IMG/VR virus record: IMGVR_UViG_3300042401_002002
DNA: 64,000 nucleotides
Reading direction: 5' to 3' (one strand)
From: a virus
Taxonomy: Duplodnaviria > Heunggongvirae > Uroviricota > Caudoviricetes
A program made the translations under genes and the position numbers. The notes below the pieces were generated by a model. That model had not been told where the DNA came from. It saw only the letters and a list, made by a program, of their open reading frames with translations, and made no database searches. Positions 1 to 64,000 of the stretch are shown here, in pieces (the first letter of the stretch is position 1; each line of letters begins with the position of its first letter).

Positions 1-75
1 GTAAATAGTATGCACCACATAAACTTGAAAAATTTACTTACCCAATTTAATCAACCGATGATTTGAATAAACAAA

Positions 76-107
76 AAACCTCACCTAATTTCTTAAGAGA
101 GGTTTTT
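76..107. terminator. Hairpin (aacctc..gaggtt) followed by T-run on the minus strand; terminator for gene 112..1206
   Basis: Inverted repeat plus T-run, read directly. Confidence 0.5.
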
Positions 108-111
108 CTTT

Positions 112-1206
112 TTATATTTTAAGGTTAACTGTAAATTGAACCGAGTTAAACCTATTCTTTGGTACCGGTTCAGATAATTTAGCAATAGCTATTAATTCTT
201 TATTTGCGTTATACAAACCTATTTCTGTTATATAAACAGGGTCATCATTTTCATTACCTGTTGGGTATACATCTAAGAAAGTTGGATTTGTACTTTCGTA
301 AAATTCACCTGGTCCACCAATACAACTAATACTTTGAACAAACTCTGTTGAGTAACTTGTAAATGCAGCTGAACTAAAAGTTGTACCAGTAAAATAAATT
401 TGTGTAAAATTAGTACCACCCGTATAAGTAGAACCACTAGTTATACCATCAAAACCAGATGAGAAACCTGCTTCATAATCAAAATTATTAACCAAAGTTT
501 GATTAGTAATAACAAAGAAACCTTTATCTAAATAAGCAACTCCAACAACTTCATCTTTAGAAGAACCATCATACTGAGCAAATTGTTTTGCTGTTGTTGA
601 TGTGATAGGATTTTTCACGTCATATTTATTTGCAGAAGACCATGCTGACCAAGTTGTTCCGGTATTCACTTTTGGTGTACTAATGCTATTACTAAACAAG
701 AACGCAATATTTGATTGATAATTATTATCACTATTTGCAGGTACACCAAAATATTCAGCTTGAGGAGTTGAATCTGAATATTGTTTATTCATATTTCCTT
801 GTGTTGTATTTTGTGAACTATCATTAAAATACGTACCATAACAAGTAACCTGATATTGAGTTGAACCAGTCTTTTGTGGTATGTTAAAAGTTATAGTTTT
901 ACCATCAATAACTTCACCATAAGTATTTTTAGGTATCTCTACAACAATAACATTATCCTGATTAATATTTTGTAAAGCTGTGTTATAAAAAGTACCACCA
1001 CTTAAAAATTCATTTTTTTGTTCTTGTGTTACAGGTAAGTTAAATGAAGTAAATAAATTACCATAAGGTCTAACAGTTAAATCAGTTCTACTAGCTTTAG
1101 TAAAAAACAAATTTGGTCCAGATAAACTTGTAGTAGTTTTAACTAATTGTGTCTGAAAAGCATTAGGGTTTGCCTCAACAGATTTTAATTTATCATCTAT
1201 GAACAT
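112..1206 (-). CDS. S/T/N/G-rich virion protein, probably fibre or capsid-decoration
   Basis: 364-aa ORF in a structural context with low-complexity T/S/N/G composition. Confidence 0.5.
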   Translation of the reverse strand: MFIDDKLKSVEANPNAFQTQLVKTTTSLSGPNLFFTKASRTDLTVRPYGNLFTSFNLPVTQEQKNEFLSGGTFYNTALQNINQDNVIVVEIPKNTYGEVIDGKTITFNIPQKTGSTQYQVTCYGTYFNDSSQNTTQGNMNKQYSDSTPQAEYFGVPANSDNNYQSNIAFLFSNSISTPKVNTGTTWSAWSSANKYDVKNPITSTTAKQFAQYDGSSKDEVVGVAYLDKGFFVITNQTLVNNFDYEAGFSSGFDGITSGSTYTGGTNFTQIYFTGTTFSSAAFTSYSTEFVQSISCIGGPGEFYESTNPTFLDVYPTGNENDDPVYITEIGLYNANKELIAIAKLSEPVPKNRFNSVQFTVNLKI

Positions 1207-1209
1207 AAA

Positions 1210-1479
1210 TTATTTAATTTTATAGAAAACAGCTTTTTTAACTGTTGAAGTTTGAGAAGTGATTAATGGTTCATTCAATAAACCCAAAGTTGGTAACATA
1301 TAATTTTTATTGTAATTACCTGAACTATCAATATCATCAGTAACCAACCCAGTTGTGTTTGTATTATTTGTTATATTTATACCTATCATATTAATAGGTA
1401 AACCGTAAATCATTGATTCAATATCTTTATTACTAAATGTGGAACCACTAACAACAGGTACGGTATAAGTTTTAGTCAT
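1210..1479 (-). CDS. Hypothetical structural-module protein
   Basis: ORF tightly packed between structural genes. Confidence 0.45.
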   Translation of the reverse strand: MTKTYTVPVVSGSTFSNKDIESMIYGLPINMIGINITNNTNTTGLVTDDIDSSGNYNKNYMLPTLGLLNEPLITSQTSTVKKAVFYKIK

Positions 1480-1480
1480 G

Positions 1481-2731
1481 TTAAGAAATAGTTACAAAAG
1501 TATCATTAATAGAAGGTGTATAAATCGTTGCTGAATCATATTTCAAAACAACCTTAACAACACCATCTTTAATTTTTATATCATTAGTTTCTGAAACAAA
1601 TCTTAAATTAAAAGGTTTCGATGTGTATACAGTTGAAATATTATCAAACAAATCAACTCTATTAATTATATACGATTCTAATAATTCAGATTCTCTGTAT
1701 ATTAAAGTTTTATTAGTATTCGGGTCAATAAAACCTTTACCGTATTGATTTTCCGTAAAAGTATTTGATTTAAATTTAGATAAATAATCTTCTCTAATAA
1801 TAAAATATTCATTTTGTTGTAAATTATCTTTAACATAAGAAACATTTACTGTAGGTCTAACCAACATATTTTCATCAGTTACATCTACATTTAATATTGA
1901 ATTATTAACCAGTAAATCAGATAAAGAAACAAAAGATTTTAAAGTATAAACACTATTAATGATTGACCAAACACCATAACCTATTGTTCTATTATTTACT
2001 GTAAATGAAACATTTTTTTGTTCATCAAAAATAAACTGAATTGGTGGTGTTTGATAATTTAATAAAGGTTCTGTCAAAGTAAAAGTATCTGACAATAAAA
2101 ATCTATTATATTGTTTAAATATATTATAATCAGCTAAAGACAATTCAATTGATAATAAATTTCTCATATTAGGTACACCGTATTTAGATGTATTATCATA
2201 AACAGTAATACCATCAATAACTGGAATAGTTGTTTTAAATTTACTATCATTAGTATTATATTGACTACCTAAAACAGATGAATATCCACCAAATGTTTTC
2301 AGATATGAAATATATTTAAACAAATCAATTTCAACTTTAACAAAATTTTTACCATCATTGTTTAAAACGTCATTGTTATTTAACCTTACTTCATAATTAA
2401 CATTAGTTGACAATTCAACATCTGAACTATTATCATCTAACAAGGTAATAAACGAATCAACACTATCAGGTTTTTTATAAAACACTGGGTTAGTAATATT
2501 ATCTTCAGAAATACTTTTTAAACAATCATCAACATCACCAGTTAAATCAGGAATTAAAATATTATTTGTTGTTGTATTAACATCTAAATTATAATTGATA
2601 TCACCATCACCAAATGAAAAGTATGTTATTATTTTATCAGCATCAGTACCACTAGCAAATAAACTTCTACCTTTTTGAGTATAATAAGCATTCACTAATA
2701 TTTCTGATGTTTTTTTGGAAATAAAACCCAT
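1481..2731 (-). CDS. Hypothetical virion protein (N/D/T-rich)
   Basis: 416-aa ORF abutting the upstream gene. Confidence 0.5.
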   Translation of the reverse strand: MGFISKKTSEILVNAYYTQKGRSLFASGTDADKIITYFSFGDGDINYNLDVNTTTNNILIPDLTGDVDDCLKSISEDNITNPVFYKKPDSVDSFITLLDDNSSDVELSTNVNYEVRLNNNDVLNNDGKNFVKVEIDLFKYISYLKTFGGYSSVLGSQYNTNDSKFKTTIPVIDGITVYDNTSKYGVPNMRNLLSIELSLADYNIFKQYNRFLLSDTFTLTEPLLNYQTPPIQFIFDEQKNVSFTVNNRTIGYGVWSIINSVYTLKSFVSLSDLLVNNSILNVDVTDENMLVRPTVNVSYVKDNLQQNEYFIIREDYLSKFKSNTFTENQYGKGFIDPNTNKTLIYRESELLESYIINRVDLFDNISTVYTSKPFNLRFVSETNDIKIKDGVVKVVLKYDSATIYTPSINDTFVTIS

Positions 2732-2790
2732 AAAAGTTTGGTTGTTTAATTTAAATAGTCTAGTTTTGTGTTGTTAAAATTGTATTTAAA

Positions 2791-3036
2791 ATGAAAAAAA
2801 GACGTGTTTGCAAAACCGTGAAATTAATATTAGGGGATAATTACCAAGTTGGTTGGTCAGTTAATAAAATGTCAACTTGCAAGTTTATTAAAGTCACAAG
2901 CAAAGGTTATAATTTTCTAGATATTGAAACTAATAAATGTATTTTAAAACATCATTTATATGCTAGTAAATATGAAAACAATAAAAATGGTAACTTATTT
3001 ATTATAAATGAATTATTAAAAATCACTAATGAATAA
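2791..3036 (+). CDS. Hypothetical small basic protein
   Basis: 81-aa ORF only. Confidence 0.3.
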   Translation: MKKRRVCKTVKLILGDNYQVGWSVNKMSTCKFIKVTSKGYNFLDIETNKCILKHHLYASKYENNKNGNLFIINELLKITNE

Positions 3037-3165
3037 CAAACAACATTGGAAAAAACTTTTCTTAATTACTTATTGGTTAAGAAATGACAAATTTAATATT
3101 ATAACATTCTTATTTGATATTTATATAATTTTTATTATATTAACTGTAGGAATTTATAGTTATTA

Positions 3166-3555
3166 TTAACTAATCACCGCACCACCTGTTTGTATAGTTG
3201 TTACAACTCCATTAGTTACAACAGGGATACCTATAGCATCAGTACCTGTAGCTGTTACATTACCAAACGGTTCGATAGCTACTTGTATTTTTGCGTTTTC
3301 TCTAATATCATTATATATTTCTTGTATTAACAAATAAATTAAAATAGCGTTTGGATTTGGCGAACCATCAGGTAAATTACCAACAGGTATGTCCAACTTT
3401 TTCATGTGTTCTACCATTTTATTATATACCCTGGTTTCAGAAATACCTGTACGTGAACTAGCAGCCAAAACCAAAGGTGTTGGTATTGATTGTGATTTCA
3501 CACTTTTAAAACCTAATAGGTTTTTAAGATTACTTAACATTTGAGTTATTTCCAT
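3166..3555 (-). CDS. Hypothetical protein
   Basis: 129-aa ORF. Confidence 0.45.
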   Translation of the reverse strand: MEITQMLSNLKNLLGFKSVKSQSIPTPLVLAASSRTGISETRVYNKMVEHMKKLDIPVGNLPDGSPNPNAILIYLLIQEIYNDIRENAKIQVAIEPFGNVTATGTDAIGIPVVTNGVVTTIQTGGAVIS

Positions 3556-3560
3556 AATGT

Positions 3561-3728
3561 TTACAAGTTAATTTGTATTTTTGCTTTAGTTCTTAAAACT
3601 TCGTAAATTTCTTTGCAAAGTAAATACAAATGAATTGACTCATCATCAGATGGGGTTATACCTAATTTTTTCATGTGCGCTATTGTTTTATTATAAACAA
3701 TAATTTCACGATTTTCTAAGTTATTCAT
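3561..3728 (-). CDS. Small paralog (55 aa) of the central part of 3166..3555
   Basis: Translation IVYNKTIAHMKKLGI...AKIQ matches RVYNKMVEHMKKLDI...AKIQ of the neighbour; absent from the ORF track because it is under 60 aa. Confidence 0.3.
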   Translation of the reverse strand: MNNLENREIIVYNKTIAHMKKLGITPSDDESIHLYLLCKEIYEVLRTKAKIQINL

Positions 3729-3759
3729 TACTGAATCTATTTATTTTAAATAGGATATC

Positions 3760-4050
3760 ATGAGTTATTTTAGTATTTACGATTATTACAAACCTACCGA
3801 ATCAATTCCATTTTTTACGATTGATACCAGGTCAAGTGATAAATTTATTACATATAGAGAAGGTTCACACACTATGGACATGTTATCATTTAAATATTAC
3901 AGGTCCAACTTATATGGCTGGTTAATATTACAAGGTAACGGTTTTATTGATGAAAATGATATTCCGGATGGAACTGTTTTAAGAATACCTTTTCCTTTAG
4001 AAGAAGTTAGATTTGAATTACAAACAAAAATACAAGCTGACCAAAAATAA
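3760..4050 (+). CDS. Hypothetical protein
   Basis: 96-aa ORF immediately upstream of the large virion gene. Confidence 0.45.
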   Translation: MSYFSIYDYYKPTESIPFFTIDTRSSDKFITYREGSHTMDMLSFKYYRSNLYGWLILQGNGFIDENDIPDGTVLRIPFPLEEVRFELQTKIQADQK

Positions 4051-4055
4051 TTTTT

Positions 4056-7000
4056 ATGCCAATTAATAATATTACAGACCCAAACGACACACTTATAATA
4101 GGTTCTAATTTAACTGAACAAAACTTGGTACCTGAATTACAAAATCAAGTACCTTATGTTGAGTTAGTTGTTTATAGAAATAAAGTTGCAGATTATTATG
4201 TTGCAGAGAATGGTGAAATAAAAGAATATATCACACAACAATCTGTTCCAATACCTTTAATGGGTTATGACCCATCAACAAATGTTTATGAAAATAATTT
4301 TGAAAGTGATAGTGATGTATTTCAAAATTTTGGTATTCTTTCAATTGATATAAATATCAAAAGTAAATTCATCCCAACTGTAAATATTAAATTCATTGAT
4401 GTTAAAGGACAATCAACATTTAATACAGACACTAAAACAAGTAATGCTGGTTATCGTAGTTTATTCGATTTACCACCAGCTACCTATGTCTTAAAAGTAA
4501 AGGGTGTTTTTGGTAATATTGTTAGATATGATTTACACTTACTTAAAACTAATAGTACTTTTAATTCTTCAAACGGTAATTTTGAAATAGCTTGTGAATT
4601 TGTTGGAAAATCATTTATCCCTTTAACTGATATAAAATTAGGCTGGATTAAAGCGGTTAGTAGAATGAATACACCTGATATTGATTCTACTAACACCAAT
4701 AATGGTTCTAATGTAAATAATTTTCAAGATTTGATTTGGCAAACTAAACAAATGTATAGTGATGTACGTAAATTAGTTAATGGTAGTAAAGAAACTGAAA
4801 AGTTAAATCAAAATAATATTAATAAAGATTTATGTGTTTCATATTTGGTTGATTTAAGAAAACGTTATGGAACTGTACTTAACAAAAGAAATAACAACTC
4901 AAGTACAACACTAAACGAAACAAAAACCATAACATTATATAATCTTTATACGCACGGTTCATCATTTAACCCAGGTGAAGAAATATTTATTGTATCAGGT
5001 AAGACTTATGAAGAGTTTTATGGTACTACTTACACTACAACAAGTACTGATATAACAAAAACAGTAGAAACTTTATACACTGAATTTAATACATATAAGA
5101 CTGAGATAATTAGATTTAACAAAACAAAATATAAAGATTTAAATATTGACATAGTTGATACTGATTTAGAAGTATTTTATACTAAACCTGTAAGTTTATT
5201 TGACAATAATAACAATGGGTTATCAACTGACATAACTGTTTACTATAACTATACACCGTTATATAAAAAAATTCAAGAAGCTTCAACTAAAGCACAAAAT
5301 GAATTAACTAAAACTGCTACTGATTTAGATAGTAAAATAAGTGAAATAGTAAATGATACAGTTGGTTTTGATTTAAAAATTAAAAAAGTTTTTGATATTT
5401 TAATGGGTGATGCTTCTAAGTTTTTAAGGTTATTAAAAGAATCTGGTGATATATCTGAAGATAGACGAAATTTAGTCAATTCAGGTGCTTCTACGATAAG
5501 GAATGATGTACCCTTAGTTGCATACCCTAGAGTTATTAATAATAACGGAGAGACGATATATCCGGGTGAAATGGAACAGTTTAAAAACTGGAAGGAAGTC
5601 AAGTTTGTTGAATCATTTCTTGATGCTTATTTAGCTACATTAAGAATCGACAAAGAGTTTCAAGATTCATTAGCAAATAGCGATGATTCACCTAGAGAAT
5701 ATATTCCAATAGGTACTTTAGATTTTAATTCATTAAAATACAGAAGTAGTTCTAGTATGGATGATATTTTTACTAATTTATTTAAAAGATATTATATTTT
5801 AAGTCAGTATAGTTATAAAGGTAGATGGGAAAATAATGATATAGGGTTTTTTGAACGCCAAACGTTTTTTAATGCATTATATAAACAATTAGGTGAAAAT
5901 GAATCTGAAAACGTATGTAGAAATATGTTTGATTTAACGTTATTAAAACAATTTAAAACTAATTTAACTGCAATAAAAAATGAAACACAAAAAAATGGTT
6001 TACAATATTTCTTAAACAATAGAAATAATTTTAGGAATACTGTTAGTACACTAAAAGAAGGGTTAAAACCTAACACAGGTACTAGTATAGATGGTGAATT
6101 TATAACTATAAATAAAAAAGAAATTAAGGGTGAAAATTTATTTATAATACCTAAGCCTAAAATTTTCGATGCAACTACACTAGATAGACAAAAAGAAGAA
6201 CCAACGGCAAGTTTACTTGATTCTATAACAGGTTTCTTTAGTTCATTTAATAGTTTTTTTAATAATATAACTAACTTATTTAAAACTGATTTAGAACTAA
6301 TAGGTATTGAAAAAATAACTGAAAATAATGTAACATTAATTATCGACAAAAGCATGTCTGAAAACACTGACGGTTATTACAGTGATTTTTATGTTAGTAC
6401 TGATAAAAACGTGTTATATAAACTTTGTGAAGAATATCTCACAGATAAAGCTAATTTTTTAACTGATAATAATAGTAGGTTTACTTATTTTGGTCAAAAT
6501 ACACCAAGGAATTATGAAAACTTAACAAATAAATTAAAACAAAAGTTTTCTTTACCTTCCATTGTTGAAATACCTAAAATTACGGTTATTAATATCGGTA
6601 GATTAATGTTTATTTACAGTGCATTACCTGAGTTAAATACTTCTGATAGAGAAATATTTATAGATGCATACAAAGAATACTTGCATAATGACACTGAAAA
6701 TATAATTAAAAAAGAAATTAGTATCATAAACGATTTCTTAAGTGTATCTAATGCAACTGAATATCTCGTAGATAAATTACCAAAAAATTCAGTTATTTAT
6801 AGTTTACTAGAACCTATGTATATACAAAACAATAGTTCTTATACATTTCTATTACCTGAAGAGACCAATGATGATATAACAAAAGGTGAATTCTTCCCAT
6901 TAATTTCAGGTAACACTGAAAATTATAACACAAAAGACACACCAAATATTAATTTTACTGAGGTTTTAAATCAAATACAACCAAAAATTAAACTATTTCT

Positions 7001-8183
7001 TGATGCTTTTATTGATAACTCATTAAAAATATTAAATGAAAAAATAAAATCTATTGAAACAACTGAAAAAGATTTATCATCTAAAATAAAAGATAATGAT
7101 GTTAAACGTCAAATTTATTATTCATTTAAAAACATATATGATAAATGGTTATCTGATGATGTTAAAATACCTGATGTAAATAATAGTAATAATGGATACC
7201 TAGAAACTATATTTTTGGATTATGAAAACCAATTTCAATTTGTTGACCGTACTCTAAAAGATATTGGACCAGAAATGGTGATTGATATTGAACCATTAAT
7301 TGAAGCTGTTGAAAGTGGACCAGATACATCTTTATACACAGGTATTAGTTTACTGTTATCTAAAAATAACTTTGAGTTCTTTCCATTACCTAACCTAATT
7401 AATTATGATGATAAAAATTTATGGTCTGATGTATTCAAAATAAATACATTTTTACAAACAACAAACAGAACTCAGTTTACCTGCATGTATATTGGTGGTT
7501 ATAGTACATCTAAAGATGACTATGTGTCATTTACTGATAACAGACCTACAGATTTCACAAAAAACGATATAGGTGTTGTTAATTCATTTAATGTATATTT
7601 TGGAAAACAAAATCAAATGATTTTTCAAGATATTAAATTAACAACAACTGATATTAAAGAAACTGGTGAAAGTTTAGCTTTAGTTGATAGAATATTTCAA
7701 AATAACGGAACAAATGTACCTGTTATTAAAACACAAAGTTTATTTGAAGTTTATGAAAAACGTGCATATGCTTGTGAAATGACAATACCTTTAGGTAATA
7801 CATGTATTCAACCAACTTGTTATTTTGAATTAAAAAATGTACAAATGTTTAATGGGTGTTATATTATACTAGAAGTTAACCATAATATTGAAAGTGGTTC
7901 AAATACAGTTAAAACAACTATTAAAGGTACTAGAATAGGCAAGTTTCCACCACCAATAATAACTAAAATGATTGTGTTAATTAATGGACTAGAAGGTAAT
8001 GTTGCTAAAATTATCGCAGACAATAGTGCAAATAGAAATACAACAAATGATAAATATGTAAACCCTGATTTTAATCCTAATACAATGACAAGACAATGGT
8101 CAAGAAAACAAGGTAAACAAACACCTAGTATTATTAGATACAACAGTAAAACAAGTGGTTTTGAATTTAAACCTGACATGTAA
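4056..8183 (+). CDS. Large virion structural protein (1375 aa); function unassigned
   Basis: Long uninterrupted ORF in the structural module. No transglycosylase or coiled-coil signature was seen, so tape-measure is not asserted. Confidence 0.6.
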   Translation: MPINNITDPNDTLIIGSNLTEQNLVPELQNQVPYVELVVYRNKVADYYVAENGEIKEYITQQSVPIPLMGYDPSTNVYENNFESDSDVFQNFGILSIDINIKSKFIPTVNIKFIDVKGQSTFNTDTKTSNAGYRSLFDLPPATYVLKVKGVFGNIVRYDLHLLKTNSTFNSSNGNFEIACEFVGKSFIPLTDIKLGWIKAVSRMNTPDIDSTNTNNGSNVNNFQDLIWQTKQMYSDVRKLVNGSKETEKLNQNNINKDLCVSYLVDLRKRYGTVLNKRNNNSSTTLNETKTITLYNLYTHGSSFNPGEEIFIVSGKTYEEFYGTTYTTTSTDITKTVETLYTEFNTYKTEIIRFNKTKYKDLNIDIVDTDLEVFYTKPVSLFDNNNNGLSTDITVYYNYTPLYKKIQEASTKAQNELTKTATDLDSKISEIVNDTVGFDLKIKKVFDILMGDASKFLRLLKESGDISEDRRNLVNSGASTIRNDVPLVAYPRVINNNGETIYPGEMEQFKNWKEVKFVESFLDAYLATLRIDKEFQDSLANSDDSPREYIPIGTLDFNSLKYRSSSSMDDIFTNLFKRYYILSQYSYKGRWENNDIGFFERQTFFNALYKQLGENESENVCRNMFDLTLLKQFKTNLTAIKNETQKNGLQYFLNNRNNFRNTVSTLKEGLKPNTGTSIDGEFITINKKEIKGENLFIIPKPKIFDATTLDRQKEEPTASLLDSITGFFSSFNSFFNNITNLFKTDLELIGIEKITENNVTLIIDKSMSENTDGYYSDFYVSTDKNVLYKLCEEYLTDKANFLTDNNSRFTYFGQNTPRNYENLTNKLKQKFSLPSIVEIPKITVINIGRLMFIYSALPELNTSDREIFIDAYKEYLHNDTENIIKKEISIINDFLSVSNATEYLVDKLPKNSVIYSLLEPMYIQNNSSYTFLLPEETNDDITKGEFFPLISGNTENYNTKDTPNINFTEVLNQIQPKIKLFLDAFIDNSLKILNEKIKSIETTEKDLSSKIKDNDVKRQIYYSFKNIYDKWLSDDVKIPDVNNSNNGYLETIFLDYENQFQFVDRTLKDIGPEMVIDIEPLIEAVESGPDTSLYTGISLLLSKNNFEFFPLPNLINYDDKNLWSDVFKINTFLQTTNRTQFTCMYIGGYSTSKDDYVSFTDNRPTDFTKNDIGVVNSFNVYFGKQNQMIFQDIKLTTTDIKETGESLALVDRIFQNNGTNVPVIKTQSLFEVYEKRAYACEMTIPLGNTCIQPTCYFELKNVQMFNGCYIILEVNHNIESGSNTVKTTIKGTRIGKFPPPIITKMIVLINGLEGNVAKIIADNSANRNTTNDKYVNPDFNPNTMTRQWSRKQGKQTPSIIRYNSKTSGFEFKPDM

Positions 8184-8191
8184 AAAAATAA

Positions 8192-8240
8192 AACCTACAA
8201 ATTAATTGGATAAATAAAAATTAATTTGTAGGTTTGTTGA
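8192..8240 (+). terminator. Rho-independent terminator after 4056..8183
   Basis: 16-bp stem aacctacaaattaatt/aattaatttgtaggtt followed by ttgttg. Confidence 0.6.
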
Positions 8241-8257
8241 AACTAAACAACTTAACT

Positions 8258-8644
8258 ATGAGTACAAAATTAAATTATGAAATTGTTTTTGACGATTTCG
8301 TCATTACTAATGATATTATAATATCAGCAAATAAACCTAAATACGGACATCATTATGTTAATAATTGGTTACCTATAACAATTCAATTAAATGACCTAAT
8401 TAGTAAATCCCCATCACAAACAATATATCACGGATTGGTACGTGAATTACAAAAAGGTAGTAATAAAAATAAAACCTTTAAAATTAGAACACTATCTTCA
8501 AATAAAGAAGAATATCAACAATGGGATATTGTAATAGATAAAATACTTTATATTGATTTTGGACAATTAAATGAATATTCTGAAAATAGTAACGGAATAT
8601 GTACAATTGTAATACAACCTAAAGACTGTATATTAAATTATTAA
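8258..8644 (+). CDS. Hypothetical protein; moron-like gene bracketed by duplicated terminators
   Basis: ORF (track start 8234 uses TTG; first ATG is 8258) flanked by two copies of aaataaaacctacaa...ttgtaggtttgttgaaa. Confidence 0.45.
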   Translation: MSTKLNYEIVFDDFVITNDIIISANKPKYGHHYVNNWLPITIQLNDLISKSPSQTIYHGLVRELQKGSNKNKTFKIRTLSSNKEEYQQWDIVIDKILYIDFGQLNEYSENSNGICTIVIQPKDCILNY

Positions 8645-8651
8645 CAAATAA

Positions 8652-8698
8652 AACCTACAATTTGTTTCATTTTATCGGAATAATTTGTAGGTTTGTTG
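8652..8698 (+). terminator. Second copy of the aacctacaa/ttgtaggtt terminator
   Basis: Near-identical stem and flanks to 8192..8240. Confidence 0.55.
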
Positions 8699-8711
8699 AA
8701 ATGTTAGCAAG

Positions 8712-9147
8712 ATGAAATTAAACGTAACAATTTACTTAGCACATATTTTTACTTTTGGAAAAGATGCAAAACAAGTTTGGTTAAATGAAACAACTGTAAC
8801 CAAATCAGTTAATATTGACTTTATTTCAAAAAGAAAGACTAAAAACAGATTACTTATTTTACATAGATTATGAAATTAAAAATCAACGGTAAACCTAAAA
8901 TAATGTTTAATGAAACATTTGTAAAACAAATATTATGTCATGAAATATTATTTAATTTAGAATCATATCACTTAAACACTTTAATTATAACTGAAAGATG
9001 AAAATAAAATTTATTAAAAGAAGTGATTACAAATATAGTGCAACTTATATACATGATTGGTTGAATATTGGAATACTAAACCCGACATTACATTCAGCTT
9101 TAGGTCAAAAACTGTATAAAAATACAATATATATTTACGGAAGATGA
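8712..9147 (+). other. Locus A of the mini-gene family: three overlapping mini-ORFs (8712..8873, 8870..9001, 8998..9147)
   Basis: Each starts MKL/MKI and successive ORFs overlap by ATGA; the third overlaps the start of 9144..9482 by ATGA. Confidence 0.5.
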
Positions 9148-9482
9148 AAACACTAAGATTTTACAAAACAACAATAGGTGAATGGTTTATTGATTTACCT
9201 GAATATCAAGGTTTTCAATCAGATTTGCAGATGGTTGAAGGTGCTGAGACTTTGTTAGATATTATTTCTGATAATAGTAATGAATGTGAAATAACTATAT
9301 CCGAAGACCCTTTCTACAAATGCAATGTTCTAGAATTAATAGGACCTAACACTGAATACAATAACGGTGCTTATTATTTTATTGAAGAATATAACGGTAA
9401 ACAAATTAACCTAAAAATATGGTTGTGTGATGTAACTTTAGAGGTTATTGGCACGTTTCCAGAAGAAATATATTTTTATTAG
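9144..9482 (+). CDS. Hypothetical protein
   Basis: 112-aa ORF. Confidence 0.5.
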   Translation: MKTLRFYKTTIGEWFIDLPEYQGFQSDLQMVEGAETLLDIISDNSNECEITISEDPFYKCNVLELIGPNTEYNNGAYYFIEEYNGKQINLKIWLCDVTLEVIGTFPEEIYFY

Positions 9483-9485
9483 AAT

Positions 9486-9917
9486 ATGTCAATATACAAC
9501 CAACAAACAAAAACATGGTTAATTGATACATTAACCAACGGAACATTTGAATTAAAATATTTAGATTTGGTTGCCTTTCCGGAACTAAATGAAACATTAA
9601 TTTCAACAGACCCAACACCTGAAGCTTTAGCTAATTTACAATATATTATTGATAATATATACGAACCATGTTGTCAACAATATACGTCTATAATTAAAGT
9701 TTTACCTTCTTATAGAAATTACGAAGTTAGTCAATATTTACAGACTGACGTGAATTCAGGGTATTTTACAGGAAATATACTAGTTCTTGATATTGAATCA
9801 ACCTTAAGAGGTATTAGTAATCATGATTTGTTTGATTATATAAAAAATAATATATATACCGATACATTAGTTTATAATAATGATAGTATAGTAGTTGGTT
9901 TGTATAAAAAAGAATAA
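9486..9917 (+). CDS. Hypothetical protein
   Basis: 143-aa ORF. Confidence 0.5.
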   Translation: MSIYNQQTKTWLIDTLTNGTFELKYLDLVAFPELNETLISTDPTPEALANLQYIIDNIYEPCCQQYTSIIKVLPSYRNYEVSQYLQTDVNSGYFTGNILVLDIESTLRGISNHDLFDYIKNNIYTDTLVYNNDSIVVGLYKKE

Positions 9918-9926
9918 AAACAAAAA

Positions 9927-9960
9927 ACCTCTCCTAAAATTAATTAAGAGAGGTTTTCTA
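9927..9960. terminator. Bidirectional terminator between convergent genes
   Basis: Stem aacctctc/gagaggtt with T-runs on both sides. Confidence 0.6.
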
Positions 9961-10239
9961 TTTTCTGGATTCAGACATCTTTTTTTGTTGTTCAAATTCT
10001 TTAACTAATCTATCGAAATGTTTTTTTCTTTCATAAACAGTCATTATGTTTTTAACATCACTAAAAGAATAACCACCATGTTTAACTAATATACCTATTT
10101 CATCATTTATGTAGTTCTCATAATCAACCCATAATTTTAATGATTCTTCTGAACTATCGTTAAACTGGATAAAAAAAGTCTGGACCGATTGAAACCCTAG
10201 CTTGAAATGTTTGTCCTGTATCTGGACACGTAAATTCAT
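9958..10239 (-). CDS. Hypothetical protein; possibly a frameshift extension of 10160..10921
   Basis: 93-aa ORF overlapping the 3' end of the upstream gene by 80 nt in the +1 frame across a T7 tract. Confidence 0.4.
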   Translation of the reverse strand: MNLRVQIQDKHFKLGFQSVQTFFIQFNDSSEESLKLWVDYENYINDEIGILVKHGGYSFSDVKNIMTVYERKKHFDRLVKEFEQQKKMSESRK

Positions 10240-10921
10240 ACGTTAAATCCAAACCAGCTTCTACCTCATTAATTTTATTTCTTAGTTCTTTAGCTTCTCT
10301 AATTTGCATCCTATCCAAGAATAAATCATTCTTAGCTTTATTATCATTACCATTAATTGAAACAATTTGTGTTTTTAATTTATTCATAATTAGATTATTT
10401 GCACCACCTAACATCTTAACTTCACTCTCAGATGTAGATTGCAATCTTCTCATTTCACCCATTGTCAGATATCTAAAAATAAATGTGTTACCGTTTTTAG
10501 ATACATATCTAAAATAACCGTCTTTATCATGAACATCACCAAATGGTCTAGTTTCAAATTTACCCAAATCAACAACTTCTTTAAATTCTACACCTGTATA
10601 TGGTGAAGTAACTATTGTTTCATACTCAGCACCATAAGCTGTAATCCTTAAGTTAAATAAAATTGCATCATAATCACCAGGTAATAACTGGTCTGGTTGC
10701 ATACCTAAATCTTTAGCTTTCAATGAAATTAAAGTATCAAAAGCCTTGTTTGATTTAATTAAGTTAGGTGATAATAATATTGCTTCATCCTTCGCACACA
10801 TACCTTCAACAGTTACCTGTGTCTTGCCATTAGGGTACAACACACCACCACTAGGTAAATCTACAACGTCAAACATTATATTACCAAACTCTGGTTTTTC
10901 GTTTAAATTATTTTGTTCCAT
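10160..10921 (-). CDS. Hypothetical virion (baseplate or tail-associated?) protein
   Basis: 253-aa ORF in a structural context. Confidence 0.5.
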   Translation of the reverse strand: MEQNNLNEKPEFGNIMFDVVDLPSGGVLYPNGKTQVTVEGMCAKDEAILLSPNLIKSNKAFDTLISLKAKDLGMQPDQLLPGDYDAILFNLRITAYGAEYETIVTSPYTGVEFKEVVDLGKFETRPFGDVHDKDGYFRYVSKNGNTFIFRYLTMGEMRRLQSTSESEVKMLGGANNLIMNKLKTQIVSINGNDNKAKNDLFLDRMQIREAKELRNKINEVEAGLDLTYEFTCPDTGQTFQARVSIGPDFFYPV

Positions 10922-10987
10922 AAAAAATTAATTTATTAGTCTTTTATTTAAATATAAAAATTTTATAAAAAATAGTATGTTTATTGA

Positions 10988-11017
10988 AACTTTTTTTGTA
11001 AGTTTACGTTAGAATTA
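10988..11017 (+). promoter_or_regulatory. Class-A promoter-like motif (ctttttttgTAAGTTTACGTTagaat) upstream of the methyltransferase
   Basis: Matches the recurring AACCTTTT-N-TAnnTTT(G/A)CGTT family. Confidence 0.4.
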
Positions 11018-11092
11018 GAAAATGAGGTATAACGGCTACGGCTATGTGCAGTAGCGGATTTGAAACACAAAACTTTAAATAACAGATAAATT

Positions 11093-11867
11093 ATGATAGT
11101 AGAACAAATGTTGAAGAACGCACAAACACCGCTATTGCATATAGCCGATGTTAGCGGTAGTGCTTTATTTCAAGGCGATTGCTTAGATATTATGCCTTTG
11201 ATACCTGATAAATCGGTGCAGTTAATTTTGGCTGATTTGCCTTATGGAACGACACAATGTAAATGGGATAGTGTTTTGCCTTTGGACTTACTTTGGAAGC
11301 AATACGAAAGGATTATTACAGACAAAGGAGCAATGATTTTTACTGCTTCCCAACCATTTACAACAATATTGACTGCAAGTAACATAAACCACTTTAAATA
11401 TTCTTTGGTTTGGGTGAAAACAAAAGCAACTGGACACTTGGATGCAAAAAAAGAAGCCAATGAAAAAACACGAGGATATTTTGGTATTTTGTAAAAACGG
11501 ATTTCCAAACTATTACCCACAAGGTCTAATTGATGGGGAGTTTAAGACTGGAAGAGATGTTGATATGGAAGGTAGAGTTTATGGACAATACAAAAATCAT
11601 AAAATATCTACAAAGGGTAACTATCCAAAAAGTGTTTTAGAAATACCAAACCCAAGCGGAAAGGGTAATTTGCATCCAACAGTAAAACCTATTGATTTAA
11701 TGAAGTGGTTTATTGAGCAATATTCACTTGAAAACGATATGGTATTAGATAACACAATGGGAAGCGGAACAACTTGTTTAGCTGCCAAAGAACTTAACCG
11801 TAAATTTATCGGGATAGAAAAGGAAGCCAATTATTATGAGATTGCTTGTCGAAGATGCGGTTTTTAG
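11093..11867 (+). pseudogene. Beta-class DNA N6-adenine/N4-cytosine methyltransferase split by a frameshift at an A7 tract (ORFs 11093..11494 and 11442..11867)
   Basis: Motif [10 protein letters not shown] lies in the first ORF and motif I MGSGTT in the second. The two frames join at GATGCAAAAAAAGAAGCC. Confidence 0.7.
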
Positions 11868-12057
11868 CATTACCGCTAACGTTAAAACGCTTGGCGAAGA
11901 AGCGGACTTGAAAGCACAAACTTTCAGTTTAGCACAAACGCCAATAGAAAGCACGAGTGTTCAATTTAGCACTAAACCCGCTTTTTTGCCAAACGTGTGT
12001 TATGTGCCGTTTTTTTTTTCGGAGTAGGATTTAATTAACAAAATAAAAAACAATAAA

Positions 12058-12396
12058 ATGGAATTTAAAAATTTATTACAAGACCACGATTACTATTGCT
12101 CTGATAGCAATTATTATTCAAATGATGCAGGGCAAAAATGGGAAAACTTTCAGGATTTTTATGATGAATATAAAGATGCTGATGTAGATATGAACTTAAT
12201 ATTTAGATGGGATATTAAGAAAAGAGATGACGGAATGTTATATATGGAAGTATTTATTATACACCAAAGAAAAGGGATTTTTGCACCACATTTTATTGAG
12301 AATGTCGTGGAAAATGATTTTGAAAGTATAAAAACATTGCTTCAACCACATTTAGATAAATTGGCTAAAAATTGGCTTCCATTTACGGTGTCTTAA
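12058..12396 (+). CDS. Hypothetical acidic protein
   Basis: 112-aa ORF. Confidence 0.5.
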   Translation: MEFKNLLQDHDYYCSDSNYYSNDAGQKWENFQDFYDEYKDADVDMNLIFRWDIKKRDDGMLYMEVFIIHQRKGIFAPHFIENVVENDFESIKTLLQPHLDKLAKNWLPFTVS

Positions 12397-12439
12397 AATG
12401 GCACATAACTACTATATAGAAGAATGTATATTTAAATAA

Positions 12440-13255
12440 TTGATTATGAATGTAAAGGGTGAATCAACTCTCGAAAAATTAAAAAATATTTTAAGAGTTA
12501 AAAATTATAGTGATAAAACAATAAATAATTATATACACTGTGTTGGGGTTTTTATAAACTCACATAATAAACAAACTTATCATTTAAATGAACAAGATTT
12601 AAAAACATATCTTCTAAATTATAATTATAGTTCTGTTTCTCAACAAAATCAAATTATTTCTTCTCTAAAATTATTTTATAAATATATTTTGGAGAAGAAA
12701 AATATACACTTAGATAAAATAGAACGACCTCGTTCAGAAAAGAAATTACCGAAAATAATTGATTCAGAATCTATTTTAAATAACCTTTCTAAAATAGAAA
12801 ATTTAAAGCATAGAACAATATTAAGTTTAACTTATAGCGTTGGTTTGAGAGTTTCAGAAGTCGTGAATTTAAAAATTGGTGATATTGATTCAAAAAGAAT
12901 GATTATTAATATAATCAATGGAAAAGGCAGAAAAGATAGAATTGTTCCGCTATCTCAAAATATTCTTAATTTATTGCGTGAATATTATAAAGAATATAAA
13001 CCGAAAGAATATTTATTTAACGGTCAAAATTCAAATCAATATTCTATAAAATCAATACAGAATATTTATAAAAAATATATTGATGATAAAACATCTGTAC
13101 ATAATTTACGACATAGTTGTTTTACAAATTTATTAGAAAATGATACCGATATAATGATAATTAAAGAAATCGCAGGTCATTCAAATATTAAAACAACGCA
13201 AATTTATACTCACGTTTCGACTAAATTACTTAACAAAGTGAAATTACCAATATAA
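12440..13255 (+). CDS. Tyrosine site-specific recombinase (XerD-like integrase or invertase; 271 aa, no arm-binding domain)
   Basis: C-terminal LRHSCFTNLLE...AGHSNIKTTQIYTHV matches the R..H-x-x-R...Y catalytic signature. Confidence 0.85.
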   Translation: MIMNVKGESTLEKLKNILRVKNYSDKTINNYIHCVGVFINSHNKQTYHLNEQDLKTYLLNYNYSSVSQQNQIISSLKLFYKYILEKKNIHLDKIERPRSEKKLPKIIDSESILNNLSKIENLKHRTILSLTYSVGLRVSEVVNLKIGDIDSKRMIINIINGKGRKDRIVPLSQNILNLLREYYKEYKPKEYLFNGQNSNQYSIKSIQNIYKKYIDDKTSVHNLRHSCFTNLLENDTDIMIIKEIAGHSNIKTTQIYTHVSTKLLNKVKLPI

Positions 13256-13261
13256 AAATAA

Positions 13262-13290
13262 AACCTCTACCAATTAAGATAGAGGTTTTA
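13262..13290. terminator. Bidirectional terminator between the recombinase and GT25 genes
   Basis: aacctcta..tagaggtt hairpin. Confidence 0.55.
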
Positions 13291-13294
13291 ATAT

Positions 13295-13945
13295 TTACTT
13301 CGTAAAACTAGTATCATAAAATACACCACCACCTATATCACTAATTCCTGATTCTTGGTAAGCTAGATTAGGAACTAAACAAAAACTATTACCTCTACGT
13401 TGAATAACTTCTCTTAGAACCATGTCTAATGGTTTTTCATTCTTCTCTAATTCAGTTAGTAACTTTTGAAATACACTAGAGTTAATACCAAAACAATGAC
13501 AAGCATTTGCTTCTCTAACAATACCTACAACATTATTATAATATTTAAATGGTACTAAATGAGTGCAACCAAAATAAAATAAATCATAAGTAAACGGCAT
13601 ATTTATTTTTAATGTTGAAAATACATCAAAATAATTTTCTTTAAACCTTAAATCATCTTCACAAATTAAAATAGATTTGTATTTCTTCTTAATAGCTTCT
13701 TTAAGAATATTTATAACCGTAAGATTTAAAGCATAAGAATTTTTATTAAATCTTAAATATGTTTTTTGGTCATCAGTAAAAACAGGTACACCATTCTCAC
13801 CTTCAACTAAAGTTTCACCATCTACGGCACTAACTCTAGTAAACTCAAAATCAAACTGTTCAGTTAACTGGTTAATACCTGCTAGTCTATCAGTCCTTCT
13901 ATCTAAATTAATTAGATATGTTTTGTCAAATATTGTATTTATCAT
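13295..13945 (-). CDS. Glycosyltransferase family 25 (LOS/LPS-type beta-glycosyltransferase)
   Basis: N-terminal KTYLINLDRRTDRL and ILICEDDLRF motifs typical of GT25. Confidence 0.7.
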   Translation of the reverse strand: MINTIFDKTYLINLDRRTDRLAGINQLTEQFDFEFTRVSAVDGETLVEGENGVPVFTDDQKTYLRFNKNSYALNLTVINILKEAIKKKYKSILICEDDLRFKENYFDVFSTLKINMPFTYDLFYFGCTHLVPFKYYNNVVGIVREANACHCFGINSSVFQKLLTELEKNEKPLDMVLREVIQRRGNSFCLVPNLAYQESGISDIGGGVFYDTSFTK

Positions 13946-13962
13946 AAAAGTAAATTTAAGTT

Positions 13963-15954
13963 TTATATATAAGTTTCAATTGAAGCATAAACAGGTGTTG
14001 TACCACCAGTAAATGTTAAACCAACTAATTGGTTTGTTTCATCTAAACCTATAAAGTTTTTATTATTAATATCTATATTAGTTATCGTTATATTTGGTCT
14101 TAATGGTGATGCTTTATAACCATCATAGGCTAAACATGTTTTAATATTAGTATATATTTTAGTTGTAAAATCAGGTGTGTTAAAATTAATATTTTGAGTA
14201 CCTGGTGCAAATGTACAATTTGTCAAACCAACATTCCAAGCTAACATTCTAATATTTTTACACCTTTCACCAAAAGAACAATTAGTTATTTGTCCAACAT
14301 TTAAATATGTACTAATATTTTCACAACCTGATTTATATGTACTGTAATCAGAAAATAAATAAGGTGTTGCTCCTGTTGTGTTACTTATACCCAAATTCAA
14401 ACAGTTATCTAAATTATTGTAACTACCGTATAAATTAATATTATTAGAATTTTTAATAATGTTATTTGTATTAGTACCATAAGTTGTTGTATTTCCTGTT
14501 GTACCGATATTTATGTACGTTGAATTAGATACATCATGATAAGAACCACCAATAACTGAATTAACAACATTAGTTAATAATAAGTTATTACTTGTACTAA
14601 AAACTTTACTGTAATAAAATTTATTTATAATATTATTTGTACACCCCCCTTGAAAAATTGAATATCGCACGTCAAAGAAAGTAGAATCAGAATTACTTAA
14701 AATGTTATTAAATTGTGAACGAGATATAACTGTACCGTTACTCCCTCCACCAACTAAAATATTATTACTATAAGTTATTTCAGTATTATTAAACGCTCCA
14801 TCCACAAAAGTACTATTAGCCACGTTAGCTAATGTAATATTACTAAAAGTACCATTAATAATATTAAAATTATTAATATCATTAATTTTAAAATTTGTTA
14901 ATGAACCTTTAAATAAAGTTACATCTGTTACACTATCTGAAAAATATCCATTTTGACAAAAACTACTCCACAAAACAATATTAGGTTTGTGTGTGTAATT
15001 AGTTGATGTATAGTCATAAAAAGGTCTCCAACCGTTATAACTATAAAAACTATCTATTTCAATATTTTTATATTGTGTTGATGAATTATTATTTTCACTA
15101 TATGTTAAACCAAAAGTAAAACCTGATGTAACCCCTGTCATTGTATTACCGCTAATATATGTTGACGCTGAAGTAATAACAGGATATAATAAAATATCAG
15201 CCTTAACAGTTGTACCGTAATTAGTGGAACCTGTTTTTGTTAAATATATATCTGAATCAATTATACAAACTGAATTATCAGTTGTTGGCGGTGTACTAGC
15301 ACCAACGTTTTTAGAGTAAACATACAACTTACCATTGTACCATACATAATCACCGGTTCCACCTGTTACAGCAGGGTTATATTGATTATAATTTACTTTA
15401 TCAACAGGATACCTAAACATAATATGAGTTCTAAAATCATACCCCCTTACCTTAATATTTCTTACTGTATCATGCCTATAATAAATATACCCATTTCTTC
15501 TATAAACTTCAGTTCCATTAGGTAAAAGAAAACCGTTATTACTAAAATCATAATAAATTATATCTTGTGGGTAATCTTTACTGTAAACTTGTGTATGAAA
15601 ACTATAATCATCAACAGCTAATAATAATAACGTTTCTGTTTGTCCTGTATATACAATATTTGTATTATTAATACTATCAATAGTGTTATGATTTAATTCA
15701 TAATACATTCCAGATATTAAATCACCGGCTAATGCTAAACTCAATAAAGAATTGTAAGTATTACCTGTAACAATATTACTTTTATTAATAACCGTACTAA
15801 AGGAACCACCACCTATTTTATTATAGGTTATAACAGTACGTGCTACCGAATCAACAGTACTTACTGATTCAATAACCTCATCAACTAACCCATTATATTT
15901 AATTGCCCAAGCACCAACCTTATCAGCACCCTCAACAACTTTAAAATCACTCAT
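13963..15954 (-). CDS. Tail spike/fibre with parallel beta-helix repeats
   Basis: 663 aa with repeated N/G/T/S-rich ~22-aa segments (NNILVGGGSNGTVISRSQFNNILS...). Confidence 0.6.
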   Translation of the reverse strand: MSDFKVVEGADKVGAWAIKYNGLVDEVIESVSTVDSVARTVITYNKIGGGSFSTVINKSNIVTGNTYNSLLSLALAGDLISGMYYELNHNTIDSINNTNIVYTGQTETLLLLAVDDYSFHTQVYSKDYPQDIIYYDFSNNGFLLPNGTEVYRRNGYIYYRHDTVRNIKVRGYDFRTHIMFRYPVDKVNYNQYNPAVTGGTGDYVWYNGKLYVYSKNVGASTPPTTDNSVCIIDSDIYLTKTGSTNYGTTVKADILLYPVITSASTYISGNTMTGVTSGFTFGLTYSENNNSSTQYKNIEIDSFYSYNGWRPFYDYTSTNYTHKPNIVLWSSFCQNGYFSDSVTDVTLFKGSLTNFKINDINNFNIINGTFSNITLANVANSTFVDGAFNNTEITYSNNILVGGGSNGTVISRSQFNNILSNSDSTFFDVRYSIFQGGCTNNIINKFYYSKVFSTSNNLLLTNVVNSVIGGSYHDVSNSTYINIGTTGNTTTYGTNTNNIIKNSNNINLYGSYNNLDNCLNLGISNTTGATPYLFSDYSTYKSGCENISTYLNVGQITNCSFGERCKNIRMLAWNVGLTNCTFAPGTQNINFNTPDFTTKIYTNIKTCLAYDGYKASPLRPNITITNIDINNKNFIGLDETNQLVGLTFTGGTTPVYASIETYI

Positions 15955-15964
15955 ATATATTTAG

Positions 15965-16705
15965 TTAAATTATTTTTGTATTAGTTCTTAACCTATTATA
16001 AGCTTTAGTAACTGTAAAGTCTTTTTCACTTAATATATAAGCTCTCAAATTTATTTTTGTTGTAATTACATAATACCTATCAGCATTTCTATCTCCAGTT
16101 GTGCCATCATCACTAAATTCAACATCTCTTAACATTCTAAAATAATGACCATTAACTGTTATGTAATATTCTAAACCTTTAAATTTATCTAATATATGTT
16201 CAATAAATGTATTGGTGTCTTGAATATACCTACTAACAAAACTTACTTTATATTCAATATCCAAAGCACTAGGTTCTGGTATTTTATACAAATCATATCC
16301 GTACAAACCATTTTCAAATGTTGGTTTCTTATAATACAAATAATTTTTTACTGGTGTGTTATACCTACCCTCATAATAAGTCCCTTTCTGTATTCTACCT
16401 CTTTCAATTAAAATATATGGTGGTACAACATTCTTATCACCATCATTATATTCCCAAGTCTTAGCAAAATCACCCCACCTTTCATTTGTTAAATAAATAA
16501 CAGGTATTTGTTTATTATCAATGGTCATAGCAAACTCACCAGTCTGAAATACATCCATCACACCACCCTCTATATCTTCCATATAAATCGGTTGCGGTAA
16601 ATCCGTACTATACTGACTGTACTCATCAACAATTTCAGCAGTTCTACCAGGACCACCTTTTTGTAATGAAATATCTATATTATTTTTTAACCTCTTTTTT
16701 AACAT
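15965..16705 (-). CDS. Hypothetical virion protein
   Basis: 246-aa ORF. Confidence 0.5.
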   Translation of the reverse strand: MLKKRLKNNIDISLQKGGPGRTAEIVDEYSQYSTDLPQPIYMEDIEGGVMDVFQTGEFAMTIDNKQIPVIYLTNERWGDFAKTWEYNDGDKNVVPPYILIERGRIQKGTYYEGRYNTPVKNYLYYKKPTFENGLYGYDLYKIPEPSALDIEYKVSFVSRYIQDTNTFIEHILDKFKGLEYYITVNGHYFRMLRDVEFSDDGTTGDRNADRYYVITTKINLRAYILSEKDFTVTKAYNRLRTNTKII

Positions 16706-16708
16706 AAT

Positions 16709-17452
16709 TTAAACAATTACTGTATATTTACCATCCACATTAATATAATCTTTATTTTTATCAGTATTATATTTTTGTGTCGGTACAAAGTCTGCATTGT
16801 TTTGAATACTAACTAACTCATTTGGATTCTTATACTCATCTAACATGAAATAATCAGACGAATCAAAAGACCATAAATCACTTGTATTATCCAACAATAC
16901 TTTAATATAAATATCATTATTTTTTGTTTTAAAAAACTTAAGTTCACCATTCTTTGCATTGAATAACCTAACTCTTAAATACAATGAACTATAATTTGTG
17001 TTCTTCGGTAAAAACAACATTAAATCACTTAATGTAAATGATAATAAATCTATTAGTTTACCAGAAGTATCAACCAAAGACCTAAAATATTTTCGATAAC
17101 TATAAACTAATCTGTTTAACCTAGGGTCAGTTGTTTCGTAAAACTCTAACAAATAAAAACTTTTTAAAAATTTATCACTACCACTTCTAACCTCTTGTTC
17201 AGTAAACATATTAGTTAAATATGTGTTAAAAATTGTACCACCTGTTGTTAAACAAGATAAGTTGATTTGATATGTTATTGATGGGTCAAAAACTGTGACT
17301 TCTGTATCTCTAATTGGATTAGTATTTTGTTTTAATGTCTCTAATTCAAAAACACCTAATAAGTTATTATTCTCAACAACTATGTCATTTGATATGTTTA
17401 TATCAATATATGAATCAGAATTAGTTGTTTGTTTAACCTTATAGAACTCCAT
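16709..17452 (-). CDS. Hypothetical virion protein
   Basis: 247-aa ORF. Confidence 0.5.
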   Translation of the reverse strand: MEFYKVKQTTNSDSYIDINISNDIVVENNNLLGVFELETLKQNTNPIRDTEVTVFDPSITYQINLSCLTTGGTIFNTYLTNMFTEQEVRSGSDKFLKSFYLLEFYETTDPRLNRLVYSYRKYFRSLVDTSGKLIDLLSFTLSDLMLFLPKNTNYSSLYLRVRLFNAKNGELKFFKTKNNDIYIKVLLDNTSDLWSFDSSDYFMLDEYKNPNELVSIQNNADFVPTQKYNTDKNKDYINVDGKYTVIV

Positions 17453-17517
17453 GTGTTTTTATGTAAATAGATAAAAACTATTATTTACTATTTATTTGTA
17501 AAAGTTAATAATTTTTT

Positions 17518-19212
17518 ATGGCTGATATAACAATTTTACCAAAAACCAAACAAGAACTACAAGAAGAGTGGTTGAAATGCGCTCTTGATTTTGAATATTT
17601 TGCTGAGACTTATCTTAAAGTTGAAGATAAAAAAAAAGGTGGGTGGTTTCCTTTTAAATTAATGCCACATCAAAAAGATGTTTTTGAATTATATGAAAAT
17701 AATGAATTAGCTATAACTAATAAATATAGACAATCAGGTATTACCACCTTTACTTGTGCTTATTATACATGGAAAATGTGTTTCAATAAAAATATAAGAA
17801 TTGCAGTAATCGGTTCAAACTTAGAACATGCTAAAACTGAACTATTAAAACGTATATCAGATAATATTGAAGGTTTACCTGATTTTTTACGTATAGAAAC
17901 AATAATAGATTCACAAAAATATAAAACATATAAAAATGGTGGTGAAATAATCGCTAAAGCAGCTCAAGGAAATGCACTCAGGGGGACGAGTCCGAATCAT
18001 ATCATCCTAGATGAATTAGCACATTATGAGGACCTTGATAGTTTTTGGGAATCATCAAAATCAGCTTTTTCTATGGGGGGGTGTGTGAGAATCATAAGTA
18101 CCCCTTTAGGGTCAAGTAACATATTTTTTCAACTTTTTGATTTAGCTAAACAAGGTAAAAGTAGTTTTAAACCTATCGAATTAAAATGGTATCATGATAT
18201 ACGATTAAATACTGACCTTAAATGGGTTTCTGGGTCAGATGAAATTATTGAGTACAATAAAGATAAACAAAAAGAATTAATTTTAAAAGGTTATAAACCT
18301 ACATCTACATGGTATGAAAAAGAATGTGCAGGGTTTAATTATGATAAAAAGAAAATTGCACAAGAATTAGAAGGCGAATTCCTAGGTTCAGGTAATAGTT
18401 TTATAGATGAAGAATACATTAACCAACAGGAATTAGAAAACGTCTCAAAACCTATGTATTATGAACATAGTGATAAAAACTTTTGGATATGGAAATATCC
18501 TTTAAATAGTGAACAAAAATTTATATTTGGTGTTGATGTTTCGTTAGGTACAGCAGAAGACTATAGTACTATTACTGTAATGGATATGTTTAATTTAGAA
18601 ATGTATGCTGAATATAGAGGTAAAATACCACCAGATTTACTTGCTGATGTTGTTTACAAATTCGCAAACATATTCAATCATGCTTATGTTTGTGTTGATA
18701 TAACAGGTGGTTATGGTGTTGCAACAGTACAAAAATTAATTAATGAATATAGTTATAAAAATTTACATTACACTGAAATTAAAGATAGATATATAAAAGA
18801 TAGACTAGAAGGTGAAGCTAATGGTGATTTACGACCAGGTTTAACTATTGGGAAAAATCGCATGGAAATATTAGAATGTATGGCTAAAGCATTCAGAAGT
18901 GGTGAATTAATTATTAGGTCATCTAGATTAATTGATGAATTAAAAGGTTTTAAAGATGTGGGTGGGAAACCTGACCATAAAAGAGGTGGTACATCTGATT
19001 TAATTTTTTCATTAGCTATTGCATTATATGTTGGTGATAATAGTGGAACTACCATACTTAAAGCACTTGAAAGAACTAAATCTATGGTTTCATCATGGGT
19101 TGTTGTAAACTATAATAATGAAGATTTTGCTAGAGAACAAATTAAATTTGAAGAAAATTTAAAAAATAACGAAAATAATAATAAAATCCCTAGTTTATTT
19201 TATTTTAATTGA
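17518..19212 (+). CDS. terL: Terminase large subunit
   Basis: N-terminal ATPase with Walker-A-like YRQSGITT and Walker-B IILDELAH; C-terminal nuclease-like acidic residues. Confidence 0.8.
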   Translation: MADITILPKTKQELQEEWLKCALDFEYFAETYLKVEDKKKGGWFPFKLMPHQKDVFELYENNELAITNKYRQSGITTFTCAYYTWKMCFNKNIRIAVIGSNLEHAKTELLKRISDNIEGLPDFLRIETIIDSQKYKTYKNGGEIIAKAAQGNALRGTSPNHIILDELAHYEDLDSFWESSKSAFSMGGCVRIISTPLGSSNIFFQLFDLAKQGKSSFKPIELKWYHDIRLNTDLKWVSGSDEIIEYNKDKQKELILKGYKPTSTWYEKECAGFNYDKKKIAQELEGEFLGSGNSFIDEEYINQQELENVSKPMYYEHSDKNFWIWKYPLNSEQKFIFGVDVSLGTAEDYSTITVMDMFNLEMYAEYRGKIPPDLLADVVYKFANIFNHAYVCVDITGGYGVATVQKLINEYSYKNLHYTEIKDRYIKDRLEGEANGDLRPGLTIGKNRMEILECMAKAFRSGELIIRSSRLIDELKGFKDVGGKPDHKRGGTSDLIFSLAIALYVGDNSGTTILKALERTKSMVSSWVVVNYNNEDFAREQIKFEENLKNNENNNKIPSLFYFN

Positions 19213-19246
19213 TTACATTTGCATCGTAAATTTAAAACAAATAAAA

Positions 19247-22039
19247 ATGGCTAAAAAGTATTTTACTCCAGAACAAGTTAATCATATTATTGATTGTTAC
19301 GAAAATAAAAATTATTCTATTAAAAATATAGCTGTGGAATACAGATGTGACCCTGGTACTATTACTAGGGTCTTAAATGAAAATGACGTAAAAATTAAAG
19401 ATTATAGGATACCATTTACGCCTGAACAAGAAGAGTATATTAAAATACAATATAACAATGGTAAAAGTACAGTCAAATTAGGTGAAGAATTTGGTTGTTC
19501 AGCTAAAGCTATTGGGTCTTTCTTGAAAAGAAATGAAATAGTTGTAACTAAATCAACATTATTGTGTGATGAAGATATATCTAACATTATTTTAGATTAC
19601 ATTGAAAATTCACTTACTTTAGAAGTTATTTCCGCAAAATATAATATTGCTAAAAGAAGACTTTCAGATATTTTACAAGAAAAGGGTATTGAAACAAAAA
19701 ATAAATTATATAAAACATTTTCAGAAGAAGATGTTAAAGAGATTATCAAAATGTACACTATCGGATTTATTAGTTTAAAGAAGATAGGTGAAAAATATAA
19801 TTGCGATAAAAGTGTTATTAGTAATCTTCTAAAGAAAAACAAGATTGAAATATATGATAGAAACCTTAAACACCATTTAATTGACGATGAAACCGTTTGT
19901 AATGAACATATTAACGGTTTATCAATAAATGATTTAAGTAAAAAATATGGTTGTTCTGACACAGTTATTACTAGAATTTTACAAAAAAATAACATTGAAA
20001 CTATTAATCATAGATTTTATAATTTTTCTAAAGAACAAGTTGATGAATTAATTAGGTTATACACAACTGAACTTAAACCAACATCTGAGTTATCTGTTTT
20101 ATTTGACTGTACTGTTGATAGAGTTAATAAGATTTTACATGATAATAATGTATCTTTAATTAAACAAGCAGCAAATAAAATAACTTTCTCTACTGAAGAT
20201 ATTGATAAAATAAAAAGTTTACACAAAACAATGTCTAACAAAGAAATAGGTAGTTTATTTAATTGTAGTCCTGATACAATCAGACGACTTCTAAATAAGG
20301 AAGGTGTTAATACAAGTAAAAATTATCAAACCGAACAAAGTGTCATTGATAATATTGTTATTGATTATTCAATAAATAAACTTAGTACTAGAACATTATC
20401 TGAAAAATATAATTTCTCTCAAACGTATATTAGTAAGGTTTTAAAAGAAAATAATGTTGAAGCTAATTTAAGATATATAATTTCAGTTTCTTCTGATGAA
20501 GAGAAAGAAATTATTAGAAAACATGTTGAAGATAGAAAAACTTTAACTGAGATTAGTAATGAATATGGCATTAATATTAAATTTTTAAGTGAAAATATCT
20601 TTAAAAAGAATAATATTAATATTCAACTTAAAAAACCTGCTCAAGAGAAATTAAATATTGAACAAATATTAACCGAACTAAAAACAGGTAAAGGTATTTC
20701 AACTATCGCTAGAGAGAATAATTGTTCTTTCGGTACTATAAACTCAATAGCTATTAGTAATGGAATTAAAACAACAAATGAATTAACAGATGTTTTTACT
20801 AATGAGTTGATTCTTAAAAAAGAAAATAGAAGATTTGTATTTGATAATTATCAAACTAAATTTGTTATTGAAAAATACACTAATGGTGCAACAATAAAAC
20901 AAATTAGTAATTTCCTTAAAGTTGACTATACTACAATCCACAGGGTACTTGTAAATAACAATATAAAGGTTCAACATAAATTATTAAAAACATTTACTGA
21001 ACAAGTTGAAGAAGATATCTGTTCAGAATACGTTGATAATAACAAAACTATGTTAGAAATTGGCAAACTATACAATGTGTCACAATCAGTTATTAGAAAA
21101 GTTCTAATAAAACACAACGTAGAAATTACCAATAATTATTATTCATCGGTTAACGAAAATAAAATTCGTTATATTCTTGGTTATTTTATTCCAACTATTC
21201 ACAAGAAATCAGATTGTGATAATATTTTGCAAGCTAAGGAAATAGACATTATTGATTATACCAAAAAGATTGGTATAGAATATAACGGAACATATTTTCA
21301 TAGAAGCGAGAATAAATCCGAAACTTATCATATTGATAAAACAAAAGAAGCTTCGTCTGCCGGTTATAAACTGTATCATGTTTTTGATGATGAATATGTA
21401 CATGATTCTGTTAAAATAATAAACCGACTTTTGAAGTTATTTAAAACAGGTTTGTATATTACTGAAGATACTTATGATGAACTAGAAGAATGTTTCTTCA
21501 GCAATACTAGTTACGATGAAATTTACATTGAAGGTTTAGTTAAAACCAAACTACCACTTTCTGAATGTACGATAACTAAAGTTGAACCAACTAAACAATA
21601 TTATCAGTTTTACACTGCGTTTGGTTTATTGAAATCTTACGATGAAACTATTAATAATGTCAATTACAATATTGAACATAAAGAATACGGTTTAATTGGT
21701 TATATTAGTATTAATAAAACAACCAATACTGTTGAAAATTTATTCATTGAAGATGATTATGTAATTACAGGTTTAAACAAAAGAATCTTTGATTTATATT
21801 TAAATGAATTTAAACCAACTGAGTTATTTATTGAAATTGACAGAAGATACGCTTCAGAGCCAGAGAATTTATCTGGTTTATCATTTGAGTTAATTAACGA
21901 AACAGAACCTAGAATTCATTATTTTAAGAATTATTCAAGATATATCGCAACTAATGAAACTAATTTAGAATTGGATTCTGATGTTGAGTGGAACATTATT
22001 CACGATTGTGGGACTTGGAAATATAAATTGATTAAATAA
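19247..22039 (+). CDS. 930-aa protein with about 13 tandem HTH-like modules and a C-terminal putative Vsr/DUF559-like nuclease domain
   Basis: Repeated ~48-aa units (..IA.EY.CS..TI.R.L..N.I..), then IDIIDYTKKIGIEYNGTYFH. Confidence 0.55.
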   Translation: MAKKYFTPEQVNHIIDCYENKNYSIKNIAVEYRCDPGTITRVLNENDVKIKDYRIPFTPEQEEYIKIQYNNGKSTVKLGEEFGCSAKAIGSFLKRNEIVVTKSTLLCDEDISNIILDYIENSLTLEVISAKYNIAKRRLSDILQEKGIETKNKLYKTFSEEDVKEIIKMYTIGFISLKKIGEKYNCDKSVISNLLKKNKIEIYDRNLKHHLIDDETVCNEHINGLSINDLSKKYGCSDTVITRILQKNNIETINHRFYNFSKEQVDELIRLYTTELKPTSELSVLFDCTVDRVNKILHDNNVSLIKQAANKITFSTEDIDKIKSLHKTMSNKEIGSLFNCSPDTIRRLLNKEGVNTSKNYQTEQSVIDNIVIDYSINKLSTRTLSEKYNFSQTYISKVLKENNVEANLRYIISVSSDEEKEIIRKHVEDRKTLTEISNEYGINIKFLSENIFKKNNINIQLKKPAQEKLNIEQILTELKTGKGISTIARENNCSFGTINSIAISNGIKTTNELTDVFTNELILKKENRRFVFDNYQTKFVIEKYTNGATIKQISNFLKVDYTTIHRVLVNNNIKVQHKLLKTFTEQVEEDICSEYVDNNKTMLEIGKLYNVSQSVIRKVLIKHNVEITNNYYSSVNENKIRYILGYFIPTIHKKSDCDNILQAKEIDIIDYTKKIGIEYNGTYFHRSENKSETYHIDKTKEASSAGYKLYHVFDDEYVHDSVKIINRLLKLFKTGLYITEDTYDELEECFFSNTSYDEIYIEGLVKTKLPLSECTITKVEPTKQYYQFYTAFGLLKSYDETINNVNYNIEHKEYGLIGYISINKTTNTVENLFIEDDYVITGLNKRIFDLYLNEFKPTELFIEIDRRYASEPENLSGLSFELINETEPRIHYFKNYSRYIATNETNLELDSDVEWNIIHDCGTWKYKLIK

Positions 22040-22093
22040 TATTAAGGTAATTAAACATAAAAGTTGTAAGACTATTTACAATAAACGACTTTT

Positions 22094-25045
22094 ATGTTTA
22101 ATAACAAACCTAAAGAAATTGAATTGATAAATGAAGGTTTAATTCCAAGTATATTATCACATCAAGAAATGTTAAAAATGGGTGCGACAGGTGCTTTATC
22201 AAGAGCATTTGAAAGATATATTCTTTTAGATAAAATAGAAGGATTAGACCCAGAACCTTCTACATGGGGTGATGGTTATGAATTTAAAAAAGGTGAAGAA
22301 ATTAAAAGTTCAATCGAAGTTATTTACGATAAAGACCGTGATATTTATTTTTTACAAAACGGTAATCATCGCATTAAACAAGCTAGAGTTAACGGTGATA
22401 AATATATACGTGCATTTATACAACCAGATAATGGTAAAATAGGTAATGATGCAAAATTATCTATAAGTGAATCATTAAATGAAACACGACTTAACGAAGG
22501 TTACGAAGAAATTAAAGATATTAATGAATTAGCTAATGATATTATATATTCATTAAGTTATAAATTAAATGCAACAAAAACACCTAGTAAAAGTAACCCA
22601 GGTACATATTTATATGAATTTAATAAAGCTATTACTACAATAGAAGAATCTATTAATTTTCAAAAAACTGTTAAATATCAAAATTTTACATCTAATAATT
22701 TTAAAAACTTTTGTGATAAGTTTAAAAATATTTCAATTACTTTTGAAAAAGGTTCAAAGGATAATGAAGGTAGATACAATCTTAATACTAAGAGTATTAT
22801 ATTATTTATTACAGATGAAAAAGAACTAGAAATTAATCAAGATTTAAATATTGATAATAAAGTTACAACTACTAAAGATATATATTTTAAAATTCATGGT
22901 AAGTTCATTTCTATATTAGAACATGAATTACAACATGTTTATGATGACTATATTTCAAAAGGTCAAGCTTTTAATGTTAAACAAACTAAACATGAATACG
23001 ATTATACTCAATTTGATGATGCTAAAGAATATTTAAATTTACCTTATGAAGTTAATGCTAGATTTACTCAAGCTATTAATAAAATTAATTTCTTAGAATT
23101 AGTGGATTTTACTGATGATAATAAACAAATTGAAAGACCTTATGAATTTAAAAAAGTATTACGTGATTTTTTATATCAATTTCCACATAAACATTTGTTA
23201 AATCAAAATGTTAAAAATACTGTTATCAAAAGGTTATATAATATTTACAACAAAGCTATTGAAAAAGCTAAAACTGATGATAAAATTGAGTTAATTAAAG
23301 AAAATAACTTAGATTACACTACAACTGATGATAAAAATAATGTTTTAATTTATGTTGATGGTAATAAAATATTAAACAAATTAAAAACTGATTCACCAGA
23401 GTTTGATATTACTAATAAAGATAACCAAATTGGTAATAGAGTTGAGAAAGCTAAAGAGTTTATTAGTAATTACAAAACCGACAAAAGACCAATTCACCCT
23501 ACGACAGGTGAAAGAATAGATTATTTAGGTAAACATAGTTTTGAACCTTCAGTTGCATCTTTTGATATGAATGGTAAGTTAGGTTTTACTGACGGTAGAC
23601 ATAGAATATTAGCAGCAATTGAATCTGGAATAAACAAAGTAGGTGTATTAGTACCTAAAAACCAAGTAGATATGTTTAAAGATTTAATAAACGAATCCAA
23701 CTCACAACTTGAAGACACGTTTATTAAAATAAATTCACCAAATATTAAATCACACATTGATTCTTTAATTAATAAATACAGTGAGAAATCTGAGGTTATG
23801 AATTATATTAAACATGCTGATGAAGAATCAAATAAACCTGAGTATTCTATTTCATATACATATTGTAAAAAACTAATTAGTTTAGCTACTAATTTAAAAG
23901 ACAAACATGGTCTTGATAAAGATAAATTTGAATTATATGGTGGTTTTCCTCTTATAAATTATTTATCAAAAGAACTAAATAATAAACGTGAAATAATATC
24001 ACGTTCTAAAAAAATAAAAACTATGGCAGGATTTAATCACCAATATAACAAAGAACATGAAAGAGTTGGTTTAATTAAGAATGGTAAAAAATATGTTGAT
24101 AGAAATTTAAGAGAATGTATTGAATTAATTAAAGAATCTGAAGTTAAGGTAAATAAAGAAGCTTCATGTATTGTTTTATTAAATGAAGACAAAAAAATAT
24201 TATTACTTAAACGTAGTGATAAAACCCCTTGGGAACCTGGTAAATGGTCTTTAGTTGGTGGAAAGATTGATTTAGGTGAAAACGCTAAAGAAGCTGCTAT
24301 TAGAGAATGTGGTGAGGAAACAGGTTTAGGTATCAAAGGAAATAAATTAATTTATTGTTTCACAATGAAAGAGGATGACTATGAAGTTAATTTCTTTATT
24401 GGTGTTTCTGAAGGTAGTGATGTTAGATTAAATGGTGAACATACTGAATATAAATGGGTTAACCCAAATGAAATACCTGAACTAGAAACAGTACCTAATT
24501 TATTAGGTGAAATTAAAAAGTGTTTTGAAACGTTAAATGAAAATAAAGAAGAAACGGTTATTAACGAAGAATTCAATAAAACTGAATATTTAAAATGGAA
24601 ACGTAATAATGTAACATATAGAGGAATTAAAGAATTAGGTCAAGATAACAATGTTTATGGTTCTTTTGGTAAAGGTTTATATACTGTACCAGCTAGCAAT
24701 AAAGTTATGGCTAAAACTTTCGGAAAACTTTATTTTGTTGTAAATGGTATACCAAAAAATCCTAAAGTTGTTAATTCATTAAATGATGCTGAAATGTTCA
24801 GATATAATCTTATTAATGAATATTGTAAACAACATAATAACATTAAATCAGACGGATTTTTTGATGATAATACATCAATGGAAGCTGAAATGTTAAAGCT
24901 TGGTTATGATGGTTTTGTTATTAAAGGTAGAGAAATGGTTAATTATAAACCTGAAAATGATAAGGTTAAATATTTTTCAAATGAAAACCAATTAATTCAA
25001 TATTATGAAAACTTTATCGAAAACAATAATTCTGTTATTAACTAA
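22094..25045 (+). CDS. 983-aa multidomain protein: two ParB/Srx-like domains plus a NUDIX hydrolase domain
   Basis: LQNGNHRIKQA and GFTDGRHRILAAIESG (ParB-N-like); Nudix box GGKIDLGENAKEAAIRECGEETGL. Confidence 0.7.
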   Translation: MFNNKPKEIELINEGLIPSILSHQEMLKMGATGALSRAFERYILLDKIEGLDPEPSTWGDGYEFKKGEEIKSSIEVIYDKDRDIYFLQNGNHRIKQARVNGDKYIRAFIQPDNGKIGNDAKLSISESLNETRLNEGYEEIKDINELANDIIYSLSYKLNATKTPSKSNPGTYLYEFNKAITTIEESINFQKTVKYQNFTSNNFKNFCDKFKNISITFEKGSKDNEGRYNLNTKSIILFITDEKELEINQDLNIDNKVTTTKDIYFKIHGKFISILEHELQHVYDDYISKGQAFNVKQTKHEYDYTQFDDAKEYLNLPYEVNARFTQAINKINFLELVDFTDDNKQIERPYEFKKVLRDFLYQFPHKHLLNQNVKNTVIKRLYNIYNKAIEKAKTDDKIELIKENNLDYTTTDDKNNVLIYVDGNKILNKLKTDSPEFDITNKDNQIGNRVEKAKEFISNYKTDKRPIHPTTGERIDYLGKHSFEPSVASFDMNGKLGFTDGRHRILAAIESGINKVGVLVPKNQVDMFKDLINESNSQLEDTFIKINSPNIKSHIDSLINKYSEKSEVMNYIKHADEESNKPEYSISYTYCKKLISLATNLKDKHGLDKDKFELYGGFPLINYLSKELNNKREIISRSKKIKTMAGFNHQYNKEHERVGLIKNGKKYVDRNLRECIELIKESEVKVNKEASCIVLLNEDKKILLLKRSDKTPWEPGKWSLVGGKIDLGENAKEAAIRECGEETGLGIKGNKLIYCFTMKEDDYEVNFFIGVSEGSDVRLNGEHTEYKWVNPNEIPELETVPNLLGEIKKCFETLNENKEETVINEEFNKTEYLKWKRNNVTYRGIKELGQDNNVYGSFGKGLYTVPASNKVMAKTFGKLYFVVNGIPKNPKVVNSLNDAEMFRYNLINEYCKQHNNIKSDGFFDDNTSMEAEMLKLGYDGFVIKGREMVNYKPENDKVKYFSNENQLIQYYENFIENNNSVIN

Positions 25046-25071
25046 ACTATTTAATTTAAACAACTAAAAAC

Positions 25072-25299
25072 ATGGCAATTATAAAATCAAAAGTTAAGGC
25101 TTCACAAACCTTACAAAAACCTGTATTAGAAGCAAAGAATGATTATAAAGAAGCGAAACAATACTCTATATCTGATACTTTGACAGCAAATGGTGGTAAA
25201 AGTGATAACGGTAGTTTCTTGGATATTAGTCAACGAGCTAAATTGCAAGCGTCCAACATTTTCTCTGATAATTCTCCGTATGGAATGCCGTCTGACTGA
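25072..25299 (+). CDS. Hypothetical small protein
   Basis: 75-aa ORF. Confidence 0.35.
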   Translation: MAIIKSKVKASQTLQKPVLEAKNDYKEAKQYSISDTLTANGGKSDNGSFLDISQRAKLQASNIFSDNSPYGMPSD

Positions 25300-25312
25300 A
25301 AATCAATAACTT

Positions 25313-25350
25313 ACAAAACAAAAACCCTTATCTAAATTATTCAGATAAGG
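25313..25350. terminator. Bidirectional terminator
   Basis: aacccttatct..agataagggtt hairpin with flanking T/A runs. Confidence 0.6.
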
Positions 25351-25375
25351 GTTTTCTATTTTAAATAGTTGTTAA

Positions 25376-25882
25376 TTACTTAACAAAACCTTTTTTCTTA
25401 TGTTCAATATAATGTTTTGTTTTAAAATAATCAACATAAGTTTTTCCATTAAACACTAATACACCTTGAGGTTGACCTGGTGTAATTCCAATATGTAACC
25501 AATCTGGCATAACGACATCACCTTTCTCCCAAATAAGTTTTGTGAATTTTAAAGTTTTTCTGTTATTAACCAACCAAAAGAAAACTTGGTCACTTATTTC
25601 TTTACCATCCTTAATGAAAGTTTCATCAAATGCCTGACCATCTAAATGTTGTGATTTTTTAGCTGCACCTGGAATAGCATCGTTAACACGTTTACAACGA
25701 TAAGCAACGGTTGGTGAAAATGACCCAAATTGTTTTCTAATTGGTTCGGCTACTTCAATAGCTAATAATTTAAGATTTTCTATAATATTAGCTGGTGGAT
25801 TAAATTGTTCTTTAATCCCAAGACGCATTGCAGTTGCTGAAGAAGTAAATTCCCTCAGACTAAAATTTTCTGATAATTGCAT
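25376..25882 (-). CDS. Peptidase M15 (L-Ala-D-Glu/D-Ala-D-Ala peptidase-type) endolysin
   Basis: FSLREF...VAYRCKRVNDAIPGAAKKSQHLDGQAFD matches the Peptidase_M15_3 zinc-site pattern. Confidence 0.75.
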   Translation of the reverse strand: MQLSENFSLREFTSSATAMRLGIKEQFNPPANIIENLKLLAIEVAEPIRKQFGSFSPTVAYRCKRVNDAIPGAAKKSQHLDGQAFDETFIKDGKEISDQVFFWLVNNRKTLKFTKLIWEKGDVVMPDWLHIGITPGQPQGVLVFNGKTYVDYFKTKHYIEHKKKGFVK

Positions 25883-25921
25883 AGTTTAAAATATTTTTAA
25901 TAAATAGTTTAGGTTTACTGA

Positions 25922-25950
25922 AACCTTTTCTATAACTTTGCGTTCAAGAA
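25922..25950 (+). promoter_or_regulatory. Class-A promoter (aaccttttcTATAACTTTGCGTTcaag)
   Basis: Exact 41-bp duplicate of the element at 26430..26470; contains TAacTTTG. Confidence 0.5.
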
Positions 25951-25967
25951 CATATAATTTATATAAA

Positions 25968-26429
25968 ATGGTAATAACTGAAGAAGTAGCTGAATTTTGT
26001 TTAAACAACAATCTAACATTTAACCAATTCTTTGGAATTGAAAAAATTATTGGTTCTTTAGATTTAAGTAAAGTTAAACATTTACCTAAAGGGTTTGAAC
26101 CTGTTATAGAAGGTTCATTATATTTAAACTCATTAAAAAGTATTGAATACAAGACACGTTTTATTGTTAGTGAACGATTACATTTACCATCATTAAGATA
26201 TTTATGCACTGATTGTGTATTATTTGTTCTTGGGACAATTTATTTATCAAATTTAAAGTCAATTCCTAGCAGAACTACAATTGTAACAAATACTGTTTTA
26301 GATATTATGAATTGTATATTTATAACAGATAGTTCAGTTATAATAAGTAAAGAGTATATTATTAATAACAATAATTTAAAAATAAATAATGTTATTTCCT
26401 TTGAAAAATTAGTTGATAATTTAAAATAA
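25968..26429 (+). CDS. Hypothetical protein (first ATG after the promoter; track ORF 25938)
   Basis: ORF downstream of a class-A promoter; preferred over the antisense ORF 25886..26209. Confidence 0.45.
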   Translation: MVITEEVAEFCLNNNLTFNQFFGIEKIIGSLDLSKVKHLPKGFEPVIEGSLYLNSLKSIEYKTRFIVSERLHLPSLRYLCTDCVLFVLGTIYLSNLKSIPSRTTIVTNTVLDIMNCIFITDSSVIISKEYIINNNNLKINNVISFEKLVDNLK

Positions 26430-26434
26430 ACTGA

Positions 26435-26462
26435 AACCTTTTCTATAACTTTGCGTTCAAGA
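26435..26462 (+). promoter_or_regulatory. Class-A promoter (duplicate)
   Basis: Identical to 25922..25950. Confidence 0.5.
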
Positions 26463-26489
26463 ACATATAATCAAAATATAAATAAAGAA

Positions 26490-27062
26490 ATGAAAAAAAC
26501 TAAATTCGATGTGTTTGTTGGTGACACTTATATTACAACTATTAATCCAACTTTAATTAAAAGACAAAACATTGATTCAGATGGTTTAAAACTTATCAAG
26601 GAATTACATAAAATAAAATATTCTGTTTTAAAACAAATGGAAGAAACAGATGATTCTGATAAGTTAAAAGAATTGGGTAAAAGTATTACTGATATCGAAT
26701 TTAAGTTACAAAAAGCTTGGGGTTTTAAAGAAGATATTAATTTTCATAGATTCTGGGATGTCCCTAAATGTGAATGTCCAAAAATGGATAATGAAGATAG
26801 TTACCCTTCTGGTCATTATGTAATAAATCAAAATTGCCCAGTACACTGTGTTTTCCATAGTTCTATTGAATCAGAATTAGAAAGTGATAACAACATAACA
26901 GAATTTGTTTTGAACGCTAAGAATGATGTTAAAACAGCAAATATTGAAGAGTTAACAAAAGGTGCAAGTTACCTTGCTAAAATAGCTGATTTAGTAGGTA
27001 AAGGTGACTTAACAAAAATTAACGATTTAAAGAAAGCTATTAATTCAATTAATCTTAATTAA
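26490..27062 (+). CDS. Hypothetical protein
   Basis: ORF starting MKKTKFDV after the promoter. Confidence 0.5.
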   Translation: MKKTKFDVFVGDTYITTINPTLIKRQNIDSDGLKLIKELHKIKYSVLKQMEETDDSDKLKELGKSITDIEFKLQKAWGFKEDINFHRFWDVPKCECPKMDNEDSYPSGHYVINQNCPVHCVFHSSIESELESDNNITEFVLNAKNDVKTANIEELTKGASYLAKIADLVGKGDLTKINDLKKAINSINLN

Positions 27063-27064
27063 AA

Positions 27065-27445
27065 ATGAATCAAATCCAAGAAGTAATCAAACAAATAAAA
27101 ACTTCAATTCAGTTAATTGAAGAAAAACAATACCAACGTGCTAAACAAATATTGGTTGATTTGGCTGGAACTAATTATTCTTTATTAGAAGAATATAATA
27201 AGGAATTCGGTGAGATAGATACATTAATTAGAGAACAAGAAGACTTAAAAACTGAAGTTCGAGATTTGGAATCTAAAATTGAAGATAAAGATACTGAAAT
27301 TGATGAAAAAGAAGATGAAATTACATCTTTAGAAAATGATATTCTTCAACTTAATAGTAAAATTCAAGAATTAGAACAAGAAGTCGAAATGTTGACTGAT
27401 GAAAAGAATAGTTTAGAACTAAAATTATTTGATTTCAGAAATTAA
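27065..27445 (+). CDS. Coiled-coil protein
   Basis: Heptad-like E/K/L-rich 126-aa ORF. Confidence 0.5.
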   Translation: MNQIQEVIKQIKTSIQLIEEKQYQRAKQILVDLAGTNYSLLEEYNKEFGEIDTLIREQEDLKTEVRDLESKIEDKDTEIDEKEDEITSLENDILQLNSKIQELEQEVEMLTDEKNSLELKLFDFRN

Positions 27446-27525
27446 ATATAAAATATATTAACATAATATTTGTTTATTATGTTTTCAATAACTAAATTTG
27501 CACTATCAATTTAAACAATTAACTA

Positions 27526-28233
27526 ATGCAGTTCACACACGAATACAATTTAATCAAAATATTTCAGGAATCATTCTCATTTCCTGTTCTTTGTTATTCA
27601 CCGTTAAATAACAAAACAATTACATTAAGACATAACTTAATTAAAGAAGAAGCTGAAGAAACACAAGAAGGTATCGAACTTTACTTACAAAGAATTAAAG
27701 AAAATGTTTTACAACCAAAAGATGACTCTTTAGTTGAGATAGCGGATGGTTTAGGTGACTTAACCGTTGTAACATTAGGTAGTTTATTTACATTCGGTTT
27801 ATCTGTTGATTTAGAACTAGGTAAGAAATTTAGTTTACAAGCTCCCATGTATTTTAGAGATGATACTAGCACTATCATCTACCTTTTAGATAATTATATT
27901 TTAAAAGAATATGATGATTCAGTTAGTTTAGAAGATTATCATGGTGCTTTAAATTTAATTCTTTTAGAAATTAAAAGACTTTGGAATGTTTTCTTACCTA
28001 AAGTATCTTTTAAAGACATATATGAAGAAATTCATAATTCAAACATGTCAAAAGCTTGTGAGACAGAAGAAACAGCTTTAAAAACAATTGCACAACCTCA
28101 ATATAAAGATGTTAATTTATCTTACACTGTAACAGATGGTAGATATTTTGTTAGACGTGACGATAACAAACTAATCAAAAGTTGCGATTATAAACCTGCT
28201 AATTTAAGTCCTATTGTTTATGAAACTAAATAG
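27526..28233 (+). CDS. Possible MazG-like NTP pyrophosphohydrolase
   Basis: EEAEETQEG...VEIADGLGDLTVV resembles the MazG EExxE/ELGDxL motifs; weak. Confidence 0.4.
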   Translation: MQFTHEYNLIKIFQESFSFPVLCYSPLNNKTITLRHNLIKEEAEETQEGIELYLQRIKENVLQPKDDSLVEIADGLGDLTVVTLGSLFTFGLSVDLELGKKFSLQAPMYFRDDTSTIIYLLDNYILKEYDDSVSLEDYHGALNLILLEIKRLWNVFLPKVSFKDIYEEIHNSNMSKACETEETALKTIAQPQYKDVNLSYTVTDGRYFVRRDDNKLIKSCDYKPANLSPIVYETK

Positions 28234-28522
28234 ATTATCAGAAAAAACTCTTCAAGAAACTGAAAATCTTGAAGAGTTGTATTACAAAATGTTCTTCACA
28301 GTTGATGGTGAATTTATTGGTCCAGTTGGATGTAAAACATTTGAAGATTTTTACAATCTGTATTGTTTCTTTACAGAACATATTTGTAAACTAATTCCTG
28401 ATATAACTTTAGGTGAGTTTCTAAAATTCGATAGGAACTACTCAAAGTTACAAGAAATTTATACATGGAAAAACACCGAGTTTTACATTAAAGCTCTTGA
28501 ATTTGAAATAAACAAAAAATAA
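28214..28522 (+). CDS. Hypothetical protein
   Basis: 102-aa ORF. Confidence 0.4.
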   Translation: MFMKLNRLSEKTLQETENLEELYYKMFFTVDGEFIGPVGCKTFEDFYNLYCFFTEHICKLIPDITLGEFLKFDRNYSKLQEIYTWKNTEFYIKALEFEINKK

Positions 28523-28526
28523 ACCG

Positions 28527-28805
28527 ATGGGATATAATTTTAAAAAGAAAACAGTTGTTTGTGATTGTGAATGTCAGCGTGGTTCAAACTGTGGACGAAA
28601 AACTTGTTTTATGTTTAGATACGGAACAAATACTGATATAGGTGATTTATACATTAAAGACATACCACCAAATACTGAAAATGAAGATTCATTACCATAT
28701 CAACACATTAGAACATTCACCGATGATGAAATATCCGCTATATGTAGTGTAATGGAAGGTGGTCAAAGCGAGGAAGAAATAACTAAAAACGATAAATTAG
28801 CTTAA
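28527..28805 (+). CDS. Small Cys-rich protein
   Basis: CDCECQRGSNCGRKTC cluster. Confidence 0.45.
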   Translation: MGYNFKKKTVVCDCECQRGSNCGRKTCFMFRYGTNTDIGDLYIKDIPPNTENEDSLPYQHIRTFTDDEISAICSVMEGGQSEEEITKNDKLA

Positions 28806-28823
28806 AAATATTAGGTTATTTAA

Positions 28824-28850
28824 AACCTTTTAATTAATTTTACGTTCAAG
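28824..28850 (+). promoter_or_regulatory. Class-A promoter (aaccttttaatTAATTTTACGTTcaag)
   Basis: Motif family member. Confidence 0.5.
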
Positions 28851-28866
28851 ATAAAAACAAATTATT

Positions 28867-29736
28867 ATGTTTATAAAATCAACAAACGATTTCGAGAAAA
28901 TTTACCAAGATATGTTTCAAGCCATTCATCAATATGGTGAATGGTCAACTGAAAAAGTACGTACCAAATACATAGATGGTACACCAGCTAAAAGAAAACA
29001 AATAATTGGTTATCAATTTAAATTTGATAACTCTACTGATGTAGTACCATTAGTTAGAAGTAGATTCATTCCTACTAAAGATGCTTTACGTGAGATGCAG
29101 TGGATTTGGATTATGCAATCTAACAAAGTACAAGACCTTAGAGATTTGGGTTGTAAATATTGGAACCAATGGGAGAAGGAAGATGGTACGATAGGTCCAT
29201 CTTATGGACATCAAATAGCTAAGTCTGTTTTCGGACACAAAAACCAATTAGATTATATTCTACATGAATTAAAAAACAATCCGGATTCAACTAGAATATT
29301 AACTGAACTTTGGAACACTAGTGATATTGATAACATGTCATTAACACCATGTATTCATTTAACACAATGGTCTGTTAATAATGGTAAAGTTCATTTAGAA
29401 GTTAGAGCAAGAAGCCAGGATTTTGCTTTAGGTTTATGTTCTAATGTATATCAGTATTCGATTTTACATAAAAAAGTTTGTCAACAAATAGGTTTACCAG
29501 CTGGTGATATGTTATATACTATTCATAATTTACATTATTATGACCGACATGAAGAGAATTTATTAAAACAATTTTCTGTTTATAATAATGAAATTAAAGG
29601 TTCTAAACTAGATGTTTTATCAACAGCTAACCTAACCAAACTAGATAGTATCTATGATTTTGTTGCTGATAAACATGTTGAATTAATAACGACCAACAAA
29701 GAATTACCAAAATATAAGTTTGAAATAGCAATATAA
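28867..29736 (+). CDS. Thymidylate synthase family protein (ThyA, or a dCMP/dUMP hydroxymethylase homolog)
   Basis: DSTRILTELWN and SLTPCIHLTQW...RSQDFALGLCSNVYQYSIL align to the ThyA RR..SAWN / LPPCH...QRS.D...G.PFNIASY core. Confidence 0.8.
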   Translation: MFIKSTNDFEKIYQDMFQAIHQYGEWSTEKVRTKYIDGTPAKRKQIIGYQFKFDNSTDVVPLVRSRFIPTKDALREMQWIWIMQSNKVQDLRDLGCKYWNQWEKEDGTIGPSYGHQIAKSVFGHKNQLDYILHELKNNPDSTRILTELWNTSDIDNMSLTPCIHLTQWSVNNGKVHLEVRARSQDFALGLCSNVYQYSILHKKVCQQIGLPAGDMLYTIHNLHYYDRHEENLLKQFSVYNNEIKGSKLDVLSTANLTKLDSIYDFVADKHVELITTNKELPKYKFEIAI

Positions 29737-29738
29737 CT

Positions 29739-30146
29739 ATGAAAAAAATAGCAATGTATGACCTTGAAGGTTATCTACTAGAGGTATTTGAAGTTGAGAC
29801 TTACGTTGAACTTGAAAGACAATTAAAACTACCTCAAGCAAGTATTTACTCTTGTGTTAATAACAGACAACATCAGGTTAAGAATAGACAGTTTAAAGAG
29901 ATAAAAGGTGAAAGAGTTGCATTGCAAAAAATAGGCGATGTGTCAATGTTAGTCAATGGAAGTACAGAGTATAAAACAATACTTAAACTATACAAAGAAC
30001 GTGTAATATGTGCTTATGAATCTTTGCAAGAAGCTTCTTTTAAAAACAAAATAAGTGACACTTCTATAAAAATTTGTCTTAATGGTAAAACTAGCAATGC
30101 TGGAGGGTTTGAATGGAAATATGCAGATAGTTTAAATGATAATTAA
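29739..30146 (+). CDS. Free-standing protein with two NUMOD1-like DNA-binding repeats (homing-endonuclease remnant?)
   Basis: SLQEASFKNKISDTSIKICLNGKTSNAGGFEWKYA fits the I-TevI-type S..EA...IS..SI....NGK...GGF.WKY pattern. Confidence 0.45.
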   Translation: MKKIAMYDLEGYLLEVFEVETYVELERQLKLPQASIYSCVNNRQHQVKNRQFKEIKGERVALQKIGDVSMLVNGSTEYKTILKLYKERVICAYESLQEASFKNKISDTSIKICLNGKTSNAGGFEWKYADSLNDN

Positions 30147-30318
30147 TATGATTAAAAGAATTATCCAACAAATCATAGACAAATTGTTTTGTTTACATGA
30201 ATATGAAGAAAAACATTATAGAAACGTAATGGAAAATGAAAGTGACACTTTACCGTTATATTCTAAAGTAACATACATGTGCAAAAAATGTGGCAAGATT
30301 AAACAAATTAAACTTTAA
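30136..30318 (+). CDS. Small zinc-ribbon-like protein
   Basis: CLHEY...CKKCGK. Confidence 0.4.
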   Translation: MIINMIKRIIQQIIDKLFCLHEYEEKHYRNVMENESDTLPLYSKVTYMCKKCGKIKQIKL

Positions 30319-30320
30319 CT

Positions 30321-30575
30321 ATGCAAAAGATTACCTGCATTAACGATAAAAACAAACCCAATGATATTTCTAACAAACATTGGATTAAAGCTGAACAAGA
30401 ATACACACCTGTTAAGATTATTAGGTCAAAATTAACCGGAGACCATTATTTTGTTTTAGAGGAAGTTAAACCCGACAACCCTTTGTATGGTGGTTATAAT
30501 GTAAACAGATTTGCAATCAGAGTTTCGATAAAAGATTTTATTGAAGAAAACGAACTTGAATTAATTGAGAAATAG
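30321..30575 (+). CDS. Hypothetical protein
   Basis: 84-aa ORF. Confidence 0.45.
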   Translation: MQKITCINDKNKPNDISNKHWIKAEQEYTPVKIIRSKLTGDHYFVLEEVKPDNPLYGGYNVNRFAIRVSIKDFIEENELELIEK

Positions 30576-30577
30576 TT

Positions 30578-30700
30578 ATGAATAAAAAATTTATTGCAAC
30601 TCTTATTATACTAGCTGTTGTTACAACAATGTGTTTTGTTTTAACAAGTTGTAGAAAGAAACCTGCTTCATGTCCGACATTTAATTATTGTAAACGATGA
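30578..30700 (+). CDS. 40-aa lipoprotein-like peptide
   Basis: MNKKFIATLIILAVVTTMCFVLTSC lipobox. Confidence 0.3.
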   Translation: MNKKFIATLIILAVVTTMCFVLTSCRKKPASCPTFNYCKR

Positions 30701-31161
30701 GAATATATAATTCTAACAACATAATTAGATATAAAAATAATTATTATTGTAAGGTTAAAATTAAAACAGTTAACATACAGTTTAAATATTTAACTAAGTC
30801 ACCAATCTTAGTTGTTGAAGATGAACCTTATATGTTAGGTGAACCTGTTTGTTTATTTGAAACAGATAATAAGAAAATAACTGAATCTTGTCATATAGTT
30901 GAATACCAAGGGCAAGAAGAACATTTATTAAACAAATTTGTTCCTTACAATATACCTGATAGTTTATCTAATTTACATGACACTAACGAAATACAAGATT
31001 TTAATGTGTTATTAATTAAAGCTAAAAAAGTATTTGGTTTATATTTCATTGATGAACAAGATGATAATATTATATTTGAATCAACATTTAAAGATTTTCA
31101 TAAAATAGAAACTAAATTTGAAAAATGGTTTTATAATTTTAAAGAAAAATATTTTATATAA
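30697..31161 (+). CDS. Hypothetical protein
   Basis: 154-aa ORF. Confidence 0.45.
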   Translation: MRIYNSNNIIRYKNNYYCKVKIKTVNIQFKYLTKSPILVVEDEPYMLGEPVCLFETDNKKITESCHIVEYQGQEEHLLNKFVPYNIPDSLSNLHDTNEIQDFNVLLIKAKKVFGLYFIDEQDDNIIFESTFKDFHKIETKFEKWFYNFKEKYFI

Positions 31162-31168
31162 AATGTGT

Positions 31169-31195
31169 AACCTTATTAATTTGTTTGCGTTAAAG
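31169..31195 (+). promoter_or_regulatory. Class-A promoter (aaccttattaatTTGTTTGCGTTaaag)
   Basis: Motif family. Confidence 0.5.
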
Positions 31196-31203
31196 ACTAA
31201 TAT

Positions 31204-31386
31204 ATGAATTACAAAGAACTATTAAAAAATGCAGAAGAATATTACTCTGGTAATAAAATGAAATTAGATAACAGACATATTGTTACTATCAAAAGTTTAA
31301 CTCCAAACTTTATGTTTTCAACAGTTTATGTTGATAATGAAAATGATTCTTGGGATGTTATGTCAAATAGGTTAAAAAAGATTTAA
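31204..31386 (+). CDS. Hypothetical small protein
   Basis: 60-aa ORF. Confidence 0.4.
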   Translation: MNYKELLKNAEEYYSGNKMKLDNRHIVTIKSLTPNFMFSTVYVDNENDSWDVMSNRLKKI

Positions 31387-31447
31387 AATAATTTTGTTTT
31401 ATCGAAAACTAATTGTAAGTTTGTAAAGTCATTAATTTATTAAGGAA

Positions 31448-31657
31448 ATGTTAAAGAATATTATCATAATTATTATCGCTCTAGTTGTAATTTTAAATCT
31501 AATATTAACAGGGTTTAAATTACTATCCGAACCAAATGATTTAGCTTTCTATTTTGGTTTTGTTGTGTTGTTCGTTTTACCTGCAACAATTATTTATCTT
31601 ACATATCAAATCATTAAAAAATCGTTTAAAAACAAAAATGAAAAAGTTAATCTTTAA
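31448..31657 (+). CDS. Small membrane protein
   Basis: Two hydrophobic helices. Confidence 0.4.
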   Translation: MLKNIIIIIIALVVILNLILTGFKLLSEPNDLAFYFGFVVLFVLPATIIYLTYQIIKKSFKNKNEKVNL

Positions 31658-32459
31658 TTTAGCTATTGTAGCTACACTATTATCATTTTTCTCATGTAGA
31701 GAAAAAATTGATGCAGGAAATGTTGGTTTATTAATTAATCAGTATGGCACAGGAAAAGGACAAGGTGTTGAAATTGTTGCAGGTTCAACTTGGTACAATC
31801 CTTGGACAGAAGATGTAATTCAAGTTCCAGCCTTTGTTCAACACAAAGAATTTGAAAAAGTTACTGTTAATGATAAAAACGGTACTGAGTGGACAATGAC
31901 ACCAACATTGGACTATAGAATTGAAAAAGGTACTATTTCTGATACTTACAGAAAATACAGAAAACCTTTAGCTGAACTTGAAGAAGGTGTTATTAAAACT
32001 ATTGTGAAAGAATCTTGTAGATTTATCATTAATAATTACAGCACTGATTCAATTATGGGTTCAAGAGGTGATATTGAAAAACAAATCAAAGCTAGAATTA
32101 AAATCACACTTCAAAGTGAAGGATTTAATACAGAAAACTTTACTTCAGGTCTATACCCACCTAAAGCAATCACTGAATCTATCACCTTAAAAAACCGTGC
32201 CATCCAAGACGCAATGCGAATTGAGAACGAAGTAAAGTCAACAGAAGCTGAAGCCAAGAAAAAGGTTGCTCAAGCAAAAGGTAGCGCTGAAAGTTTACTT
32301 ATCAATGCAAGAGCTGAAGCTGAAGCAAATAGATTAAAACAACAATCATTAACACCAATGTTAATCCAACAACAATGGATTCAAAAATGGAATGGTAATC
32401 TACCAGAAACTATGACTGGTTCCGGTTCAAATCTAATGATTGGAATTAACAAACAATAA
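31641..32459 (+). CDS. SPFH/band-7 (prohibitin/HflK-like) lipoprotein
   Basis: Lipobox MKKLIFNLAIVATLLSFFSC; SPFH-like core followed by an Ala/Glu-rich coiled region (AEAKKKVAQAKGSAESLLINARAEAEANRLK). Confidence 0.65.
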   Translation, partial: KKLIFNLAIVATLLSFFSCREKIDAGNVGLLINQYGTGKGQGVEIVAGSTWYNPWTEDVIQVPAFVQHKEFEKVTVNDKNGTEWTMTPTLDYRIEKGTISDTYRKYRKPLAELEEGVIKTIVKESCRFIINNYSTDSIMGSRGDIEKQIKARIKITLQSEGFNTENFTSGLYPPKAITESITLKNRAIQDAMRIENEVKSTEAEAKKKVAQAKGSAESLLINARAEAEANRLKQQSLTPMLIQQQWIQKWNGNLPETMTGSGSNLMIGINKQ

Positions 32460-32466
32460 AAACCAA

Positions 32467-32508
32467 AACCTATGTAGATTTGAAATACATTCTACATAGG
32501 TTTTAAAA
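32467..32508 (+). terminator. Rho-independent terminator
   Basis: 12-bp stem aacctatgtaga/tctacataggtt followed by tttt. Confidence 0.65.
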
Positions 32509-32512
32509 ACAT

Positions 32513-32663
32513 GGTTCTGTAGGTTTTACTTGGTCGCACCAGTATTACTGAAATTGGGTTCCTGATGATTTCTTGTTCGTAAGATAACAATATTCTAGAT
32601 AGTTATAATTACGAGCAAGTTAATATGTAAGGGATGTTGTTGGTTCGATTCCGACCAGAGCCA
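32513..32663 (+). tRNA. tRNA-like element. The firm part is a 3' module (32616..32663) with T-arm GTTGG-TTCGATT-CCGAC and acceptor strand CAGAGCC-A; a complementary GGTTCTG sits 144 nt upstream. It is either a partial tRNA (att core?) or an atypically long tRNA-like RNA
   Basis: Canonical T-loop GGTTCGATTCC and 7-nt acceptor seen directly. No D or anticodon arm could be folded from the intervening 100 nt. Confidence 0.3.
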
Positions 32664-32680
32664 CTTAAATTTAAAGTAAA

Positions 32681-32953
32681 ATGAAAAAACTTATATTAAT
32701 TTTATCAGCAATAACTTTACTTAGTTGTTCTGAATATAATGAACAAAGAGAGTGTTATAGTGGAACTTTAGTTGTTTTGAAGAAAGAAACCCAATCAGGT
32801 GTTAGAGGTGTTGGTTATTGGTATTTTCTATACATCTTTGATGGTAAAGAAGCTAAATATTATCAAACCTCAGAAAAAGATTATAACAAATATAATGTTA
32901 ACGATACATTACCAACATTGGTTCTTAAAACAACTTTAACTAAAAATAAATAA
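32681..32953 (+). CDS. Small lipoprotein
   Basis: MKKLILILSAITLLSCSE lipobox. Confidence 0.5.
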   Translation: MKKLILILSAITLLSCSEYNEQRECYSGTLVVLKKETQSGVRGVGYWYFLYIFDGKEAKYYQTSEKDYNKYNVNDTLPTLVLKTTLTKNK

Positions 32954-32954
32954 T

Positions 32955-33362
32955 ATGTTAAATTCTGAAACAATAAAAAATAAATTTCTTAAAGAAAAAG
33001 AAGAATATCTTAAAACTTTAAAAGAAAACGACACAGTAGTCTTTGAATATCAATTTACATTTAAAGGTTTTACTGTATATGTTTATTACGAGGATGATGA
33101 AACTGTACATTACAGTATTACATCAATAGTTATTAAAGGGAATGAATATGTACTACCTGAAAGAGTTGTTGATAGTTTAACTGAAATTGAAGATTTAAAT
33201 CACTTAGAAGATTATATATTTGCGATTGAAAATCGTGATTTTGATTGGATTAAAAGTCTTTATAGTGATTTATTAAAAATAAATGAAAAATACATTGATA
33301 ATTCATTTACTGATGAAGCAACTGTTGTTAATTTAATCTACCACTTACTACCAATAGAATAA
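32955..33362 (+). CDS. Hypothetical protein
   Basis: 135-aa ORF. Confidence 0.45.
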   Translation: MLNSETIKNKFLKEKEEYLKTLKENDTVVFEYQFTFKGFTVYVYYEDDETVHYSITSIVIKGNEYVLPERVVDSLTEIEDLNHLEDYIFAIENRDFDWIKSLYSDLLKINEKYIDNSFTDEATVVNLIYHLLPIE

Positions 33363-33542
33363 TATGAATCTAGTCAACTCCTGGGTCTTGGAAGTACTTT
33401 CTGAACCTGAATTTAAATATAATTTTTACTTTGTTAAAGTTAAAGCGATTGCTGAAGGTTCTGAATTTCAAACTGATATAATGGTTGAAACATTAGAACA
33501 AGCTTTATCAATTAAAAAAGATTATAAATTTCTTAGTTAAAA
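33363..33542 (+). CDS. Hypothetical 59-aa protein (under the track cutoff)
   Basis: MNLVNSWVLEVLSEPEF... ORF filling the gap before the next promoter. Confidence 0.3.
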
Positions 33543-33545
33543 CGT

Positions 33546-33571
33546 AACCTTATTAATTTATTTGCGTTAAA
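33546..33571 (+). promoter_or_regulatory. Class-A promoter (aaccttattaatTTATTTGCGTTaaac)
   Basis: Motif family. Confidence 0.5.
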
Positions 33572-33616
33572 CACCTTAAATCAACAACGAAGTTGGTTTG
33601 TTAAATATAAAATGTT

Positions 33617-33826
33617 ATGTTAGAAAGAATGCTAAAATACAAATTGTTGTTCTTCCTTGTAGGTTCACCAATCATCACTGTTGTTTTATTCAACAAAACA
33701 ATGAATTATATAGGTTTACATTTCCAAAGAAATAGTGAAATGTACCACATCAGTAAAACAATATTTCTTATGTTGATATTCGTTTTGATTTATAAATTCA
33801 GAAAACAAATATTTAAATTGTTTTAA
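33617..33826 (+). CDS. Small membrane protein
   Basis: Hydrophobic 69-aa ORF. Confidence 0.4.
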   Translation: MLERMLKYKLLFFLVGSPIITVVLFNKTMNYIGLHFQRNSEMYHISKTIFLMLIFVLIYKFRKQIFKLF

Positions 33827-33828
33827 TT

Positions 33829-34032
33829 ATGGGAAAACCGTATACCTTTAAATATATTATTAATACAGTTTCAACATTAGTATTAATATTATGTGGTGCT
33901 TTCTTATTACCTATCATGTTCAACTTTTCAGTTGTTCCGGAATCAGAAAAAGATGTTAACTTCTATTTGTTAATGATTGATATTAGTTTAGGTTCAATTA
34001 GTTGGTTTATTAGTTATTTGAGTAAAGAATAA
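33829..34032 (+). CDS. Small membrane protein
   Basis: Hydrophobic 67-aa ORF. Confidence 0.4.
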   Translation: MGKPYTFKYIINTVSTLVLILCGAFLLPIMFNFSVVPESEKDVNFYLLMIDISLGSISWFISYLSKE

Positions 34033-34036
34033 AAGC

Positions 34037-34381
34037 ATGACACCACCTGTTATATTACTATTAATATGTTTAGGCATATTAATACTCTTCGCAACTATTA
34101 TGTTTTCAATAGTAGCTTACAAAATTATGAAAAGAGAACCAGTTATCTACAAGTTAGAAGAACTAAGAGGTTGGGGGAATTCAATACATCTTGATAGAGC
34201 TGATGACAATGGTAAAATTACAGCACATGGTTGGATTTCAAGACCTTATGTAAACAAAGGTGATTTTCTAACTTATAAACATTTCGATGGTTCTGAAGTA
34301 AAACTTAAGTTTACTAAAGTAAAATATTGTAACGACCCTCGTGATATGTTCTTTGCTGAACTTAAACAATTTGATAAATAA
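34037..34381 (+). CDS. Membrane-anchored protein
   Basis: N-terminal transmembrane helix then a soluble domain. Confidence 0.45.
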   Translation: MTPPVILLLICLGILILFATIMFSIVAYKIMKREPVIYKLEELRGWGNSIHLDRADDNGKITAHGWISRPYVNKGDFLTYKHFDGSEVKLKFTKVKYCNDPRDMFFAELKQFDK

Positions 34382-34854
34382 TGAGTCACCACGTATATGT
34401 TATTTCTGACCCTCACTTTGGTCACGAAAACATGGCAATTAAACGAGGTTTTAGTTGTTCAGAAGAACATGATAATTATATTATTCAGGAATGGAATAAA
34501 GTTGTAAATAAAAATGATACAGTTTGGATTCTTGGCGATATTACAATGGAAACAACTAAACATTATTATTTACTTAACAAGTTAAAAGGAATTAAAAATG
34601 TTGTTTTAGGTAACCACGATTTACCACAACATATCCCGGAACTAATGAAATATGTAAATAAAGTTTGTGGTTCTGTTAAACTTAAAGGTTGTATATTAAC
34701 ACACATACCAATTCATCCACATGAAATTGGTAGATTCAAATATAATATATTTGGTCACTTGCACGATGAAATAATCAATCACGATAAATACATTAATGTT
34801 TGTTGTGAACAAATTAACTATAAACCTGTTTTATTAAACGATTTAATATGTTAG
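34381..34854 (+). CDS. Metallophosphoesterase (calcineurin-like Ser/Thr phosphatase family)
   Basis: DPHFGH, GDI and GNHD motifs in the canonical order. Confidence 0.75.
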   Translation: MSHHVYVISDPHFGHENMAIKRGFSCSEEHDNYIIQEWNKVVNKNDTVWILGDITMETTKHYYLLNKLKGIKNVVLGNHDLPQHIPELMKYVNKVCGSVKLKGCILTHIPIHPHEIGRFKYNIFGHLHDEIINHDKYINVCCEQINYKPVLLNDLIC

Positions 34855-35129
34855 AAAATATCATACAATTTTGTATATTTGTATTATCAGCATCAGCTAT
34901 TTGGTTTGTTGGGTCCACAGAAAAGTGGTCAAAATATGGTTATGTTCTTGGTTTACTTAGTCAACCATTTTGGTTCTACTCAACTATTACCAAAGAACAA
35001 TATGGAATGCTTTGCTTAACAGTATTCTATACGTATAGCTGGGGTCGTGGTTTTTATAATCATTTTATAAAAAAGAAAGAAATTACAATTGAAGAACGAG
35101 TTGCACAGGTTTATACTGATATTGATTAA
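34848..35129 (+). CDS. Membrane protein
   Basis: 93-aa ORF with two hydrophobic segments. Confidence 0.45.
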   Translation: MLENIIQFCIFVLSASAIWFVGSTEKWSKYGYVLGLLSQPFWFYSTITKEQYGMLCLTVFYTYSWGRGFYNHFIKKKEITIEERVAQVYTDID

Positions 35130-35132
35130 TAA

Positions 35133-35675
35133 ATGAAGAAAATACAATTCACCGAAGAAGAACTTTTACTATTATTAAACGATGTAGTAAAAGAACAACA
35201 AAATAAAGTAGAAATTTGGACCAACAATCTTTCGTTAAAAGAAGTTGTTGAAAAAGTTGGTTTTAAAATAGTTAAACAATGAAACTAGAAATAGCAAATT
35301 ATAGTGATAGAAGATTTATTACAAGTAAATCGTTTGAAGTAATAAATAAGGAAATCCCTGTTAAAGAATATTGGTTTAACAACTTAAGAATATATGAAAG
35401 ATGAAATTAAATATCGATAACTTATATACAATTTCTTTTGAAGAAAGTAATGCGTATTTCTTTCTTATACAATTAACCCCAGCAAAGAAACATTTACTAA
35501 ACAATCTAAGGATTTATAAAAGATGAAACTAATAGTTGCTTCAAATCCATATATCTATTTTAATTCAACTGATAGTTTCAGAGAATTATTTAATTTTATT
35601 ACTAACGGAGATAAAATTAAGTTAGATAATTGGATGAATAAAAATAAACCTGATTTTATAGTAATGAAAAGATAA
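35133..35675 (+). other. Locus B of the mini-gene family: four overlapping mini-ORFs (35133..35282, 35279..35404, 35401..35526, 35523..35675)
   Basis: ATGA overlaps; C-termini YWFNNLRIYER and LNNLRIYKR; N-termini MKLEI, MKLNI, MKLIV. Confidence 0.55.
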
Positions 35676-35689
35676 TTTTGTTTTATTGC

Positions 35690-35717
35690 AACCTTTTGTT
35701 TAGATTTGCGTTAGAAT
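35690..35717 (+). promoter_or_regulatory. Class-A promoter (aaccttttgttTAGATTTGCGTTagaat)
   Basis: Motif family; TAgaTTTG fits the Bacteroidetes -7 box. Confidence 0.5.
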
Positions 35718-35737
35718 CATTATAAAATAACTAAACT

Positions 35738-36016
35738 ATGAAATCACATATTTTACCATTCCTTGCAGGTTGTTTCTTAATAACAACTATTGCAGCAACA
35801 TCACCAAAGGTTCAAGAAATACTAACCTTCAAACCAGCACAACCTAAGTTAGTTGTTTCTCAGACATTTGAACATGTTTCGTTAAACACAATAAATAACT
35901 TTATTTTATCTAAAGCTAGAGAAGGCTACATACTTAAAAGTAATAGTTTAGGTATAATAACAAGTGCTGGTTACTCAAATGAATATTCAGCAATCGTAAC
36001 ATTAGAAAAATATTAA
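35738..36016 (+). CDS. Secreted small protein
   Basis: Signal-peptide-like N-terminus. Confidence 0.45.
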   Translation: MKSHILPFLAGCFLITTIAATSPKVQEILTFKPAQPKLVVSQTFEHVSLNTINNFILSKAREGYILKSNSLGIITSAGYSNEYSAIVTLEKY

Positions 36017-36020
36017 TATT

Positions 36021-36551
36021 ATGGAATTAAAAATCAACAACAAATATATTTTGCTTGAAAAGAATAATGATTATGTTTTCAAAGCATTAATTAATGATGT
36101 TACTAAAACATCTATTCAAATTACTAACTTAGATAACGGAAGTGGTCCTGTTAGAACATTATTAACAGCGTTTCATGAACAACTTGATGTTATTGAGTTT
36201 ATTGATGATAAACAAATAGAATCTCAAATAACAAATTCTATAAATAAATTAAATAAACTAGATAACATAGTAACTAAAGAACTTGTCTCTTTACCGACTA
36301 AGGTAATAAAAGATAATTTAGAAATAGAATCAGCAATGATGAATGTTTTTCTAGAAAATCAAAAACCTTTAGAACCGGATTTTCAAGATGCACTTAATGA
36401 GTTAACTAAAGAATCCGGAAAGGAAATACCAATTCGTTTTATTTCACCTCAAATTAATGTTCGTGAAATTGATAATATTATTTCTGATGAACCAGATTAC
36501 ATTCAACCAACCAAACCTTTAACAAACAATTGGTGTTTTAAAAGCAAGTAA
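36021..36551 (+). CDS. Hypothetical protein
   Basis: 176-aa ORF. Confidence 0.5.
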   Translation: MELKINNKYILLEKNNDYVFKALINDVTKTSIQITNLDNGSGPVRTLLTAFHEQLDVIEFIDDKQIESQITNSINKLNKLDNIVTKELVSLPTKVIKDNLEIESAMMNVFLENQKPLEPDFQDALNELTKESGKEIPIRFISPQINVREIDNIISDEPDYIQPTKPLTNNWCFKSK

Positions 36552-36611
36552 ATAATCTTTAATTTTATGGAAGTTTTATTTAATTTCTACTATTTAAAAT
36601 AAATAACTACA

Positions 36612-37184
36612 ATGTACTACAAACTATCTGATTACGCAAAAAAATTTAACATTACCTACCGTGCAGCGTGGAATCGCTTCAAAGCTGGTAAAATTAAAGA
36701 TGCTTTTGTTGATGATACAAACCATGTTTGTATCCCTGTTCATAAAATGGACTCAATGTCTAAAAACATGGTAATTTATTCCAGAGTTTCTTCTAATGAA
36801 ATGAAAGAAAACTTAGAACGTCAATCTGAAAGATTGACCAACTACGCTATCTCTAACGGTTATACTATCATTAAAGTTGTTAAAGAAGTAGGCTCTGGTC
36901 TGAACGACCACAGACCTAAACTTATGAAAGTTTTAACAGACAACAACTTTGATTTTATTTTAGTTGAAAATAAAGATAGATTAACCCGTTTCGGGTTTAA
37001 TTATCTTGAAACTCTTTTAAAAACTCAAAACAAACAAATTATCGTTGTTAACAATACAAATGATGATAAAACAGATATCATTAATGATTTAGTTTCTATT
37101 ATCTACTCATTCTCTGCCCGTATCTACGGGTTAAGAAGAGCTAAAAACAAACAAAAAGAAATACTTAATATTATAAATAATTAA
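36612..37184 (+). CDS. tnpA: IS607-type TnpA: MerR-like HTH followed by a serine-recombinase catalytic domain
   Basis: N-terminal HTH (YKLSDYAKKFNITYRAAWNRF) then VIYSRVSSNEMKENLERQ with the catalytic Ser. Confidence 0.8.
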   Translation: MYYKLSDYAKKFNITYRAAWNRFKAGKIKDAFVDDTNHVCIPVHKMDSMSKNMVIYSRVSSNEMKENLERQSERLTNYAISNGYTIIKVVKEVGSGLNDHRPKLMKVLTDNNFDFILVENKDRLTRFGFNYLETLLKTQNKQIIVVNNTNDDKTDIINDLVSIIYSFSARIYGLRRAKNKQKEILNIINN

Positions 37185-37191
37185 TTCTTTA

Positions 37192-38496
37192 ATGTACGTT
37201 ACTGAAAAACATATAATCAACAAATTACATCGCTTCTACGAAGAGATTGATTCTCTGTGTTTTAAAAGTAAAAACTTGTATAATAAAGCTCTTTATACTG
37301 TAAGACAAGAATTTATTAATACTTCTAAATTAAAAGAACAAGGCATGGTTGACCATGCTAATTATTTTAATTATTATGATATTAATAGACAATTCATTGA
37401 CAGTAAAGATGTTGATTATTATAATTTACCTGTTAAAATTAGTAATCAAACCCTTATGTTGGTTGATAAGAACTTTAAATCTTTCTTTGCTTTATGTAAA
37501 AAGTACAAAAGCAACAAAAATAATTTAACAGGTAGACCAAAGTTACCTAACTACTTGCACAAAACCAAGGGTCGTTACGTAGTAACGTATGAACTTGGTG
37601 CAATATCTAGCAAGTTTTTAAAACAAAATGTAATTAAACTAAGTGGGACTAACATTGAAGTACCCGTCATTAACAAACACAACGGTGTTTTAAAAATGGT
37701 ACGATTAGTACCCATGTCAAATAAAAAATATAAAATTGAAGTTGTTTATGATGTAGAAGAAAAGAACATGAATTTAAATAAAGACAATATAATAAGTATT
37801 GATTACGGAGTTAATAATTTAATGACTATAACATCAAATGTAGAAGGCTTTCAGCCTCGTATAATTAAAGGTGGTCATGTTAAATCAATAAATCAGTTTT
37901 ATAATAAAGTCAAAAGTGAGTTGCAGTCGCAACTACCAAACCATTCTAGTTTGAAAGACAAAGAAGGTAAACCTCAAATCTTACAGAACTCTAATAAGAT
38001 TAACACTTTAACACATAAGCGTAACTGTAAGATTGAACATGAGTTTCATGAGTACACAAACAAAATATTGCAACTGTGTTTACAGTATAATATTGGTACA
38101 ATAGTTATAGGTTGTAACAAGGGTTGGAAACAGGGAACAAATATGTCAAAGAAAGTTAACCAAAACTTTGTTTCGATACCTTACACAAAACTGACACATC
38201 AGTTAAAGTACAAAAGTGAGTTGATAGGTAATGTTGTTGTGGAACAAGAGGAAAGTTACACATCAAAGGCAAGCTTTGTTGATGATGACTTGATACCCAC
38301 CTACAATAAAAACCAAGCTAAGAGTTACAGTTTCAGTGGAAACCGTAAGCTAAGAGGTTTATACGTTACAAAATTAGGTATCAAAGTTAACTCAGATGTA
38401 AACGGTAGTTATAATATACTGAGAAAGTATATGTTAAGTATCGGTAGGATATTAGACAGCAGTCGCTGTAAATTAGTACCGATAATAATAGATTAA
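37192..38496 (+). CDS. tnpB: TnpB (RuvC-like RNA-guided nuclease family); the zinc-finger Cys pairs appear to be absent
   Basis: RuvC-I SIDYGVNNL, RuvC-II EESYTSKASFVDD and RuvC-III DVNGSYNILRKY are present, but there is no CxxC..CxxC between II and III. Confidence 0.8.
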   Translation: MYVTEKHIINKLHRFYEEIDSLCFKSKNLYNKALYTVRQEFINTSKLKEQGMVDHANYFNYYDINRQFIDSKDVDYYNLPVKISNQTLMLVDKNFKSFFALCKKYKSNKNNLTGRPKLPNYLHKTKGRYVVTYELGAISSKFLKQNVIKLSGTNIEVPVINKHNGVLKMVRLVPMSNKKYKIEVVYDVEEKNMNLNKDNIISIDYGVNNLMTITSNVEGFQPRIIKGGHVKSINQFYNKVKSELQSQLPNHSSLKDKEGKPQILQNSNKINTLTHKRNCKIEHEFHEYTNKILQLCLQYNIGTIVIGCNKGWKQGTNMSKKVNQNFVSIPYTKLTHQLKYKSELIGNVVVEQEESYTSKASFVDDDLIPTYNKNQAKSYSFSGNRKLRGLYVTKLGIKVNSDVNGSYNILRKYMLSIGRILDSSRCKLVPIIID

Positions 38497-38619
38497 ACGC
38501 AAGGGCGGATTGTTCCAAACGGGACATGAAACAGATAGAGGGTTAGCAGTTAACCCAGTGTGAGTTCAAAGTCCACGAAAAGAGAGTAATGGTATTATAT
38601 ACCATGAAATTTTGAACTG
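38495..38619 (+). ncRNA. Putative TnpB omega/reRNA scaffold derived from the IS right end
   Basis: 125-bp segment starting at the tnpB stop; repeated inverted at 42134..42258 with about 92% identity, and homology ends sharply at ...gaaattttgaactg. Confidence 0.45.
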
Positions 38620-38777
38620 TAGTAATAATAGTTGTAATACATTCATGTTATTCGTTTATTGATGAAAAGATAAACGGAAAAACTATAGAATCAAAAATGA
38701 TAGTTAAACCGGATTATAGGTTAGAAACAAACGGTAAAAATATTGATACAATTTATATTTACAAATTTGAATAGTTT

Positions 38778-39380
38778 ATGAAAGAATTTAAAAATATCCA
38801 AGAAAAATATACATCAATGTATTCTGTACCACAAAACATTAATTACAAAATTATATGTTTTGAATACTTAATCAAATTATATATTGATTGGTACAATGAT
38901 GTTAATAGTTCAAATATCGATTATACACAACATTTTAATAAACTAGCACTTAATAAGTTATTATTCTTTACCTCAGCTGTAGGTACAAATAGAAATAATG
39001 ATAACAACGGTTTATTAGATATATTTGATAATTTTTATGCAGCACCATTTGGACATCTGGAGGATGATGTTAATAGTAACTTACGGTTAATTAAATGTAT
39101 TAAGTTTGAATACAATAGTATAAGAAAATTTAACCAACCCAATACATTATATTTTGATAAGATTTCACCAGAAATAAAACAAAGGTTAACAGATGCTGTT
39201 CAATTATTAAGAAAACAAAATGAAACATTAGTATTATATAAACCTTACGAGTTATATGAACTTTCACATGAATATTATTTCTGGAAGTCAACATATAAAT
39301 TTGCTCAATCAATTGGTATGTCTTATTTAGCTATCTCAACAAGTTTAATTAAAACAGAAGAAAAGTTTTTTAGTAAATAA
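38778..39380 (+). CDS. Hypothetical protein
   Basis: 200-aa ORF. Confidence 0.5.
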   Translation: MKEFKNIQEKYTSMYSVPQNINYKIICFEYLIKLYIDWYNDVNSSNIDYTQHFNKLALNKLLFFTSAVGTNRNNDNNGLLDIFDNFYAAPFGHLEDDVNSNLRLIKCIKFEYNSIRKFNQPNTLYFDKISPEIKQRLTDAVQLLRKQNETLVLYKPYELYELSHEYYFWKSTYKFAQSIGMSYLAISTSLIKTEEKFFSK

Positions 39381-39383
39381 AAG

Positions 39384-39512
39384 ATGAAACTTAAGATAAT
39401 AATTACAGGTTTTTATAATGCTAAATCTAAATTTCAACTAACCAAATTTGTAGGTTATTTTGGTATTGGAAACACATGGTCAAATAATTTAAGAATTTAC
39501 TCAAGATATTAG
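39384..39512 (+). CDS. Solo mini-gene family member (locus C)
   Basis: MKLKIIITG...NTWSNNLRIYSRY. Confidence 0.45.
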   Translation: MKLKIIITGFYNAKSKFQLTKFVGYFGIGNTWSNNLRIYSRY

Positions 39513-39521
39513 GTTTATTAA

Positions 39522-39550
39522 AACCTTTTATTTAATTTTACGTTATAAAT
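39522..39550 (+). promoter_or_regulatory. Class-A promoter (aaccttttatTTAATTTTACGTTataaat)
   Basis: Motif family. Confidence 0.5.
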
Positions 39551-39558
39551 AAAAATAT

Positions 39559-39795
39559 ATGGAAGGACAAACATTAAAGCAATGGGCAGAAGGTAATCTA
39601 AATAAAAATTGTATTGGAGAATACGAATTTAAACCTTCAGATATTTTACAAAATGAATTATCTAAAATAAATAATACAGATATTATTGTAAATCCAAATG
39701 ATTCATATATCACTAATAGACAATTCGGTAAACTTAGTCTAGTAAGTCGTGAATTAGAAATAGCTATTAAATTACTTAAAGAGAATAAATTATGA
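39559..39795 (+). CDS. Hypothetical protein
   Basis: 78-aa ORF. Confidence 0.45.
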   Translation: MEGQTLKQWAEGNLNKNCIGEYEFKPSDILQNELSKINNTDIIVNPNDSYITNRQFGKLSLVSRELEIAIKLLKENKL

Positions 39796-39986
39796 AAAAC
39801 ATAACATTTGTAGATTCAGATAAATTAAAGGAATCTCAAGAAACTATTGGTGGAATTTTAACTGGTATCGAATATAGAATTAAAAACCCTGATACAGGTA
39901 GAATAACCGAACAAGAGTTATTTAACTTATGTTTAGAATTAAGGGAACAACAAAAAGAAATGATTTTAGGGAATATTAAAATATAA
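39792..39986 (+). CDS. Hypothetical protein
   Basis: 64-aa ORF with an ATGA overlap upstream. Confidence 0.4.
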   Translation: MKNITFVDSDKLKESQETIGGILTGIEYRIKNPDTGRITEQELFNLCLELREQQKEMILGNIKI

Positions 39987-40120
39987 TCATGAACAATTTA
40001 GAAATAATATTACAAGAATTCGTGCAGTGGTGCAGCGATAATAGTGAAGATGCATTTGATATCTTCGATAATACTGATAAAATGATTGAACGATTCCTAG
40101 AAGAAAGAGATAACTAAACT

Positions 40121-40576
40121 ATGAAAAATATGCAAGAAGAATTAATGGACCTTTTCTTTAAATTAAAAGAATTGAACCCAAACATTAAATTAACAGGTAG
40201 TTTAGCCTTAAACTTACAAAATGTTAAAACCAGAACGGAACCAAACGACTTAGATGTTTATTTACCACTTGGTGAAGAACTAAACATGTTAGAAGGATTT
40301 GAAGAAACTGAACAAGAAGATTATCCTGAAGAAGACTATAATTTGTTTCAGTATTCTAACAACAAAATAAAAATAGATGTATTTCAACCAACTAACAAAT
40401 TGGAATACGGTATCAGTAAAATCATATCTTACAAAGATGTAAAAATTAATGTTATAAAAACACCTGTTATTCTAAGACATAAATTTAATCACGCATTCTC
40501 TATTAACAGCACAACAAATGTTTGTTTCAAACAAACGCAAGACCTAGGTTATATCTTTACGAATTTATGGACTTAA
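40121..40576 (+). CDS. Minimal nucleotidyltransferase-fold (Pol-beta superfamily, MNT-like) protein
   Basis: LTGSLALNLQNVKTRTEPNDLDVYL matches hG[GS]x9-13D[LI]D. Confidence 0.5.
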   Translation: MKNMQEELMDLFFKLKELNPNIKLTGSLALNLQNVKTRTEPNDLDVYLPLGEELNMLEGFEETEQEDYPEEDYNLFQYSNNKIKIDVFQPTNKLEYGISKIISYKDVKINVIKTPVILRHKFNHAFSINSTTNVCFKQTQDLGYIFTNLWT

Positions 40577-40899
40577 TAGACAAAATTAAACTAGAAAAAA
40601 GTTTCAAAATCACAATTGATAATGAAACTTATAAATGTATCATTAAAACTGGAACCATTTATTATTTTGTTGATATCTCAATAATAAAACAATGTAACTT
40701 GTTTGGTTTTAAATTTACTTATTCAAAATTTATGGGATATGTTTGTAGTGATATGGAATTCCCAATACCTTTAACTAATACTGACCAAGACTGGATAAAC
40801 ATTAATAAAGCAATAGAAATAGTCAAAAAAGGTTTAAGCAAATTTGTAAGTAAAAAATATAAACACTTAGAACATATTGTGGTTAAAGACTCGTTATAA
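40567..40899 (+). CDS. Hypothetical protein (start taken at the ATG overlapping the upstream stop; track ORF 40522)
   Basis: MDLIDKIK... ORF. Confidence 0.4.
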   Translation: MDLIDKIKLEKSFKITIDNETYKCIIKTGTIYYFVDISIIKQCNLFGFKFTYSKFMGYVCSDMEFPIPLTNTDQDWININKAIEIVKKGLSKFVSKKYKHLEHIVVKDSL

Positions 40900-40901
40900 A
40901 G

Positions 40902-42102
40902 ATGAAATTAAATATAAACAACGTAAGTTATTTAGAGTTTAATATAACAAATGGTATTGATGTTGTATCAGGTAGTTATAAAGGTGTTTTTAATACAAAT
41001 TATTGGTTAAACAATTTAATAATTTATGAAAGATGAAACTTACAATCAGTTCTTTTAGTAAACAGAAAATAATAAATTCATATATTTATCTTTCTTTACG
41101 AGGATATAGTGAAAAAATAGGACCACATTGGTATAATGAAATTTTAATTTACAAAAGATGAAATTAGAAATATTCAAAGGTCCTGGTCTAACTGGTGTTA
41201 GTCAATTTAAAAATACGTTTATTTATGATTTAATAACAGAAGGAATTAAAATTGATACATCAATTTGGATTAATGATTTAATAATTTCCATAAGATGAAA
41301 TTAATCATAGATAACAGAGTATTATATCGTCATGGTAAAATTACAGATTCATTCGCTCATGATATTATTACAGGGATTAACGCTGATAAAATAAATACTT
41401 TAGGTTGGTTAAACGAAATAACAATATTCACAAGATGAAATTAAAAATTGACATCCAAACCCGTGAAATTAATTCATTTAATTATAGTAATTTATATGTG
41501 AGTTATTTAAAATATCCGTATCATAAAATAAACTTAAATTGGTTAAATGAAATGACAATATTCAGAAAATGAAACTCATATTATATTATAAAGAATCTGA
41601 TTACAGTTTTAAAGATTCACCACATTTTCAAGCCTTAATTGATTGTAATACAATAACAAGTAATAAAGGTTGGGTCAATTACATTATAACATTTAAAAGA
41701 TGAAACTCACAATATACAATAGAAGTTACGTTGATTTTAATAGAACAGGTTATTATAAAATAATAACAACTGATTATGTAAAAATAGACCACTATGATTA
41801 TTGTAACTATATTTTAATAATGAAGAGATGAAACTAAAAACATTATTTTATCCAGACACCTGGGTTTTTACACAATCTGAGAAATACAGGTTATGTAATT
41901 CAGAACTGGAATATAAAATTAAACGACTAGATGTTTGGACCAATAACATACATATATTTGTAAGATGAAACTTACGGTAGAAACAGATTATGGAAACTTT
42001 GTACCAGGACGACCTGATTATGATTTACTAACAGGTTCATTTGAAAATGAAAAAATATCAATAGAATATTGGTGCAACTTGTTGGTTATTTATACGAGAT
42101 AA
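40902..42102 (+). other. Locus D of the mini-gene family: tandem array of 9 complete mini-ORFs (starts 40902, 41033, 41158, 41295, 41435, 41569, 41700, 41828, 41965), with a 10th truncated at 42107..42151
   Basis: Units of 129-144 nt, eight joined by ATGA overlaps. Conserved N-terminus MKL.I and C-terminus W.N.[IL].I[YF].R with a variable middle. Confidence 0.6.
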
Positions 42103-42133
42103 AAAGATGAAATTAAAAATACACGATAGAGAA

Positions 42134-42258
42134 CAGTTCAAAATTTCATAGTATTTTATACCATTACTCTCTTTTCGTGGACTTTGACCTCACACTGGGT
42201 TAACTGCTAACCCTCTATCTGTTTCATGTTCCCTTTGGAACAATCCACCCTTGCGTTT
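42134..42258 (-). mobile_element. Inverted solo copy of the IS607 right-end / omega-RNA-scaffold sequence, inserted into mini-gene unit 10
   Basis: The reverse complement matches 38495..38619 apart from about 7 substitutions and a 2-3-bp indel near the AT-rich distal end. The mini-gene reading frame breaks exactly at its edge. Confidence 0.6.
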
Positions 42259-42679
42259 GTTTTATGTCACTTAACTTATTTGATTCAACAAGCTACGCTT
42301 GTTGTCTTGTTATATTGTGACGATTCTAAAACACTCTTGCGTTTTACGTTTACGAGAACAAAACCTTCAGGTTTTGATTTGTAAACAACCTAATACCACT
42401 ATGTCAAATAATCAACAACCTTTTGTTGTTGAGCAAACAAAGGTACTAATTTAAAATGATAGAACAAAATAAATTAGTACTTTATTTTAAATAGTATATT
42501 TTAAATAAAACTTCTATAAAATTAAAGATTTATTGGTCGCTTTGACTACACCTCTACTTTAAAGATAGTGGTGCATGTTTCTTAATGTCCAAAGGCGGTA
42601 CTTATTATTTGTCGGTTATTAATGAAAATAATACGTTCATTAAATATAATTGGTTAAATAATATAACAATATATGACAA

Positions 42680-43711
42680 ATGAAATTAAAAATACATAAA
42701 ATAATTTATTATTCATTTACTGAATATCGTATTAGCACTTCACTAATAAAAGGTTTTACTAAATCAAAAGAAACCAAAGATTGGTTAAATTACATAACAG
42801 TTTATAATAGAAGAGAAAATGAAACTTAACATAGATAATAGAATTGAAATATTTAAAAAAACATTACTTTATGATGATATTTTTTTAAACCCAAAAACAA
42901 TTAAAATAGATTTATCAGGTTGGTTTGAAATAACTATATTTATAAGATGAAATTAAAAATTGATTACAAAATAATGGTACACCACAGATTTACTGTAGAA
43001 ATATTTTGTAAATCTAACTGGTTTATTCCTGAATACTGGATTAATAAAATTATTGTTTTTGAAAGATGAAACTTAACACACTACACAAAGAGTATAATTT
43101 TAATGATACAAATATGTATGTATTTCTGGTAACAAGCAAAATAAGAACCGTTACTGCATTGTCATTAAAAACAATTTTTAATAAGTTAATTACTTACGAA
43201 AGATGAAATTAGAAATAACTAAATCAGTACATAACTTCAAGAATACATTTACTCTTGAAATATTGTTAAATAAATTCACAGCACAAATAACTCATTCAGC
43301 CTGGTGCAACACAATAGATGTTTATATAAGGTAAATTTATGAAATTAAAAATTCAAAACACAGATTGGTTTCTTGAATTCACAGGTTATCATCCACTTAT
43401 AACAGGTGGATATACAAAACCACAACCACCAATTTCAAAAAACTGGACCAACAAATTAACATTATTTATACGATGAAACTTATTACAGAAAATAAACAAT
43501 ATAATTTTAATAATACCAGAACAAGTTCATTTCTGATATCCGGTAAAATAAGAACTGTTACAGCATTGTTAATTAAAACAAATATTAATAAGTTAATTAC
43601 TTACGAAAGATGAAACTTAAAATTTGGTACCACAATCACAACTTTAAAAATACAAACGTATATATTTCATTAACCATCGGTTATAGTTGTAAAATAAATC
43701 ATGACAACTGA
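42680..43711 (+). other. Locus E of the mini-gene family: 8 mini-ORFs (42680..42829, 42819..42950, 42947..43069, 43066..43206, 43203..43334, 43339..43476, 43473..43613, 43610..43711)
   Basis: Same MKL.I / W.N.I.I(Y/F).R architecture. Units 15 and 18 are close paralogs (..SKIRTVTAL..KT..NKLITYER). Confidence 0.6.
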
Positions 43712-43789
43712 CTTAATACATTATTTGTTTTTAAAAAAATAATAAATTCGTAACAATAAAAGTATTAAGTTTAAAAACCGTATTTTTCT

Positions 43790-44320
43790 GGAAAAAAAAT
43801 TTTTGAGGACCCGGAATAAATATGCGTTTTGGAAATTGCTGGTGGTATTTTGGTTACAAACGATATTAGTTATTTTTGTTTATTAAAATACATGCCAGCA
43901 TTACGATAAAAACAAATTAGTTGTTTTGTTTTATTGGTTTAGTTTATATCGGGAATATAAAACAATATTGGTTTAGAATTCAAAAAATTCTGGGAAAAAT
44001 TTTTTTGAAGATGGAAGAAGATTATAATAAGAACAGAATTAGTTGGTTTGTTTTATTGGGAATGTACCGGTATTAAAAAAAAAGAATAAATTAGAATATA
44101 AACAATATTTGTTATTTTTGTTTATTAGAATAATAATTATATTTGGAATACCTGTCAGTATTAAGAAAAGAATAAGATTGGTTGGTTTTATTGGAAATAT
44201 AAAAGTTATTCGGTTAGTTAGTTTAGAATTCAAAAATTTCTGGAAAAATTTTTTTGAAGATGAAGGAACAAGGTTGGTTTTGGTTGTTTCCCTGGGAAAT
44301 AAAAAACTAGATATTTTGTA
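43790..44320. repeat. Non-coding repeat region: degenerate direct repeats of about 130-250 bp carrying TTGGTT(T/G)GTTTTATTGG(G/A)AAT iterons and aattcaaaaaWttctggGaaaaatttttttgaagatg hairpins
   Basis: Three or four repeat copies read directly. The track ORFs 44039..44395(-) and 44043..44321(+) lie on the repeats and are considered spurious. Confidence 0.5.
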
Positions 44321-44391
44321 GAAGTGTAGCCCCAGCGACATAAACCCCTGTGTATCAGGGAGTTCCCTACGGGTACGGAGAAGTAGGTATA

Positions 44392-44583
44392 TCAAACCAA
44401 CCCACTATTATTCGCTCTATACCTATAATTGCAATTGTTATACAAGATTACATCATTAAGACTTATATAATCATTATTAATAAGTCTATTATAAAAGTCT
44501 CTATCTATTTGATTCATTTCAGTACCGTAGTTATTAACTATACACTTTGCTTTATATTTAAGGTTATTGAAGATGTTATTCAT
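44392..44583 (-). CDS. Hypothetical small protein
   Basis: 63-aa ORF; competes with the overlapping plus-strand ORF. Confidence 0.3.
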   Translation of the reverse strand: MNNIFNNLKYKAKCIVNNYGTEMNQIDRDFYNRLINNDYISLNDVILYNNCNYRYRANNSGLV

Positions 44584-44680
44584 ATTAGTATTAATTTAGC
44601 TTGTAATAAACGATAATAAGTATTAAGGTTAAAGTACCTACATTAGTATTATTGTTTAATGTAGGTACTTAAAATTGAAA

Positions 44681-45100
44681 TTAGTCCCAATTTAAATCAT
44701 TTTGTCTTATAATTTCTTTTTTGATTTTATCTAAATCAAAAGTAACTTTTGTAAATTTAGAAATTTCATTTAATACATTTTCTATATTAAAATTAGAATA
44801 TTCTATATCTATAATTGTTTGGTTTGGTTTATTGTCATTAAATTTCAATCTAATTAAATCGAAATCAAAGTCCCAAACGTACAAATCAATGCCACTTTTT
44901 AACCCAAAATCAATATAAAAAAAATCTTCTTCGCCTTCGTCGGATTCATTTTCATAATAGGCTGTTTTTGTAGATTGTCTAGTTTTTAGTGCAATCATTA
45001 ATTGCCACATAAAACCACTATGCAAAGGACTTGGATTAATATCTAAACCTAAATCAATTTTAATCATTTCAGAAGCGAATATTTGAGAAGGAGTTTTCAT
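44681..45100 (-). CDS. Hypothetical protein
   Basis: 139-aa ORF. Confidence 0.5.
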   Translation of the reverse strand: MKTPSQIFASEMIKIDLGLDINPSPLHSGFMWQLMIALKTRQSTKTAYYENESDEGEEDFFYIDFGLKSGIDLYVWDFDFDLIRLKFNDNKPNQTIIDIEYSNFNIENVLNEISKFTKVTFDLDKIKKEIIRQNDLNWD

Positions 45101-45393
45101 AGTCTTATAATTTTTAAAGTTTACAACCCTTGTAAACCAAACTTGGTATTAATACGGTGCAAAGTTTCATTTAGTTGTCAAAATTTTAAAAATCTTTGAA
45201 AGTTTATATAAAAACAACTAAATTAGTTCAATTATCTTTGTTTAGTGCAATTCTACCTCAAGATTAATATAAATTTGTATTATAAAAAGAACTTTCAACC
45301 AAAATAGGTTATTTTATATGAATATTCCGATATGACGCAACTTAATTTATTTAAATCCGATAGAGTACATATAACCATTAAATAAATAAGTTT

Positions 45394-45960
45394 ATGAAAA
45401 CGCAAATCAATTTCTCAAAGATTACTTTAGAAAAATTCAATTCATTATCTAATTTAGATAAACTTGAATTTTACCAATATTTATTTGAAAACAAAATTAC
45501 TTTTAATAGTTTTTTTGGTTTCAAATTGAAAAATAGTCATATCTTAGATACGTTTAAATTTTATGGTACAGATTTATTTGAAAGTAAATTTAATAATCTA
45601 TATAGAAACAATATAGATGAATATGAACTTTTAACTGATAAATCTTTGGACACTTTATTAAGTCAAAAAAGTGTAATTGATATTTTAATTGTTTGGCATA
45701 ATTTTAAAGAAAATATTATTGCTGACTTAATTTATGGTGAACAAGTTTTTAATGTAGCTATATGGAACTTTTTACCTAAAACAGTTAGGACTGAAATTGC
45801 ACAATATGTATTGGATTTTTGGGTTCATAAAAAAGAAACAACCCACAAAGATTGTAAATTTATTTATGATTTTATTAGAGAAGAAAAATTGAAAGCTAAT
45901 ACAATTGATAATGCTTTTGCAGAAATTGAGGATATGTTTCATGGGTGTTATGTAGATTAA
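45394..45960 (+). CDS. Hypothetical protein
   Basis: 188-aa ORF. Confidence 0.5.
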   Translation: MKTQINFSKITLEKFNSLSNLDKLEFYQYLFENKITFNSFFGFKLKNSHILDTFKFYGTDLFESKFNNLYRNNIDEYELLTDKSLDTLLSQKSVIDILIVWHNFKENIIADLIYGEQVFNVAIWNFLPKTVRTEIAQYVLDFWVHKKETTHKDCKFIYDFIREEKLKANTIDNAFAEIEDMFHGCYVD

Positions 45961-46500
45961 TACAAACCTAAATAACAATCTTTAAACCCAACTTTGTTTT
46001 ATACATTGTTGGGTTTTTTGTATTATAACATTGTTTTTTTTAGTTTAGTTAGTTCTATGACAATCGCTTTGTTCGGTTAACTTTTTTTCAGTCCTCTTAC
46101 TAGCTTGTTAGCGTTCATGCTACATTGTACGCAAATAAAACATTAAAGTTACAGTCTTTAATAACAAAGTTATATTTTATACATTGTTTATAACAATCTT
46201 TTATGACAAACTAAATTAGTTTTGTTGTTTTATACATTGTTTACATTCTATAAAACAAACTTTATTTTAATGAGTTTTAAGCGTACTTATTTAGTTGTTT
46301 AATACTTTGTATTGGTTTGTTATTAAAGTCTCTTAAAACTATCTAAAACCGCATTAAAATACATTGTTTTGATTAAGATTATATACATTGTTTATAACAT
46401 TGTTTTGACTTAACTAAATAAACAATCTTTAATAACAAACTTATTTAGTTTTATACATTGTTTTGACAATCTTTAATAACATTGTTTACTAATATAAATT
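45961..46500. repeat. Left arm of a large inverted repeat. The outer ~165 bp is near-identical to the right arm; the inner part is diverged with TATACATTGTT iterons (about 8 copies)
   Basis: The reverse complement of 48563..49030 aligns. Iterons were counted by eye. Confidence 0.6.
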
Positions 46501-46765
46501 AATCGCTTAAACCTACATAAATCGTACCTAAATCAATAATAGTGAATATATAATGACTATTGAATATTACAATATGTTTAGACACTACTTTATTTTTATT
46601 ATTAATGAAACAACCTTTGTCAATAAGTTGTATATTGGTTAAAGTACTATTATTAGAATAAAGTTTAAATTTATCTAATAAGGTAGTAATTATGTTTTGT
46701 TTGAAAATTGATAGTTCTTTAAGCATAGACAAACAAATTAAATAAGTTGGTTTAATACTAAACAA
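46499..46765 (-). CDS. Hypothetical protein; inverted paralog of 48317..48562
   Basis: ..KFKLYSNNSTLTNIQLIDKGCFINNKNKVVSKH..HYIF aligns with ..RFKKYSNNSNINSIKLIDKGCIINDKNKLVSLH..HYIF. Confidence 0.5.
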   Translation of the reverse strand: MFSIKPTYLICLSMLKELSIFKQNIITTLLDKFKLYSNNSTLTNIQLIDKGCFINNKNKVVSKHIVIFNSHYIFTIIDLGTIYVGLSD

Positions 46766-46855
46766 ATAAACTCATTTAGTTATATAATAAGTTTTAAGCA
46801 ACGCAAACAACAAACTGAATACTTTATATTATTTTGTTATTTGCGTTAAATGTAG

Positions 46856-47113
46856 TTAGTTATTCAAAGCAAGTTTTCTAATTTCATCATCAGACAAAGA
46901 AAACATTTTTTCACAACAAAACTCAATATTTTCAAACGTACAAACAACTCTAGCATAATCTTTATTAGCAAGTTGTTTTTTGAAATAATAAAGATAAACA
47001 TTAGGTTTTTTGGTTTCTTGTCGCATATAGCAATCAAAACCAAACAAATTAAGTTGATTTAATTCAGACCATTTAGGAACTGAAACGGTTTTGTTATTTT
47101 GAGTAGTAAACAT
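46856..47113 (-). CDS. Hypothetical protein; near-identical duplicate of 49900..50157
   Basis: 85-aa proteins differ at about 5 positions. Confidence 0.55.
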   Translation of the reverse strand: MFTTQNNKTVSVPKWSELNQLNLFGFDCYMRQETKKPNVYLYYFKKQLANKDYARVVCTFENIEFCCEKMFSLSDDEIRKLALNN

Positions 47114-47185
47114 ATACTTGATATTTTAGTTGGTTTAAACAAACCTAAACAAAATAAATTATTTAGGTTTTGTTATTTTGATTGT

Positions 47186-47398
47186 CTAGTTTCTATACTT
47201 ACCAATTATATAACCTATACTCTCAATAGTTAATTGAGTATCTTTGCTAAAATTTTCAACTGAATTAACAGTGCCTTGATAATTATTAACAAAATTGTTA
47301 TACAACTCTTTTAATTCAGTTTCTTTAACAAAATGTACAATAGTATTTACATTATTGATATTTTTCTCTAGTTGGAAAATTGGCTCTACATTTTTCAT
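47186..47398 (-). CDS. Hypothetical small protein
   Basis: 70-aa ORF. Confidence 0.4.
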   Translation of the reverse strand: MKNVEPIFQLEKNINNVNTIVHFVKETELKELYNNFVNNYQGTVNSVENFSKDTQLTIESIGYIIGKYRN

Positions 47399-47635
47399 AA
47401 TCTTGGTTATTTAATTGGTATATGGGTTTATTCGCAAAAACCTACATAAAGGTTACAGTATAAACAACTTATTTTTGTTAATATTGGAAAGTTTATATAA
47501 AAACAACTAAATTAGTTCAATTATCTTTATAAAGTACAATTCAAATACTATAATCATTATTAATTGTATTATATAAAGAAGTTTAAACAAATATTGGTTA
47601 TTTTATATGAATATTCCGTTATTTTTAAAATTAAT

Positions 47636-47670
47636 GTAACCTTATTAGTTTAAATACGATATAAATACCA
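47636..47670 (+). promoter_or_regulatory. Class-B promoter/5'UTR module on the plus strand (gtaaccttattagTTTAAATACGATATAAATACC-ATG)
   Basis: Same module as the minus-strand copy at 49739..49773. Confidence 0.45.
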
Positions 47671-47712
47671 TGAAACAAATAAAACGGTTTATTTGTTAAA
47701 CTAAACAAGACT

Positions 47713-48174
47713 ATGCAAGCTATTAAAACTCAAATCGAATTAATTTTAAATAACAAATTACCTAACTTCGCTATCAAGGTAATTGAAAGAAAAAACTTTA
47801 TTGGTAATGGTACATACTTAGCAATTTTAATTGCATCTACTATGGATAAAACTATTCATAATGTAGATAACCAATATCCAGATTTTTGTAGTTTAAGATT
47901 AGATAATGATTTAACTTTAGAAACTCAACACTATGGTGGTTTTGGTGGTGGTTCACTATATAGAAATATTGACAAAAACAACCCCGATGAAAAATATCTG
48001 GCAATGAAAAGTGTTAAAATACCATTTAGAAAACCCCAACAAACTGAAAAGGCTGTACTTAATGCAATTTCTAAATTTGCTGATAACTATCTTAAAACCC
48101 TTAAAGAAATACAAGCAATGGGTTTATTAAGATATACTGATTTAGTTGATTATTCTAAATTGTTAAACTCTTAA
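47713..48174 (+). CDS. Hypothetical protein
   Basis: 153-aa ORF. Confidence 0.5.
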   Translation: MQAIKTQIELILNNKLPNFAIKVIERKNFIGNGTYLAILIASTMDKTIHNVDNQYPDFCSLRLDNDLTLETQHYGGFGGGSLYRNIDKNNPDEKYLAMKSVKIPFRKPQQTEKAVLNAISKFADNYLKTLKEIQAMGLLRYTDLVDYSKLLNS

Positions 48175-48316
48175 TACTATAAACAACTTACTAAATGATT
48201 TATTTGTTTAGTAAGTTGTTTCTTATTCTACTATAAGTATATGAAAACAATAAACCAAGTTAAAGTTATTAAAGTAAGTAAAGCAAAATTTATGGTTTTG
48301 TCTGAACAAATTAACT

Positions 48317-48562
48317 ATGCAAACAAAAGACTATAATCTTATCTTTGATAATAAACTATTGTCAATATTCAAACATAATATATTAACTATTTTATTTGAT
48401 AGATTTAAAAAGTATTCAAATAATAGTAATATTAATTCTATTAAATTAATTGATAAGGGTTGTATTATTAATGATAAAAATAAATTGGTTTCTTTACATA
48501 ATATAATAATCAATGAACATTATATTTTTGTTGTTACTGATATGTCAATAGTAACAATATAA
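48317..48562 (+). CDS. Hypothetical protein; inverted paralog of 46499..46765
   Basis: See 46499..46765. Confidence 0.5.
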   Translation: MQTKDYNLIFDNKLLSIFKHNILTILFDRFKKYSNNSNINSIKLIDKGCIINDKNKLVSLHNIIINEHYIFVVTDMSIVTI

Positions 48563-49030
48563 CAAAACAATCTTTATAAACAATGTCAAATAGTAACTTT
48601 ATAAACAATGTAATAAAAGATTGTTTTTGTGCCGGTTTAGATAGCTACAAGCGATTATTATTGTTAAGTAATACAAAGTATCAAACAATGTATTAAAGTC
48701 GCTTAAAACTCATTAAAACAAACATTATAAAACAATGTCAATAAACAATCTTATATACTAATAATGTATAAAATAAAAACAATCTTTTTTAACAATCTTA
48801 TATACTAATAATGTTTAAAAACAATGTATAAAAATATATTTGTAATACAAAACTTATTTTATTGGTTTGCGTACAATGTAGCATGAACGCTAACAAGCTA
48901 GTAAGAGGACTGAAAAAAAGTTAACCGAACAAAGCGATTGTCATAGAACTAACTAAACTAAAAAAAACAATGTTATAATACAAAAAACCCAACAATGTAT
49001 AAAACAAAGTTGGGTTTATAAAGATTGTTA
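48563..49030. repeat. Right arm of the large inverted repeat with AACAATGTATA iterons
   Basis: See 45961..46500. Confidence 0.6.
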
Positions 49031-49258
49031 AATTTTAATTAATGCTACATTTTTAAAAGCATTACCAAAAATTTCAGTTACTTGTTTATAACCTTCATTT
49101 AAACTATTTGTATTAATTATAATTTCTAAATTAATACCGTTACTATATAATTGGTATTGATACATATTGTTATTATTTAAACACTTGATAAAATTCTTTT
49201 GTATTATGATTTTCAAAAACCCTAAACGAAAATGAAATAGGGCTTTCATATATTTCAC
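49028..49258 (-). CDS. Hypothetical small protein
   Basis: 76-aa ORF. Confidence 0.4.
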   Translation of the reverse strand: MKYMKALFHFRLGFLKIIIQKNFIKCLNNNNMYQYQLYSNGINLEIIINTNSLNEGYKQVTEIFGNAFKNVALIKI

Positions 49259-49358
49259 TAATAACTAATTTATTCACATTATCATTAACTAACTCATTAT
49301 ATTTATTAGTTAATTCACTTACACTATTTAATGTTTCAATTTTCATAGTCTTTATTAT

Positions 49359-49694
49359 TTAAACTAATTCAGTTATTACATTTGCACCTACTATGGTACA
49401 TTTAAATTTAAGCGTAGCAAAATATTGGTTTACTTTATTTTCACAATATTCTTTATTTGTACTGAATTGTGAAATAATAAACAAACAACAATTTTTAGCA
49501 AAATTAAAATCATTATTCAATCTTAATTCTGTGTTATGTTTATCACTTCTTATTGAATCCTTTGAAACAACAAATCTACATTTATTAAATTCAAAAGTAG
49601 TCAAAGTAGTTGACCACTCAATAATCTCTAAATTATTAGGGTTTTTACTGTTTATCTTAATAAAATCACTAATTACTTTTGTTTGCGTTTTCAT
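49359..49694 (-). CDS. Hypothetical protein (preferred over the overlapping plus-strand ORF 49393..49728)
   Basis: A class-B promoter lies immediately upstream on the minus strand. Confidence 0.45.
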   Translation of the reverse strand: MKTQTKVISDFIKINSKNPNNLEIIEWSTTLTTFEFNKCRFVVSKDSIRSDKHNTELRLNNDFNFAKNCCLFIISQFSTNKEYCENKVNQYFATLKFKCTIVGANVITELV

Positions 49695-49738
49695 AGTCTT
49701 AAGTCTTTATTGGTTAAAACCGTTTTAACCATTTGCAT

Positions 49739-49773
49739 GGTATTTATATCGTAAAAACAATATAAAAGGTTAC
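49739..49773 (-). promoter_or_regulatory. Class-B promoter (minus strand: gtaaccttttatattgTTTTTACGATATAAATACC)
   Basis: Motif family. Confidence 0.5.
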
Positions 49774-49899
49774 ACTTTTAATAAACTATTTTTAAATTAT
49801 TTTTTAATGAGTTTTAAGCAACGCAAATAACAAAATAATATAAAGTATTCAGTTTGTTATTTGCGTTCAATGTAGTTAGTTAAACAGTATTAAACTTAG

Positions 49900-50157
49900 T
49901 TAGTTTCGTAAAGCAAGTTTTCTAATTTCATCATCAGACAAAGAAAACATTTTTTCACAACAAAACTCAATATTTTCAAACGTACAAACAACTCTGCAAT
50001 AATCTTTATTCTCTAGTTGTTTTTTGAAATAATAAAGATAAACATTAGGTTTCTTGGTTTGTTGTCGCATATAGCAATCAAAACCAAACAAATTAAGTTG
50101 ATTTAATTCAGACCATTTAGGAACTGAAACGGTTTTGTTATTTTGAGTAGTAAACAT
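49900..50157 (-). CDS. Hypothetical protein; duplicate of 46856..47113
   Basis: Near-identical paralog. Confidence 0.55.
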   Translation of the reverse strand: MFTTQNNKTVSVPKWSELNQLNLFGFDCYMRQQTKKPNVYLYYFKKQLENKDYCRVVCTFENIEFCCEKMFSLSDDEIRKLALRN

Positions 50158-50197
50158 AGGTAAGTTGTTTTAGTTGGTTAGTAATAAAACTAATAAT

Positions 50198-50548
50198 TTA
50201 TTTATTACCTACATAATGAGGTAAAAACACTGTTGAGTTTTCTAAAGTATATAAATCTTTTGTTAAACGTTCAATATCGTTTTTAGCGTTTTTAATTCTG
50301 TTTTGAAGTCTTTTAGCATTAATTTTGTCAATAGATACATTAACACCTTCCATTTCAGAACCAACAAAAACAGATTTTTTGCCACAAGATTTAAATGTTT
50401 TGTTAGATGCAATTTCTAACTCATTATAGGCTTTCAATAATAATTCCTTAACATAATCAATCGCACCTTGATTAGGATTTATTGTTGGGTTATTTTCAAC
50501 CGTTTCAACAGTATCAAATAATGAAGTATAATCGAAATTGTCTAACAT
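50198..50548 (-). CDS. Small early protein, hypothetical
   Basis: 116-aa ORF. Confidence 0.45.
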   Translation of the reverse strand: MLDNFDYTSLFDTVETVENNPTINPNQGAIDYVKELLLKAYNELEIASNKTFKSCGKKSVFVGSEMEGVNVSIDKINAKRLQNRIKNAKNDIERLTKDLYTLENSTVFLPHYVGNK

Positions 50549-50598
50549 AATCTTATTCTTTAAATATACATCTTTATACTCTTAAATTAGTAATAAGG

Positions 50599-50868
50599 TT
50601 ACACATTATAAGTAATATTTTCAAAATTTTTATTGTGCAATAAAAAACCTTTAGTTAGAAATTCAGTTTTATGTAGAATAAAACCTTTAGTTAGTTGTTT
50701 ACATTGCATAGCCGTTTCAATATTGGGGCAAATATCAGCATAGTATAATAACTCATTAGCAGGGTTTAATTCATTGCTACAATATAAAACAACCAAATAA
50801 TAATTTGATTGTATAACGTTATCAATTTGTTGTTTTGATAAGTTATTAAGTATGTTTGTTAATTCCAT
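50599..50868 (-). CDS. Small early protein; paralog of 51439..51681
   Basis: Shared NNLSK.QIDN..L...F....Y......P.NE...Y.D.CPNIETA.QCK. Confidence 0.5.
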   Translation of the reverse strand: MELTNILNNLSKQQIDNVIQSNYYLVVLYCSNELNPANELLYYADICPNIETAMQCKQLTKGFILHKTEFLTKGFLLHNKNFENITYNV

Positions 50869-50872
50869 ATAT

Positions 50873-51172
50873 TTAACTAAGAATTATTAATTTATTCATA
50901 GTTATTTTTCTATCTTTTTCATTTTTGAATGTACTTCTATCAAAATAGAAACTATAATCACCGTAAGAAAATTGTTTGTTATATTCGTTTTTAGTAACAA
51001 ATAAAGAAGCTTTTTCAAACATTAAACGCAACCAATAAGCTGTATTTTGATATTTTAAAATATATGAATCGTATCTATATTGAGTACCATCAGCAGCAGT
51101 AGAAATTGTACCAACTTTGATAGTACAATTTTTTTCTAAATTTTCTATTAATATTTCAACAGGATTTTTCAT
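50873..51172 (-). CDS. Small early protein, hypothetical
   Basis: 99-aa ORF. Confidence 0.45.
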   Translation of the reverse strand: MKNPVEILIENLEKNCTIKVGTISTAADGTQYRYDSYILKYQNTAYWLRLMFEKASLFVTKNEYNKQFSYGDYSFYFDRSTFKNEKDRKITMNKLIILS

Positions 51173-51438
51173 AATCTTATTTGTTTTAGTTGTTATATAG
51201 TCTTATTCGTAAAAACAAGTAATAAGGTTACACTATTAACAACTTATTTTTATTGATATTGGAAAGTTTATATAAAAACAAACTAAATAAGTTAATTTTG
51301 TTGGTATAATACAAAACTTATTTTTAGTTAGTAAGTATTAATCCACCTATAACAACAAAACCAATAAAGCTTATACAACTTATAAATAAAACAATAGCTA
51401 TAACTGTTAATAATAATTTTCTGAATAACATAACAAAC

Positions 51439-51681
51439 TTATTTATTAAGGTTTAAATTATAGTATGTTGTATAATCTTGTTTAGTTAATATATAGCCGT
51501 TGGTTTTTTCTTTACATTGTAAAGCAGTTTCAATATTCGGACAAACATCTAAATAAAACATCATTTCATTATTAGGAGTAAATAAGTTTGTTTGATATAT
51601 ACAACAAAACTCAAATTTTGATAATAGAAAATTATCAATTTGTGCCTTAGATAAGTTATTAATTAGGTTTTGAAATTCCAT
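51439..51681 (-). CDS. Small early protein; paralog of 50599..50868
   Basis: See 50599..50868. Confidence 0.5.
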   Translation of the reverse strand: MEFQNLINNLSKAQIDNFLLSKFEFCCIYQTNLFTPNNEMMFYLDVCPNIETALQCKEKTNGYILTKQDYTTYYNLNLNK

Positions 51682-51763
51682 AGTGTTTAATGAGTTTTAA
51701 GGAACTTAAATTAGTTAATCAATAGAATATACCAATTAACTAATTTAGTTCAATGTTGATATA

Positions 51764-52174
51764 CTAAACAAGTATTTTATACATATAATCAATTAATTCG
51801 GGTATTAACTTACCATTGATTTTATTTACCAAATCTTTGTCGATTATTAACCCTTTTAGTGGGTTTGTTGTATAGTGTGAACCTCCACGTCCAAAAACTT
51901 CAGCCGTTTCTTTAAGTGAATAAATTGTTTTAACAATTTCACAAAACTCATAAAGATTTTCTTCTTTAATTGTTAAGGTATCTCCAAAATGTTTTTTTAA
52001 ACCATTATACAAATCAGTTTCTTTCATTAAAGAATATAAATGATAATGAGTATTTTTGTTACCTATATAACCAAAACCCCAATTGCAATCAAAAGAAGGT
52101 ACAGATAAATAAATATTTTCTTCATTGTTTTTACCTAGTAAAAATTTAGAAGGGTATGAGTTTAATAATTTCAT
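51764..52174 (-). CDS. Hypothetical protein
   Basis: 136-aa ORF. Confidence 0.5.
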   Translation of the reverse strand: MKLLNSYPSKFLLGKNNEENIYLSVPSFDCNWGFGYIGNKNTHYHLYSLMKETDLYNGLKKHFGDTLTIKEENLYEFCEIVKTIYSLKETAEVFGRGGSHYTTNPLKGLIIDKDLVNKINGKLIPELIDYMYKILV

Positions 52175-52205
52175 AGTCTTAATAATTTAGTTGGTTAATT
52201 AATAT

Positions 52206-52240
52206 GTAACCTTATACTCTTAAAATCTTTATAAGGTTAC
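52206..52240 (-). promoter_or_regulatory. Class-B promoter, fully palindromic copy (GTAACCTTATActcttaaaatctttATAAGGTTAC)
   Basis: Motif family; the inverted-repeat halves are evident. Confidence 0.5.
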
Positions 52241-52259
52241 AATATTTAGATAAAACTTT

Positions 52260-52637
52260 TTAGTTATTACTAATTTGCATTAATAAAGCTAAATTCTGAA
52301 TATGTTTTGTAATGGCAAAAACAAAACTATCTAAGTCATTTGTATTGCCTTGAAATGTTTTATTTCTTTCCAAATCCATATATACTAAACTATTTTCAGA
52401 AATAGTATATGAACCAGCACGTTTAGTACCTAACAAACATTTGACTGTATTAATAGTACCATTATTATCAGCATTACTAATAGCCATTTTAACAGTCCTA
52501 AATTGAACTTGTTTATTAAATATTAAAGAAGACAAATTACATTTTAAAGCATTGTCTATTTCAGTAATAAAATCTATTTCAGTTTTCATAATCTTAAAAT
52601 TTAAATTGCTTACAAAGGATAATACGTATCTAAACAA
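52260..52637 (-). CDS. Hypothetical protein
   Basis: 125-aa ORF. Confidence 0.5.
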   Translation of the reverse strand: MFRYVLSFVSNLNFKIMKTEIDFITEIDNALKCNLSSLIFNKQVQFRTVKMAISNADNNGTINTVKCLLGTKRAGSYTISENSLVYMDLERNKTFQGNTNDLDSFVFAITKHIQNLALLMQISNN

Positions 52638-52670
52638 ATTAATGTTTCATTTAGATACGTATTATTTTTA
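52621..52670. terminator. Long hairpin aatacgtatctaaa..tttagatacgtatt with a flanking T-run
   Basis: 14-bp perfect stem. Confidence 0.5.
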
Positions 52671-53046
52671 TATTTTTTCAAATAATCTTTTTAGATTAAT
52701 TAAACTTACAATTTCTTTTGAACCTGTGTTTACATTACACAAAATAACTTCATTTGAGTTATTATTCATATCAGTAAAATTTTTGTAAATACCTTTGTAC
52801 TCAAAAATTTGTCCACTTGTTTTATGCTTATACATAATCTTGTTAGTTTAGTTGTTTAACTTACAGTCTTATACTGAATATGTTTTATTAAGGTTACAGT
52901 AAATCGAATAAACTTTTTAATTATTTTTGTCAAACCAAATAAAATTTTGCAAAAACACAAAATAACATTTATTTCTCTATTAGAGAAATTTTAAAATAAC
53001 CAAATATTATTTTGTGTTTTGGTTGTTTTGCAAAATCTTTATTATT

Positions 53047-53262
53047 CTAATAAACAAAATTAGGATAATTCTTTTTAAGAAATTTGTTTAAACTGTTTTC
53101 AGTCCTAAATCCTTTGTTTGGTTTTTGTCTATCTTGCCAAGCATTTTGAAACTCAAATTCTTTTACAATAGCAATAAAACCACCTTTGAATACTTTGCCA
53201 TTATCAGCGATTAATAATGTATTATCAGTCAATACATTTTCTCTTAATATATAAGTTTGCAT
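53047..53262 (-). CDS. Small early protein, hypothetical
   Basis: 71-aa ORF. Confidence 0.45.
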   Translation of the reverse strand: MQTYILRENVLTDNTLLIADNGKVFKGGFIAIVKEFEFQNAWQDRQKPNKGFRTENSLNKFLKKNYPNFVY

Positions 53263-53488
53263 AATCTTTATTGTTTTGTTGTTGAACTTAGTACCTTATA
53301 CTCTTAAATTAATAATAAGGTTACAAAATAAACAATATATTTTTAAATTATTATTTTAATACGTTTTATCAAATCTAGTCTTAACAAAACAAGTATTATA
53401 TTTTGCTTGTTTAGATTGTTTACTATGTTTTAATAATTTTTGTATATAACTTTTTTCACTTATACAATTTTTTCTTAATGTTTGCATA

Positions 53489-53701
53489 TTAATTCAATGT
53501 TTTAAGAATTTCATAATATTTAGGACTAAAATTGTTTTCACTTAAAAAGAAAAAAAATTTTAGTTTTTGTTTACTCGATAATTTAACAAACAATTCTTTT
53601 GCTTGTTGTTTATTGTCATTGATTATACTATCAATTATATAATCAAAATATTCAGTTATGTTTTGAAAGTCTAAAGACTTAATTAATTTTTGAGATACCA
53701 T
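53489..53701 (-). CDS. Small early protein, hypothetical
   Basis: 70-aa ORF. Confidence 0.45.
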   Translation of the reverse strand: MVSQKLIKSLDFQNITEYFDYIIDSIINDNKQQAKELFVKLSSKQKLKFFFFLSENNFSPKYYEILKTLN

Positions 53702-54291
53702 AATCTTTTTAGTTTAGTTATATGTATTGTAACGTGATTGTGTTAATAAGGTTGTTTAAATCCGTTGGTTTTTTGAAAAATTTTGAAAAATTTAGTTAGT
53801 TTTTTCATTTGTGGGGGTTACAAACCAACAAATCTAGTTTAACTCATTAATAATCAAACAAATAACCTATTTTTATATTTCAATTAACACTATAAAGTTT
53901 TAATCAAACAAAACTAACTAATATTATATACTGTTAATTAAATTTTATCTTAACAATACAAACAACTTAATTTGTTTATATTAGAATTAATATAGTTTTA
54001 TACAATAAACTTACTTTTGTTTTTAATTTAACTCATTAATAATCAATATTTTGCCAAAATAGAAACCTACATTTATAAGGGAACATTAAACAAACAATAC
54101 AAAGTATTAATTTATTTTAATAACTAAACAATTAATTTAGTTATCTATATAAAACCAAACAAACTAATTTTAGTCTTTAATAGATAAAACAAACATAGTT
54201 CTATACTGTACAATGTTTAACATTTCAGAAATAAACAAACTTAATACTTTGTATTGTTTTAAGCATTAAGTATGTTACAAGTGTTTACTAA

Positions 54292-55032
54292 CTACAATCC
54301 ATTAATTAATTCATTTAGTTTATTTAAGTTGTAAGCTACTTTATTAGTTAGTAAATCATTGCTAAATAATATTTGATTATCTTTGTTATTTTCAAACAAA
54401 GGTATTAAACTAATTGTTTGTATTAGTTCTTTTTTTGTTGGTAATTTGTTTACATATATGTTAATTCCTTTTTGTTTTGTATCTGTTAATGTTTTGTCAA
54501 TTGCATCAAAAGTTCCACCATTAAACCCGAAAATATTAATAATATAAATTGAGTTGTAAGGTTCTTTTTTAATAGTTATACCTTCTTTTAAATTGTTTGA
54601 GTATTTTCTTTCAGTACCTACAATTAATTGTGCATTAACATTTAAATTTAATGTATTATCATAATACTCATTAATAACATTAAAGCAAAAACTATATTTA
54701 TCTTTAAACTCATTATTTTGTTTATTATAGAATAATATAGTTTTATCTTTTTTAGTGGCATTAAAGTAGTCTAGTAACAAAGTATAGCCACCTAAATACA
54801 TTAAAGCCTTAATAGAAAACAAAGGGTTAAGATTGTTTTGTTTTGTATAGTTAATTAAACTATTATTTGTTTTAAATTTAGATTCTAAAACGTAGCTAAT
54901 AACTAAATCACTATATTTATTAAAGTTATTAATGTTAGTTATTAACTCATTGAATATAGATTCAATATCTAATGTATTAACAAATGTATTAACATTATTA
55001 ATACCTTTTATTTTTGCTTGTTTGATTGTCAT
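54292..55032 (-). CDS. Hypothetical protein
   Basis: 246-aa ORF. Confidence 0.5.
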   Translation of the reverse strand: MTIKQAKIKGINNVNTFVNTLDIESIFNELITNINNFNKYSDLVISYVLESKFKTNNSLINYTKQNNLNPLFSIKALMYLGGYTLLLDYFNATKKDKTILFYNKQNNEFKDKYSFCFNVINEYYDNTLNLNVNAQLIVGTERKYSNNLKEGITIKKEPYNSIYIINIFGFNGGTFDAIDKTLTDTKQKGINIYVNKLPTKKELIQTISLIPLFENNKDNQILFSNDLLTNKVAYNLNKLNELINGL

Positions 55033-55041
55033 AATTAGCTA

Positions 55042-55443
55042 TTATTTAATTAATCTAATTTTATCACTTACAATAGAAACATCGTATAAATTATTAATGC
55101 TATCAATATGTTTTTTAGCATTATATTTATTTGTTTTTGTAATTACGTATTCTATTGTTTGAATATCACAAATATCTATTTTAGCATTTACTTTTTTGGT
55201 TTTGAATAAACCTTTGTAACCTAATTTATTTAATTGTGTTACTACTTTTTGAGTAGTATAAAACGTTTGTGTTTTATTATGATTAACAAAAGAAATTTGT
55301 ATAATTTGTAAAGTATTCAAACTATTGAAATACTTGTTTGTATCTTTGTTAATTTCTTTTTGTGTTTCATTCCATTCCTTATTGGTTAACGGTTTAAAAC
55401 GGTTACTTAAAATATTAACAAGTGTGTTATTCAAAGTTTTCAT
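55042..55443 (-). CDS. Hypothetical protein
   Basis: 133-aa ORF. Confidence 0.5.
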   Translation of the reverse strand: MKTLNNTLVNILSNRFKPLTNKEWNETQKEINKDTNKYFNSLNTLQIIQISFVNHNKTQTFYTTQKVVTQLNKLGYKGLFKTKKVNAKIDICDIQTIEYVITKTNKYNAKKHIDSINNLYDVSIVSDKIRLIK

Positions 55444-55479
55444 AATCTTAGAAATTTGCTTTATTGTGCAAACTTAATA

Positions 55480-55510
55480 CTTATACTCTTAAAGTTATTA
55501 AAAGGTTACA
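55480..55510 (-). promoter_or_regulatory. Class-B promoter (minus: tgtaaccttttaataacTTTAAGAGTATAAG)
   Basis: Motif family. Confidence 0.5.
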
Positions 55511-55550
55511 TACTATTGAAACTATTTTTAAAATATTTTTTTTGTTTATA

Positions 55551-56018
55551 TTAGTTCCACAAATTACTTACTAAGTGTTTAAGTTCCATTAATGGTGTAA
55601 TTAATAAAAAATTATATGTATTATCATATTCAGTATTATACATTACTTTTAGATAATCTTTGAATATAGGCTCAAATAATTCCATTGTACCTAAACATCT
55701 TGGATTCATATAATCACAATTAATAAAAACGTGTGTATTACTATATTGTTTATTGATTTTATTTAATTCGATATATAGTAATTCCATTGATTTGAACGGT
55801 TTATATTTGTGTATATAAACCGTGTTACCGTTTTCATAGTAATAACTTAAGAGTTCAATTTTTTGTTTTTTACCTAAACCTATTGTAAGTATTTTATTGA
55901 AAATAATATTTTCAATTTTGTTATTATCTAAATATTGATTAAAATATTCAGTTTTTAACATATAGATTTGTTTCGGTTTTATTTCTAAAAACAACATTGA
56001 TTTGAATATTTTTATCAA
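55551..56018 (-). CDS. Hypothetical protein (true start possibly the internal MLKTEYF at 55961; an alternative 47-aa ORF 55948..56091 reads in another frame)
   Basis: ORF track plus downstream promoter position. Confidence 0.4.
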   Translation of the reverse strand: MIKIFKSMLFLEIKPKQIYMLKTEYFNQYLDNNKIENIIFNKILTIGLGKKQKIELLSYYYENGNTVYIHKYKPFKSMELLYIELNKINKQYSNTHVFINCDYMNPRCLGTMELFEPIFKDYLKVMYNTEYDNTYNFLLITPLMELKHLVSNLWN

Positions 56019-56168
56019 TGTTTAGTTTTTCCTTGCAGTATTCGACAAAGTGTTTAACCTCATTGTTTAGAATATCTTTATAGCTTTGCATAATCTTGGT
56101 AGTTTAAATATACAGTCTTTTACGCTTACTTTTTAATTAAGTTTCATAAAAGACTGTAATTTTTTAAA

Positions 56169-56831
56169 TTATTTTAACAATGTACCTTTTTTGGGTTTTT
56201 CTTTTTTGTTTATATATGTTTTTGTTGGTTTAAAGTTTTTTAAGATTATTTCTTCATTAACCTTTGAAGTTAATATAAAATTAATTGTTTCTTTTTGTAG
56301 TGGAGTTAAATCCTTTGTTAGTTGGTTTTTATAATAATCTTTGTTTAAATTCGATTCTAACAAACCCAAAACAGTTATATAGTATTCTGCTAGTATAAAA
56401 CTGTTTTCATCTTTGTAAGTGTTATAATAAACAACTTCATTACCAAATTTAAAACATTCGTGTGTATCTTTGATAAGTTTTTTTACTTTGTCAACTGTTA
56501 ACAATGTAGCATTTTTGGTATTATCTGTTTTATGTGATTCTAATATATAATTTATATAAGTTTCACTAATATGTTTGGGTACTTCATTGTAATTTAAAAT
56601 TTCTAAATCTTTTTTATATAAATTACTATGTGTATGCAACTTTGCTACATTGTCATTATCTGATTTAAACAATGTACTAATGTGATATTCAGTACCTAAA
56701 TTATTACCATTATTAGGTACAATTTTGATAACATAACCAATGCCTGTGGGTATGTATTTACAAGCTACAAAATCATTTAGTTTGATTTTATTTCTTTTGT
56801 TATTCCAAACTGTAAAGTTAATAGTACTCAT
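56169..56831 (-). CDS. Hypothetical protein
   Basis: 220-aa ORF. Confidence 0.5.
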   Translation of the reverse strand: MSTINFTVWNNKRNKIKLNDFVACKYIPTGIGYVIKIVPNNGNNLGTEYHISTLFKSDNDNVAKLHTHSNLYKKDLEILNYNEVPKHISETYINYILESHKTDNTKNATLLTVDKVKKLIKDTHECFKFGNEVVYYNTYKDENSFILAEYYITVLGLLESNLNKDYYKNQLTKDLTPLQKETINFILTSKVNEEIILKNFKPTKTYINKKEKPKKGTLLK

Positions 56832-56904
56832 AATCTTGGTTATTTTAGTTAGTTACTTAATGAATATACGGTTTATACGTTCACTTTTTAAAAAGGTTGT
56901 GTTT

Positions 56905-57384
56905 TTATTTATGTTTTAATACAATTTTATTATGTAGATTATCTACTATAAAATTATTATTTGCATTATCAATTCTAATTGTATATCTATCAAAATCATT
57001 ATAAGATAAACTATATAAACTAAGTTTATATTTAAAGTTTATTTTATATTTTTCTAAGTAATTTTTAATACTATCAAAATGTGTTTGATTTAATCTAATT
57101 GTTATTATGTTATTTTTAATTTCTAAGGTAGAAATTTTAGCAAACAAATTACAACCAAACTTTGTTTTATTGAGTTCACTAAATGTAAAATCAATATTAA
57201 GAGTAATTTGTTCCTTTGCTTGTTTCTTTAAGTATGTTTGATATTTTTTGTTACAAATATCACTTACAAAACAAGTATTATCATATTGTTTTATTATTTC
57301 ATTTTCTGAAATAATTTCAGTATTAAAATCTGTTAAGGTTTTAATCTTACCTTTGTTTGTGGTGGTGTTAACAAACTTTTGCAT
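56905..57384 (-). CDS. Hypothetical protein
   Basis: 159-aa ORF. Confidence 0.5.
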   Translation of the reverse strand: MQKFVNTTTNKGKIKTLTDFNTEIISENEIIKQYDNTCFVSDICNKKYQTYLKKQAKEQITLNIDFTFSELNKTKFGCNLFAKISTLEIKNNIITIRLNQTHFDSIKNYLEKYKINFKYKLSLYSLSYNDFDRYTIRIDNANNNFIVDNLHNKIVLKHK

Positions 57385-57508
57385 AATCTTTTTTAACTTT
57401 ATTAGTTACTTAATGAATATAGTCATAATACGTTCACTTTTTAAAAAGGTTACATTAAAAACAAAAAAACTCTTATTATTTTTATACAATAAGAGTTTTT
57501 AATATATT

Positions 57509-58069
57509 TTAACCAATTAAACTATATTTGATTAATTCAGTTTGTTGTTTGATTTTCCTTGCATTTGGATAACTATTTGGTACTGTATATTGATTTGCTT
57601 CACTTTCAAGTAATGCAACTACAATATTTTTAGGTATTATCATTGGTTCATTGCTTACATTCCAATTATCAATATTAATAACCGTATTATGTTTAAAAAC
57701 ATTGTCTAGTTTATTAATCATTGCTTTGTGTGAAGTTTCTAACATTTCTAATACTAAAGATTTTATTTTTTCTTTGTTAGTAACGTAATTGTCAATATCT
57801 AATTTCAAACCAATATTTAAATTTTCTTTAGCTAAATTAAATCTTGTTAAATTAAATTCACTTGGTACATTGTTTGCTAACTCATCAATTAATGATATGT
57901 TTTTACTTGTTAAGGTTGTTATAAGTATATGATTATAGCAAACATAATAAGAAATATTTTTGATTGCTACGTACATAGCAAAGTTACCATTTTGGTAAAA
58001 AGGTTTTGAGTTAACCTCAATATAAACTAAATTATTGGGTTGTGATTCAAATGTATTTAGAATTTTCAT
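57509..58069 (-). CDS. Hypothetical protein
   Basis: 186-aa ORF. Confidence 0.5.
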   Translation of the reverse strand: MKILNTFESQPNNLVYIEVNSKPFYQNGNFAMYVAIKNISYYVCYNHILITTLTSKNISLIDELANNVPSEFNLTRFNLAKENLNIGLKLDIDNYVTNKEKIKSLVLEMLETSHKAMINKLDNVFKHNTVINIDNWNVSNEPMIIPKNIVVALLESEANQYTVPNSYPNARKIKQQTELIKYSLIG

Positions 58070-58153
58070 AGTCTTTATTGTTTATCTTATTAAACTTAAT
58101 ACTTATACTGAATATCTTATTAAAAGGTTGCGTTTATACACCATATTTTAATA

Positions 58154-58519
58154 TTAATTTTGCAACCAATTAGTATAATTATACTTTGTTAAGTGTGTTA
58201 CAGTGTAATTATCTTTTTTTAGATTGTTTACAAGTTCTTCTTTTACTAATTCAGTTTTATAGCCTACACAAATTTTAGAACTATCTTTGTGCAATCTATA
58301 ACCTATATAACCTATATTTGTATCGTTTTCAATTTCTTGTTTGATACGTTCCTGTTTTTCAATTTCAGCTAATTTATTTTGTTCTTCTTTAAGTTCCTTT
58401 AATCTATTTTGTTCAATTAAAGATTGTTTGATACGTTCTTGCATATCAATATTATATTGAATAGTATTCAAGCGAACTAATTCGTTATGTTTTTCGATTG
58501 TATCTGCTAATAATTTCAT
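58154..58519 (-). CDS. Coiled-coil-containing hypothetical protein
   Basis: E/K/Q-rich heptads in the N-terminal half. Confidence 0.45.
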   Translation of the reverse strand: MKLLADTIEKHNELVRLNTIQYNIDMQERIKQSLIEQNRLKELKEEQNKLAEIEKQERIKQEIENDTNIGYIGYRLHKDSSKICVGYKTELVKEELVNNLKKDNYTVTHLTKYNYTNWLQN

Positions 58520-58572
58520 AATCTTGGTAGTTAAACTTAGTACTTTTACGTTTACTTTAATATAAAGTTGTG

Positions 58573-58896
58573 TTATTTAGATTTATTTTCAAAATAATCT
58601 TTTTTAATATGTAATAAACCTAAACAAAAATTTGATTCAATACTATACAAATCTAATAACCTATTAAAATATTTATATGTTGGTTTGTATCTTAATTCCC
58701 AATTGGTATGTTGACCTGTGTACATTTGTATTAAATCAACATGGTTACCGTTTTTATCAGTAAAAGAACTTGAACCCATACAACACGTATAACTAACTAA
58801 ATTAGTGTGTTTCTTTAGTATCTTTACAACTTCTTTAATTATTTCATTTTCCAAAATTTCAAGATATTTTTCTCTTGCTTTTAAAATGTTTTTCAT
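58573..58896 (-). CDS. Hypothetical protein
   Basis: 107-aa ORF. Confidence 0.45.
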   Translation of the reverse strand: MKNILKAREKYLEILENEIIKEVVKILKKHTNLVSYTCCMGSSSFTDKNGNHVDLIQMYTGQHTNWELRYKPTYKYFNRLLDLYSIESNFCLGLLHIKKDYFENKSK

Positions 58897-59020
58897 AGTC
58901 TTTATTGTTTAAATATACTACTTATACGCTAGGTTTCAAACAAAGTTTCAATATTTACCTATTATTTTCAAAATAAAAACCTTAACTATTAAATTAATAA
59001 TTAAGGTTTTTGTATTTAGT

Positions 59021-59734
59021 TTATAAACTTAAAAACGTTTCTAAGTCTTTTTTGCCTGTGTGTATAATCTTTTCAGTTACATAACCGTTTTGTGAAATTT
59101 CAAATCTATATTCATGGTTTACTTTAGTAATATAACCGTTTGTAAACGAATAAGGGTTATTAATATTAGTACTATTAAGATAATAATCTTTTTTATCTAA
59201 ACCTTTTACTATATCTAGTATTTTGGTTTTAAATTGGTTGATTGTATCTAAGTTTTTGTTGTTTTCAATTGTTAATGCTTCATGCAATGTTAAAGCATTT
59301 TCAAAGAGTTCAATTAGTTTTTTTCTTGTTGGTTTGATTACTTTGTTTAAAGATTTGATTGAATTACTTTTATACAAGTCTGTTTCAATTTTATCTTTGT
59401 CATAGGTTGATACATTGTTATAGTGTTGATAGGTATGTATTAAATAACCGTATCTTGTGTTATGTGATTGATAACCTAAACAAAAATCAATGTTTGTTTT
59501 GTCTTGTTTGAAAACTAAATAACTTCTTTCAAAATAAATTTCCTTTTCGTATTCTTTTTTAAAATCGTTATAGTTTTGATTTAATTGTACTTTAATTTCA
59601 AACAAATCTAATAAGTTTAATTCTTTTAGTTGTTTGTATGCTTGTGGCATAAAACGTTCATTTAAAATCAAATCAATAGTTAATACTTGAGTATTACATA
59701 AAGCGATTGCATCTTGGATTGAATAAAGTTTCAT
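59021..59734 (-). CDS. Hypothetical protein
   Basis: 237-aa ORF. Confidence 0.5.
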   Translation of the reverse strand: MKLYSIQDAIALCNTQVLTIDLILNERFMPQAYKQLKELNLLDLFEIKVQLNQNYNDFKKEYEKEIYFERSYLVFKQDKTNIDFCLGYQSHNTRYGYLIHTYQHYNNVSTYDKDKIETDLYKSNSIKSLNKVIKPTRKKLIELFENALTLHEALTIENNKNLDTINQFKTKILDIVKGLDKKDYYLNSTNINNPYSFTNGYITKVNHEYRFEISQNGYVTEKIIHTGKKDLETFLSL

Positions 59735-59801
59735 AGTCTTAATATTTTAAGTTTTTAAATATACTTCTTTAACGTGCAAAGTTTTAAAAGGTTGCGTTTT
59801 T

Positions 59802-60113
59802 CTAAGAAATATTTATAATACTTTCAATATCTTTTGCTTGTGAAACATTGTAAATCCATTGTGCTACCTCATTAGGTTTTACCCAACCTTTTACCATGCC
59901 ACTACCAACAAATTGAAATTCTTTATTGTCTTTATCCCAAATACAAATTTCAGCGTTTTCACATGATGTTATTTCTTTTTCAGAATAACCGTCATAACCA
60001 ATATTTTGTTTATTTTTATTAGCACAATCGTTACCTTTTCCGTATTGTACTGAAATTGTTATGCCGTTTTCAAAAGTAATTTGAAAACCTTTATTGTCGG
60101 TTGATTTGAACAT
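59802..60113 (-). CDS. Hypothetical protein
   Basis: 103-aa ORF. Confidence 0.45.
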   Translation of the reverse strand: MFKSTDNKGFQITFENGITISVQYGKGNDCANKNKQNIGYDGYSEKEITSCENAEICIWDKDNKEFQFVGSGMVKGWVKPNEVAQWIYNVSQAKDIESIINIS

Positions 60114-60138
60114 AGTCTTTATTGTTTAAATATACAGT

Positions 60139-60169
60139 CTTTTACGCTTACTTTTTAATAAAGTTACGT
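60139..60169 (-). promoter_or_regulatory. Class-B promoter variant (minus: cgtaactttattaaaaAGTAAGCGTAAAAG)
   Basis: Motif family, GTAAGCGTAAAAG subtype. Confidence 0.45.
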
Positions 60170-60174
60170 TTTTA

Positions 60175-60513
60175 TTAAACTAATTTATTTAATTTTTTAA
60201 CTGTTTGTTTTAAATGTTTATGATAATCTTTAAAATCTTTTAAAGATTCAGAAATTGTAAAAACAGTTTTGTATCTTGGGTCTTGTCTATGTAAATCAAT
60301 TTCTTCATCTATATCAAAATCATTGACTTGTTCAATAAATGATTCTTTGGTAAATGGTTGTAAACATAAAACCATATCTACACCACCATTTGTCCACATT
60401 TCAACTTCTGCATTGATTTTATTATCTTGTTCAAATAAATGAACTTGATAACCTTCATTTTCAAAGAAGTCTTTTAATATTTCGATTGATAATTCTTTAT
60501 TGATAGTTTTCAT
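60175..60513 (-). CDS. Hypothetical acidic protein
   Basis: 112-aa ORF. Confidence 0.45.
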   Translation of the reverse strand: MKTINKELSIEILKDFFENEGYQVHLFEQDNKINAEVEMWTNGGVDMVLCLQPFTKESFIEQVNDFDIDEEIDLHRQDPRYKTVFTISESLKDFKDYHKHLKQTVKKLNKLV

Positions 60514-60587
60514 AATCTTAATATTTTTAACTTTGTTAGTTATTGAACTTGTTACCTTTTACGCTTACTTTTATAAAAGGTTGCGTT

Positions 60588-60890
60588 TTAGCTAAAATAA
60601 ATTTCTAATTCGTTCCCACCTAAAGAATAACAATCAGTCATTTGTACTATTCTAAACTCTTTATTTGTTGGGTTGTTTAAATCCTTAATTAAATTGTTTA
60701 TAGTTGTACAAAGTGTATCATCTTTGCTAAATTTAAACCAAATTTCTTTTGTTGGTTCAACTTCTTTCATACCTATATTATTTTCCATATTAAGTAAACC
60801 ATTTTCTAGTTCACTAATATTTATTTGTTCTTTTACAAATTTGAAAAACAAATTTTCACAATAGAAACGGTACTCAATTAGATTTTTCAT
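60588..60890 (-). CDS. Hypothetical protein
   Basis: 100-aa ORF. Confidence 0.45.
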   Translation of the reverse strand: MKNLIEYRFYCENLFFKFVKEQINISELENGLLNMENNIGMKEVEPTKEIWFKFSKDDTLCTTINNLIKDLNNPTNKEFRIVQMTDCYSLGGNELEIYFS

Positions 60891-60922
60891 AGTCTTAATA
60901 TTTTAAGTTTTTAAATATAGTT

Positions 60923-60952
60923 CTTATACTCTTAAACTGTTAATAAGGTTGC
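60923..60952 (-). promoter_or_regulatory. Class-B promoter (minus: gcaaccttattaacagTTTAAGAGTATAAG)
   Basis: Motif family. Confidence 0.5.
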
Positions 60953-60970
60953 ATTATTTAAGAAATATTT

Positions 60971-61285
60971 TTAGTCAAATTTTAAGATATACATATAATA
61001 ACCAATATTAGGAAATTCATAGTTACCAATATTAGGTTTATATGATTCAGCGAATTGATTATATAATTCAACAAATTTACTTTTAGCTTGGTTAATATCA
61101 GTAAACATAAAATCAAAGTTTCTATACTTTTTTGCATCAAAATAGGTAACTTCAAATTCTGTTCCAACATTAGGGTAAATATTACCTATTTGTAATTTAA
61201 TATCGGGTTTACTAGTATTGTTACCAAAATTAATAGTAAAATTTTGTGATTCAGTATTAAACTCAATATCTTTTAAGACTTTCAT
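60971..61285 (-). CDS. Hypothetical protein
   Basis: 104-aa ORF. Confidence 0.45.
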   Translation of the reverse strand: MKVLKDIEFNTESQNFTINFGNNTSKPDIKLQIGNIYPNVGTEFEVTYFDAKKYRNFDFMFTDINQAKSKFVELYNQFAESYKPNIGNYEFPNIGYYMYILKFD

Positions 61286-61365
61286 AATCTTTGTTGTTTA
61301 GTTAATCAATATGTAGTCTTATACTCTTAAAGTTGGTATAAGGTTGCGTTATTTAAGAAATATTT

Positions 61366-61563
61366 TTAAAATTCTTTTTTATAACCTTCTTTATTTAATA
61401 ACTCAATAAAATTATTAAACAATACTTTACTTTTGTAAATTTGAATATCGTAAAATTTAGAGTTATCAGTATGTAATTTAATACCATTATGATAATTAAC
61501 TAAATATTTCACCTTACCTACATTGTATTGTACGTTATAGGTTTTATTAAGTGTGTTACTCAT
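61366..61563 (-). CDS. Hypothetical small protein
   Basis: 65-aa ORF. Confidence 0.4.
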   Translation of the reverse strand: MSNTLNKTYNVQYNVGKVKYLVNYHNGIKLHTDNSKFYDIQIYKSKVLFNNFIELLNKEGYKKEF

Positions 61564-61567
61564 AATA

Positions 61568-61774
61568 TTAATTATAGTAAGTTGTTAATATTGGTACTTC
61601 ACTTTTTATATTACTTCTTTTTAGAAAAATCAAATCGCAAATTTTTTGATTCAAAGTACAATCTGTAAATGTATTTACAATGCCAATATTTGTTTTGTTG
61701 TTAAACATAAAATCGGCTTCTTGCACTTGTAATTCTGTTTCAATTTTCGATAATACTTTATTGATAGTTTTCAT
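61568..61774 (-). CDS. Hypothetical small protein
   Basis: 68-aa ORF. Confidence 0.4.
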   Translation of the reverse strand: MKTINKVLSKIETELQVQEADFMFNNKTNIGIVNTFTDCTLNQKICDLIFLKRSNIKSEVPILTTYYN

Positions 61775-62009
61775 AATATTATAATCAGTTTAACCAATTA
61801 ACTGAAAAGGTTTATAATAATGAAGTAGTTATTAATTCAAATTTTACATTGTTAGCATCAAGTAAATCAGTATATATATTTACTTCATAATTTGAGAAAC
61901 AAGTAAATTTTACTTTACCGTTTACAATAAATTCATATTTATTACTTGGCATATTGTTAATATTTTAAAGTTAGTATTAATACGTTTACTTTTAAACAAA
62001 GTTGCGTTT

Positions 62010-62324
62010 TTACCAAACTATTTTAGCTTTTTTCTTAACTACTAAATTATAACCAATACTTGTTAATTCATTGAATAATTCTTTGTATTCGGATTCAATA
62101 CAAGGTTTTGATTCTTTAACACAATGATAATAGTCAGCTTCACTATGTTGACCTATGTGCATATAACTCATTACCATATAGGTAAGAGTATTTTTTTGTG
62201 TAGGAAATAAAGCAATAATTTCGTTTGTATCTTTGAATTTTCTGAATACTACATTGGTTTTTTCAGTATCTTGACTAGTTAAATCATTGTAAGTATCTTG
62301 GAAAATTTCTGAAAAGGTTTGCAT
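62010..62324 (-). CDS. Hypothetical protein
   Basis: 104-aa ORF. Confidence 0.45.
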   Translation of the reverse strand: MQTFSEIFQDTYNDLTSQDTEKTNVVFRKFKDTNEIIALFPTQKNTLTYMVMSYMHIGQHSEADYYHCVKESKPCIESEYKELFNELTSIGYNLVVKKKAKIVW

Positions 62325-62376
62325 AATCTTGGTTATTTAGGTTAATATTGAAATATAGTATTAATACGTTAACAAC

Positions 62377-62580
62377 TTACAAAAGGTTGTGTTTTTGTTT
62401 CAATTCTTTTATAACTTTTTGAGAATAATCTCTATCTTCTTTACTAGTCCTATGGTTAGGTATTTCAACCTTTTCAATAGTAATGTATTGTCTAACATTA
62501 TTAACAATACAATTTTGTTTTACACTTACAGCAAATGGATTACTTACAGTTCCACTTACAAATATTTCTTTGGTTGACAT
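62377..62580 (-). CDS. Hypothetical small protein
   Basis: 67-aa ORF. Confidence 0.4.
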   Translation of the reverse strand: MSTKEIFVSGTVSNPFAVSVKQNCIVNNVRQYITIEKVEIPNHRTSKEDRDYSQKVIKELKQKHNLL

Positions 62581-62638
62581 AATCTTTATTGTTTAAATAT
62601 ACAGTTTTTTACGATAGGTTTTTAATAAGGTTGCGTTT

Positions 62639-62860
62639 TTAGTTATTTATTTTCTGTAAATTAAAAGGTATTGCATCTAAACCATATTCAAACGTATAAC
62701 CTAATATTTCAAGTTCCTTAAGCATATTCGCTAAGTCTGAATAATTTAAACCTGTATCGGTATCAATTAATTGATATTTTTCAATGATTACTTTTACCTC
62801 AATAGGTAACAAATCTAAATCCCAAAACAAATCATTTTCTGAATTATATTCAAGTTCCAT
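62639..62860 (-). CDS. Hypothetical small acidic protein
   Basis: 73-aa ORF. Confidence 0.4.
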   Translation of the reverse strand: MELEYNSENDLFWDLDLLPIEVKVIIEKYQLIDTDTGLNYSDLANMLKELEILGYTFEYGLDAIPFNLQKINN

Positions 62861-62884
62861 AATCTTAATATTTTAAAGTTAGTT

Positions 62885-62914
62885 CTTATACTCTTAAACT
62901 GTTAATAAGGTTAC
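62885..62914 (-). promoter_or_regulatory. Class-B promoter (minus: tgtaaccttattaacagTTTAAGAGTATAAG)
   Basis: Motif family. Confidence 0.5.
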
Positions 62915-62919
62915 AATAA

Positions 62920-63231
62920 TTAATAATTATTTTTCAAACTTTTTAAGAAACTATACATTTCAGTTAATTCTGTTTCAGCATCAAAGTTTTTTAACTCATT
63001 GTCAATATTGCCGTTTTCATTTGAAATTCTATTAAGATAACATACATTATAAGTACAGTCATCAATGACAATAAATGTACCTTCATAATTACTACCTTTT
63101 ACGCTCCAAACATCTAAACCACCCCAATCAGCACCAAAACGGTTACTTACTCTTTTACCTAACACACTACTAATTAATTCAACTAAGTAAGCGTTGTAAT
63201 TAGGATAATTTTCTTCATTGTATAATAACAT
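62920..63231 (-). CDS. Hypothetical protein (last gene of the minus-strand cluster)
   Basis: 103-aa ORF. Confidence 0.45.
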   Translation of the reverse strand: MLLYNEENYPNYNAYLVELISSVLGKRVSNRFGADWGGLDVWSVKGSNYEGTFIVIDDCTYNVCYLNRISNENGNIDNELKNFDAETELTEMYSFLKSLKNNY

Positions 63232-63481
63232 AATATTGATTGTTTAAATTTAGTATTAATACGTTAATAACTTGTACTAGGTTACACTATACAAGATAAT
63301 TATTGTTTATTTCCTTTTATAAGTACGTTCTCATTTTGGCAAAATGTTATTATTCAGTTAGTTATAAATTATTTTAAAAATATAACCAATTGTATGTAAC
63401 CTTTTATAAGTTTTCAATGTATAAGGTACTATATTAATCAACAAATTAATTCTTTTCTGTTATTAGATTAAACAGTATTAC

Positions 63482-63631
63482 AAGTATATGAAAATAATTT
63501 TAATTAGTATCGCAATTATAACAACTATTTCCAGTTGTTCACGTATTAATACCAACGAAAGTCAAATGACAGGAAATAACTTAAAAGGTATTTCTTTTGA
63601 TTATTCAAAAATTAATGATTTTGTTCAAAAA
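63482..63631 (+). CDS. 49-aa lipoprotein-like peptide
   Basis: MKIILISIAIITTISSC lipobox; under the track cutoff. Confidence 0.3.
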
Positions 63632-63702
63632 TAACTAATAATTTTTGCAACCTTATTAAATTAATTTCGTTAAAGATAGAGTATTAAGTTAAACAATTTA
63701 AA

Positions 63703-64000
63703 TATTAAGATTATGGGTTACACAGGTGTATATTTGCAAAGTAGTGAAGAGCCAAAACAATGGCTTAAAAATGAATTTAATTATGATTATTCAAAAAATC
63801 ATAATGTATTAGAAATTAAGGTTAATGCTGATAACGGTTATGTTTTATTAGAAAACAAAAAGGTTGATAGTGTTTATTTTGGAACTGTTTTCTTAATGGT
63901 ATTCAATTGGAGTTTTGATAAAAAAACTAGGGAATTGGTTTACAAAGAAATGAGTGAGTTTGATGGTGCGTATGGTAATTTTAAAGTTACTAAGGCAGTA
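63703..64000 (+). CDS. Hypothetical protein, 3'-truncated by the window edge
   Basis: ORF MGYTGVYLQSSEEPKQW... runs off the end. Confidence 0.35.

What the first reader, a model, noticed from the sequence alone, without database searches (positions are those of the whole stretch)
19247..22039. 930-aa protein built from about 13 HTH modules plus a putative Vsr/DUF559-like nuclease domain, immediately downstream of terL
The first about 640 aa are tandem ~48-aa helix-turn-helix-like units with a recurring ..I(A/S)..Y.(C/V)S...I.R(I/L)L..N.I pattern. Further on, IDIIDYTKKIGIEYNGTYFH resembles the (D)...E.DG..H core of Vsr-like PD-(D/E)xK endonucleases. Homing endonucleases often lie next to terminase genes, but this protein is far larger than known NUMOD/HNH/GIY-YIG types. 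It could be an unusual DNA-recognition or packaging specificity protein (a giant small-terminase analogue) or a mobile nuclease.
Basis: partly seen in the sequence, partly recalled or inferred. Interest (0 to 1): 0.55.

Follow-up and report, generated by a model that had tools for sequence, protein, structure and literature searches.

The report
Hef-like homing endonuclease with 12 HTH modules
The 930-residue gene next to the phage terminase gene is most likely a selfish, mobile DNA-cutting enzyme of the known 'Hef-like' family.

Summary

The gene behaves as a mobile element. Among eight related phage lineages the terL-downstream site holds alleles with 12, 12, 12 (broken), 11, 8, 6 and 5 HTH units. 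One lineage has an empty site with conserved synteny. The HTH array and the 5' half of terL are recombinant imports (dS about 1.0, against 0.15-0.3 for the backbone).

The small-terminase reading is rejected.

Verdict: a new variant of a known kind, with an extreme HTH array. In most family members the GNAT domain keeps Mom's catalytic residues. In this protein most of them are lost.

The parts
19247..22039 (+). Complete free-standing homing-endonuclease gene (930 aa plus stop)
   Evidence: ORF list. The identical protein is on a 265-308 kb metagenomic phage contig. Orthologs of 933 and 932 aa start the same way, MAKKYF / MNKKNF.
19253..21136 (+). Array of 12 tandem HTH modules (residues 3-630). 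Unit coordinates in nt: 19253-19402, 19406-19552, 19562-19705, 19709-19858, 19865-20011, 20015-20167, 20177-20323, 20324-20464, 20480-20632, 20645-20782, [linker 20783-20830], 20831-20980, 20987-21136.
   Evidence: Unit HMM. Pfam HTH_38 5e-24, HTH_28, HTH_23, HTH_7. NCBIfam Cbp1-like multi-HTH, 8 stretches. Consensus ..F..e....Ii..Y..n.ks...Is..YnCs...I...iL.kNnIe.
21137..21502 (+). Vsr-like / EDxHD-type PD-(D/E)xK nuclease domain (residues about 631-752). Putative active site: E637, D667, E678, N680, H685, H695/D697, K698.
21530..22036 (+). C-terminal GNAT-fold, Mom-like domain (residues about 762-930). It keeps D865 and R867, but has G793, N831, K845 and L875 at the positions of Mom H58, R111, S124 and Y159.
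19213..19246 (+). 34-nt terL-HEG spacer, the upstream junction of the element
   Evidence: Nearly identical in the 12-unit alleles (window, L006, L008) and unrelated in L009, L013 and L012.
22040..22093 (+). 54-nt spacer between the HEG and the 983-aa NUDIX gene, the downstream junction
   Evidence: Relatives L006 and L009 carry an extra 250/268-aa ORF here. The motif ACTATTTAcAAtAAA..TTTTATG just before the NUDIX gene is shared with the empty-site relative L012.
17518..19212 (+). terL, the flanking gene. It shows a recombinant patch in its 5' half and is the likely co-conversion or target region.
   Evidence: Pfam and PHROG. nt identity to L006 is 55-75% at 17581-18180 against 94-100% in the flanks. 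dS is 0.92 for codons 1-250.

Best explanation
This is a free-standing homing endonuclease gene of the Hef-like (EDxHD / Vsr-like) family, lodged between terL and the large NUDIX-protein gene of a jumbo phage.

Shown here:
- The protein has three parts: an N-terminal array of 12 HTH modules, a Vsr-fold nuclease with the family's catalytic residues intact, and a C-terminal GNAT/Mom-like domain.
- The gene is present, absent, or present with a different number of HTH modules at the same site in related phages.
- The HTH array and the adjacent part of terL are recombinant relative to the genome backbone.

Inferred by analogy with I-Bth0305I and phage U5 Hef:
- The HTH array lays the protein along a long stretch of DNA, tens of base pairs to about 100 bp. 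Each unit would contact one major-groove subsite, anchoring the nuclease at a site in or near terL or the intergenic region of a co-infecting relative that lacks this allele.
- Two nuclease domains come together to make a double-strand break.
- Repair using the HEG-bearing genome as template copies the gene and flanking terL sequence into the recipient.

The GNAT domain has lost most Mom-type catalytic residues in this protein. It most likely serves as a structural or dimerisation module rather than an enzyme. This last point is inference, held with low confidence.
For: - Family membership. tblastn of the C-terminal 300 aa hits 171 phage records, many annotated Hef or Hef-like homing endonuclease: Campylobacter phages, AR9 g146 inside an RNAP beta' intron, LIMEstone F-LimVII. 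An exhaustive HMMER search finds 4,492 representatives. BFVD gives whole-module structural matches at TMq 0.57-0.74 to phage 'homing endonuclease' proteins.
- Nuclease fold and residues.
- Literature. Taylor et al. 2011 (PMC3239194) already placed Hef-type enzymes in the Vsr-like EDxHD family. They showed that I-Bth0305I is a homodimer with an N-terminal HTH/NUMOD region, a C-terminal nuclease and a footprint of about 60 bp. [quoted passage not shown]
- Mobility. The site is empty in L012 with synteny conserved on both sides and no tblastn trace of the gene. Alleles at this site have 12, 12, 12 (frameshifted), 11, 8, 6 and 5 units.
- Recombination. L008 is window-like (97-99%) over units 1-3 and L006-like from about unit 6 onward, to the end of its contig in unit 11. 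dS is about 1.0 for the HTH array and the terL 5' half, against 0.15-0.31 for the backbone and the nuclease/GNAT region.
- Selection. The nuclease/GNAT region has dN/dS of about 0.045.
- Setting. No intron or intein was found in the window: Rfam has no hits.
- Module reuse. The same HTH unit flanks a GIY-YIG nuclease in P0154.
Against: - No cleavage site, target or homing event is demonstrated.
- The gene sits at the same site in 7 of 8 lineages with TerL at least 60% identical. This could equally mean long vertical residence or domestication.
- The fifth EDxHD residue aligns to an invariant His (H695) rather than Asp, although D697 lies two residues on.
- The window protein alone does not reach any Pfam nuclease gathering threshold.
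- The role of the GNAT domain is unknown.
- The L008 frameshift could be an assembly error.
Confidence: 0.75

Rival explanations
1. Domesticated nuclease for competition or exclusion. The protein is no longer, or not only, a selfish homing element. The phage keeps it to cut the genomes of co-infecting relatives (marker exclusion) or host DNA, and divergent HTH arrays set the specificity of each allele.
For: - An intact ORF sits at the same locus in 7 of 8 related lineages.
- There is strong purifying selection on the nuclease/GNAT region, dN/dS about 0.045.
- The HTH arrays are highly divergent and shuffled, which fits diversifying specificities.
Against: This is hard to separate from homing, because marker exclusion is a by-product of free-standing homing endonucleases. 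The empty site in L012 and a broken copy in L008 fit the gain, decay and loss cycle of a selfish element better than an indispensable weapon.
Confidence: 0.13
2. Packaging-specificity factor, either a giant TerS analogue or a terminase-associated nuclease. The HTH array would recognise the pac/cos region and the nuclease would assist TerL, as HNH proteins do in HK97-like phages.
For: - The gene lies immediately downstream of terL.
- There is a faint phrog_1206 TerS hit on one HTH (E 9e-5).
- HNH nucleases next to terminase genes with a role in cos cleavage are known (PMC3592412 abstract).
Against: - The gene is absent from syntenic relative L012, which has an intact terL.
- The number of HTH units varies from 5 to 12 between close relatives.
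- The module is the same one found in intron-encoded and free-standing homing endonucleases at unrelated loci in many phages.
- TerL has its own nuclease-domain signal (Terminase_6C).
Confidence: 0.04
3. Transposase or IS-element protein, as JGI annotated it, or a multi-HTH transcription regulator.
For: The HTH units hit transposase-type HTH families: HTH_38, HTH_Tnp_ISL3, and IS630/IS21/IS256 N-termini. JGI names it 'transposase'.
Against: All of these hits fall on the HTH units only. There is no DDE, serine or tyrosine recombinase domain. The C-terminus is a Vsr-fold nuclease plus a GNAT domain. No paralogous copies or terminal repeats were found in the 64-kb window.
Confidence: 0.02
4. Primarily a site-directed DNA-modifying enzyme. 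The Mom-like GNAT domain would aminoacylate or acylate adenines at sites chosen by the HTH array, with the nuclease secondary.
Against: The equivalents of Mom's essential R111 and S124, and of H58 and Y159, are N, K, G and L in this protein and its closest relatives. The region around the H58 equivalent is low-confidence in the model (pLDDT below 50 at residues 784-796). The nuclease residues are all intact.
Confidence: 0.04

Closest known systems
Hef-like free-standing homing endonucleases of phages: U5 Hef, Campylobacter phage Hef, LIMEstone F-LimIII/VII/VIII/X, Bacillus AR9/PBS1 g146
   Same: The Vsr-like nuclease plus C-terminal GNAT-like module is alignable end to end: residues 651/660-930 by tblastn, and whole-module Foldseek TMq up to 0.74. 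The layout is the same, with N-terminal DNA-binding modules and a free-standing gene between conserved phage genes.
   Different: Typical members are about 400-600 aa. Their N-termini carry zinc-finger, CapR, DUF7487, DUF723 or ROS_MUCR modules. This protein has 12 HTH units, the highest count among the 150 best representatives. Its GNAT domain has lost residues that most members conserve.
I-Bth0305I, prototype of the EDxHD homing endonuclease family (PDB 3R3P)
   Different: I-Bth0305I is 266 aa, intron-encoded, has two HTH-like motifs and no GNAT domain. Its D222 aligns here to the invariant H695, with D697 nearby.
Vsr mismatch endonuclease and DUF559 / MTES_1575 proteins
   Different: This is not a T:G mismatch repair enzyme. 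There is no Dcm partner, it is fused to sequence-specific DNA-binding modules, and its Pfam scores are below the curated thresholds.
Phage Mu Mom, a Gly-tRNA-dependent DNA adenine-modifying GNAT
   Different: In this protein only the D149 and R151 equivalents remain. Whether Mom's essential HTH-like insertion (residues about 175-209) has a counterpart here was not examined. No modification activity is known for any Hef-like protein.
Multi-HTH DNA binders: Cbp1 of Sulfolobales, paired/Myb-type repeats, and HTH/NUMOD arrays in GIY-YIG and HNH homing endonucleases
   Same: Tandem three-helix HTH units are used additively for long-site recognition. NCBIfam Cbp1 matches 8 stretches. The same unit type occurs in GIY-YIG enzymes: BcepSauron and P0154, with 5+5 units.
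   Different: The count of 12 contiguous units is well above the 2-3 in these proteins and the 5-6 typical of relatives.

Membership tests
Hef-like / EDxHD (Vsr-like) homing endonucleases | Catalytic domain with the Vsr-type PD-(D/E)xK fold | tested here: met
Hef-like / EDxHD (Vsr-like) homing endonucleases | Sequence homology to the I-Bth0305I / Hef catalytic domain | tested here: met
   Family profile against PDB: 3r3p, E 6.6e-6. tblastn to annotated Hef and Hef-like genes, E 1e-5 to 6e-10.
Hef-like / EDxHD (Vsr-like) homing endonucleases | EDxHD catalytic residues (I-Bth0305I E170, D196, N208, H213, D222) | tested here: inconclusive
   E637, D667, N680 and H685 are present and invariant or nearly so. 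D222 aligns to the invariant H695 in the HMMER register. D697 lies two residues later, and that position is N, D or E in 105 of 138 members.
Hef-like / EDxHD (Vsr-like) homing endonucleases | N-terminal modular DNA-binding region followed by the nuclease | tested here: met
   12 HTH units lie upstream of the nuclease. Relatives swap in zinc-finger, CapR or DUF7487 modules.
Hef-like / EDxHD (Vsr-like) homing endonucleases | Mobile-element behaviour: sporadic presence at a conserved site | tested here: met
   Empty site in L012 with conserved flanks. Alleles with 5 to 12 units in seven other lineages. Recombinant allele in L008.
Hef-like / EDxHD (Vsr-like) homing endonucleases | Site-specific double-strand cleavage near its own locus, and homing | not testable with these tools
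   Needs biochemistry or mixed infections. Only indirect evidence here: mosaicism in terL.
Pfam DUF559 / MTES_1575 / Vsr families | Score at or above the curated gathering threshold | tested here: not met
   MTES_1575 scores 21.8 bits against a cutoff of 38.2. This protein gives no DUF559 or Vsr hit. Of 84 relatives, 44, 6 and 4 hit these families at E<=1e-3. The relationship is at superfamily level only.
Mom-type DNA-modifying GNAT (Pfam PF25680) | GNAT fold | tested here: met
Mom-type DNA-modifying GNAT (Pfam PF25680) | Essential catalytic residues R111, S124, R151 (plus H58, D149, Y159), per PMC13219725 | tested here: not met
   This protein has N831, K845, R867, G793, D865 and L875 at those positions. 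Only 2 of 6 are kept. It gives no Pfam Mom hit.
Small terminase (TerS) | Essential core gene with a TerS family signature, conserved with terL | tested here: not met
   No TerS Pfam hit. phrog_1206 matches only 33 residues of one HTH. The gene is absent in syntenic L012.
NUMOD / IENR-type homing endonuclease DNA-binding modules | Match to the NUMOD1, NUMOD3 or IENR profiles | tested here: not met
   No NUMOD family appears among the Pfam hits listed, the best 25 of 33. The units match HTH_38, HTH_23 and HTH_7-type models.
Transposase (DDE / IS) | Catalytic transposase domain | tested here: not met
   Only the N-terminal HTH parts of IS-family models match. The C-terminus is a nuclease plus GNAT.

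The most novel reading that the evidence does not exclude
The 12-unit HTH array may be a naturally modular, recombination-shuffled DNA-recognition scaffold. Each unit of about 50 aa would read its own subsite along a contiguous target of about 60-120 bp. Phage populations would re-programme homing endonuclease specificity by swapping, adding or deleting units, as the 5, 6, 8, 11 and 12-unit alleles and the L008 chimera suggest.

A second, family-wide possibility also remains open. In most Hef-like enzymes the GNAT domain keeps every Mom catalytic residue. It might therefore be an active, tRNA- or acyl-dependent DNA-modifying domain that marks or protects the enzyme's own target site, which would make these enzymes bifunctional nuclease-modification proteins.
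Probability: 0.15. Interest if true: 0.8.

Novelty: new variant of a known kind. Interest (0 to 1): 0.42.

Why it matters
Homing endonucleases shape phage genome mosaicism and are starting points for genome-editing reagents.

- **A natural series of alleles.** This locus offers one nuclease module attached to 5 to 12 HTH units at one conserved site, with a chimeric allele caught in the act. It is a good system for asking how long-site recognition is built and re-built from HTH modules. It also allows a test of whether terL mosaicism is driven by endonuclease-mediated co-conversion.

- **An overlooked Mom-like domain.** The analysis shows that the widespread Hef-like family carries a Mom-like GNAT domain, and that Mom's catalytic residues are conserved in most members. 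I found no paper in the library making this link. Mom was recently shown to use Gly-tRNA to modify DNA, so the link suggests a testable second activity for a large class of phage 'homing endonucleases'.

For the gene in this window itself the result is less dramatic: it is an oversized member of a known family.

Tried and rejected
- **Word-indexed protein search** with the C-terminal 300 aa found nothing. The exhaustive HMMER search was needed.
- **Single-sequence AF2** of the C-terminal module was useless, pLDDT 33. It was repeated with a 39-sequence alignment.
- **blastn against cultured phages** found no DNA-level relative.
- **IMG/VR scan with TerL** found nothing. The metagenome-contig scan gave only one 30%-identical TerL.
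- **Tandem Repeats Finder** found no DNA repeat under the HTH array. The units are old and diverged.
- **Promoter and terminator scan** was uninformative in this 25% GC sequence: 46 sites against 38 +/- 7 expected.
- **Rfam and tRNA scans** found nothing, so there is no group I intron around the gene.
- **Search for paralogs** of the HTH unit, nuclease or GNAT domain elsewhere in the 64-kb window found none.
- **The original Hef paper** (PMC1275590) is not held, so Hef properties are cited second-hand from PMC3322345 and PMC2988022.
- **Literature searches** linking Hef-like enzymes with GNAT or Mom found nothing. One search was wasted on generic terms.
- **Readings rejected:** TerS analogue, transposase, and classical Vsr repair enzyme. 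Reasons are given under the rival explanations and the membership test.
Full report
**1. The observation**

The ORF is at 19247..22039 (+) and encodes 930 aa. It starts 34 nt after the stop codon of a 564-aa large terminase at 17518..19212. That neighbour matches Pfam Terminase_6N and phrog_2.

It found four more units on its own, at E 1e-6 to 1e-12. A rebuilt model gives 12 units covering residues 3-630, with one 16-residue linker between units 10 and 11. The units are 12-35% identical to each other. They leave no DNA-level tandem repeat, so this is an old, diverged array rather than a recent amplification.

Pfam assigns the units to three-helix HTH families: HTH_38 at 5e-24, then HTH_28, HTH_23 and HTH_7. 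NCBIfam's multi-HTH Cbp1 model matches eight stretches. The count is therefore 12 rather than about 13. The rest of the description is accurate.

**2. The C-terminal 300 residues**

Alone, the protein gives only a sub-threshold MTES_1575 hit at residues 672-730 (21.8 bits against a cutoff of 38.2). It also gives a faint GNAT hit (Acetyltransf_10, E 0.007).

tblastn against cultured phages aligned residues 651/660-930 to genes annotated 'Hef' or 'Hef-like homing endonuclease'. These include genes in Campylobacter phages, Bacillus AR9/PBS1 and Dickeya LIMEstone phages. AR9 g146 sits inside an intron of the RNAP beta' gene. With the 300-aa module alone, 171 phage records match.

The word-indexed protein search failed. 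An exhaustive HMMER search found 4,492 cluster representatives at E<=1e-3. In 138 of the top 150, the nuclease core is followed by a tail of similar length, median about 185 aa.

A family alignment shows the following conservation:
- Invariant: D667, E678, H685 and K698. E665, G681, H695 and G922 are invariant in the smaller alignments and 99% conserved in the largest.
- Nearly invariant: S634, E637, Y694, F713, E716, F788, D865, P888, D920, C921.

Used as a profile against PDB sequences, the family hits the I-Bth0305I catalytic domain (3r3p, E 6.6e-6). It also hits GNAT acetyltransferases separately (2bsw, 5.8e-4).

**3. Structure**

Single-sequence AF2 was useless, with pLDDT 33. With a 39-sequence alignment the 300-aa module folds at pLDDT 86.7 and pTM 0.86.

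Foldseek against PDB returns only GNATs among its top hits. Foldseek against BFVD matches the whole two-domain module, at TMq 0.57-0.74, in about 23 phage proteins. Some of these are named homing endonuclease, in PA5oct and CP21.

A third domain is added.

**4. Active sites**

Taylor et al. 2011 (PMC3239194) define the I-Bth0305I active site as E170, D196, N208, H213 and D222. These correspond to Vsr E25, D51, H64, H69 and D97. That paper had already placed phage Hef-type enzymes in the family.

In the HMMER register these residues map to E637, D667, N680, H685 and H695. The first four are conserved here. The fifth aligns to an invariant His rather than Asp. D697 lies two residues later, and that position is N, D or E in 105 of 138 members. 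I score this feature as inconclusive.

For the GNAT domain, the family profile aligns to Mu Mom in a register that hhalign reproduces with weak statistics. This register places Mom H58, R111, S124, D149, R151 and Y159 on family columns. These are the residues shown or proposed to matter in PMC13219725. Among 138 members, those columns are H in 97, R in 101, S in 64, D in 132, R in 125 and Y in 105. In addition, 11 of 84 relatives hit Pfam Mom directly, with a best E of 6e-9.

The window protein and its closest relatives differ: those with HTH arrays have G/I, N, K/S/I/N, D, R/K and L/F at these positions. The segment around the H58 equivalent is the lowest-confidence part of the model.

The family as a whole therefore looks like a nuclease fused to a potentially active Mom-like enzyme. 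In this particular protein the GNAT domain looks catalytically degenerate.

**5. Modularity of the family**

Among 84 representatives the N-terminal regions carry DUF7487 (22), DUF723 (11), DUF4379 treble-clef fingers (11), ROS_MUCR (11), CapR (4) or HTH units (about 7).

With my unit model, 12 units is the maximum among the top 150. It is shared only with the ortholog P0001. One protein has 10 units and four have 6. Other long members of 822-1,039 aa exist, some with more divergent HTH arrays.

The same unit type also flanks a GIY-YIG domain in P0154, with 5+5 units. It matches GIY-YIG enzymes of Burkholderia jumbo phages as well.

So the array is extreme in length but built from a module that phage homing endonucleases already use.

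**6. Genomic context and mobility**

The identical protein lies on 265-308 kb metagenomic contigs, which indicates a jumbo phage. The window is about 25% GC.

I retrieved TerL relatives and their neighbourhoods. In the clade with TerL at least 60% identical, the flanks are syntenic. The 246- and 247-aa genes lie upstream on the minus strand. In most of these lineages a large NUDIX protein lies downstream. The gene after terL varies as follows:

| Locus | TerL identity to window | Gene after terL |
|---|---|---|
| window | - | 930 aa, 12 units |
| L006 / L007 | 73% | 933 aa, 12 units |
| L008 | 82% | 12-unit gene split by a frameshift (418 + at least 186 aa) |
| L019 | 67% | 11 units (cut by contig end) |
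| L013 | 61% | 783 aa, 8 units |
| L020 | 63% | 6 units (cut by contig end) |
| L009 / L010 | 66% | 554 aa, 5 units |
| L012 | 60% | nothing: a 243-bp spacer with a 50-codon ORF |

L012 shows no tblastn trace of the gene. More distant TerL relatives (50% or less) have different neighbours, and the three checked (L015-L017) lack the gene.

**7. Recombination**

Against L006, nucleotide identity is as follows:
- 94-100% in the flanking genes and at the terL start.
- 55-75% across terL codons of about 22-220.
- 76-88% in the rest of terL, rising to 96% at its 3' end.
- 49-79% across the HTH array.
- 84-96% across the nuclease and GNAT domains.

Synonymous divergence tells the same story. dS is 0.15-0.31 for gp246, gp247 and HE codons 631-930. 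It is 0.92 for terL codons 1-250 and 1.09 for the HTH array. These two segments are therefore imports from more distant alleles rather than just fast-evolving stretches. dN/dS is 0.33 for the array and 0.045 for the nuclease/GNAT region.

L008 is a chimera. Units 1-3 are 97-99% identical to the window and about 57% to L006. From about unit 6 to the end of its contig, in unit 11, it is 73-93% identical to L006. P0001 and P0002 share a near-identical GNAT domain but differ elsewhere.

Breakpoints thus fall between domains and between HTH units. The neighbouring terL carries a recombinant patch, as expected from endonuclease-driven co-conversion. That interpretation is an inference.

**8. Mechanism proposed**

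*Shown.* A three-part protein with an intact Vsr-type active site, encoded by a sporadically distributed, recombining, free-standing gene. No intron or RNA family was detected.

*Inferred from I-Bth0305I and Hef.* I-Bth0305I is a homodimer with a footprint of about 60 bp from only two HTH-like motifs. Hef cleaves nrdB, next to its own locus. By analogy:
- the HTH array binds a long asymmetric site;
- two nuclease domains pair to make a double-strand break in a genome that lacks this allele;
- recombinational repair copies the gene and flanking terL DNA.

The GNAT domain may supply the dimer interface, since Mom crystallises as a dimer. This is speculation.

**9. Rivals**

- **Packaging-specificity or TerS role.** This is contradicted by the empty site in L012, by the variable unit number, and by the occurrence of the same module at unrelated loci and inside introns.
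- **'Transposase' annotation.** It rests only on HTH hits.
- **Domesticated exclusion nuclease.** This cannot be separated from homing with these data and keeps about 13% of my belief.
- **Primarily DNA-modifying role.** This is unlikely for this protein because Mom's essential residues are missing.

**10. Novelty and score**

The gene is a new variant of a known kind: a Hef-like / EDxHD homing endonuclease with an unusually long HTH array. A specialist would find the 5-to-12-unit allelic series and the chimeric allele useful rather than astonishing.

The family-wide conservation of Mom's catalytic residues next to a Vsr-type nuclease is the more surprising by-product. I found no paper in the held library describing it. 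The link is visible in Pfam hits, however, and it does not apply functionally to this protein.

Overall interest is 0.42.

Noticed in passing
Family-wide (P0005-P0150). Window equivalents: residues 793, 831, 845, 865, 867, 875 (nt about 21623-21871).: Most Hef-like homing endonucleases keep the residues that are essential in phage Mu Mom. Among 138 members the columns are H in 97, R in 101, S in 64, D in 132, R in 125 and Y in 105. These enzymes may therefore be bifunctional nuclease plus DNA-modifying enzymes. No paper in the held library mentions this.
   Followed up: partly
L006:9718-10470 and L009:11433-12239. Window junction at 22040-22093.: A 250/268-aa ORF with no Pfam match sits between the endonuclease gene and the NUDIX gene in two relatives. 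It is absent from the window and from L012, so it is a second variable cassette at the same junction.
   Followed up: partly
window 22094-25045: The 983-aa NUDIX protein is a shortened version of 1,199-1,639-aa proteins in relatives, which also carry ART-PolyVal and a faint ParB_N domain. The visible start of the L006 copy aligns to window 22071-22139 and then jumps to 22493-22555. This implies an indel of about 350 nt near the 5' end.
   Followed up: partly
TerL relatives P0203, P0207, P0208 (766-768 aa), P0185 (867 aa), P0189 (958 aa): Several related TerL proteins are 200-400 aa longer. Two of them carry an intein-splicing domain (PF14890). L016 has an HNH gene abutting terL, and L015 has a NUMOD3 gene nearby. 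terL appears to be a hot spot for different mobile elements in this phage group.
   Followed up: no
L008:4491-6319: The 12-unit gene in this relative is split into two ORFs by a frameshift in unit 8, and it is a chimera of window-like and L006-like segments. It is either a decaying copy or an assembly error.
   Followed up: partly
window 13963-15954 (-): The 663-aa protein has a hypervariable central stretch: 52-77% nt identity to L006 at about 14650-15450, against 94-99% in the adjacent 246- and 247-aa genes. I suspect it is a tail-fibre or receptor-binding protein, but this is a guess and no family search was run on it.
   Followed up: no
P0154 (780 aa, metagenomic): The same HTH unit type occurs as 5 units, then a GIY-YIG nuclease, then 5 units. 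The array is therefore a portable module shared between unrelated nuclease classes.
   Followed up: partly
L019 and L020 (both from sample ERZ19570326): Two related phages from one sample carry different alleles at the same terL-downstream site, with 11 and 6 HTH units. Alternative alleles therefore co-occur in one community.
   Followed up: partly
window 19213-19246, and the equivalent spacers in relatives: No Shine-Dalgarno-like sequence precedes the gene. L009 and L013 share a T(A/G)(C/T)AACCTTTAT motif in the spacer upstream of their endonuclease genes, possibly a phage promoter.
   Followed up: no

Follow-up and report, generated by a model that had tools for sequence, protein, structure and literature searches.

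A probable polyvalent protein of an uncultured jumbo phage combines a NUDIX hydrolase with predicted ParB/Srx-fold and ADP-ribosyltransferase-fold modules

Polyvalent proteins, a class defined by Iyer, Burroughs, Anand, de Souza and Aravind in 2017 (PMC5512222), are polypeptides of phages and conjugative elements that each combine 2-15 functionally unrelated domains. MPTase, ART and ParB are the hub domains of this class, and the idea of autoprocessing comes from the same paper (PMC5512222). Members such as P1 DdrB (ParB and MPTase) and the N4-like vRNAP unite several unrelated enzymatic domains, as does the protein described here. Nudix domains have also been described in other phage proteins: (i) jumbo-phage fusions of NAD+-utilising domains with Macro, NADAR or Nudix, termed "toggles" (PMC7824862), (ii) virion-packaged Nudix and ART proteins of myoviruses (PMC9503650), and (iii) the portal-NUDIX fusion of the Bcep781 group (Bcep781 gp17, Bcep1 gp18 and Bcep43 gp17; PHROG 15528), whose gene is located just downstream of TerL.

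The window (a stretch of 64,000 nucleotides of the IMG/VR record IMGVR_UViG_3300042401_002002) contains a gene encoding a 983-aa protein, in which six modules arranged in the order A-B-C-D-E-F, with short linkers between them, were distinguished (Table 1). The ORF named in the preliminary description is real; it lies on the + strand and has an ATG start. An identical 983-aa protein was called on 4-5 independent contigs and samples, the longest contig being 308 kb, and an assembly or gene-calling artefact was ruled out, since the same ORF is present on several contigs. The gene is carried by an uncultured jumbo phage of 265-308 kb, whose TerL distantly resembles that of T4. The protein had been read as a fusion of two ParB domains with a NUDIX hydrolase; this was replaced by a six-module mosaic, to which zincin-like, NUDIX-associated and ART-fold modules also belong. 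The features overlooked earlier were the invariant HELQH motif, the 171-aa C-terminal domain and the mosaic build itself.

Table 1. Position and assignment of the modules of the 983-aa protein; nucleotide positions refer to the window
Feature	Residues (aa)	Position (nt)	Strand	Description
Probable polyvalent-protein gene	983 plus stop	22094..25045	+	complete ORF, ATG start
Module A	1-128	22094..22477	+	probable ParB/Srx-like domain; profile matches to KorB and SbnI
Module B	129-402	22478..23299	+	probable zincin-like / MPTase-like module; HELQH at aa 277-281, invariant D284 and E319
Module C	403-545	23300..23728	+	predicted ParB/Srx-fold domain, Osa-like; invariant D500-G-R-H-R504
Module D	546-688	23729..24157	+	NUDIX-associated domain; always directly precedes the NUDIX domain
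Module E	689-812	24158..24529	+	NUDIX hydrolase domain; PF00293, PHROG 1198, PDB 3grn
Nudix box GKIDLGENAKEAAIRECGEETGL	723-745	24260-24328	+	residues checked
Module F	813-983	24530..25042	+	predicted ADP-ribosyltransferase-fold domain; candidate triad R843 / Y863 / E947

When the whole protein and each of its segments were scanned against Pfam, PHROG, NCBIfam and PADLOC, NUDIX was the sole match, and five of the six modules had no significant match in Pfam or PHROG. The matches obtained by tblastn of the 983-aa protein against 50,697 phage genomes were limited to the NUDIX segment. Modules A, B, C, D and F matched none of the Pfam polyvalent-domain models; the ddrB-ParB and polyvalent peptidase models were absent even at E <= 10, a setting at which the HMMER filters drop most matches above approximately E 0.1. 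Profile searches of modules B, C, D and F against PDB sequences gave nothing useful, and structures were predicted for the single modules F and C.

Module E is a NUDIX hydrolase whose catalytic box, judged by its residues, is intact. PF00293 matches aa 690-797 (E = 5.8e-20; 72.1 bits against a gathering threshold of 21.1), and the module also matches PHROG 1198 (E 2e-23) and PDB 3grn (E 2e-14). The box fits GX5EX7REUXEEXGU, with R737, E738, E741 and E742 all present. It had been called perfect and is more exactly near-perfect, as the first "U" position is occupied by Cys739 instead of I/L/V; the string quoted for it had also begun one residue too soon, at G722. The NUDIX domain of the Bcep781-group fusion, which shares approximately 37-38% identity with module E, ranks among the closest in cultured phages, and slightly higher scores were obtained for Chryseobacterium phage MA9V-3 (39.2%) and for a phage that is uncultured (38.9%); no T4 or NadM records (T4 NudE / NadM clades) were found among the phage tblastn matches of the NUDIX segment. 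The Bcep781 fusion resembles the 983-aa protein in that a NUDIX domain is placed inside a large phage protein, but its partner is the portal itself, whereas in the 983-aa protein the NUDIX domain is accompanied by ParB/Srx, zincin-like and ART-fold modules and by no portal domain. A portal fusion was rejected for the 983-aa protein, as the PHROG "portal protein" match spans only the NUDIX part of that profile.

The JGI product name of the protein ("8-oxo-dGTP pyrophosphatase MutT"), its nearest PDB and NCBIfam matches, which are MutT-, NudI- and NudG-like, and the presence of MazG-like and ThyA genes downstream would fit a MutT-like sanitiser of the nucleotide pool that is joined to ParB domains of the partition type and helps to replicate or segregate a large genome. 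However, no NCBIfam NUDIX equivalog reaches its cutoff for module E and every one is far below it, with the MutT 8-oxo-dGTPase equivalogs TIGR00586 and PRK10776 scoring 27.9 vs 97.9 bits and 26 vs 148 bits, respectively. The hallmarks of partition ParB proteins of the Spo0J/KorB type (an HTH domain, a C-terminal dimerisation domain and a ParA partner) were not found either. A partition and sanitising function is largely refuted and is considered highly improbable.

Two ParB-type motifs reported earlier, GNHR (aa 90-93) and DGRHR (aa 500-504), are real and lie at family-invariant positions. The ParB-like folds proposed along with them fared differently: searches of the Pfam/CDD type gave no support for either domain, while the predicted structure supports module C. 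According to this model, module C adopts a ParB/Srx fold, and its best structural match is Osa (PDB 4ovb), a DNase/ATPase of plasmid origin. The DGRHR motif, invariant across 38 module C sequences, is located in the model at the junction of strand 102-106 and helix 108-116, as expected of a conserved active-site arginine motif that follows the central strand. Neither Pfam ParB_N (PF02195) nor ddrB-ParB matched module C even at E <= 10, no PDB sequence-profile match was obtained, and a word-indexed homologue search retrieved only 3 proteins. Osa and module C have the ParB/Srx fold in common, at a sequence identity of just 16%; Osa, for which ATPase and DNase activity has been reported (PMC5512222), is encoded on a plasmid and stands alone, whereas module C is built into a longer phage polypeptide. 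The PDB entry names Osa a "plasmid fertility inhibition factor", and this match, together with the reported activity, would suit a protein engaged in inter-element competition or superinfection exclusion instead of acting against host defences, whose Osa-like ParB/Srx domains degrade or block incoming foreign DNA while the ART and NUDIX modules disable competitors. The fast turnover of modules at this one locus, described below, fits any arms race, and we regard such an exclusion function as quite unlikely.

Module A is probably a second ParB/Srx domain. Its core (PIEVxYD..Y.L..GNHR..QA..NG) contains G90, N91, H92 and R93, of which G90 and R93 are family-invariant. The family numbers at least 78 proteins, some of them stand-alone and others parts of giants reaching 5,589 aa. 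When the 983-aa protein was shuffled with its composition preserved, only 0.8% of the shuffles contained a G[NRH]HR motif. The sole PDB matches of the module A profile are KorB (8qa8; E 0.031) and SbnI (5ujd; E 1.8), with the alignment centred on the motif in each case, and of 30 family members examined with Pfam ParB_N, 2 gave subthreshold matches (E 0.0076 at best). The HMM of a third family, ParB3, scores module A above shuffles, and the same family bridges A and C. As the direct comparisons of A with C (hhalign and HMM cross-searches) were not significant, the two modules are linked only through ParB3.

From its conserved residues, we infer that module B is a probable zincin metallopeptidase. 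H277, E278, H281, D284 and E319 are invariant in the 16 members of its family (27-77% identity), and they reproduce the pattern of a phage-type MPTase clade, namely HExxH, an Asp three residues on and a downstream zinc-binding Glu (PMC5512222). HExxH occurs by chance in 2.5% of shuffles of the 983-aa protein. The 16 members gave 8 subthreshold matches in all (Peptidase_M76, Peptidase_M91, DUF4344 and SprT-like; best E 0.024), and the module B profile had no match among PDB sequences. A linker motif, (L/I)NE(S/T), is found at module junctions in 28 of its 41 occurrences, against 6.7 expected, as computed on related sequences for a motif chosen after inspection; this conserved motif could mark protease cleavage sites or recombination joints.

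The linker motif seen at other junctions is missing from the junction of modules D and E. Module D, for which no match was found in Pfam, PDB or PADLOC, directly precedes the NUDIX domain in all 15 relatives that possess it, including stand-alone D-E proteins of approximately 300 aa.

Module F is, on the basis of its structural model, a previously unrecognised ADP-ribosyltransferase fold. R843, Y863 and E947 are invariant in the F family and occupy the expected strands (1, 2 and 5) of the model, the triad being assigned from motif and strand positions and not from superposition. The ART fold is shared with ARTs of the diphtheria-toxin/PARP type and of ART-PolyVal (including AcrF11, an anti-CRISPR, and the toxins MbcT and RES), and the conserved residues of module F lie on the three strands that bear the catalytic triad in this fold, but neither sequences nor profiles of these ARTs are significantly similar to module F. 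The R-Y-E triad combines elements of the R-S-E and H-Y-E patterns, while the polyvalent ARTs have an H-Y-D active site (PMC5512222). No Pfam match, including ART-PolyVal (PF18760), was obtained for aa 813-983 at E <= 10, and hhalign of F against the ART-PolyVal modules of relatives gave a non-significant probability of 7.9%. Module F was therefore not filed under PF18760, an assignment to this H-Y-D clade being rejected also on the Pfam result and the triad. Unlike the known ARTs, F is a compact unit of approximately 160 aa (family approximately 163 aa) that occurs mostly alone in uncultured large phages: its homologues form at least 313 clusters, mostly stand-alone, and are 55-70% identical to the F module of the 983-aa protein. 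The family was seen only in metagenomic phage contigs and was absent from 50,697 sequenced phage records (tblastn) even at E <= 0.01.

The C-terminal part of the protein can be compared with the toggles, since both are jumbo-phage proteins that join a NUDIX domain directly to one that utilises NAD+ (here with the ART fold). Action against immunity based on NAD+/ADPr has been predicted for the toggles and the myovirus Nudix and ART proteins, as it is for the 983-aa protein. Unlike in the toggles, the pair sits in a longer polyvalent chain and the NUDIX domain has a dedicated N-terminal partner, D. The D-NUDIX-ART (R-Y-E) segment might even be a coupled two-step enzyme, and the F family in parallel a new phage ART/NADase clade, possibly with an anti-defence role; we consider this unlikely. 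The ART-fold domain would then ADP-ribosylate a host target or make an ADPr-derived nucleotide, and the NUDIX domain would subsequently cleave the pyrophosphate, leaving a phosphoribosyl mark resistant to host erasers of the Macro/ARH type. The mART and phosphodiesterase pair of Legionella SidE follows an analogous logic.

An exhaustive HMMER search with aa 1-690 yielded 356 proteins. Modules A, B, C and D are matched separately, some of the matched proteins being small and stand-alone and others as long as 5,653 aa, and every module of the 983-aa protein is also known alone or in other combinations. The architectures of relatives include (i) A-C-D-E-G, (ii) B-ART2-Zn2-X-D-E-F, (iii) ParB3-ART2-M3-C-ART1-D-E-Zn2-G, (iv) B-F-kinase-Y, and (v) D-E alone and D-E-F alone. 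Relatives sharing modules with the 983-aa protein carry Pfam ART-PolyVal, and the giant ones Kinase-PolyVal, PBECR5, LPD23 and SprT-like domains. At orthologous loci in related phages the D-NUDIX unit is kept and the rest is swapped, the exchanged content comprising ParB/Srx, zincin-like, three ART types, a kinase-like module and others; for example, a protein of 1,445 aa (P0004) is encoded in the same synteny with a different set of modules. A fixed architecture in relatives is contradicted by this module map, and, with module content varying at orthologous loci, the protein is not a common core replication protein, the finding named earlier as a possible refutation.

The 983-aa protein thus carries, in a phage context, a NUDIX domain, ParB/Srx and ART folds and three further modules, and hub or hallmark domains of the polyvalent class are represented both by its own ParB/Srx and ART folds and by the PolyVal/LPD families of its relatives. 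Given the module mosaic, the PolyVal-carrying relatives and the swapped content at the locus, it is therefore a member of the known polyvalent class and not a new kind of ParB-NUDIX enzyme. We consider it reasonably probable that the gene encodes a polyvalent protein of the uncultured jumbo phage, i.e., one polypeptide with several unrelated effector modules. The architecture, previously described as unusual, is so only outside the polyvalent framework, within which such combinations are the rule (PMC5512222). Hub types (ParB/Srx, zincin-like peptidase and ART) and the reshuffling of domains among relatives are common to the class and the 983-aa protein. The latter differs in its constant D-NUDIX core, NUDIX appearing once in the defining paper (PMC5512222), in the R-Y-E instead of H-Y-D residues of its ART-fold module, in its host, an uncultured jumbo phage, and in that its packaging is presumed.

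The gene is found in a conserved order: GT25, three conserved genes, TerL, a multi-HTH gene, the polyvalent gene, a 75-aa gene and an M15 peptidase. A location next to packaging genes, as stated in the preliminary description, applies to TerL, which lies 2.9 kb upstream, but not to other packaging genes: a 930-aa multi-HTH gene intervenes, and the ORF has no portal, MuF or capsid gene as a neighbour. The other neighbours include the M15 peptidase, which is endolysin-like, an integrase-like gene and a glycosyltransferase. The Pfam and PHROG scans detected neither a MuF or portal domain nor a known capsid-targeting domain in the protein itself. The lack of virion-targeting, MuF and portal domains, and the mixing of TerL with non-structural genes (M15 peptidase, MazG-like, ThyA, integrase-like and glycosyltransferase), are consistent with the same multi-enzyme protein being made and used intracellularly, without packaging, either as an early/middle polyprotein cut by the zincin or as a scaffold holding NAD/ADPr-processing and DNA-acting enzymes together. 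The modules are also ordinary separate genes in a non-structural region of another phage (ART-PolyVal, F and ParB3 adjoin one another on another jumbo-phage contig), and stand-alone F genes sit among small hypothetical genes beside DHFR, radical-SAM and RlaP genes, which likewise favours intracellular use. We consider this alternative rather unlikely.

For the preferred reading, that of a polyvalent effector protein, we assume from the precedents of P1 DdrB, T4 Alt and N4 vRNAP that the protein enters the host from the virion together with the DNA, and the modules would act in parallel on separate host targets early in infection. The ParB/Srx modules would serve as NTP-dependent DNA-nicking or DNA-binding enzymes, and the zincin of module B may cut the chain at the (L/I)NE(S/T) linkers or target host proteins. 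The D-NUDIX-ART end would be directed at the NAD+/ADP-ribose system, with the ART domain using NAD+ to modify a host macromolecule. By cleaving the pyrophosphate bond in ADP-ribose, NAD+ or molecules derived from ADPr, the NUDIX domain would either destroy immune signals or trim ADPr adducts.

The polyvalent assignment overturns nothing known. It places an odd "ParB-ParB-NUDIX" protein in the polyvalent framework, which is seen operating in an uncultured jumbo phage, and it provides new leads in the form of five domain families without a significant Pfam or PHROG match, one of them a large and highly conserved predicted ART-fold family with an R-Y-E triad. The NUDIX-ART pairing points to a phage-host conflict over NAD+/ADP-ribose, of the kind involving Thoeris, TIR, SIR2 and DarT-type defences.

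The polyvalent ORF has exactly the coordinates and length given in the preliminary description (see table), and gene calls on four to five independent contigs (265-308 kb for the longest) gave the identical protein, which rules out an assembly artefact. Residues 690-797 form the NUDIX domain claimed there (Pfam, E = 5.8e-20), an assignment also backed by PHROG and PDB sequence searches. The Nudix box (aa 723-745; GKIDLGENAKEAAIRECGEETGL), described as perfect, retains all catalytic residues (R737, E738, E741 and E742), but is only near-perfect because Cys739 occupies one hydrophobic "U" position. All NCBIfam equivalogs scored far below their cutoffs and hence indicate no substrate. The portal-NUDIX fusion of the Bcep781 group, whose gene directly follows TerL, has one of the closest NUDIX domains known from cultured phages. 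The two motifs GNHR (aa 90-93) and DGRHR (aa 500-504) are both present and invariant in their respective domain families; the proposed ParB-ParB-NUDIX fusion thus holds for its motifs and NUDIX domain, but the protein is composed of six modules (A-F, with NUDIX as E) rather than three. Overall, the observation was confirmed, and its interpretation was supported in part.

Domain searches (Pfam, PHROGs, NCBIfam and PADLOC) recognized NUDIX but nothing else in the protein, also when the non-NUDIX segments were scanned singly at E ≤ 10. An exhaustive HMMER search with residues 1-690 yielded 356 proteins and four independently matching regions (A-D), each seen both as small stand-alone proteins and within proteins of up to 5,653 aa; the full-length relatives are mosaics. 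As judged from these sequence comparisons, five of the domain families are without a significant Pfam or PHROG match.

The only PDB matches of the module A profile (30 sequences) were the ParB/Srx proteins KorB (E = 0.031) and SbnI (E = 1.8), each aligned on "PIxV...G.HR", and Pfam ParB_N was touched by 2 of the 30 family members (best E = 0.0076). The HMM of ParB3, a third ParB-like module that occurs in relatives (motif DGHHR), gave medians of approximately 8 bits on the A and C families vs. -1 to -2 bits for composition-matched shuffles, and exceeded 10 bits in 18/74 A segments, 16/53 C segments and 0/635 shuffles; direct A-C comparisons were not significant. Module A is probably a ParB/Srx domain. 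In module B, residues H277, E278, H281, D284 and E319 are invariant in 16/16 sequences (only 27-31% identical to the query, close relatives aside), forming an HExxH motif with an Asp three residues on and a later helix contributing a Glu. This is exactly the pattern that Iyer et al. (PMC5512222) report for a phage-type clade among the zincin-like MPTases of polyvalent proteins. The zincin families M76, M91, DUF4344 and SprT-like gave eight subthreshold matches in all over these 16 members, and module B is predicted to be zincin-like. Module D found no match in Pfam, PADLOC or PDB; it always directly precedes NUDIX here, also in D-E proteins of approximately 300 aa occurring alone.

Module F (the C-terminal 171 aa) has 313 homologs, mostly stand-alone proteins of approximately 163 aa, 55-70% identical to module F of the query and without annotation, and none was found in 50,697 sequenced phage genomes. 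In the predicted structure, strands 1, 2 and 5 hold its invariant residues R843 ("VTYRG"), Y863 ("GLYT") and E947 ("GRE"), at what we infer to be the ART triad sites. Membership in Pfam ART-PolyVal was rejected because there was no Pfam match, the hhalign probability was 7.9%, and the putative triad is R-Y-E, not H-Y-D. With its size, predicted ART fold and putative R-Y-E triad, F is the most notable of the five families. This largely stand-alone family (P0011-P0130) occurs widely on metagenomic phage-like contigs, the largest of 277 kb; some members are fused to ART-PolyVal (P0084) or GNAT (P0130). In P0008 and P0009 (826 and 864 aa; B-F-kinase-Y), zincin-like B is directly joined to F, followed by a kinase-like module (labeled from its sequence pattern, without a significant Pfam match) and another C-terminal domain.

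The relatives combine these and further modules as A-C-D-E-G (P0002), B-ART2-Zn2-X-D-E-F (P0003), ParB3-ART2-M3-C-ART1-D-E-Zn2-G (P0004), B-ART1-D-E-G (P0005), M3-ParB3-C-ART1-Zn2-X-D-E-F (P0006), N7-A-ART1-ART2-Zn2-D-E-F (P0007), D-E-F (P0231) and D-E (P0220, P0273 and P0276). P0004 (1,445 aa) and the window gene share the same synteny (glycosyltransferase, three conserved genes, TerL, multi-HTH gene, polyvalent gene, 75-aa gene, M15 peptidase); this is an orthologous locus in which D-NUDIX is kept and the other module content varies. Another phage contig, of 265 kb, encodes ART-PolyVal, F and ParB3 in individual genes next to one another, and giant relatives having A or C bear Pfam Kinase-PolyVal, ART-PolyVal, PBECR5, LPD23 and SprT-like domains. 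A linker, (L/I/V)(N/T)E(S/T/N/G/D), recurs at module junctions: 28/41 occurrences fall in junction zones vs. 6.7 expected (nominal P = 2e-13, inflated because the sequences are related and the motif was defined after inspection), never at the D-NUDIX junction. It could represent protease cleavage sites or recombination joints. Examples from the window protein and relatives (P0002-P0007, P0147 and P0229) are SLNET, LINESNS, TLNENK and KINESL.

The phage encodes a distantly T4-like TerL (≤30% identity to any sequenced phage), and a T9SS sorting domain in a neighboring gene of the related locus L004 hints at a Bacteroidota host. The genes around the polyvalent ORF are not a structural module: MazG-like, thymidylate synthase, M15 and integrase-like genes make up a mixed, non-structural neighborhood. 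The multi-HTH protein consists of many tandem HTH-like repeats, with a differing C-terminal part of approximately 300 aa; families of HNH/homing endonucleases, DNA-binding proteins and transcriptional regulators are among its PHROG matches, and L004 has an 833-aa version in the same position. Its function may be regulatory or homing-endonuclease-like. A 34-bp exact repeat (zero matches expected by chance), ending in TATAAT, lies just upstream of a plus-strand gene in each of its two copies and is a candidate promoter or other regulatory element of the phage; owing to it, the ORFs called mechanically from 25938 and 26451 share a spurious N-terminal "MRSRTYN". On the related 265-kb contig L001, three further genes (see table) lie near genes encoding single modules alone.

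Location of the features in the window, the polyvalent protein and related contigs
Feature	Location	Strand	Remarks
Polyvalent ORF	22094..25045	+	983 aa
Module A match region	aa ~18-125		
Module B match region	aa ~130-400		
Module C match region	aa ~400-540		
Module D match region	aa ~535-688		
ORF	4056-8183	+	1,375 aa; no PHROG match
Tyrosine-integrase-like gene	12440-13255	+	
Multi-HTH ORF	19247-22039	+	930 aa; between TerL and polyvalent gene
M15-family endolysin-like peptidase	25376-25882	-	opposite strand
34-bp exact repeat	25925-25958 and 26438-26471	+	CTTTTCTATAACTTTGCGTTCAAGAACATATAAT
MazG-like nucleotide pyrophosphohydrolase	27526-28233	+	
Thymidylate synthase	28867-29736	+	
Stand-alone F	L001 8001-8510		
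Stand-alone F	L006 7001-7507		
Stand-alone F	L008 7001-7519		
TnpB/Cas12f1-like protein	L001 11620-13011		
RlaP-family protein	L001 13562-14794		
Thg1-like protein	L001 15346-16152		

Polyvalent proteins are defined by many unrelated effector domains per phage polypeptide, with MPTase, ART and ParB types as hub domains; the domains also occur alone, and orthologs diverge in architecture (Iyer et al., 2017, PMC5512222). The 983-aa protein has these properties and is therefore a new member of this known class, set apart by its constant D-NUDIX core, in-place module shuffling in jumbo phages and the five domain families lacking a significant Pfam or PHROG match. Its NUDIX-ART adjacency fits two surveys: ART and Nudix proteins of myoviruses are often virion-packaged, with a predicted role against NAD+-derived immune signals (PMC9503650), and in jumbo phages NAD+-utilizing domains are fused to Nudix as "toggles" (PMC7824862). 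Polyvalent proteins have been proposed to be delivered with the DNA and to act early in infection, the MPTase processing the chain (PMC5512222). By analogy from the observed architecture, the most likely mechanism is that the 983-aa protein would likewise enter the host with the DNA and work early in infection, its chain being processed by the MPTase-type module.

What the first reader, a model, noticed from the sequence alone, without database searches (positions are those of the whole stretch)
36560..38619. IS607-type element (tnpA serine recombinase + tnpB) in a phage, with a TnpB lacking the zinc-finger cysteines
The 190-aa ORF has a MerR-like HTH followed by a resolvase-type catalytic serine motif (YSRVSS..Q), followed immediately by a 434-aa TnpB with RuvC-I/II/III residues (D in SIDYG, E in EESYTS, D in DVNGSYNI). 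The about 60 residues between RuvC-II and RuvC-III contain no cysteine, whereas canonical TnpB has CxxC...CxxC there. The 125 bp starting at the tnpB stop form a discrete conserved block that recurs elsewhere (42134..42258), which fits the right-end omega-RNA scaffold of TnpB systems. The predicted guide would be the adjacent tagtaataatagttgtaat. This could be an active or domesticated RNA-guided nuclease carried by a phage.
Basis: partly seen in the sequence, partly recalled or inferred. Interest (0 to 1): 0.75.

Follow-up and report, generated by a model that had tools for sequence, protein, structure and literature searches.

The report
IS607 transposon with TnpB in phage
A large T4-like phage carries an intact IS607-type jumping gene with an RNA-guided nuclease (TnpB) and its guide-RNA gene, plus a 418-bp protein-less miniature copy; this is a well-formed new example of a known kind of element, not a new kind.

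Summary
Window 36534..38620 is a 2087-bp IS607-family element: tnpA (serine recombinase, 36612..37184), tnpB (37192..38496), and a 133-nt right-end block. The block ends exactly where related copies diverge (…AACTGT, 38620).

The block behaves as a TnpB guide-RNA (omega-RNA) scaffold. In 24 homologues 92% of cells pair, against 37-47% in slid controls. It has a pseudoknot between a hairpin loop and the last six scaffold bases, and that pseudoknot covaries cleanly (C-G in 15 sequences, U-A in 9, none broken).

The second copy (42133..42265) is inverted. It is the right end of a 418-bp miniature element (42133..42550, minus strand) with a matching left end and its own guide. This element interrupts one of many tiny tandem phage ORFs.

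TnpB has no cysteine in the zinc-finger segment. Both traits are invariant in 143 of 143 representatives of a large clade, and both have been described in general terms in the literature.

Both ends share a TGT core, and G precedes the left-end core in 10 of 11 sites. This predicts a GTGT target motif against CTGT at the element's own right end. Nuclease and transposase activity were not tested.

The parts
36021..36551 (+). Phage gene truncated by the insertion. It is 176 aa, and its last four codons (FKSK) and stop codon come from the element's left end.
   Evidence: A 291-aa homologue (P0276/L043) runs on past ...TNNWC. Nucleotide homology between L043 and the window stops at 36535.
36534..36611 (+). 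Left end (LE). It begins with the TGT core (36534-36536), followed by TTTAAAAGCAAG. G36533 is the last flank base.
   Evidence: The 78-nt block 36532-36609 recurs inverted at 42475-42552. LE starts of 11 copies were aligned by eye. The unoccupied site in L043 fixes the boundary.
36612..37184 (+). tnpA, an IS607-type serine recombinase of 190 aa. The catalytic-serine motif YSRVSS is at residues 56-61 (36777-36794).
   Evidence: NCBIfam NF033518 transpos_IS607 scores 169 bits (cutoff 110) over profile positions 2-187 of 187. Pfam Resolvase E = 4e-18.
37192..38496 (+). tnpB, 434 aa. Key residues: D204 (37801-37803), Gly307 at the canonical RuvC-II Glu position (38110-38112), shifted Glu354 (38251-38253) and D402 (38395-38397). 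Residues 355-401 contain no Cys or His.
   Evidence: dN/dS against relatives is 0.08-0.18.
38488..38620 (+). Right end (RE), read as the omega-RNA scaffold: three hairpins plus a pseudoknot. The pseudoknot pairs the loop GCAGUU (38547-38552) with the terminal AACUGU (38615-38620). The last three bases are the TGT core.
   Evidence: Relevant calls: 6, 22, 23, 36-39, 55, 57, 76, 106, 109. All copies diverge immediately after ...ACTGT.
38621..38640 (+). Predicted guide of the full copy (AGTAATAATAGTTGTAATAC). The true length is unknown; about 16-20 nt is assumed by analogy with characterised systems.
   Evidence: This is the first base after the conserved RE. A 99.9%-identical element in another phage contig (L010/L012) has a different sequence from this base on. 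The sequence matches nowhere else in the window.
42133..42550 (-). Miniature non-autonomous element, 418 bp, with no ORF. Parts (all on the minus strand):
- LE 42475-42550
- internal module 42378-42408, found only in miniature copies
- RE / omega-RNA scaffold 42133-42265
   Evidence: Relevant calls: 6-8, 55, 93-95. Removing 415 nt (one TGT kept) restores an intact 53-aa MKL... ORF.
42113..42132 (-). Predicted guide of the miniature element (TCTCTATCGTGTATTTTTAA). It is the reverse complement of the 5' end of the interrupted small ORF.
42107..42683 (+). Small tandem-array ORF (MKLKIHDRE...NWLNNITIYDK) split by the miniature element. The N-terminal part is 42107-42132. The C-terminal part is 42551-42683.

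Best explanation
Window 36534..38620 is an autonomous IS607-family insertion sequence in the genome of a large T4-like phage.

Inferred mechanism, by analogy with characterised IS607 elements:
- TnpA is a small serine recombinase. It excises and integrates the element as a circle by crossing over within a short core, here TGT, that is present at both ends.
- TnpB is an RNA-guided RuvC nuclease from a large clade in which the canonical RuvC-II Glu is Gly, a Glu about 47 residues downstream substitutes for it, and the zinc finger is lost.
- The 133-nt right end encodes the omega-RNA scaffold. Its last six bases pair with a hairpin loop to form a pseudoknot, and transcription runs on into the flank to give the guide.
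- After excision, or in a co-infecting genome that lacks the element, the joint reads ...G-TGT + target and would be cut. Recombinational repair from an occupied copy then restores or spreads the element (retention or homing).
- The element's own right end reads C-TGT and would be spared.

The 418-bp element at 42133..42550 is a non-autonomous relative. It keeps both ends, an omega-RNA scaffold and its own guide, so it would depend on TnpA and TnpB supplied in trans.

Shown here: gene identities, element boundaries, conservation and structure of the RNA, multiple insertion sites, and purifying selection.
Inferred only: expression, cleavage, the target motif (TAM), and homing.
For: Gene identities
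- TnpA matches the IS607 equivalog and TnpB the guided_TnpB model, both above curated cutoffs.
- The TnpB fold is confirmed.
- D204, G307, E354 and D402 are invariant in 143 of 143 representatives.
- A profile alignment to Cas12f places the canonical Glu opposite VIGxNKxW.
- This matches the published Glu-to-Gly rearranged clade (PMC10691335) and the shifted Glu six residues before the zinc-finger position (10.1101/2023.08.09.552727).
- tnpB dN/dS is 0.08-0.18, solo copies included.

Boundaries
- A 99.9%-identical copy on another contig diverges exactly after 38620.
- An unoccupied homologous site loses homology at 36535.
- There are no terminal inverted repeats and no target duplication.

RNA
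- A covariance model finds the block at the 3' end of tnpB in relatives down to about 40% protein identity.
- 92% of cells pair, against 37-47% in slid controls, and 17 of 25 pairs show compensatory changes.
- The pseudoknot pair is C-G in 15 sequences and U-A in 9, with none broken.
- Frequent G-U pairs fit the tnpB-sense strand only.
- A guide-adjacent pseudoknot is a known omega-RNA hallmark.

Mobility
- Full, solo-tnpB and miniature copies occur at different sites.
- Removing the miniature element restores an ORF.

Target motif
- G precedes the left-end TGT in 10 of 11 distinct sites, in DNA with about 25% G+C.
- This parallels TGGG against TCGG in CboIStron and GGG against CGG in ISXfa1.
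Against: - There are no expression or cleavage data.
- No member of this zinc-finger-less, Gly-substituted clade was found with a solved structure, and none is cited as biochemically tested in the papers read. PMC10691335 says the consequences of the rearrangement remain to be studied.
- Coordinates of the predicted structure were not available, so active-site geometry was not measured.
- The alignments used for pair counting were fitted to the model, which biases them towards the structure.
- The G-before-TGT rule has one exception. In L011, the register that restores the split DUF723 ORF puts T before TGT.
- The present right flank of the full copy is not the ancestral neighbour of its left flank. 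The TAM+target joint for this copy may therefore never have existed as an empty site.
- The right-end block could also carry TnpA-binding sites. An AAAMGCRAS motif occurs in both LE and RE.
Confidence: 0.8

Rival explanations
1. The element is an immobile relic. The genes look intact, but transposition and RNA-guided cleavage no longer occur in this phage, and the conserved right end merely persists.
For: No activity data exist. The right flank of the full copy is not the ancestral continuation of the left flank. Only two related contigs carry this exact copy. The clade lacks the zinc finger and the canonical Glu.
Against: - Both ORFs are full length against their profiles.
- dN/dS is about 0.16.
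- The catalytic D/E/D residues are invariant.
- Several distinct insertion sites exist, including miniature copies.
- The RNA structure is kept by compensatory changes.
Confidence: 0.12
2. The 133-nt right-end block is conserved mainly as DNA, as TnpA recombination or binding sites or as a transcription terminator for tnpB, and not as a guide-RNA scaffold.
For: IS607 ends need subterminal TnpA-binding repeats (PMC6188088, abstract only, seen). An AAAMGCRAS motif occurs in both LE (36540) and RE (38495), and twice in the miniature copy. Much of the core is invariant, so it gives no covariation evidence either way.
Against: - Solo-tnpB elements without tnpA keep the block.
- 17 of 25 pairs show compensatory changes.
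- A long-range loop-tail pair switches C-G to U-A with no broken case.
- G-U pairs make the structure strand-specific.
- The only terminator-like hit in the block lies on the opposite strand.
- The two roles are not mutually exclusive.
Confidence: 0.06
3. TnpB and its guide RNAs have been co-opted by the phage. They might act against competing phages or host DNA, or regulate genes, rather than maintain the transposon.
For: Three findings fit this reading:
- The phage carries several guide-bearing loci: full, solo and miniature copies.
- Miniature copies keep a conserved promoter-like internal module that tnpB-bearing copies lack.
- TnpB domestication is documented elsewhere (10.1101/2023.11.30.569447; abstract listed).
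Against: Each guide matches only its own flank in the window. The catalytic residues are intact. The architecture, with ends, core and tnpA, is that of a mobile element. No fixed, orthologous locus was seen across phages.
Confidence: 0.05

Closest known systems
IS607-family elements with characterised TnpA(Ser)+TnpB: CboIStron (Clostridium botulinum), ISXfa1, H. pylori IS607
   Same: - A serine-recombinase tnpA is followed by tnpB.
- There are no inverted repeats and no target duplication.
- A short identical core sits at both ends.
- The omega-RNA scaffold ends at the right-end core and the guide is the flank.
- The empty-site motif differs from the right-end 'self' motif by a G-to-C change: TGGG/TCGG and GGG/CGG there, predicted GTGT/CTGT here.
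   Different: The core is TGT (TAT in bacterial relatives), not GG. There is no group I intron: Rfam found nothing, and only 78 bp lie upstream of tnpA. The TnpB has a shifted Glu and no zinc finger. The host replicon is a jumbo phage.
RuvC-II-rearranged TnpB clades (RIIr, e.g. RIIr-5) of Altae-Tran et al. 2023, PMC10691335
   Same: The canonical RuvC-II Glu is replaced by Gly, with a conserved alternative Glu on the next strand. The RuvC-III motif is NADxN-type. The paper also notes zinc-finger loss in 'some large branches'.
   Different: I could not place this protein in a named branch because no tree or supplement was used. The paper says the zinc finger is conserved in major clades other than RIIIr-4, so this may be a sub-branch.
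Fanzor2 and 'pro-Fanzor' IS607 TnpBs (Yoon et al. 2023; Mimivirus Fanzor2, PDB 9b0l)
   Same: The RuvC-II Glu is shifted to six residues before the zinc-finger position. The ancestry is IS607. The carrier is a large virus. The omega-RNA has a guide-adjacent pseudoknot. The fold matches (E = 1e-12).
   Different: RuvC-I is SIDYG (D-hydrophobic-G), not the DPG motif that defines pro-Fanzors. Fanzors keep a zinc finger. Sequence identity is only about 14%.
ISFba1-type IS607 TnpB with RAGATH-18-derived guide RNA (PMC11061315; PDB 8iaz)
   Same: It is an IS607-associated TnpB of similar size and fold, guided by a right-end RNA.
   Different: The RNA family differs: no RAGATH-18 or any other Rfam match even at E <= 10. 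Its TAM is AGGAG or GAGGG. It has canonical RuvC residues (D194, E290, D371).
PATE-like protein-less IS200/IS605 derivatives that encode omega-RNAs (Meers et al. 2023, PMC10055086)
   Same: These are miniature elements with both ends and an omega-RNA. They need TnpA and TnpB in trans.
   Different: The elements here belong to an IS607 (serine recombinase) family. They sit in phage DNA. They share an internal module of their own across two RE subfamilies.

Membership tests
IS607 family insertion sequence | tnpA encodes a small serine recombinase with an N-terminal DNA-binding domain | tested here: met
   NCBIfam transpos_IS607 (equivalog) scores 169 bits, cutoff 110, over profile positions 2-187 of 187. 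Pfam Resolvase covers residues 54-175. YSRVSS is at 56-61. The HTH was not tested separately.
IS607 family insertion sequence | No terminal inverted repeats and no target-site duplication | tested here: met
   LE against the reverse complement of RE gives a best local score of 8, against a shuffle mean of 7.9. The flanks share nothing beyond the TGT core.
IS607 family insertion sequence | An identical short core at both ends, the serine-recombinase crossover site | tested here: met
   TGT lies at 36534-36536 and at 38618-38620, and at both ends of the miniature copy. Removing 415 nt restores an ORF. The core differs from the GG of characterised members.
IS607 family insertion sequence | Transposition through a circular intermediate, catalysed by TnpA | not testable with these tools
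   This needs an excision or integration assay.
TnpB (OMEGA RNA-guided nuclease) | RuvC fold with a D-E-D catalytic triad | tested here: met
   D204, E354 and D402 are invariant in 143 of 143 representatives. The Glu is at the shifted position and the canonical position is Gly307. The fold matches TnpB, Cas12f and Fanzor2. Active-site geometry was not measured.
TnpB (OMEGA RNA-guided nuclease) | C4 zinc finger (CxxC...CxxC) between RuvC-II and RuvC-III; typical of TnpB but not universal | tested here: not met
   Residues 355-401 have 0 Cys and 0 His. 0 of 143 clade representatives have the motif. The Pfam TNB domain is still detected.
TnpB (OMEGA RNA-guided nuclease) | A structured guide-RNA scaffold at or overlapping the 3' end of tnpB, ending at the transposon right end, with a guide-adjacent pseudoknot | tested here: met
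   Conservation, covariation and pseudoknot covariation are shown. The position holds in all relatives. Expression was not tested.
TnpB (OMEGA RNA-guided nuclease) | TAM next to the left end, matching the transposase target | tested here: inconclusive
   G precedes the TGT core in 10 of 11 sites. L011 is an exception in the register that restores its ORF. No cleavage data exist.
Rfam omega-RNA-related families (e.g. RAGATH-18, IS605-orfB motifs) | A match to the family covariance model | tested here: not met
   No match at gathering thresholds over the whole window. No relevant match at E <= 10 in 38200-38700 or 42050-42650.
Pro-Fanzor / Fanzor2 lineage | A DPG motif in RuvC-I together with a shifted RuvC-II Glu | tested here: not met
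   The shifted Glu is present, but RuvC-I reads SIDYG (family consensus SIDLG).
IStron (IS607/IS605 with group I intron) | A group I intron at the left end | tested here: not met
   Rfam finds no intron. Only 78 bp separate the LE boundary from the tnpA start.

The most novel reading that the evidence does not exclude
In jumbo T4-like phages this zinc-finger-less TnpB and a set of guide-RNA loci (full, solo and promoter-bearing miniature copies) act as an RNA-guided homing or gene-drive system between co-infecting phage genomes. This would resemble T4 homing endonucleases. The resulting breaks and repair would create the abrupt synteny breakpoints seen at the element's right end. The miniature copies would be a self-standing lineage of mobile guide-RNA genes rather than decay products.
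Probability: 0.2. Interest if true: 0.7.

Novelty: new member of a known kind. Interest (0 to 1): 0.4.

Why it matters
The element is a clean natural example of a complete IS607 / TnpB / omega-RNA system inside a virulent-type jumbo phage. Autonomous, solo-tnpB and protein-less guide-only forms occur side by side.

It yields four testable predictions:
- a GTGT target motif, against a CTGT self motif at the element's own right end;
- a TGT crossover core instead of GG;
- a pseudoknot built from the transposon's own terminal bases;
- a compact 434-aa nuclease that works without a zinc finger and with a shifted catalytic Glu.

Testing these would show how the transposase core, the target motif and the guide-RNA fold constrain the same few bases. 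It would also show whether TnpB drives homing in multi-copy replicating phage DNA, as has been reported for plasmids (10.1101/2025.02.20.638934). None of this changes current understanding, and the zinc-finger loss that motivated the finding is a known clade-level trait.

Tried and rejected
1. Rfam found nothing relevant at gathering thresholds over the whole window, or at E <= 10 on both element loci.
2. A single-sequence search of solved structures gave only marginal Cas12f hits. A family profile was needed.
3. GenBank phages hold no close relative of the region, only 66-70% matches to resolvase or tnpB pieces.
4. I first read the sequence after 38620 as the original C-terminus of the upstream gene. 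The 291-aa homologue P0276/L043 shows the ancestral gene continues differently, and that continuation is absent from the window, so I rejected this.
5. I considered inversion between the two inverted RE copies to explain the different right flank in L010/L012. By inspection, the predicted junction (TCTCTATCG...) does not match L010's flank (TATACC...).
6. Crossover at the first GT of GGTGT would remove 417 nt and break the frame of the small ORF. Only 415 nt (shared TGT) or +/-3 nt fits.
7. Searches for an unoccupied site of the miniature copy in IMG/VR, and for relatives of the upstream gene there, found nothing.
8. An exact RE-core scan of 185,579 reference genomes found nothing. Bacterial relatives have a diverged core and were only found with the covariance model.
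9. The sigma-70 scan found a TTAACT-17-TATAAT site at 38387-38415, but promoter-like sites are only marginally enriched in the region (20 against 13.5 expected). I did not use it as evidence.
Full report
**Observation**

ORF 36612..37184 (190 aa) scores 169 bits against NCBIfam transpos_IS607, an equivalog model with cutoff 110, over the whole profile. It also hits Pfam Resolvase. ORF 37192..38496 (434 aa) scores 144 bits against guided_TnpB (cutoff 100) and hits Pfam OrfB_IS605 and Cas12f1-like_TNB.

The block at the tnpB stop recurs once: 38488-38620 against 42133-42265, 133 nt, 92% identity. Exact 23-mers from it occur twice in the window, against none expected. The recurrence is an inverted copy, not a direct one.

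**Setting**

The window is phage DNA. ORF 17518..19212 is a large terminase. The G+C content is about 25%. The identical TnpB sequence sits on contigs of 265-309 kb that also carry a Gp23-type capsid gene. GenBank phages hold no close relative.

**Boundaries**

A contig from another sample (L010, and its IMG/VR counterpart L012) carries the same element at 99.9% identity. It diverges completely from the window after position 38620. All relatives end in ...ACTGT and then differ.

On the left, a 291-aa homologue of the upstream 176-aa gene (P0276 on L043) shows an unoccupied site. Nucleotide homology with the window stops at 36535, within ...AATTGGTG. The element therefore spans 36534..38620 (2087 bp) and has TGT at both ends. 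There are no terminal inverted repeats and no target duplication, as expected for IS607.

The insertion truncates the upstream gene. The present right flank is not that gene's ancestral continuation, because its C-terminal half is absent from the window and from L010/L012. Three relatives thus share the left flank and have three unrelated right flanks. The right end is a synteny breakpoint.

**The second copy is a miniature element**

The left-end block (36532-36609) also recurs inverted, at 42475-42552. Locus 42133..42550 (minus strand, 418 bp) has both ends, no ORF and a full-scoring RNA scaffold. It interrupts one member of a tandem array of 40-50-aa MKL... ORFs.

Deleting 415 nt (one TGT kept) restores an intact 53-aa ORF with the family's N- and C-terminal signatures. 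Crossover at the neighbouring GT (417 nt) does not restore it.

This element is not a recent deletion of the resident full copy. Its ends are only 82% and 92% identical to those of the full copy.

Protein-less copies also occur in a second subfamily (L036, L038/L040, L039). All miniature copies share an internal module, TTTGACAT(A/G)GTGGTA..AGGTTGTTTACAAA...TAAACGTAAAA, that tnpB-bearing copies lack. It contains a TTGACA hexamer and a conserved hairpin. I read it as a possible promoter and 5' stem for the guide RNA, but this is inference.

A solo tnpB copy (P0121, 93% identical) splits a DUF723 gene elsewhere in the same phage lineage.

**TnpB**

The segment between Glu354 and Asp402 (47 residues) has no Cys or His. 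This is a clade trait. Most of the closest 120 homologues lack Cys there. Among 143 representatives of 50%-identity clusters none has CxxC...CxxC, and 129 have at most one Cys.

A family profile aligned to Cas12f structures puts the canonical RuvC-II Glu (...iqmEdL) opposite VIGxNKxW. Gly307 is invariant in 143 of 143 representatives, as are D204, E354 and D402.

The AlphaFold model (pLDDT 88, pTM 0.78) has a strand at 301-308 ending at Gly307, and a strand at 348-353 leading into Glu354. Foldseek matches AsCas12f, ISFba1 TnpB, Mimivirus Fanzor2 and ISDra2 TnpB, with E-values from 1e-16 to 1e-10.

This is the rearranged active site described for large TnpB clades: 'glutamate ... replaced with glycine', compensated by a Glu on the next strand (PMC10691335). 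Fanzors and related IS607 TnpBs have the same feature, with the Glu six residues before the zinc-finger position (10.1101/2023.08.09.552727). Here Glu354 + 6 is Ala360, and some relatives have Cys at that position.

[quoted passage not shown] RuvC-I reads SIDYG, not DPG, so the protein is not a pro-Fanzor.

tnpB is under purifying selection, with dN/dS of 0.08-0.18 against six relatives, solo copies included.

**The right end as guide-RNA scaffold**

The block folds better than shuffled sequence (z = -3.0, or -4.8 with 110 nt of upstream sequence).

A covariance model built from eight copies finds the block at the tnpB 3' end, or in miniature copies, in 23 places in phage-like contigs. It finds it more weakly at the 3' end of tnpB in ten bacterial relatives, mostly cyanobacteria, with about 40-46% protein identity.

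On 24 sequences, 92% of cells form pairs, against 37-47% when partners are slid. Compensatory changes occur in 17 of 25 pairs.

A pseudoknot pairs the loop GCAGUU of the central hairpin with the last six scaffold bases, AACUGU. One of its pairs is C-G in 15 sequences and U-A in 9, with none broken. A guide-adjacent pseudoknot is a documented and functionally tested feature of TnpB and Fanzor2 guide RNAs. Many G-U pairs make the structure specific to the tnpB-sense strand.

Caveats apply. The alignments were fitted to the model, and much of the core is invariant. Rfam has no matching family.

**Core and target motif**

Both ends carry TGT. In the bacterial relatives the right end is ...ACTAT. 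The terminal bases therefore serve three roles at once: putative crossover core, last bases of the scaffold, and one strand of the pseudoknot.

The base 5' of the left-end TGT is G in 10 of 11 distinct insertion sites, in DNA with about 25% G+C. The right end always has C at the equivalent position.

The characterised parallels are CboIStron (TAM TGGG against self TCGG; 10.1101/2023.11.20.567912) and ISXfa1 (GGG against CGG). By analogy I predict a TAM of about 5'-GTGT and a spared CTGT at the element's own right end. L011 is an exception in the register that restores its split ORF, so this remains a prediction.

Each predicted guide matches only its own flank in the window.

**Mechanism**

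The mechanism is inferred from established work on IS605 and IS607 TnpB (PMC10055086):
- TnpA moves the element through a circular intermediate.
- TnpB, loaded with right-end RNA, cuts the vacated or naive site.
- Recombination with an occupied copy restores or spreads the element.

Replicating phage DNA is multi-copy and recombination-proficient, which is the situation in which a TnpB gene drive was shown for plasmids (10.1101/2025.02.20.638934). The miniature copies would rely on TnpA and TnpB in trans, like omega-RNA-bearing PATEs.

**Verdict**

- The second copy is inverted and belongs to a miniature element.
- The left end starts at 36534.
- The RuvC-II Glu is a shifted one.
- The loss of the zinc finger is a trait of a large clade, already described in general terms.

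This is a new, well-resolved member of a known kind of element. Interest is moderate.

Noticed in passing
window 35279-35675, 39384-39512, 40902-43613 (+ strand): There are about 20 tandem paralogous mini-ORFs of 40-50 aa. They begin MKL and end W.N.L.IY.R, and most are joined by overlapping ATGA stop/start codons. Their function is unknown. One member is the target of the miniature element.
   Followed up: partly
window 38620/38621; L010 1497/1498; L012 14555; L043 about 1863: The element's right end is a synteny breakpoint. Three related phage contigs share the left flank but have unrelated sequence to the right, over at least 14.5 kb in L012. This points to recombination or deletion associated with the insertion sequence.
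   Followed up: partly
window 42378-42408 (- strand); L036, L038, L040, L039: Miniature copies from two different right-end subfamilies share an internal module: TTTGACAT.GTGGTA..AGGTTGTTTACAAA plus a hairpin. The tnpB-bearing copies lack it. It may be a promoter and 5' stem for the guide RNA, and it suggests the miniature copies form a lineage of their own.
   Followed up: partly
L011 511-2477 (same phage lineage, outside the window): A solo tnpB copy (93% aa identity, no tnpA) splits a two-repeat DUF723 gene close to the Gp23 major capsid gene. Precise removal restores one continuous ORF.
   Followed up: partly
window 58127, 59791, 60580, 62001, 62630 (- strand); also 51024 (+): The 9-mer AAACGCAAC recurs. 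The degenerate motif AAAMGCRAS has 14 matches in the window against 2.3 expected. Apart from the copies at the element ends, these cluster on the minus strand at 58-63 kb, so they may be a phage regulatory or promoter motif.
   Followed up: no
window 19247-22039 (+): A 930-aa ORF lies directly after the large terminase. It has many repeated hits to HNH/homing-endonuclease and DNA-binding (NUMOD-like) PHROG families, so it may be a fused or multi-domain homing-endonuclease-like protein.
   Followed up: no
L018 3829-3860: In a more distant tnpA+tnpB relative (56% aa identity), the right end abuts sequence resembling the reverse complement of a tRNA T-arm and 3' end (GGGATTTGAACCCACATG). This suggests insertion at or in a tRNA gene.
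   Followed up: no
L012 12003-12111 (+): A weak covariance-model hit (35 bits) ends in AACTGT and has no tnpB upstream. It may be a diverged further miniature or right-end family in the sister phage.
   Followed up: no
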